Position numbers and translations under genes: made by a program. Positions 1 through 27,571 of a stretch of 27,571 nucleotides of DNA are shown one piece after another (the first letter of the stretch is position 1; every line of letters begins with the position of its first letter). Under the pieces are notes generated by a model. That model worked only from the letters and a program-made list of their open reading frames with translations. It did not search any database and was not told where the DNA came from. Source of the stretch: Aquificaceae bacterium (GTDB lineage Bacteria > Aquificota > Aquificia > Aquificales > Aquificaceae); the NCBI GenBank assembly GCA_041640635.1, contig JBEPZX010000015.1, forward strand, positions 1-27,571, read 5' to 3'.

Positions 1-1
1 A

Positions 2-3000
2 GCGGTATGTCCGCACGATACGGAAACAAAAAAAGGTATTAGGAGATGGCAAGAAATAGCGAAGGATATAAGTAAAATCATAAAAGAAGAGGTTGTATTT
101 GAACCTTTCAAAGACTTCCAGGATGAACTAGAAAAGCTCAAAACACAAACTTACCATATCTACTATGCTAACCTTAATGCGGCTACGGAGCTTTTTAAAA
201 AAGGTTATAAAGTAGTAGGAACGTATAAAGAAGAAAAAGAGACGGGAATATTCTTAAAGAGAAAAGACCGAAAACTGGGAAAGTACATCAAATTAGCCTC
301 AGTGAAAGTACCTATAGTAGTCTTTCCATTTGTAATGTCTAACCTAGATATTCAAAAAGTGGATCTCTTACTTTTCAGCAGCTTCAAACAAGCTATGTGT
401 GCTCTGAAAGAAAATGTAGCCAATCTTGCCTTGGTACATTCTGAAACATACAAGCAAATGGAAAAAGAAAACTGGTTTGAAAAGTACTCTGAAGTGTCTA
501 TACCTCATATTCACTTTTTTATGGTACACCCAGATGTTGAAGAAAAACTTACAAAAACTCTTCTTTCTCTACCATATATCGAAAAAGTCAAGGATTTTGA
601 GTTCGAATATATATTAGCCTTTAACAGACTTGCTAAAGCTTTCTTGGAAACTACAGAAAGTATTCAAATCAAAAAAGCCATAGACAACTCACCTCAGGTT
701 ATGCACACTATCCACAAAAACACAATTGCATATGCTAACGATATTTTCTGTAAAACCTTAGGTTACCAAAAAGAAGAAATCCTCAATACCAACTTGATTG
801 AGTATATACAAGATCAAGAAGTCAAAGAAAGAATAACAAAAGACATACAAAGACAATTAAAAGGTGAAAATGTAGTAGCTTTTTACCCCAACGTGAAACT
901 CCTGGCAAAGGATAAAAGTGCTAGATACTTTAATATCTATTCTAACACCATCGTATACGATGGATCTTATTCTACCTACATATTAGCTGTTGATATTACA
1001 AGAGAAAAAAAACTAGAAGTTCTCAAAAACCTTCTTCATAAGATAAACAGAGCAGCTTCAGGTTCACTCTCTGAACATGAACTCTACCAGAGGGTATGCA
1101 AAGCTTTAGTGGATGATGTTGGCTTAAGAATGGCATGGGTTGGGGCACCGGGAGAAGACAAGTGGTTTAAAGTTCTTTGCTCTTACGGCTTTCTTGATGG
1201 ATACCTTGATAACATAAAGATCTACAGCACTCCAGAACTTCCAGAAGGCAGAGGTCCAACAGGCACAACCTATACTACAGGAGAAGTCATTATAATAGAC
1301 GATACTAGAACCAACCCTAGGTTTACACCTTGGAAAGAAAGAGCCATACAGAGAGGATACTTATCTGTAGCTGGAATTCCTATAAAAAGAAAAGGTAAGG
1401 TTTTGGCTGTTCTAACTATGTATGCTGATGAACCTAACTTTTTTGATGAGGAGACAAGACAGGTCTTAGAACAGCTCAGTAGTGACCTTAGCTTCTTCCT
1501 TGAATTTATAGAGCAATTAAAGAGTTACTCGATAATAAACACAGCTTTAGAAAATTCAGATACATGGGTTTTGGTAACAGACACAGATGGAAATATCCTG
1601 TATGTAAACGATGCTGTAACAAGAATAAGTGGTTATACAAAAGAAGAGTTAATAGGCAAAAACCCAAGAATCTTTAAGTCAGGTTACCAAAGCAAGAACT
1701 TTTATAAACAACTCTGGGACACTATACTGTCTGACAAAGAGTTTGAATCAGTATTCGTAAATAGATCTAAATCAGGAAAACTTTTATACTTACACCAAAG
1801 AATTATCCCTGTAATTCTTCCAGATGGTACAAAGAGATTTGTGAGTGTAGGTAGAGATATAACAAAAGAACACCACATGTCAGAGGAGATACAAAGGTTA
1901 AACTATTACGATCCCCTGACCGGGCTTTTAAACTACAGGGGTTTTCGTAGAAAACTTGAAGATGTTTTACCAAAAACAGAAAAAGCCTTCTTAATATTGC
2001 TGGATATTAACGGCATGTCTTATATAAACTATACATACGGTATGGAAAAAGGTGATATGTTAATAAAAGATATAGCTTATAAACTAAAGAACCTCGAAGA
2101 AAAGGGCGCAATTGTGGGTAAGTTTAGCGGAGATGAGTTTGGTGTATTAGTAGCCAGCGAAAATATAAAAGCCCTAAACTATGCACTAAATGAAATAGAT
2201 GATGTATTTAAAAATCCAATTCAGATAGGAGATGTGAGCGTAAGCGTAAGCTATAACGCAAGTGTGGTGACTTATCCCCAACATGGTAAGCGTTTAAATG
2301 AGCTTTATGGATATGCTGTGGCTCTCTTAAAAGAGGCAAAATCAAAAGGAGAAGGTGTGGTTCTCTTTTATGATAAAAGCTTATTAGAAAAAATAAGTTC
2401 TCTTTTTCATAGTAAAAGTTTGATAGAAAGAGCGTTGAGAGAGAATTTATTCACCTTTTATTACCAACCATACTATGACCTAAAGACTATGCAGATAGCA
2501 GGGTTGGAAGCTCTTGTGAGGATAAAGTTACCAGATGGCAGTGTACTTTTACCTGCGGTATTCATAAGAGAACTCGAGGAAGGTTCATATAAGAACCTTT
2601 TAGCCTTTGAAAAATGGGCTATAAACTACATAGCGCAAAAAGCTGCAAACTTTGGTTTACCTGTGAGCGTAAACTTATCGGCTAGAACACTTTCTAAAAA
2701 AGATTCTATATCTGAGCTTTTGAAGGTAAAAAGAGGTTTTGGCAACCACGAAGTAACATTAGTAGTAGAGATAACAGAGAGAGTTATGTTGGATATAGAT
2801 CCTTCTGAATTTGCAAATATAGTGGTACTTCTAAAAGAAAATAATGGGAAATTTAGAATAAAGGTTTCAGTGGATGATTTCGGTACGGGCTATTCGTCAC
2901 TCTCTTACATAAGAAACATGCCTGTGGATGTTGTAAAACTGGATATGAGTTTTGTTCGCCCAATAGATGTAGAAGATAAAGCAAGAAAGTTTTTAGCAGA

Positions 3001-3163
3001 CGTAATAAAACTCTTAAAGGATTTAGAGTATCAAACATTAGCAGAAGGCGTGGAAACACAAATACATGTAGAACTTCTTGAACAAATGGGATGTGATTAT
3101 GCACAAGGTTACTTCTTCTGTAAGCCTGTTCCAGAAGAAGAGATTATAGAATTGATTAAGTAA
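2..3163 (+). CDS. PAS-GAF-PAS-GGDEF-EAL c-di-GMP signalling protein, paralog 1 (5'-partial; true start lies just before the window)
   Basis: Frame is open from nt 2 (GCG GTA TGT CCG CAC GAT = AVCPHD, matching the N-terminus of the 3336 paralog) into the 302..3163 ORF. Motifs: PAS (YANDIFCKTLGY; YVNDAVTRISGY...GKNPRIFKSG), GAF (GRGPTG...WKERA...GYLS), YYDPLTGLLN, SGDEF, GLEALVR, DDFGTGYSSL, AEGVET, YAQGYFF. Confidence 0.93.
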   Translation, partial: AVCPHDTETKKGIRRWQEIAKDISKIIKEEVVFEPFKDFQDELEKLKTQTYHIYYANLNAATELFKKGYKVVGTYKEEKETGIFLKRKDRKLGKYIKLASVKVPIVVFPFVMSNLDIQKVDLLLFSSFKQAMCALKENVANLALVHSETYKQMEKENWFEKYSEVSIPHIHFFMVHPDVEEKLTKTLLSLPYIEKVKDFEFEYILAFNRLAKAFLETTESIQIKKAIDNSPQVMHTIHKNTIAYANDIFCKTLGYQKEEILNTNLIEYIQDQEVKERITKDIQRQLKGENVVAFYPNVKLLAKDKSARYFNIYSNTIVYDGSYSTYILAVDITREKKLEVLKNLLHKINRAASGSLSEHELYQRVCKALVDDVGLRMAWVGAPGEDKWFKVLCSYGFLDGYLDNIKIYSTPELPEGRGPTGTTYTTGEVIIIDDTRTNPRFTPWKERAIQRGYLSVAGIPIKRKGKVLAVLTMYADEPNFFDEETRQVLEQLSSDLSFFLEFIEQLKSYSIINTALENSDTWVLVTDTDGNILYVNDAVTRISGYTKEELIGKNPRIFKSGYQSKNFYKQLWDTILSDKEFESVFVNRSKSGKLLYLHQRIIPVILPDGTKRFVSVGRDITKEHHMSEEIQRLNYYDPLTGLLNYRGFRRKLEDVLPKTEKAFLILLDINGMSYINYTYGMEKGDMLIKDIAYKLKNLEEKGAIVGKFSGDEFGVLVASENIKALNYALNEIDDVFKNPIQIGDVSVSVSYNASVVTYPQHGKRLNELYGYAVALLKEAKSKGEGVVLFYDKSLLEKISSLFHSKSLIERALRENLFTFYYQPYYDLKTMQIAGLEALVRIKLPDGSVLLPAVFIRELEEGSYKNLLAFEKWAINYIAQKAANFGLPVSVNLSARTLSKKDSISELLKVKRGFGNHEVTLVVEITERVMLDIDPSEFANIVVLLKENNGKFRIKVSVDDFGTGYSSLSYIRNMPVDVVKLDMSFVRPIDVEDKARKFLADVIKLLKDLEYQTLAEGVETQIHVELLEQMGCDYAQGYFFCKPVPEEEIIELIK

Positions 3164-3335
3164 CATAATAGATGATTAAATAAAATCCAAGTTTTACACT
3201 AAAATTATCAAATCTTTTGGATAAAAAAATGAAATAATTACTTATAAGAGTATTCTACAATATGTAAATAAACGAATCTAAAACTTGATTAAATACTTAG
3301 CTTGATACAAATCCAACCTTATATTTTAAGCTATA

Positions 3336-6300
3336 ATGATAGACATGTTATATTTAGCGGTATGTCCGCACGATACGGAAACAAAAAAAGGTATTAGGAG
3401 ATGGCAAGAAATAGCAAAGGATATAAGTAAAATCATAAAAGAAGAAGTTGTATTTGAACCTTTCAAAGACTTCCAAGATGAAGCACAAAAATTAAAAACA
3501 CACACCTATCACATCTACTATGCCAACTTAAACACTGCCAACGAGCTTTTCAAAAGAGGTTACAAAGTAGTAGGAAAATACACAGAGACAAAAGATACAG
3601 CCATTCTCTTAAAAAGAAAAGATGAAAAACTAAGAAAACACGTAAGGTTAGCATCTGTAAAAGTGCCCATAGTAATTTTCCCTTTGGTAATATCAGGTAT
3701 TGGCATTGAAAATATAGATGTATTACTCTTCAATAGTTTCAGAGAAGCTCTAAATGCATTAAAAGAAAACCTGGCTGACCTAGCGCTGGTTCATTCTGAG
3801 TTTTACAAACATATGCCCAAAAAGAAGTGGCTCGAAGAATACTCCAGTTTATACGTGCCCCAAGTTCACTTTTTCATGGTTCATCCAGATATTGAGGAAA
3901 AACTCACAAAAGCCCTCCTCTCATTGCCATACGTCGAAAAAGTCCAAGACTTTGAATTTGAACACGTTCTTGCCTTTAACAAATTAGCCAAGGCATTCTT
4001 AGAAACTACAGAAGGTATTCAAATCAAAAAAGCTATAGACAAATCTCCATACGTTATGCACATAATACACAAAGACACTATCGTATACGCTAACGACGCT
4101 TTCTGCAAAACCTTAGGTTACGAAAAAGAAGAAATTCTTAACACTGAACTAACAGACTACATAATAGATGAAAAATTAAAGGAAAAGATAAAAAGGGATA
4201 CACAAAGACGTATGAGAGGTGAAAAATCAGAAAGTGTATATTCAGAAATTAAGCTTTTAGCAAAGGACAAAAGTGCTAGATACTTTAACATTTACTGTAG
4301 CAGTATCCTATACGATGGCTCTTTTGGTACATACATTCTTGCAATAGACATGACAAGAGAGAAAAAACTTGAAATTCTTAAAAACCTTCTTCATAAGGTA
4401 AATAATGCTGTAGCTGGATGCCTTTCTGAGAAAGAACTTTACCAAAAGGTATGCAAAGCTTTAGTGGATGATGTTGGCTTAAGAATGGCATGGGTAGGAA
4501 CTCCGGGAGAAGACAAGTGGTTTAAAGTTCTTTGCTCTTACGGCTTTCTTGATGGATACCTTGATAACATAAAGATCTACAGCACTCCAGAACTTCCAGA
4601 AGGCAGAGGTCCAACAGGCACAGCATACTCTACTGGAAAGGTAACAATAGTAGATGACATGAGAACTAACCCTAGATTTTCACCTTGGAAAGAAAAAGCC
4701 CTAAAGAGAGGATACTTATCATCGGCTGCCATTCCCTTAAAAAGGGATAAAAAGATTATATCTGTTTTAAATGTTTATGCTGATGAACCCAACTTTTTTG
4801 ATGAGGAGACAAGACAGGTCTTAGAACAGCTCAGTAGTGACCTTAGCTTCTTCCTTGAATTTATATATCAAGTAAGAAAACAAGTAATAGTGACTACAGC
4901 TTTAGAAAATTCAGATACATGGGTTTTGGTAACAGACACAGATGGAAATATCCTGTATGTAAACGATGCTGTAACAAGAATAAGTGGATACTCCAAAGAA
5001 GAACTCATAAACAAAAACCCAAGAATCTTTAAGTCAGGTTACCAAAGCAAGAACTTTTATAAACAACTCTGGGAGACTATACTGTCTGACAAAGAGTTTG
5101 AATCAGTATTCGTAAATAGATCTAAATCGGGAAAACTTTTATACTTACACCAAAGAATTATCCCTGTAACTCTTCCAGATGGTACAAAGAGATTTGTGAG
5201 CGTAGGTAGAGATATAACAAAAGAACACTACATGTCAGAGGAGATACACAGAATAAACTACCACGATCCAGCGACTGATCTTTATAACTACAGAGGCTTC
5301 TATACCAAACTTGAAGACATATTGCCTAAAACAAAAAAAGCCTTCCTAATATTGCTGGATATTAACGGCATGTCCTTCGTAAATTACACATACGGAATTA
5401 AAAAGGGAGATATGCTCTTAAAGGATATAGCTAAAAAATTGAAGAGCTTCATAAAAGATCATACAATCATAGGCAGGTTAGGTGGAGATGAATTTGGTAT
5501 ACTCATACCTACAGAAGATGTAAAAAGTCTAAGTCTAGCCCTAGATACTATTGACAGTATCTTTAAAAAACCTATACAGGTAGGAACGGAAAGCATAAGT
5601 GTAAGTTATAACGCTAGCGTAACTGTGTATCCAGAACATGGTAAAAGTTTAGATGAACTCTACGAACATGCTACGGCGCTTTTAAGAGAAGCAAAGTCCA
5701 AAGGAGAAGGTATAGTTCTCTTCTATGAAAAAGGTATATTTGAACAAATACAATCTTATATGCAAACTAAAAGTTTAATAAAGAGAGCTTTGGAAGAAAA
5801 TCTCTTTGTGTTTTATTACCAACCATACTATGACCTAAAGACTATGCAGATAGCAGGTCTAGAAGCTCTTGTGAGGATAAGACTACCAGATGGCAGTGTG
5901 CTTGCACCTGCAGTATTCATAAGAGAACTCGAGGAAGGTTCTTATGTAAACTTACTGTCTTTTGAGGAATGGGCAATAGATTACATTGCTAGGAAATCAA
6001 TAGAGTTTGGTTTACCAGTGAGTATTAACTTATCGGCAAGGACGCTTTCCAAGAAGGACTCTATCAATAAACTTTTGGATATAAAGGAGCATCTAAAGTC
6101 ATATAAGGCTACACTAGTAGTTGAGATAACGGAGAGAATTATGTTGGAGATGCCTCCTTCTGAATTTACTAAGATGGTGAAGTTTTTAAAGGAAGGTAGC
6201 CCCAATTTTAAGATAAGAGTTGCTATAGACGACTTTGGTACAGGCTATTCTTCACTATCTTATATAAGGGATATGCCAGTAGACATTGTTAAGTTGGATA

Positions 6301-6524
6301 TGAACTTTGTCCATCCTATAGAGGAAGGCTCCAAGGCTCGTGAGTTTCTAAGACATACAATATCACTTTTGAAAGCCTTAGGCTACGAGACATTGGCAGA
6401 GGGAGTAGAGACACAGACACAGCTGGAACTTCTCAAACAAATGGGATGTGATTATGCACAAGGTTACTTCCTCTGTAAACCTGTTCCAGAAGAAGAGATA
6501 AAAAGTATCCTGAAGCTAAACTAG
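3336..6524 (+). CDS. PAS-GAF-PAS-GGDEF-EAL diguanylate cyclase/phosphodiesterase, paralog 2 (alternative start ATG 3345)
   Basis: 1062-aa ORF with RLGGDEF, GLEALVR, IDDFGTGYSSLSY, AEGVET, QGYFL motifs. Collinear with paralog 1 at a 3355-nt offset. Confidence 0.95.
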   Translation: MIDMLYLAVCPHDTETKKGIRRWQEIAKDISKIIKEEVVFEPFKDFQDEAQKLKTHTYHIYYANLNTANELFKRGYKVVGKYTETKDTAILLKRKDEKLRKHVRLASVKVPIVIFPLVISGIGIENIDVLLFNSFREALNALKENLADLALVHSEFYKHMPKKKWLEEYSSLYVPQVHFFMVHPDIEEKLTKALLSLPYVEKVQDFEFEHVLAFNKLAKAFLETTEGIQIKKAIDKSPYVMHIIHKDTIVYANDAFCKTLGYEKEEILNTELTDYIIDEKLKEKIKRDTQRRMRGEKSESVYSEIKLLAKDKSARYFNIYCSSILYDGSFGTYILAIDMTREKKLEILKNLLHKVNNAVAGCLSEKELYQKVCKALVDDVGLRMAWVGTPGEDKWFKVLCSYGFLDGYLDNIKIYSTPELPEGRGPTGTAYSTGKVTIVDDMRTNPRFSPWKEKALKRGYLSSAAIPLKRDKKIISVLNVYADEPNFFDEETRQVLEQLSSDLSFFLEFIYQVRKQVIVTTALENSDTWVLVTDTDGNILYVNDAVTRISGYSKEELINKNPRIFKSGYQSKNFYKQLWETILSDKEFESVFVNRSKSGKLLYLHQRIIPVTLPDGTKRFVSVGRDITKEHYMSEEIHRINYHDPATDLYNYRGFYTKLEDILPKTKKAFLILLDINGMSFVNYTYGIKKGDMLLKDIAKKLKSFIKDHTIIGRLGGDEFGILIPTEDVKSLSLALDTIDSIFKKPIQVGTESISVSYNASVTVYPEHGKSLDELYEHATALLREAKSKGEGIVLFYEKGIFEQIQSYMQTKSLIKRALEENLFVFYYQPYYDLKTMQIAGLEALVRIRLPDGSVLAPAVFIRELEEGSYVNLLSFEEWAIDYIARKSIEFGLPVSINLSARTLSKKDSINKLLDIKEHLKSYKATLVVEITERIMLEMPPSEFTKMVKFLKEGSPNFKIRVAIDDFGTGYSSLSYIRDMPVDIVKLDMNFVHPIEEGSKAREFLRHTISLLKALGYETLAEGVETQTQLELLKQMGCDYAQGYFLCKPVPEEEIKSILKLN

Positions 6525-6645
6525 TTTTTAATTATTTCATTAATTCATTATATAAAACCAACTTATGACTGTCTAAAAAAGTTTTATACACAACAATATA
6601 TTGCAACATTAGTTTATAAAACAAAATTCAGGGAGGTAATTAGCT

Positions 6646-7638
6646 ATGAAAGGGAAAATAATCTCGGCTTTTGCAGCATTAATTGCAGCAATCTTCTTAA
6701 CATCAGGTGTATCTGTAGCTCAAATAATTATGACAGTTGAAGATGTAGAGAAAATATTAGGCAATCCCAATTGGGTCATACTAGATTGCAGACCTAAGAG
6801 TAAGTATGACGAAGGGCATATTCCAGGAGCCATAAGTCTTGGAGATACATGTAGGAAAAAACTAAGAGATGGGACGCAAAGAGTTCTACCTCCGGATAAA
6901 TTGGAAGCTATTCTCGGAAATGCAGGTATAGGAAACGATAAGCATGTAGTTATTTATTCAGACGAAGATATTGTACACGCTACGGTTGGTTTTTGGATTC
7001 TTGAATACTTAGGGCACGATAAAACGCACTTTCTCAATGGTGGCATTGTAGAATGGAAATCAAAGGGAAAACCAGTAAGCAAAGAAGAAACTAAGCTTCC
7101 CCCAACTACATTTAAAGCAAATGTTAATAGGAAACTGCTTGCATCTACCGAAGAAATTCTCCAAATAGCCACAGGTAAAAGAAAGGATGTGCAACTAATA
7201 GATGCAAGAACTAGAGAAGAGTACGAAGGTTATGATATAAGAGCATTAAGAGGTGGAAGAATACCTAACACAACAATGAATATTTCACATGATACCACCT
7301 TTGATAAAAAAACAGGTAAGCTTTTACCATTGAGTGAATTAGAGAAGATTTACGGTAAACTCGATAAAAACAAAAGAACCATAGGACTCTGTCAAACTGG
7401 TTCAAGATCAACTGTAGCATATCTAGAGATGAAGTTACTAGGATTTAAAGACATAGCCAATTATGATGATGGATGGGTCGTTTACGGAAATTCTATTAAT
7501 CCGCCTTACCCTGTTGAAGCAGAACAGTGGATGAATATTGAACCTCTTGTAAGAGATTTACCGAAACTCCAAAAAGAAATAGAAGCATTAAAGAAAGAAT
7601 TAGAAAGCCTTAAAGCATCAACTGGCACAAAGAAGTAA
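6646..7638 (+). CDS. Exported tandem-domain rhodanese/sulfurtransferase
   Basis: GGGAGG SD at 6631; signal-peptide-like N-terminus (MKGKIISAFAALIAAIFLTSGVSVA|Q); ILDCRP..YDEGHIPGA, LNGG, LIDART.EEY, GRIP, active-site loop CQTGSR, YDDGW; C-terminal coiled-coil-like tail. Confidence 0.88.
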   Translation: MKGKIISAFAALIAAIFLTSGVSVAQIIMTVEDVEKILGNPNWVILDCRPKSKYDEGHIPGAISLGDTCRKKLRDGTQRVLPPDKLEAILGNAGIGNDKHVVIYSDEDIVHATVGFWILEYLGHDKTHFLNGGIVEWKSKGKPVSKEETKLPPTTFKANVNRKLLASTEEILQIATGKRKDVQLIDARTREEYEGYDIRALRGGRIPNTTMNISHDTTFDKKTGKLLPLSELEKIYGKLDKNKRTIGLCQTGSRSTVAYLEMKLLGFKDIANYDDGWVVYGNSINPPYPVEAEQWMNIEPLVRDLPKLQKEIEALKKELESLKASTGTKK

Positions 7639-7651
7639 ACATAAAAGAAAA

Positions 7652-7671
7652 GGGGGATGTAGCACTCCCCC
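7652..7671. terminator. Intrinsic terminator-like hairpin after the rhodanese gene
   Basis: GGGGGA-TGTAGCAC-TCCCCC stem-loop 13 nt after the stop codon; weak T-tract on + (AATTTCTCT), and the upstream A-tract gives a stronger U-tract on the - strand. Confidence 0.65.
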
Positions 7672-7750
7672 AATTTCTCTATAAATAAAAAAAGCATTAA
7701 AGTATAGTTTTTCTGAAAACACACTTTTTTCATTTGCAATTTTGCAAAAA

Positions 7751-7779
7751 TTAACACAGAAAAACTTCCAAATTATAAT
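7751..7779 (+). promoter_or_regulatory. Sigma70-type promoter of the DegT-family gene
   Basis: TTAACA (7751-7756)-N17-TATAAT (7774-7779), ending 7 nt before ATG 7787. Confidence 0.6.
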
Positions 7780-7786
7780 AGGAATA

Positions 7787-8836
7787 ATGATTAAAATTAT
7801 CGAACCTAGATTTTCCGAAGAAGAGAAAAATCTAATCTTAGAAATCCTTGAAAGTAACATTGTCACAAGAGGTGAGTATACACAAAAGTTTCACGAAGCT
7901 TTTGCCAATTATTTGGGAGTAAAGCATGTATTTAGCGTTTGCTCTGGAACAGTTGCACTATTCGTAGCACTAAAAGCTTTAAATGTTGAAAATAAGAAAG
8001 TTGTAGTTCCCGCAATGAGTTTTATGGCTACCATAGATGCAGTCATTTTGGCTGGTGGTATACCTATTGTGATAGATGTGGATGAATACTATACCATGGA
8101 TGTTGAACAATTAGAAACGGCAGCTAAAAGGTACAATCCAAAAGTTGTAATCCCAGTACACTTGTACGGTCAAAGTGCACAGATGGATTCAATTATGCAA
8201 CTGTCTGAAAAGTATGGTTTTTACGTTTTGGAAGATGCCGCACAGGCACACGGAGCCATGTATAAAGATAGGAAGGTTGGTTCCATAGGACACATGGGAG
8301 CTTTTAGTTTTTACGCTTCAAAAAATGTTCCCATGGGAGAAGGTGGAGCCATAGTTACCAACGACGATAATTTAGCAAGGGAGATCAAAAAGTGGATAGA
8401 CTTTGGTGATCATCCGGCTTTTAACTTAAGAATTACCGAATTTCAAGCTGCACTAGGTTTAGTACAGCTTAAACACTTGGATGAAAGAAATTCTATAAGA
8501 AGAAACATAGCTCAAAAATACTCCCAAGAGCTCTTTAATTTATACAAAATACCTTCTGAAAGACCAAGCTCCTACCATGTTTATCATCTCTACACATTAA
8601 GACATCCCGACAGGGACAGAATTTTGGAGCTTTTGAGATCTTCAGGAGTGGATGCTAGAGTATATTACACCTATCTCTTAAATGAACTGAGAGGTGCAGA
8701 GTATATATCTACAGAGAGAGCAAGCAAGTTTAAACAAGAAGTTTTTTCTATTCCTGTGCACCCATACTTAACAAATGAACAAATTGATTATATAGTGGAA
8801 AGGCTTAAGGCTTTTGCTCTTGCCGAGGCTGTGTAA
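7787..8836 (+). CDS. DegT/DnrJ/EryC1/StrS PLP-dependent sugar aminotransferase
   Basis: SGTVAL, PAMSFMAT, IPVHLYGQ, EDAAQAHGA, FSFYASKN..MGEGGAIVTND, YHLY, SIPVHP motifs. ATG 7787 preferred over the in-frame TTG 7742. Confidence 0.92.
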   Translation: MIKIIEPRFSEEEKNLILEILESNIVTRGEYTQKFHEAFANYLGVKHVFSVCSGTVALFVALKALNVENKKVVVPAMSFMATIDAVILAGGIPIVIDVDEYYTMDVEQLETAAKRYNPKVVIPVHLYGQSAQMDSIMQLSEKYGFYVLEDAAQAHGAMYKDRKVGSIGHMGAFSFYASKNVPMGEGGAIVTNDDNLAREIKKWIDFGDHPAFNLRITEFQAALGLVQLKHLDERNSIRRNIAQKYSQELFNLYKIPSERPSSYHVYHLYTLRHPDRDRILELLRSSGVDARVYYTYLLNELRGAEYISTERASKFKQEVFSIPVHPYLTNEQIDYIVERLKAFALAEAV

Positions 8837-9548
8837 GCTCCGATCCTTTTATATTTAAAATAAAAATTTCTATCCTTCTATTCTGGGCTCTACCTTCGGG
8901 TGTAGCGTTACTAGCTATCGGTTTTGTATCTGCATAGCCTGATGCCTTGAGTCTTTCTGATGATACACCTTTAGAAATAAAGTATCTAACAATAGAGCTT
9001 GCTCTAGCTGTTGATAACTCCCAATTAGAAGGGTACTTCTCTGTTGATATGGGGATGTTATCCGTATGCCCTTCTATTTCGACGGGATTTGGAATAGACG
9101 ATATTACTTCGTAAAGTCTGTCAATTATAGGATAAAACTCAGGCTTTATGTTGGCGTTACCAGGATCAAAGAGAACCCTTTCCTGAAGGATTATTCTTAT
9201 ACCAATAGCTTCGTACTCAACTTTAACAGCTCCGCTAAGACCCATTTTTTCCAGTATTTGCTGTAATTCTTGGAGCTGTCTTTGTATCCTCTTTCCCTTT
9301 TCTGTAGGTTGGCTTCTGGGAATTATTGGCTGAGGTAGTATTTGCTTTGGTAGCGTCTCTTGAAAGGGAACCAGTCTTAAGCCAAAAGCCTTAGCAAAAG
9401 CAGCAGCATACTCTATCGCCGCTTGTTTCCCAGCTTGAGACATAGCGAAAAGGGCTATAAAGAGGCACAAAAGTAGCGTTAAAAAATCTGCATAAGGTAT
9501 AGCCCATTTTTCTGAAACTTCTTCAGGACATTTTTTCTTCTTAGCCAT
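8805..9548 (-). CDS. motB: Flagellar stator protein MotB
   Basis: WAIPYADFLTLLLCLFIALF transmembrane segment with the conserved Asp; OmpA-like domain (EGHTDNIP, NWELSTARA, NRRIEI). Confidence 0.96.
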   Translation of the reverse strand: MAKKKKCPEEVSEKWAIPYADFLTLLLCLFIALFAMSQAGKQAAIEYAAAFAKAFGLRLVPFQETLPKQILPQPIIPRSQPTEKGKRIQRQLQELQQILEKMGLSGAVKVEYEAIGIRIILQERVLFDPGNANIKPEFYPIIDRLYEVISSIPNPVEIEGHTDNIPISTEKYPSNWELSTARASSIVRYFISKGVSSERLKASGYADTKPIASNATPEGRAQNRRIEIFILNIKGSELTQPRQEQKP

Positions 9549-10294
9549 TACTTAACCTCTACGTAACTATTAAGCCTCTCCTCTATAATTCTCGGATTTT
9601 CACCTTTTATCATCATTCTCCCAGCATCTATTATCATATACATCTTTAAAATATCTTCCTTCGCTTTAATCTTTATTTTCTTACTCAGCGGACCAAAGAT
9701 AAGATAAGAAAAAGTTATTCCATATACAGTGGCAACAAAAGCTGCAGATATACCGTGTGCTAATTCTTCTGCATTATCTAAACTTTTTAAAGCTTTCATC
9801 AACCCAAAAACAGCTCCAACTAAACCAAAGGTTGGCGCACTTTCAGCTGAATTCTTCCAGTACTCTATAGCTATTTCCATATCTTCTTCAACTTTAGCTA
9901 TCTCTGCTTCCAAACTTTCTGCAAATACATGCTCATCAACGCCCAAAACTATAAGATCTATAGCACGTTTTAAAAATGGATCAGTAATCTCTTCTGCTTT
10001 TGTCTCCAAAGCAAGCACTCCTTCTTTCCTTACTAAATTGGCAAGCTCTACAAGTTGATTTTTTGTATCAATTAGACTATTTTTTGCTCCACCAAATGCA
10101 ATTTTCAGACCTTCCACTATAAGTGAGAACTTTGATATGGGAACAGTTATCAAACTTGCAAATAGAGTCGTTGGTACAACTATTATAAAAGCTGCTGGTT
10201 GTAATAAAAAAAGTATGTTGGCACCTTTTAATACCGCACCTATAAGAAGAGCTGCTAACCCTCCTATTATCCCTACAACTGTTAATATATCCAT
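9548..10294 (-). CDS. motA: Flagellar stator protein MotA
   Basis: RKEGVLALE, APTFGLVGAVFGL, AFVATVYG, GENPR motifs; stop overlaps the motB start (TAATG). Confidence 0.96.
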   Translation of the reverse strand: MDILTVVGIIGGLAALLIGAVLKGANILFLLQPAAFIIVVPTTLFASLITVPISKFSLIVEGLKIAFGGAKNSLIDTKNQLVELANLVRKEGVLALETKAEEITDPFLKRAIDLIVLGVDEHVFAESLEAEIAKVEEDMEIAIEYWKNSAESAPTFGLVGAVFGLMKALKSLDNAEELAHGISAAFVATVYGITFSYLIFGPLSKKIKIKAKEDILKMYMIIDAGRMMIKGENPRIIEERLNSYVEVK

Positions 10295-10326
10295 AATTTA
10301 CTAGTATATATCGTCACTTTTTTAAA

Positions 10327-10335
10327 TGTTAAAAT
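10327..10335 (+). promoter_or_regulatory. Extended -10 promoter of the helicase gene
   Basis: TG-T-TAAAAT ending 7 nt before ATG 10343; no clear SD. Confidence 0.5.
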
Positions 10336-10342
10336 ATGAGAG

Positions 10343-12391
10343 ATGCTAAATCCATCTCAAGAAAAAGCTGTAAGGCATTTTGGAAAGCCTCTACTCGTAA
10401 TAGCTGGAGCAGGATCTGGTAAAACAAAGACTATCACACATAAAGTGGAACACATAATAAAGGTACATAAAATAGACCCAAAAAAGGTTCTAGTGATAAC
10501 CTTTACAAACAAAGCTGGAGAAGAATTAAAAAAAAGAATAAGACACAAAACAGGTATAGAACTTAAAAATGTAGGAACATTTCACTCGTTTGCATTGGGA
10601 ATTCTCAAAAATAACTATCGCCTGTTAGGTTACAAATCTTACCCAACGGTGCTAGATGAAGGGGATAAAAACAGCATCTTAAAAAGTATCCTAAAGTTAA
10701 GAGATTATGACCCGAAATTCTTAGATAAGATGAAGCTTTATATATCTTCTAAACTAGAAGCTCTTTCCACTTACACAGACAATTCTCTCGAAAACATAGT
10801 TAACGAATACTTACAAATTTTAAAGGAAAAAAATTACGTGGACTTTAGCACTATGCTATTTTTTGCCTTAGAAATAATTAAATCGGAACCTCACTTTTGG
10901 AGGGAAAGTTTTGATTACATACTTGTTGACGAGTTTCAGGACACAAACAGTATCCAATACGAAATTATTAAAACGCTTGCAAGACAGAATATATGCGTAG
11001 TAGGTGATCCAAACCAGTGTATATACGAGTGGCGCTATGCAAAACCGGATAATGTGATAAAGTTTAGGGAGGATTTTAATCCGGATATAATAAAGCTTGA
11101 AGAGAATTACAGGTCAACAAAAGCCATAATAAACTTAGCAAATGCCATATTGGAAAATTCTAGAGCACCATGGAAGAAACTTATCCCAGAATTGAGAACA
11201 CAAAACGCAGAAGGTGAGAAACCCTTCGTAAAAGAGTTTAAAAATGAAGAGGGAGAAGCTCAATGGATAGCAGGATGCATAAAGGAACTTAAAAGTTACT
11301 ACAAGTACAGCGATATAGCGATACTTGTAAGAGTTGGATACGTAACAAATACCATAGAAAGAGTTCTAAATTATAACAACATACCTTATACTGTAGTTGG
11401 TCAAGTAAGATTCTTCGAAAGATCGGAAATTAAGGATATTTTGGCCTTTTTAAGACTATCGGTAAATCCTAACGACTCAATAGCATTTGAAAGAAGCCTG
11501 AGAGTTGCATCCACAGGTATAGGAGAAGAATCCATAAGAGTAATAAAAGAGCTGAACAAAGACAATTACCTCGTCTCGAGTTTAGATGCAATAAGATTAA
11601 GAAAGTTAAGACCAACCATAGCCCAAAATCTTTATGAGTTTCTGCAAAAGTTCAAAAAATTTAAAAATGGACTAGATAAATACCATGAAAGTCTAAGGCT
11701 TTTTTTGAATAGTATAAATTTTTGGGACTATTTGGCAAATGAATATAAAAAGGATTATCAGGAAAGGTACGAAAACGTAAATGAACTTCTAAGATACATT
11801 CAGCAAAAGTACGAAGAAGGCTATACTTTAGATGATTTAGTCTCAGAAGTTTCTTTAAATCTTGATAAAGATGAACAAGGTGATAGAGTGCAACTTATGA
11901 CAATACACGCAAGCAAAGGTCTTGAGTTTCCAATTGTATTCTTACCCAGATTTGAGGATGGCATACTGCCACATGACAAAAAAATAGATGAAGGCAATAT
12001 TGAAGAAGAGCTAAGGCTTTTTTATGTAGCTGTTACACGAACAAAGGAAAAACTCTACATTAGTTATGTAGAAGATGCAACGAAAAAACCCAGCAGGTTT
12101 TTGACACAAATCCCTAAAAATCTTTTGAACATGGATATTTTATCTTGGGCATACGTAAAACCCGAGCCTCGCGTTCCATCAATAAAAAGAGAGTATAATT
12201 CCAACTACGAAAAAAAGACCAGTTATATGCCAGAACTAAGTAATACAAAGAAAATTTCCATAGGTGCTAAAGTTCTTCATAAGTTATTTGGCGAAGGAAT
12301 AGTAGTAGCCATTTCTGACGAAAGAGCGACGGTAAGATTTAAAAATGCGGAAAAAAACATTCACTCAGCCTTTTTAGAGGTAATTGGATGA
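10343..12391 (+). CDS. pcrA: ATP-dependent SF1A DNA helicase, PcrA/UvrD/Rep family
   Basis: AGAGSGKT, TFTNKA, TFHSF, VDEFQDTN, VGDPNQCIYEWR, LEENYRST, MTIHASKGLEF, EELRLFYVAVTR; C-terminal Tudor-like H..FGEG domain. Confidence 0.93.
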   Translation: MLNPSQEKAVRHFGKPLLVIAGAGSGKTKTITHKVEHIIKVHKIDPKKVLVITFTNKAGEELKKRIRHKTGIELKNVGTFHSFALGILKNNYRLLGYKSYPTVLDEGDKNSILKSILKLRDYDPKFLDKMKLYISSKLEALSTYTDNSLENIVNEYLQILKEKNYVDFSTMLFFALEIIKSEPHFWRESFDYILVDEFQDTNSIQYEIIKTLARQNICVVGDPNQCIYEWRYAKPDNVIKFREDFNPDIIKLEENYRSTKAIINLANAILENSRAPWKKLIPELRTQNAEGEKPFVKEFKNEEGEAQWIAGCIKELKSYYKYSDIAILVRVGYVTNTIERVLNYNNIPYTVVGQVRFFERSEIKDILAFLRLSVNPNDSIAFERSLRVASTGIGEESIRVIKELNKDNYLVSSLDAIRLRKLRPTIAQNLYEFLQKFKKFKNGLDKYHESLRLFLNSINFWDYLANEYKKDYQERYENVNELLRYIQQKYEEGYTLDDLVSEVSLNLDKDEQGDRVQLMTIHASKGLEFPIVFLPRFEDGILPHDKKIDEGNIEEELRLFYVAVTRTKEKLYISYVEDATKKPSRFLTQIPKNLLNMDILSWAYVKPEPRVPSIKREYNSNYEKKTSYMPELSNTKKISIGAKVLHKLFGEGIVVAISDERATVRFKNAEKNIHSAFLEVIG

Positions 12392-12927
12392 AATATTTTG
12401 CAAATAAATTAATAGAAATTGGACATTTGCTCTTCCAAGAAGGACTTGTAGATGCAAGAGCTGGTAACATATCAGTAAAAATTGGCAATAAAATCCTAAT
12501 AACAAGGACTAAAGCACACCTAAACCTACTGACACCATATGACCTTATATGTGTAGACATAAACAAAGAAGGACTTCTAGACAAAAGAGCTTCTTCTGAA
12601 CTTTTGGTTCACAGAGAAATTTACAAAAAGACAAATCATAATGCTATAGTTCACGCACATCCTGTAAGTGTAATAAAGTTATCCTTTGAGAAAGATATGA
12701 TAGAATTTGTAGACTCAGAGGGTAAAACACTCTTAGGTAGCGTAAAAGTTATACAAGATTATGAGTCGGGAAGCAAAGAATTAGCTTACTACGTTGCCCA
12801 AGAACTTACAAGTTCCAATTTAGTAATTGTTAGAGGGCACGGAGTTTTTTCTGCAGATGAAAACTTAATGAAAGCTTACTCTAATGTATCCATACTTGAG
12901 CACTCGTGTAGAGTAATGCTACCCTAA
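12388..12927 (+). CDS. Class II aldolase/adducin family protein (FucA/MtnB-like)
   Basis: GNISV, SSE..VH..IY, AIVHAHP, RGHG metal-binding motifs; ATGA overlap with the helicase stop. Confidence 0.88.
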   Translation: MKYFANKLIEIGHLLFQEGLVDARAGNISVKIGNKILITRTKAHLNLLTPYDLICVDINKEGLLDKRASSELLVHREIYKKTNHNAIVHAHPVSVIKLSFEKDMIEFVDSEGKTLLGSVKVIQDYESGSKELAYYVAQELTSSNLVIVRGHGVFSADENLMKAYSNVSILEHSCRVMLP

Positions 12928-13886
12928 AAGTGAATGTAATTGTTTAGCCATTCTACAAGCTCTTTGATAGATTGCGCAGATTTTTTTAGCTCCCTTCTTT
13001 CGTATCCTGAAAGTCTAACTCTTTCGAAATCTACAACCCCACCCTTTCCTAATATAACAGGAACTCCTATACACACATCTTGAAGTTCATAATAGTTGGC
13101 TATTTCTCCATCCATGTATACGCTACAAGGATAAATCTTCCTCTTATCTTTAAGTATAGCGTCTACCATAACAACCACGGATGCAGCTGGTCCATAGTAA
13201 GCCGATTTGCTCATAAGCTCTATTACTCTTTTTCCACCTTCCCTTGTGTTTTCTATGGTTGTATCTATGTAAGAAGTACTAAGGACGTCTTCCATAGGCA
13301 TATTTCCGACGTAACTTCTTGACATAACAGGAACCATTAGATCCCCATGAGTACCTATTACCAACGCTCTAATATCCGAATAGGATAGATTTACTATATC
13401 CTTTACATATGACTTAAAGCGAGCTGAATCCAAAACACCAGCCATGCCTATAACTCGAGAACTAGGAAACTTGGTGAGCTTCAAAGTAGCGTAAGTCAGA
13501 ACATCCACGGGATTGGAAACCACTATAACTACACTATTGGGTGAATACCTGATTATTTGCTTGCAAAAGTTACTTAGTATTTTTACGTTATGTATAAGCA
13601 GGTCCTCTCTGGACATTCCAGGACCTCTGGATATTCCAGCGGTAATCACCACTATATCGGAACCTTCGAGCTTTTCAAAGCCTTCCACGTCGTAAGATAC
13701 GCCTACAACCTGAACATCCTTATTGAGAAGCGTTGCCATTTGTTTTAGGTCCAATGCTTTTGCTTTGGCAGGTTCAAAACCATCCTTATACCTACCAAAT
13801 AAGTAAACATCGTAATCGCAAAGAGCTGTAAGAAGGTAGGCGACATTCTCGCCTACATTACCAACACCTATTATGGAAACTTTCAT
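12924..13886 (-). CDS. mdh: LDH-like malate dehydrogenase
   Basis: IIGVGNVG Rossmann motif, [16 protein letters not shown] (Arg loop typical of MDH), [27 protein letters not shown]. Confidence 0.85.
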
Positions 13887-15595
13887 AACTCAAAATCTCT
13901 GAGATACTTGGCTCGTGTTGGATGTTTAAGTTTTCTTATAGCTTTTGTTTCTATTTGTCTTATACGCTCACGCGTTACATTAAACATTTTTCCTATTTGT
14001 TCCAATGTGTATTCTGTTCCATCCACTAGTCCATAACGGTACATGAGTATCTCTCTCTCTTTTTCACCGAGAGTTTGTAGAACCTTTATTAGTTGCTCTC
14101 TAAGGAGCTTTCTGGTGACTTGTTCTTCCGGAGATGGCACGTTCTTGTCTTCTATGAAATCCTTTAGATGTGTGTCTTCATCTTCTCCTATTGGTGTCTC
14201 TAAAGATATGGGTTCTTGAGATGTACGCATAACTCTTCTTGCTTTTTCTACAGATATACCTAAATGTTTGGCTATCTCTTCCGCTGTTGGCTCTCTTCCT
14301 AGCTCTTGGAAAAGCTTTTTGTGTGCTTTGGTTATGTCGTTTATAGTTTCTATCATGTGTACAGGGATACGTATAGTTCTTGCTTGGTCTGCTATAGCTC
14401 TAGTTATGGCTTGCCTTATCCACCATGTGGCGTACGTGGAAAACTTGTAACCTTTTCTGTAATCGTATTTGTCCACAGCCTTCATGAGACCTATGTTTCC
14501 TTCTTGTATAAGATCTAAAAAGTGAAGACCCCTGTTTACATACTTTTTAGCAATAGAAACTACCAACCTTAAGTTACACTTTACCATAACCTGCTTAGCC
14601 TGGACAACTTTATTTCTTCCTTCTCTTATTATGTGTATAACCCTGTCAAGTTCTTCAGGAAGAACTCCCATTTCAATTTTTATCCTTTCCACGTCTTTTT
14701 TCAGCGCCAAATACTCATCTCTCAAACCTTGGAAACGAGCAAAACTGTATCCCATTCTCTCAGCCTTGCTACGTAGCTTTTCATCAAAATCATAATTCCT
14801 TAACAATTCATCTATATCTGGATGTATGCTTTCTAGCTTCTTCTTTCTGGCTTCAAATTCTTTCAACATACGCGTGTACTTTTGATATAGATTTAAGAGC
14901 TCATCAGCTATACGTTCAAATTTGGACTGTTTTAGCCTAAGAGACTTTAAAATTTTGTTCATTTTAGCGTGTCTCTTTAAGTACTCTTTTTTATACTCAA
15001 GGGTACCATACTGTAGATAAAGCTCTCTCCATGATATGGCATTTTTATAAGACTTGGCTAACTCGAGACCTTTTTCCATAAAGTGTCTTTCTATTTGCTC
15101 ATAGCTATCTTCATAATCATCTACATTTCCACTTTCGTAAGTGTTATCCATTATATCCCCAGCCCTAATTTTACCATTGCATACATTAGACCATTCTCTG
15201 AGTACTCTATCTATTAAAAAGGATGTCCTTAATAACCCCCTTCTCATTATCTTTCTTCCAATTTCAATTTGCCTTGCATACTTTATTTCTTCATCACGTG
15301 TTAAAAGAGGGATTTTCCCCATTTCTTTAAGGTACAGCTTAACAGCGTCACTACTCCTTTGACCGCCCAACAGGTTATCTGTGGACACTGTATACTCTTC
15401 ATCAAACTCTAGGTTATCTATATATTCTTCGCTTTCTAATATTTTTATTCCACGTTCTTGTAAAAAGTCCATAACTTCTTCATATAAACCAGAATCAACC
15501 ATATCCTCACCAAGTATTTCGTTTATTTCGTCGTAAGTTACATAGCCTTTTTCACTTACATGAATAAGATCCTTAAGAATGATCTTTTCTAACAT
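13883..15595 (-). CDS. rpoD: Primary RNA polymerase sigma factor sigma70
   Basis: AGGAGG SD; region 1.1 ([10 protein letters not shown]), 1.2 ([11 protein letters not shown]), long non-conserved region, [53 protein letters not shown]. Confidence 0.97.
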
Positions 15596-15647
15596 GTTTA
15601 CCTCCTACAAACAAACTTCAATAATATATGCTTTAAAGTACATAGTT

Positions 15648-16277
15648 TCAACCTTTTAAAATTTCTTCAACTTCATAATCTTCAACCTGCTTAAAATCTC
15701 CATAAAACATTCCAACAGCGTACGGCCCTTCTTCCACTTGATGGTAACAGTAAACCTCATGAGCAAATTGCTTAAGTTTTTGTATGCTTTCCATTGGGCA
15801 AACAGGTACAGCTACTATCACTTTCTTAGCTCCATGCCTTATTAAGTAGTTTACACCTGCCATTATTGTATAACCTGTTGCAATACCATCATCTACAACT
15901 ATCACATCCTTACCTTCAACCCTTAAACCCTCTATTGGTAAGAACTTTTTCTCCCTTTCTTTTATCTTTTGAAGCTCCTTGTTTTTAACCTCATCAATAG
16001 ATTCTTTATCTATCCTAAAATACTCTACAGTGCGTTCATCTATATAAACTTTACCATCCGGATCCACAGCACCAAAAGCAAGTTCAGGCTGCAATGGTAC
16101 ACCAAGCTTTCTAACAATTAGTATACTTAGAGGTAAGTCCAGTACTTGAGCGACTTCCTTTGCTACCACTACTCCACCTCTAGGTATACCCAATACAATA
16201 GAATCCTTACTGTAAATTTTGTCTTTAAGAAACTCACCAAGCAACCTTCCTGCTTCTTTTCTATCCCTAAAAACCAT
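15648..16277 (-). CDS. Type I phosphoribosyltransferase (COG1926-like)
   Basis: FRDRKEAG, GIPRGG, VRKLGVP.QPELAFGA, VIVVDDGIATG PRPP-binding motif. Start set at ATG 16277 (MVFRDR), which avoids overlap with the divergent gene. Confidence 0.87.
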   Translation of the reverse strand: MVFRDRKEAGRLLGEFLKDKIYSKDSIVLGIPRGGVVVAKEVAQVLDLPLSILIVRKLGVPLQPELAFGAVDPDGKVYIDERTVEYFRIDKESIDEVKNKELQKIKEREKKFLPIEGLRVEGKDVIVVDDGIATGYTIMAGVNYLIRHGAKKVIVAVPVCPMESIQKLKQFAHEVYCYHQVEEGPYAVGMFYGDFKQVEDYEVEEILKG

Positions 16278-16305
16278 TATGACTAAAATATAAAATATAT
16301 GTTTT

Positions 16306-16605
16306 ATGTCAAGATTTCGCAAAAATAAGGTAAAGTTACAGCATCATCTTCTTGAAGGTTTAGAAGATTACTTGGAAATAATATGCAAATGGAACTGCGT
16401 AGAAGGTATAATACCTGGACAGATTACAAGGAAAAATAAAGGAAAGGGAACAAAAGGTTTATTTCTAAAGTATCCTACAAATTCTGGTTATAAACTTTTA
16501 TACAAGTGTGGAACTTCTGTCCAGGAAATATTTATAATATGCTCTGATAAAGAACTTTTTGAAAAGGAATTTAAGGAAAGCTTTCCTAAGCATAAAGAGT
16601 TATAG
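16306..16605 (+). CDS. Small conserved protein, DUF2103-like (predicted metal-binding)
   Basis: 99 aa; HH..EGL, IIPG.I, GYKLL..G.SVQEIFI pattern recalled from DUF2103; fills the gap between two genes. Confidence 0.65.
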   Translation: MSRFRKNKVKLQHHLLEGLEDYLEIICKWNCVEGIIPGQITRKNKGKGTKGLFLKYPTNSGYKLLYKCGTSVQEIFIICSDKELFEKEFKESFPKHKEL

Positions 16606-16633
16606 AAATATTTATTAAACTAATGAGTTTAAA

Positions 16634-18118
16634 TTACTCATATATGCAAATATGAAAATCATGAAAGTTTTTCCCTTTTTTTGTATCTTGTATAAATCTT
16701 AAAAGCCTTGACTCTGAACCTGTGTATAATCTAAATGTTTTTAGTGGTTCACATTCCAAAAAGCTACCTTCTTTGTATATAACTATAGAACCTTTTTGCG
16801 GTTCTTGGTTTCTTATTATCTTCCTTTGGGCATAAAAGGGTAAATTATGATTGAAATGTCCTACCTGGTAAGTTTCTACCCTACCCTGCGGGTCTAAACT
16901 TCTAATAAAACTTCCTACATCCTTGTAATGTCTATAGTTTTCTAACCAAGGGAGAAGACCCAAGTTGAATACCAAAAGAAACATCACCATAGCATAAGCG
17001 GGAGCAAGTTTTGTGTATTTCCACAAAAAGAAAGGCAAAAAAAGAAACAACAAAAGAAATTTAAAATCTAAATTGAAGTAAAAAATTAGAATTAGGCAAA
17101 CCAAAGATATAAAAATGGATAAAAAGTAAGATGAATACCTCTTTAGTTTTTCCCAAGAGGAACTTACTAAAAAACCTGCTGTCATAACAGCCAATGCTGG
17201 ATATGCTGGCATTACATAAACAGGGATTTTTTGCTTGACAACACTAAACAAGGTAAAGATAAAAAAGAACCAAGCCAAAAAAATAAAATGATTTTGCCTT
17301 TGTTTAAAGACAACCCAAAACAAAGCAAAGAAGAATAAAAAAGAGTAAGGTAGAAAACTCACAAGCAAATCTAAATAGTAAAAATAAAAAGGTTCACCAC
17401 CTGAGTAAATACGCTTAAAGTTTTCTTTGTAAAAAATTTCCCAAAACAACTTCCCTTTATCAAAAATTTGGTAAACATGCCACCAAAGACCCAAAATTAG
17501 AGATACAAAACTTAAAAGGTAGTATTTTAGCTTCAAAAGCTCAGAGGGATTGGCAACAAGAAGGTACAGAAAAACTACTCCCGCTGGTAAAACAAAACCA
17601 GCTGGCCCTTTTACAAGCATAGCCAAAGAAGCAGCCAAAAAGGCAAACACAATAAAAAAGTTATTTTTTCTGATGTATCCCACATACCACAGATAAATAC
17701 TAAGTGTGATAAAAAAGGTAAAAGGCATTTCTGGAGATGCATAATGGGCGTTGGCATATATGGTAAGACTCAAAGAAAAAATTATGAAGCTATATGTAGA
17801 AATTGTTTTAGATTTGAAAACTTCCCATGCAAGTAAAGCTGTTACAACTCCAGTAAGCAGTCCAAGTAAAACATGCATAAACCTAAGTCCTAATTCGTTA
17901 ACACCAAAAATTGAGTAGCCTAAAGCCACAATCCAATATGTCATAGGTGGTTTGTTAAGTCTTATTTCGCCGTTGTAGTATGGTGTAACCAGATTTTTAG
18001 TTTCTAACATATAGCGGCTTGCGTCTGCATAAAAGGCTTCGTTGGGAGACCAAACCTGGAAGGACCAAAAGTTTAAAAAGTAAACGAGTATGGTAAGTAA
18101 TACTAAAAGATATGGCAT
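16634..18118 (-). CDS. ArnT/PMT-like (GT-C fold) membrane glycosyltransferase
   Basis: NEAFYA..SR.M, P.YNGE.RLNKPP..YW, LVKGP.G, K.P.Y.MP.YP motifs; many transmembrane segments. Start taken at ATG 18118 (GTG 18139 is possible). Confidence 0.88.
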   Translation of the reverse strand: MPYLLVLLTILVYFLNFWSFQVWSPNEAFYADASRYMLETKNLVTPYYNGEIRLNKPPMTYWIVALGYSIFGVNELGLRFMHVLLGLLTGVVTALLAWEVFKSKTISTYSFIIFSLSLTIYANAHYASPEMPFTFFITLSIYLWYVGYIRKNNFFIVFAFLAASLAMLVKGPAGFVLPAGVVFLYLLVANPSELLKLKYYLLSFVSLILGLWWHVYQIFDKGKLFWEIFYKENFKRIYSGGEPFYFYYLDLLVSFLPYSFLFFFALFWVVFKQRQNHFIFLAWFFFIFTLFSVVKQKIPVYVMPAYPALAVMTAGFLVSSSWEKLKRYSSYFLSIFISLVCLILIFYFNLDFKFLLLFLFLPFFLWKYTKLAPAYAMVMFLLVFNLGLLPWLENYRHYKDVGSFIRSLDPQGRVETYQVGHFNHNLPFYAQRKIIRNQEPQKGSIVIYKEGSFLECEPLKTFRLYTGSESRLLRFIQDTKKGKNFHDFHICIYE

Positions 18119-18188
18119 GCAAAATTCATTATAAATCACTGGGTGGTATTTTAGGTCTTTATCTTGGTGTTAATATAATATTCTAAGA

Positions 18189-18850
18189 AATTTCACATAC
18201 AATCTGAAATCATTGATATAACTAAATTCAAAATATTGATTTATATCATATTCATAAACATAATATACTTTCAAGATTTTGATTTTCCAGCATTTTACTA
18301 AATATATGATGTTAATATAATGTAACAAGCATAAAACCCTTGATTTATCTATATTTAATGGAGAATTTCACACCTCTCAAAAATCTTACGAAAAATCAAG
18401 GACTTACAAACAAAGAATTTCACATAAAATCTCACATAAATCTCACAATTTCACATACCCTTCATGTGGAATTTTTACATTGTTCGTAAGTCCCTGAAAT
18501 ATCGAAATTTTTCCAAAAAGAATTTCACATATCCCAAACACTACTCTATCAAGGATTTAAGAAGAATTTCACATATCTTAATGTAAGTCCTTGAAAAATC
18601 GAAGAAAATTTTCGTCGAAAAATGAGTGACTTAGAGGAAGAAATGTGAAATTGTGAAATTCGTACCAGAACTCCTTGAAATTTCGACATTTTTTCTATTT
18701 TAATCTCATCCTACTCTATCAACGCTCTCAAATATGCACCTGTGAAATTCTTTCTAAAAAATTACGGAAAATCAGGAACTTACAAAAAGGGGGTGTGAAA
18801 TTTATGCCGCCTATTATTTTAATTATCTATAATAAGTAATTAATAATAGA
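18189..18850. other. Repeat-rich non-coding element, candidate chromosomal replication origin (oriC)
   Basis: AATTTCACA at 18189, 18364, 18416, 18447, 18521, 18565; its reverse complement TGTGAAATT at 18644, 18652, 18741, 18794; variants at 18428, 18439, 18465; interleaved 19-bp IHF-like motifs; AT-rich end at 18811-18862. The repeats are certain; origin function is inferred. Confidence 0.62.
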
Positions 18851-18879
18851 GAGTATAAAATTAGGATAATAAGTAGAGG

Positions 18880-19944
18880 ATGAATAAAGAAAAATTTTTT
18901 TCTTACTTTCTTTTGGGTCTCACAGCTCTGTTCATAGTAGTTTTAGCATACATGCTTCAATGGTTTATAAAACCAATAATTTGGGCACTCATATTTGCTT
19001 TGATCGCTTATCCAATTCATATATGGATGACAAGGTTAATAAGGTATAGGACTGTTTCTGCATTAATCATAGCCACTTTTGTTTTTCTTATTATAGTTAT
19101 ACCTACTTTTGTTATAGGCTTTCTTGTTGTCCAAGAGGCATTTAATCTGACCTATTACGTAGTTCAGTTTATGCAAAATCATGATTATGTAAACTTAACT
19201 CAAGATTTGATAAAAAAACCATGGATAGAAAAACGCATCGGTAAAGAAAACATAGATAATCTTCTAAACTATATACAAAGTGATTCTTTCAAAAACCATA
19301 TTTTTTCTTTTTTTAGTGAGTTGTTAAAAAGACTAGGAGAGACCACAACCGCCATGATCATAAATACGGGTAATGTAATATTCAAGACCTTTATTTTCCT
19401 CCTAACCTTCTTTTTTATACTAAGGGATGGGTATAAATTTTTCGAATTCGTAAAAGAATTAATTCCGATGGAAATAGAAGATATTGTAAAGATATCCACT
19501 ACGGTTTATAAAACTGTTTTATCTGTTGTATACGGATCCATATTTATAGCTATAGCTCAAGGTGTAGCTAGCTTTGTTGCTTATGTAATAATTGGTTATA
19601 AATACTCCCTCTTACTTGCTTTTGTTACATTCGTAGCATCCTTTATACCTCCCTTTGGTGCATCCTTTATATGGGTACCTGTAGCAATATACACATTCTT
19701 TAAGTTAGGTGTATACAAAGGTATATTTATGATTTTATACGGAACGTTAATTATATCGATGATGGATAATATATTGAGACCACTCTTTATGAAAAAAGAT
19801 GTAAATTTACCTTATATAGCTCTCTTTTTTTCCATACTAGGTGGTCTGTATACCTTTGGCTTTATAGGATTGTTTTTGGGACCTATTTTGTTTACCACTA
19901 CTGTTACACTTCTTTCCATTTACAAAAAGCGTCTTTTAAGCTAA
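18880..19944 (+). CDS. AI-2E (PerM/UPF0118) family membrane transporter
   Basis: Hydrophobic 354 aa; FFILRDG, AIAQG, SFIPPFG..FIWVP, MDNILRP, GG...FGFIGLFLGP motifs. Confidence 0.9.
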   Translation: MNKEKFFSYFLLGLTALFIVVLAYMLQWFIKPIIWALIFALIAYPIHIWMTRLIRYRTVSALIIATFVFLIIVIPTFVIGFLVVQEAFNLTYYVVQFMQNHDYVNLTQDLIKKPWIEKRIGKENIDNLLNYIQSDSFKNHIFSFFSELLKRLGETTTAMIINTGNVIFKTFIFLLTFFFILRDGYKFFEFVKELIPMEIEDIVKISTTVYKTVLSVVYGSIFIAIAQGVASFVAYVIIGYKYSLLLAFVTFVASFIPPFGASFIWVPVAIYTFFKLGVYKGIFMILYGTLIISMMDNILRPLFMKKDVNLPYIALFFSILGGLYTFGFIGLFLGPILFTTTVTLLSIYKKRLLS

Positions 19945-19949
19945 TTGGT

Positions 19950-21458
19950 TCACATATGGTAAGGTGTAGAAAGATATCTTCTCTTGCTTTCTATGGCTAT
20001 AAATGCCAAAAATGCTATGATGGATATTACATAAATCCTTGAAAGCATAATTCCCATATCCTTTTGAGATAATACTTCTGGTAACTTAGAAACACCCCAA
20101 GCGTATAAGAGTACAAAAATAAAAATAGGCGATACTATTGCAAAGAAATAAACAAGCCATTTTGGAATTCTTATTGCGGTGTCTCTTGTTAACTCTTTAT
20201 AAAAGTTGTTAACACCAAATATCCAAACAAATACTATTATTTCCAATAAACCAAAAAACAGAAGCATGAGCGTGCCAGCCCAAAAATCTACATCATCTAT
20301 AAATCCTGGAACAAAAGCGGAAAGAAAGGCACCTATTGAGACCATCACCATAGATACTAAAACGGATTTTGTATGGCTCCATCTCATTTCATCTTCAAAA
20401 AGAGATACCAATGGTTGAATTAGCGCTACTACGGATGTAAGAGCTGCAATAAAAAGTAGTACAAACCAAATGAAAGATAAAAGGCTACCTAAAGGCAATC
20501 CCATAAGTATGGCAGGCATGCTTACAAAGCCTAACCTAAATGTTCCTTCCTTTGCGAGGTCTGGAACAGCCATAGCACCAAATACGGCAAAAGCGGCTGG
20601 TATGGCTATAGAAGCGCCTATTACTACTTCTACAAATTCGTTGATACCAGCTGTCCATAATCCAGCCTTTACTACGTCCTCTCTCTGTTTTACGTAACTT
20701 GCGTATGTAGCTATAGCGCCCATTCCTAGAGATAGAGTAAAAAATATCTGTCCTGATGCTTCGATCCATATTTGAGGATCTGTAAGCTTTGAAAAATCAG
20801 GTGTATAGATAAATAGTAATCCACTAAAACCTTTACCTCCACTTATAGTAAGAGAGACAACAGATAATGTTAAGCCCATTAAAAGCAAGGTTGGAATGCC
20901 AAACTTAGCAAGTACTTCTATACCTTTGGCTATTCCTCTTTGGAGGATATACCAACTAATGACTATAGTGATTACAAGAAAAATAATAGCTTGTATGGAA
21001 GGAGAAGTGTAATTTCTAAAGAAGTCCAAAAAAGGATTCATAGCTTGCTTATAATCTTCTGTAATTGCAGGTTTAGGAAGTTGTCCAATTAACGCGTAAA
21101 AAGCAAAACCGAGAGTCCAAGAAGCTATATAAATGTAGTAAGTAACTATAAGAAAGGGAATTGCAACACCTAAAGAACCCAGAACTCTAGATGAGTAAGA
21201 ATGATTAAAGAAAGAGCCTAAAATACCTGTCATAGAACCGTGTCCTTTTGCTCCTGCATATCTACCAATTACCCATTCAATTAGCATTAACGGAAGACCT
21301 ATTATGAAAAGAGCAATAAAGTAAGGGACCATAAAAGCCCCACCACCATACAAAGCTACTTTGGAAGGAAATCTCAAAAGGTTTCCAAGACCTATGGCAT
21401 TTCCAGCAGCAGCAAAAATCAACCCTGTTTTAGATATCCACTTTTCCCTTTCCCTCAT
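19950..21458 (-). CDS. Na+-dependent amino acid transporter, NSS/SNF family (LeuT-like)
   Basis: GNAIGLGNLLRFP, GGGAFMVPY, QIFFTLSLG.GAI.TYASY, NE.VEV, DFWAGT, which closely parallel Aquifex LeuT. Confidence 0.93.
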   Translation of the reverse strand: MREREKWISKTGLIFAAAGNAIGLGNLLRFPSKVALYGGGAFMVPYFIALFIIGLPLMLIEWVIGRYAGAKGHGSMTGILGSFFNHSYSSRVLGSLGVAIPFLIVTYYIYIASWTLGFAFYALIGQLPKPAITEDYKQAMNPFLDFFRNYTSPSIQAIIFLVITIVISWYILQRGIAKGIEVLAKFGIPTLLLMGLTLSVVSLTISGGKGFSGLLFIYTPDFSKLTDPQIWIEASGQIFFTLSLGMGAIATYASYVKQREDVVKAGLWTAGINEFVEVVIGASIAIPAAFAVFGAMAVPDLAKEGTFRLGFVSMPAILMGLPLGSLLSFIWFVLLFIAALTSVVALIQPLVSLFEDEMRWSHTKSVLVSMVMVSIGAFLSAFVPGFIDDVDFWAGTLMLLFFGLLEIIVFVWIFGVNNFYKELTRDTAIRIPKWLVYFFAIVSPIFIFVLLYAWGVSKLPEVLSQKDMGIMLSRIYVISIIAFLAFIAIESKRRYLSTPYHM

Positions 21459-22762
21459 ATTAACGCATTATTATAAATAATCTCTTCAAAGTTCTCCAAC
21501 CATACGTACTCTTCCCTTTCTGGTCCAGAGGATAACATCACAACAGGAATTTTTAAGTAATCTTGTATGAAGTTTATGTACTCTTTAGCTTTTTGGGGTA
21601 TTTGATCAGGATCCTTTATACCTTTTGTATTTGTGAGCCATCCATCAAACACCTTATATATTGGTTTAACATAATTTAATACATAGTCTGAGCTTGGAAA
21701 ATCTTCAATTATTTTTCCATTGTGCTCATATGCAACACAAACTTTTATTTTTTCAAAGGCATCTAGCACATCAAGTTTTGTAATTATCAATCCATCCAGC
21801 CCATTAACTCTTACTGCATGCTTTAGCGCTACCAAATCTAACCAGCCGCATCTTCTGGGTCTTCCAGTTGTAGATCCATATTCTCTTCCAATGTCTCTAA
21901 GTTTTTGTCCATATTCATCGTGAAGTTCTGTAGGGAAAGGACCTTCTCCAACTCTGGTAGTGTATGCCTTAGAAATACCTACAAAAAAGGCGTTGCTAAA
22001 GAATTTAGGTGGCAGTCCTGTTCCATTGGAAAGTCCCAAAGCTGAAGCATTAGAAGATGTGACATATGGGTATGTCCCCATGTCTATATCAAGAAGTGTT
22101 CCTTGAGCACCTTCAAAAAGTATTCTTTTGGTTGTATTTAACAGATATGTAGTTGTATCACTTACTATGTCTTTTATTTGCTCATAGTGTATCAATGCTT
22201 TCTCAAAAATTTCACTTGCATCTAGCTTGTGGTTTTCGCAATAAATTTTTTCACATAATCCATTAACCAAATCTACATTTTCTCTTATTAACTTATAGAG
22301 ACTCTCTTTATCTTGGAAGTGGCTGAATCTAACACCTTTTCTTGCGTATTTGAACATGTAGGTTGGACCTATACCTCTGAGAGTTGTTCCTATCTTTCCT
22401 TTTTTCTCAAAAAGCGCATCCAAAACCTTATGGTAAGGCAGAACTATATGTGCTCTATCGCTCAGTATAAGTCTATCCCTAATCTTTATTCCTTTGTCTT
22501 CTAAATCTTTTATTTCCTTTAGTAATACTTCCAAATCTACTACCATGCCTTGAGATATTATGCCTATAGTGTGAGTATGTAGTATTCCAGTGGGAAGAAG
22601 GTGCAGTACGAATTTTTCGTTGTTTACATACACAGTATGTCCAGCATTGCTACCGCCTTGATACCTTACTACTATTTCGTAATATGATGAGAGTAAATCT
22701 ACTATTTTCCCTTTTCCTTCGTCACCCCATTGGGCACCTAAAATAACTAAGTCTTTTTTCAT
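21455..22762 (-). CDS. purA: Adenylosuccinate synthetase
   Basis: GAQWGDEGKGK, QGGSNAGHT, FEGAQG, GTYPYVTSS, EYGSTTGRPRRCGWLD, TKLDVL. Confidence 0.98.
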   Translation of the reverse strand: MKKDLVILGAQWGDEGKGKIVDLLSSYYEIVVRYQGGSNAGHTVYVNNEKFVLHLLPTGILHTHTIGIISQGMVVDLEVLLKEIKDLEDKGIKIRDRLILSDRAHIVLPYHKVLDALFEKKGKIGTTLRGIGPTYMFKYARKGVRFSHFQDKESLYKLIRENVDLVNGLCEKIYCENHKLDASEIFEKALIHYEQIKDIVSDTTTYLLNTTKRILFEGAQGTLLDIDMGTYPYVTSSNASALGLSNGTGLPPKFFSNAFFVGISKAYTTRVGEGPFPTELHDEYGQKLRDIGREYGSTTGRPRRCGWLDLVALKHAVRVNGLDGLIITKLDVLDAFEKIKVCVAYEHNGKIIEDFPSSDYVLNYVKPIYKVFDGWLTNTKGIKDPDQIPQKAKEYINFIQDYLKIPVVMLSSGPEREEYVWLENFEEIIYNNALI

Positions 22763-23874
22763 TGACCTACCTCTAAGAGTTGTTTAGCCATTTTGGCTAT
22801 GGTATCTAAAAGCTCTTTTATACCCCAGCCTTTGTTTGCAGATACTACTACAGATTTACTTTCCATAAATGCGGGTTGTGTAAGATACTTGACTTCTTCT
22901 TCACTTTTTACTATAAGGTCTACTTTATTAAAAACATATATGACCGGTTTATTGTCGGCATCCAAATCTGCAAGTATCTGTTGAACAGTTTTTACTTTTT
23001 CTAACCAATTTTTATCTGAAATATCTATAACATGTAAAATGATATCGGCTTCTTGAACCTCTTCAAGGGTTGCTTTAAAGGATTCTATGAGTTCTGGAGG
23101 AAGTTTTCTTATAAATCCTACTGTATCCGTAATTAGGATTTTTACGTCTGGGAATATAAAACGAGCAGAAGTTTTTGTATCCAATGTGGCAAAGAGCATA
23201 TCTGCTACAAATGTGTCTCTACCTGTTATTGCTTTTATTAAGCTTGACTTTCCCACATTTGTGTAACCAACTAAGGCTACTTTTATGACCTTTACATCAT
23301 CTACAAACCTTTCTCTTCTTTTTCTTTGTTCTCTTCTCTGTCTTTTTATATCTTCCAGTTCCTCTTTTATTTGTTGTATCCTTCTTTTAATCCATCTTCT
23401 TTTTATTTCTGCCTCTTGTTCACCAGGACCTCTCGTTCCAACTCCACCACCAAGTCTAGAAAGTTCCTTTCCTTTCCCATAAAGTCTTGGCAATTCGTGG
23501 GTAAGTTTGGCAAGTTCCACCTGAAGCTTTGCTGTTTTAGTTCTTACTCTTCTAGAAAAGATTTCCAAAACTAAGTCAGTTCTATCTAAAACTTTTCTGC
23601 CTATTTCTTTTTCTAGGCTACTAACTTGCGATGGTGTAAGAAAAGCATCAAAAATAACTGTATCTGCATTTATACCCTCACATACTTCCTTTATTTCTTT
23701 TACTTTACCTGCTCCTACATAGTATCTAACGTCGGGTTCAGATCTTTTTTGAGTTATGTAACCTAGCACTTTACCATCTACGGCTCTTACTAGTTCCTTT
23801 AGTTCTTCCAAAGACTCAAGAAACTCTTCCCTTGTTTTATTTGGATTGACAACGCTTACTAAGATGCTTCTCAT
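22759..23874 (-). CDS. hflX: Ribosome-splitting GTPase HflX
   Basis: LSRLGGGVGTRGPGE, GYTNVGKSS, LFATLD, DTVGFI, NKVD, SA motifs. Confidence 0.97.
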   Translation of the reverse strand: MRSILVSVVNPNKTREEFLESLEELKELVRAVDGKVLGYITQKRSEPDVRYYVGAGKVKEIKEVCEGINADTVIFDAFLTPSQVSSLEKEIGRKVLDRTDLVLEIFSRRVRTKTAKLQVELAKLTHELPRLYGKGKELSRLGGGVGTRGPGEQEAEIKRRWIKRRIQQIKEELEDIKRQRREQRKRRERFVDDVKVIKVALVGYTNVGKSSLIKAITGRDTFVADMLFATLDTKTSARFIFPDVKILITDTVGFIRKLPPELIESFKATLEEVQEADIILHVIDISDKNWLEKVKTVQQILADLDADNKPVIYVFNKVDLIVKSEEEVKYLTQPAFMESKSVVVSANKGWGIKELLDTIAKMAKQLLEVGQ

Positions 23875-24086
23875 TAACTCCCTTGCACGATAGTGCTTAT
23901 TGCATGCTTGTATATCAAATTAGGTTCTCCTTCTACTTCTAAAAGCATAGTGTATTTGTCATGGTCTAGTATTTTGCCAGTTATTCTGTTACCACGTGTC
24001 AGGAACACAGTTACAGTAGCTCCTTTTCTTTTTAACTCGTCTATGAATTCATCCTGTATATTGTTGTTCTTTTCCGTATGAAACAT
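23874..24086 (-). CDS. hfq: RNA chaperone Hfq (70 aa, no C-terminal tail)
   Basis: AGGAGG SD; IQDEF, V.VFL..G..I.G, LIYKHAISTI Sm2 motif; directly upstream of hflX. Confidence 0.92.
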   Translation of the reverse strand: MFHTEKNNNIQDEFIDELKRKGATVTVFLTRGNRITGKILDHDKYTMLLEVEGEPNLIYKHAISTIVQGS

Positions 24087-24140
24087 ACTTAGCCTCCTAT
24101 ATAAATTTTATCCAACTAACAAAATAATCAAGATTATAAC

Positions 24141-24656
24141 TTATCTATTTATGTAAGTGTTTTTATACTTTACATAATTTTGGCAAGATTCTTCTATAAG
24201 TGCAATTTCTTCGGGTTTTAGGTCTCTTACCACTTTTGCAGGAAATCCAGCAACCAAAACTCCAGAAGGTATTTTTTTGTTAGGTGTAACCAATGCACCA
24301 GCACCAACCAAAACGTAATCTTCTATAATTACTCCGTCCATTATAGTTGCTCCCATACCAACTAGAACTTTGTTTCCTATTGTGCATCCGTGAATAATTA
24401 CTCTATGACCTACAGTAACATCATCGCCTATGATAGTTGGGTGAGTGTCGTGAGTTACATGAACTACGCTGTTATCTTGAATATTGGTTCTTTTTCCTAT
24501 ACGTATGTAATTTACATCTCCTCTTACAACTACTCCGTACCATAAACTAGAGTCTTCTCCTATTTCTACATCTCCTATTACAACGGCATTTTCCGCCAGA
24601 AAGACGCTTGGATGTATCTTGGGATATATACCTTTGTAGTCTTTAATCAAAGCCAT
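24141..24656 (-). CDS. Gamma-carbonic anhydrase family hexapeptide-repeat protein (YrdA/CaiE-like)
   Basis: RGDVNYIRIG.RTNIQD..VVH, TVGH..IIHGC, which include the three Zn-binding His. Confidence 0.92.
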   Translation of the reverse strand: MALIKDYKGIYPKIHPSVFLAENAVVIGDVEIGEDSSLWYGVVVRGDVNYIRIGKRTNIQDNSVVHVTHDTHPTIIGDDVTVGHRVIIHGCTIGNKVLVGMGATIMDGVIIEDYVLVGAGALVTPNKKIPSGVLVAGFPAKVVRDLKPEEIALIEESCQNYVKYKNTYINR

Positions 24657-24715
24657 GTTTTAAGATTATAATTTAGAGTTTTTAAGAATATACCTCGGTT
24701 GAAATATAGTCGCCT

Positions 24716-25576
24716 TCACTTTAAATTTATAGAGATTTCAAAACCTTCATCACCAATACTTGCTGGCAAATTTCCCCAGCCCAGCTTAACTATTTTGTCA
24801 ATACTAAACGAAATAGGAATTCCTTTTATAAGCACAGGTTCCAAATCTGAACCAATCATAAAAATCTCATCTTTCTTGCCTGGTGGTATTGCTTCCAGTT
24901 CATCCATAGGTATTCTTTGCTGAAGTTTATATAGTATAAATAGTCCAGATGGATGATCACCCGCAGCTTCTTCTCCTTTATCGGTTTTTATTCTCACAAT
25001 TGAAGGTTGCGCAAAACCGTAAGAGTATTTGGATTTTGAAGTGTTTTCCACTGTACCTTTTAATATAACATAGTCACTGAATATGTAAGCTTCTTTAATG
25101 CAAATTGATATATTACCTTTTGTGCCACATTTATCTGCGTATTCTATCTTTCGAATAAATCTTTCTGTATTAACTTTCCATTTTCTGCCTTCTTTGTAAA
25201 CAACATCTTTTATTGTTTCAATTATTGGTTTTTCTTGTGTCTCAAGTTGATACTTTATTTCTCCGTGGATTAAAAACATGTTATCTCCCAGATCCTCTTT
25301 CCTAACAACTCTGTAATCTAAAAGTTTAGCTCCCTTAAATTTGAACTCTTCACCAACTTTCTTCATGTGCTGTAAAATCTCGTCTCTACTGACACCAAGA
25401 GCTTGAATACTATACTCTGAGATTAACTCAGCTGCTTTTTCAGGTTGATTTTTAATTTGATAGGTTATCAAGGCTTGATGTACTCCTTCAGGAGTATCTG
25501 GAAATTCAGATATACGGCTACAAGATATAAATGAAGGCAAATACAAAATCAATAAAAAAAGTATCGCCTTACGCAT
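24716..25576 (-). CDS. Hypothetical lipoprotein
   Basis: 286-aa ORF; SD-like GGGGGA; MRK + hydrophobic stretch + FISC lipobox-like Cys19; no family recognised. Confidence 0.75.
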   Translation of the reverse strand: MRKAILFLLILYLPSFISCSRISEFPDTPEGVHQALITYQIKNQPEKAAELISEYSIQALGVSRDEILQHMKKVGEEFKFKGAKLLDYRVVRKEDLGDNMFLIHGEIKYQLETQEKPIIETIKDVVYKEGRKWKVNTERFIRKIEYADKCGTKGNISICIKEAYIFSDYVILKGTVENTSKSKYSYGFAQPSIVRIKTDKGEEAAGDHPSGLFILYKLQQRIPMDELEAIPPGKKDEIFMIGSDLEPVLIKGIPISFSIDKIVKLGWGNLPASIGDEGFEISINLK

Positions 25577-25651
25577 TTCTTCCCCCTATCCCAAATTTTA
25601 ACAGAAAAATAGCCTTCACTTTGACGACATTTTCAGGATTATAATTTAAAC

Positions 25652-26590
25652 TTGGTGAGAATATACCTTCTGAAAGACTCACAAAACTTGAGATCTATAA
25701 CCCTTTTTCATGCTATGGCAAGACTTGGATATACAGGATTGATTATTACAGAACCTAAAGAAACTTTTGTAAGCATAGGCATGTTAGATAACTTGGAAAA
25801 AATAATAGATCATCAGGCTTGTCAAAGTCTTAACATTCCTATTATAAGAAGGGAAACTGGCGGTGGTACTGTTTTATTGTCAAGTGAACAAGTTTTCTAT
25901 CAATTGATACTCCCAAAAAGCTTTGTACCTTTTAAAGTGATAGACGCTTACGTTAAGCTTTCTAAGCCTGTGATAAGGACTTACAATAGACTTGGTCTAG
26001 ATGCTGAATATAGACCAATTAACGACATATTGGTAAAAGGGAAAAAGATAAGCGGGCAAGCTTCAGCAGATATAGAAAAATGTTTTGTCTTTGTGGGGAA
26101 CATACTAGTAAATTTCGATACAGTGCTTATGTCTAAAGTTTTTAAGCTACCTGATGAGACGTTAAGAGTTGCAATAAAGGAGGCTTTAGATGAAAACATA
26201 ACATGGTTAAAAAGACACATAAACAGATCTATTACCTTTGAAGAGATTTCAAGTATTTTAATCGATGAGTTTTCAAAGGATGTACCTTTTGAAGGTTTTT
26301 CGGAAGTACCTAAAGAAGCTTTAGAGTTGGCGGACAAGTTAAAACAAGAGCTCACTTCAGAGGAATGTTTATTTGAGGATACAGGAAGGAAACATGAATT
26401 TATAAAAATAAGAGAAGGGGTTTTTGTTAAAAACATTTCATGTGATGGTAAAAAAGGAAGTTTGCTTATAGAGGATGGCATAATAAGAAAGGTTTGGGGA
26501 CCTTTTGAGTATCTTCTTGGTTTTGAGTACCAAAGGGAAAAGCTATTGAACTCCTTTAGTCCTGAGCTGGTTGATTGTTTAACAAAATAA
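25652..26590 (+). CDS. Lipoate-protein ligase family (LplA/LipM-like catalytic domain)
   Basis: VSIG, IIRRETGGGTV, FYQLI, INDI.VKGKKISG, VGNIL motifs. Start TTG 25652 or GTG 25655. Confidence 0.85.
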   Translation: MVRIYLLKDSQNLRSITLFHAMARLGYTGLIITEPKETFVSIGMLDNLEKIIDHQACQSLNIPIIRRETGGGTVLLSSEQVFYQLILPKSFVPFKVIDAYVKLSKPVIRTYNRLGLDAEYRPINDILVKGKKISGQASADIEKCFVFVGNILVNFDTVLMSKVFKLPDETLRVAIKEALDENITWLKRHINRSITFEEISSILIDEFSKDVPFEGFSEVPKEALELADKLKQELTSEECLFEDTGRKHEFIKIREGVFVKNISCDGKKGSLLIEDGIIRKVWGPFEYLLGFEYQREKLLNSFSPELVDCLTK

Positions 26591-27278
26591 CTTGCTTTGT
26601 ATTTGGGCTCAATTCCTTTACCCTTCTTGGGACTCCCTCTTCCAAATTGGGAGCGTGTTCTTTTCCTATTAGGACAACGACTTTTTTGTGTTCTTTTAGT
26701 AGCTTAACTATGGCGAGCGCCATTGCGTTATCCCATGCATTTTGGACATCAAAGAAGTTTTTTTCGTTTGAATTTGGGTGTAACTCCAAAAAAGTCCTAA
26801 GTCTTGCCTTTTCTTTTTCCGTATGGTCCAAGATTGGATTTGGCAAAATGGGATGCTCTATTTTTTCAATACCATGTGCCTTTATCTTTTTAATTAGTTC
26901 AGTAGGGATGTTTATGGCGTAAACTCTTATTCCCTTTTCTTTTGCAAAGCGCCATATAGGTGCATACAACATAGGATCGTATCCCCATCGTTTTTTGTAT
27001 TCTGTTTTTTCTATCATTTCCTCTTCGCTTATTTTGCCTTGTATATACTGATCTAAAAATTCTTGAAAAGGTTGTTGAAACATCTCCATAGCTATAACAA
27101 ATTCTTGACCACTTTGGTATAAATCCCGTATTACTTTAAGTTGAAATTCGTGGTCTTCTTTGCTGGTATGTATTTCTGGAATGTATATAACTTGCGCTTG
27201 TTTTGTAGCTCTGTCAAAAGAAGGGAAAATAACTGAAAATGCGGTAGCGACAAAAACCAAAATCAGAAACTTAACCAT
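26556..27278 (-). CDS. ChaN-like (haem-binding/TIKI superfamily) exported protein
   Basis: Signal-like N-terminus; EIH...DH..QL, IAMEMF..PFQ..LD.Y, W.Y...LY.PI, AINIP, Q.AWD.AMA motifs. Confidence 0.8.
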
Positions 27279-27332
27279 GACTTAAATAATGGACTTATTT
27301 TTGCATTTTATCAAGGTTATAATAAAAAGCTT

Positions 27333-27571
27333 ATGAAGGACTATAAAGATACGCTAAATTTACCAAAAACAAACTTCCCAATGAAAGCCAACCTCCCTCA
27401 GCTCGAACCTAGAATTTTAGAAAAGTGGAAAGATTTATATAAAAAGATAAAAGCCCAACGTAAAGGAAAGGAATTATTCGTTTTGCACGATGGACCACCC
27501 TATGCCAATGGACACATTCACATAGGACATGCCTTAAACAAAATTCTCAAAGACGTGATTAACAAATACAT
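27333..27571 (+). CDS. ileS: Isoleucine--tRNA ligase, 3'-partial
   Basis: Translates as [26 protein letters not shown]...[26 protein letters not shown] (HIGH motif); runs off the window end. Confidence 0.97.

Follow-up and report, generated by a model that had tools for sequence, protein, structure and literature searches.

A predicted chromosome replication origin with a likely recoded DnaA box in the Aquificaceae

The window analyzed here, 27,571 nucleotides of DNA in all, comes from a hot-spring Aquificaceae bacterium whose assembly (G000) comprises 1.43 Mb in 52 contigs and is 98% complete. Its single large intergenic gap, already singled out in the initial annotation and here predicted to be oriC, spans 18140..18879 (740 bp, 27% GC); the second-largest gap between the 21 ORFs taken as genes measures 266 bp. 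The gap separates two divergent genes, an ArnT-like glycosyltransferase gene on the minus strand (16634..18139; NCBIfam E 3e-33, under the cut-off) and, to the right, an AI-2E family transporter gene on the plus strand (18880..19944). An Rfam match inside the latter gene was rejected (E 0.049, 22.9 bits against 54). That these neighbors are not dnaA, dnaN or gidA was confirmed: the one dnaA match of the assembly lies on contig C19 and dnaN on C21, and full-length GidA/MnmG found no match in the 98%-complete assembly. At 302-6524 the window has two tandem, near-alike genes of 953 and 1062 aa that look like PAS-GAF-PAS-GGDEF-EAL genes, with domains read off the translation. Translations of the genes at 6646-27278 suggest a sulfurtransferase, a DegT-type aminotransferase, motA/motB, a UvrD/Rep helicase, a class II aldolase, a malate dehydrogenase-like gene, rpoD, purA, hflX, a sodium-symporter and a lipoate ligase-like gene.

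Ten exact copies of the 9-mer AATTTCACA and three near-copies stand in the gap, and all coordinates and strands given for them initially were verified. A solitary distal box (18189..18197, plus strand, exact match) is followed by a forward array on the plus strand (18364..18573), which holds exact copies at 18364, 18416, 18447, 18521 and 18565, AATCTCACA at 18428 and 18439, and one near-copy at 18465 (TGTGGAATT; AATTCCACA in reverse) that is a reverse site within the forward array. The reverse array on the minus strand (18644..18802) consists of exact copies at 18644, 18652, 18741 and 18794. As claimed before, all six exact forward copies lie to the left of all four exact reverse copies. Boxes of the forward array are retained in the related genome G001 and mostly in G007. 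Another word, GTTAATATAAT, occurs to the left of the arrays at 18168-18179 and 18310-18321, and GTTAATATA is found in origin regions of the genera g1, g7 and g10 (14 loci), in one g6 locus and in no g12 locus; these words may possibly represent a -10-like promoter word or a site for another origin-linked protein.

Genome-wide, AATTTCACA occurs 26 times, and with 10 of these copies in the gap and at most two in every other 700-bp stretch, it forms the one dominant cluster that the initial annotation expected. The gap is also the top cluster among all 9-mers of the 1.43-Mb assembly. In dinucleotide shuffles of the gap, none of 2000 contained more than one exact copy of AATTTCACA, and the highest count reached by any 9-mer in 300 shuffles was 6. 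Because the total of AATTTCACA sites with up to one mismatch across the whole window shows no excess (18 against a chance mean of 15.9), the signal is the clustering of copies. The 9-mer matches the consensus TTWTNCACA at 7/9, as stated earlier, and the single word TTATCCACA at 5/9 (4 mismatches), while TTWTNCACA itself never exceeds three sites per 700 bp anywhere in the assembly. The sole other pair of AATTTCACA copies (L014:1501-1520, or G000:C3:20437-20456) is spaced by 11 bp and lies at a gene's 3' end, ahead of a 227-bp gap; it is possibly a DnaA regulatory site or a product of chance.

Two further groups of features, the unwinding element at 18806-18861 and repeats of the IHF consensus, were absent from the initial annotation. 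In our scan, the end of the IHF consensus was widened to TTR (A or G). With this wider form of the consensus given in the available part of PMC10325909 (WATCAAnnnnTTA), the gap contains 4 perfect sites, or 11 if one mismatch is allowed. Neither count is exceeded in any of 3793 genome windows, where the gap ranks first for both, and the count of 11 was reached by 3 of 500 shuffles. One IHF-consensus-like site with one mismatch, at 18770..18782 on the plus strand, lies 41 bp upstream of the first DnaA-trio described below. The others lie within 18206..18596, with perfect matches at 18229(-), 18272(-), 18394(+) and 18547(+) and one-mismatch matches at 18206(-), 18226(+), 18269(+), 18333(-) and 18584(-). 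A second repeat family of about 20 bp (D2, D4, D5) overlaps or contains these IHF-consensus sites. Three HU/IHF-family genes are present in the genome, and their best NCBIfam matches are IHF alpha/beta, all under the curated cut-offs.

The predicted unwinding element adjoins one side, the right, of the box cluster. It begins with a GC-rich motif, GCCGC (18806..18810, plus strand), immediately 5' of three in-frame DnaA-trio-type triplets (18811..18819, plus strand; CTA TTA TTT, opposite strand 3'-GAT AAT AAA-5'), and continues in an AT-rich tract (18812..18861). The 50-mer at 18812 falls in the lowest 0.0001% of the genome by stability, a value calculated from nearest neighbors only and without a supercoiling model. 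A regular expression for a box, a short spacer, the GC motif and the start of a trio run had a single match in the assembly, at the gap. A second trio-like run at 18836-18847 on the minus strand faces the first across the AT tract and is preceded by a box with two mismatches; it is not kept in G001 and is probably due to chance.

According to the available part of PMC8287927, the BUS rule calls for a GC-rich spacer followed by three or more in-frame trios, with a forward box of up to two mismatches no more than 16 bp ahead of the trios. The window has the trio part of this rule (18811-18819), but at these conserved trios it has just one reversed exact box, that at 18794, whose end lies 8 bp ahead of the first trio and which points away from it, so that the box part of the rule fails. 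Other loose NTN runs in the window satisfy the bare rule, none of them known to be conserved.

The cluster is shared with other Aquificaceae, as the initial annotation had suggested looking for. A paired AATTTCACA pattern was found in 26 of 90 family genomes, exclusively in the four genera g1, g7, g10 and g12 (hereafter the AATTT genera), and its backwards control in none. With follow-up searches, a AATTTCACA-type cluster was present in 37 of the 45 genomes of these genera; six of the eight genomes where it was missing are 54-87% complete, and the other two, G071 and G072, are 94% and 90% complete. Pattern searches found no box cluster in g5, g8, g11 or G071. Tight TGTGGA(T/A) arrays were detected with a neutral three-box pattern in g4, g6, g3 and g9, genera in which 23 of 33 genomes carry arrays of TT(A/T)TCCACA instead. 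An exact GCCGCCTAYTAYT pattern (13/148 genomes) was rejected as too strict and as also matching non-origin DNA, and seven loci without a box cluster were dropped, six from this pattern (G035, G049, G046, G009, G026 and G108) and one from a separate pattern search (G072). Pooled box fractions are biased upward, because positions 4 and 6-9 are fixed in the box filter and because a AATTTCACA pattern served to find most of the AATTT loci; with this bias, 258 of 353 filtered boxes in 34 genomes of the AATTT genera are AATTTCACA, and the commonest boxes in 23 genomes of g4, g6, g3 and g9 are TTATCCACA (103 of 253) and TTTTCCACA (63). Intermediate boxes occur in G002 and also in g10.

Where a cluster was found, there is one such locus per genome, uniqueness being checked in full in G000 and with the exact word in four relatives, except for the drafts G083 (L028/L170) and G101 (L145/L149), which have two separate clusters each. 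Bin contamination is the likely cause, with two origins as the alternative. The second clusters of both drafts were excluded from the box counts, and that of G083 was kept as a row in the sets for trio orientation, IHF position and box position 5.

For trios in relatives, a regular expression that missed most origins was replaced with a scoring matrix from 10 seeds, which include the window, G014 and five further g4 loci, and the scores of the seed loci are therefore not independent of the matrix. Among 27 AATTT-group rows, the nearest box is reversed at -8 to -10 in 21 and reversed at -56 to -78 in 5, with one doubtful pick; with the box filter applied, none of the 27 showed a forward box in the 16 bp ahead of its trios. 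In G010, a degenerate forward word stands 4 bp ahead of the trios. In g4, a canonical forward box stands at -13/-14 in 6 of 7 genomes. A reversed trio-proximal box is also carried by G034 and by all three g3 rows, and the flip of this box is thus not tied to the recoded word. An IHF-like site with up to two mismatches lies at -39 to -43 from the first trio in 29 of 36 origin rows, that is, rows with a clear trio run once the doubtful trio picks of G088 and G096 were left out. Five g12 genomes (G069, G076, G085, G086 and G084; L020, L023, L029, L030 and L171) have 6-9 boxes downstream of the trios, which would put the unwinding element within the cluster instead of at one edge in several genomes of this genus.

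Distances between cluster and dnaA vary widely, from 2.6 kb in G017, through about 16, 35 and 41 kb in G091, G066 and G014, to 363-480 kb in G012 and G002, and in 4 of 9 single-contig or near-complete genomes (G058, G069, G010 and G006) the cluster lies nearly opposite dnaA. Among 33 dnaA-flanking stretches of the AATTT genera, one has a box cluster, which is the G017 cluster itself. In 32 loci compared, the AI-2E gene stands beside the cluster in four (window, G001, G007 and G010, from three genera), the ArnT-like neighbor is common to the window and G001 only, and the remaining flanks differ by genus. Strand skew at four-fold sites and gene direction were examined in three relatives without a usable skew signal, G012, G058 and G069 (20 x 20 kb, 400 kb each); no switch appeared at the cluster (12 tests, p 0.41-0.96), and in one of these tests gene direction in G069 leaned to dnaA over the cluster (score -0.195, p 0.96). 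The dif survey PMC3025954, consulted for a marker of the terminus, lists no Aquificae in its main text or the two supplements searched.

Substitutions in the recognition helix of DnaA, which the initial annotation proposed to inspect, are present. In E. coli numbering (1J1V), the G000 protein has K399, E400, S423, S436 and Y439; its basic loop reads KDTKERK where E. coli has KRRSRS, and its helix DHTSVLY where E. coli has DHTTVLH. Base-contact positions of DnaA include 399 and 432-439, as given in the available part of PMC5043019. In genomes with both DnaA and a cluster, the main box switch amounts to about one evolutionary event and hence gives no statistical co-evolution of box and DnaA, but the two groups differ sharply: E or D at 400 is found in 29/29 of the AATTT group and 0/22 of the other group, Y439 in 29/29 and 3/22, K399 in 26/29 and 1/22, and T436 is absent in 29/29 and 3/22. 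In a quick DnaA tree, labeled by genus and including genomes without a found cluster, a well-supported branch separates the two groups and places G002 and g5 with the AATTT genomes. Across the Aquificaceae, the same layout is kept while the 9-mer switches together with DnaA domain IV.

Since K399 and Y439 also occur in the DnaA chain of 3PVP, and three genomes (G012, G083 and G073) keep R399 with AATTTCACA boxes, neither residue alone explains the box, and R399K was rejected as the cause of the AA shift. Box position 5 appears to follow residue 436. Where 436 is aromatic (F/Y/H/W; 7 genomes, of which G078 and G057 were examined after the guess was made and both fitted), T stands at position 5 in 37 of 70 AATTNCACA boxes, and where it is S or A (24 genomes) in 178 of 186; G087, with I436 and T in 4 of 5 boxes, was kept out of both sets. 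Aromatic residues at 436 arose four times independently and go with a relaxed position 5, with 3-4 of 4 independent pairs in the predicted direction and 0 opposite, which is not significant (p 0.125-0.25). This tracking is suggestive of DnaA itself reading the word.

Other DnaA variants occur in the family. The g5 proteins (L084 and L085; G005 and G015) sit on a long branch within the AATTT group and have a strongly diverged helix, GHTWAVN; as no box cluster was found there, the g5 origin may use yet another word. In g11, DnaA (L080-L083) has the helix SHSSV(N/T)H, its open frames are long (478-532 aa from stop to stop in the eight genomes of this genus), and CACA-type patterns found no g11 origin.

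A locus of boxes and IHF sites could also serve to titrate or recycle DnaA, as datA/DARS-like regulatory loci do, with the true origin elsewhere. The combination of boxes with many IHF-like words would suit such a locus, as would the distance of the cluster from dnaA, often half a chromosome, and the absence of a skew switch in three relatives. However, the conserved GC motif, the trios and the extremely unstable AT tract are features of origins, the 98%-complete assembly has no second box cluster, and the 33 dnaA-flanking stretches of the AATTT genera hold no cluster other than that of G017, 2.6 kb from dnaA. We therefore regard a purely regulatory locus as highly improbable. It is likewise very unlikely that the gap is the origin while a protein other than DnaA, such as a clade-specific regulator, reads the 9-mer and DnaA uses weaker sites. 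Four mismatches separate AATTTCACA from TTATCCACA, the second conserved repeat family would point to other proteins binding here, and the changes in DnaA residues are not one-to-one with the box; yet the 9-mers stand where TTATCCACA arrays stand in sister genera, the intermediates of G002 and g10 bridge the two words, and position 5 follows residue 436 in 3-4 of the 4 independent pairs without a contrary case.

TTTCAC is similar to a half-site of parS, and TCACA to one of CRP. These resemblances favor reading the cluster as an array without a role in chromosome initiation, be it of partition (parS-like) sites, iterons or CRP/FNR-type operators, which we consider extremely unlikely. That no ParB-family gene was found in the 98%-complete G000 assembly lowers the case for partition. 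With every reverse copy standing to the right of every forward one, no exact copies make up TGTGA-N6-TCACA, which speaks against a CRP/FNR array. As to iterons, no tandem repeats of 17-22 bp beside a Rep gene were found; no Rep gene is nearby and the neighbors are housekeeping genes. Moreover, vertical conservation across many genera despite changing flanks argues against all of these arrays.

Taken by its sequence features, the gap at 18140-18879 is thus very probably the chromosome replication origin (oriC), and AATTTCACA is likely the recoded DnaA box of this lineage. The initial annotation had proposed a replication origin or another DnaA-binding cluster with a shifted box, and this proposal is supported by the unique cluster, its conservation, the helix substitutions and a trio/AT element homologous to that of the predicted Aquifex aeolicus origin. 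In the proposed mechanism, ATP-DnaA would bind the arrays through domain IV, an IHF/HU-family protein would introduce a bend at the site lying 41 bp ahead of the trios, and a DnaA oligomer looped onto the trios would melt 18811-18861, where the helicase may then be loaded. As no forward box precedes the trios, looping or a swiveled domain IV is likelier than a filament growing from an adjacent forward box. Beyond this, we tentatively suggest, as a possible rather than a probable scenario, that the Aquificaceae record a natural stepwise recoding of the DnaA box from TTATCCACA through TTTTCCACA and ATTTTCACA to AATTTCACA, in which box position 5 is set by DnaA residue 436, a residue that lists of base contacts usually lack, and the 5' AA goes with an acidic residue 400, and in which trios are melted without an adjacent forward box, fed by reversed boxes via an IHF-like bend. 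If true, trio melting by way of reversed boxes and an IHF-like bend would be a route outside the adjacent-box filament model and the BUS search rule.

Our results offer a precise, testable candidate origin for a family without usable GC skew and with scrambled gene order, in which the E. coli box finds nothing. The recoded 9-mer and the changes at predicted DNA-contact positions of DnaA also mean that standard origin finders would likely miss the gap. A. aeolicus DnaA serves as the field's structural model. Hence, sister genera in which the box is recoded, together with the graded intermediates, make a ready set for DnaA-code swaps, in which residues of domain IV could be exchanged along with boxes and in which the need for a trio-proximal box directed at the trios could be examined. 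In the supplement of PMC8287927, as far as available, the DoriC-derived row of Hydrogenobacter thermophilus TK-6 gives a dnaA-side interval for which the E. coli box was used and whose trio score is 5, whereas A. aeolicus scores 19; if Hydrogenobacter belongs to the AATTT group, this DoriC entry is probably misplaced. The eight Aquificae rows seen in the same supplement have other, standard motifs. Among the literature matches listed, from a search that left DoriC itself and subscription papers outside, no publication deals with a AATTTCACA box or an Aquificaceae origin of this type; the Ori-Finder 2022 supplements have no match for it, and the available parts of PMC4285127, PMC6669920 and bioRxiv 2020.07.08.193532 contain nothing on this box or origin.

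The nearest known counterpart is the predicted oriC of A. aeolicus VF5 (DoriC ORI97017010; BUS row in Tables S1/S2 of PMC8287927, seen in part), an anchor that is itself a prediction. The box cluster of G014 is flanked by a letter-for-letter copy of the published A. aeolicus BUS row (PMC8287927 Table S1), and its DnaA agrees in domain IV, along the compared stretch, with the A. aeolicus chain of PDB 1L8Q. G014 and the window have the GC-trio junction GCCGCCTATTATT in common. Like the window, the VF5 origin is monopartite and away from dnaA, with a distal forward and a proximal reverse array, an IHF-like word about 40 bp (40-41) before the first trio, the identical GCCGCCTATTATT junction and an AT tract. 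The two differ in their boxes (AATTTCACA in the window, TT(T/A)TCCACA in A. aeolicus), in the trio-proximal box (reversed at 8 bp against forward at 13 bp), in the number of trios (three against seven) and in the loop and helix of DnaA (KDTKERK/DHTSVLY against SDKRNKR/DHTTVIH). The Bacillus subtilis-type BUS, as presented in the available part of PMC8287927, shares with the window a box, a GC-rich spacer, at least three trios and an AT-rich tract, and differs in that the trio-proximal box of the window is reversed.

That an oriC may use lineage-specific boxes is already known from the TCATTCACA-type box of Helicobacter pylori and the 12-mer of Thermotoga maritima, where, as here, the box is recoded along with changes in helix 5 of domain IV (PMC8235120, PMC5043019 and PMC10316083, each in the part available). 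H. pylori shares T at box position 5 with AATTTCACA (available parts of PMC8235120 and PMC5043019). Nevertheless, the word differs from those of both species, and here positions 1-2 change from TT to AA; moreover, R399 is kept in all epsilonproteobacteria examined in the available part of PMC5043019, whereas it is mostly K in the AATTT group. T. maritima DnaA oligomerizes on inverted boxes, according to the available part of PMC10316083. Such oligomerization suggests that a reversed trio-proximal box is workable.

In E. coli, the array beside the unwinding element does not point away from it, whereas that of the window does. In other respects, judged from the available parts of PMC10316083 and PMC10325909, E. 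coli oriC resembles the window in having two opposed arrays, an IHF consensus near the unwinding element and this element on one side, and it differs in having one IHF-like word where the window has many.
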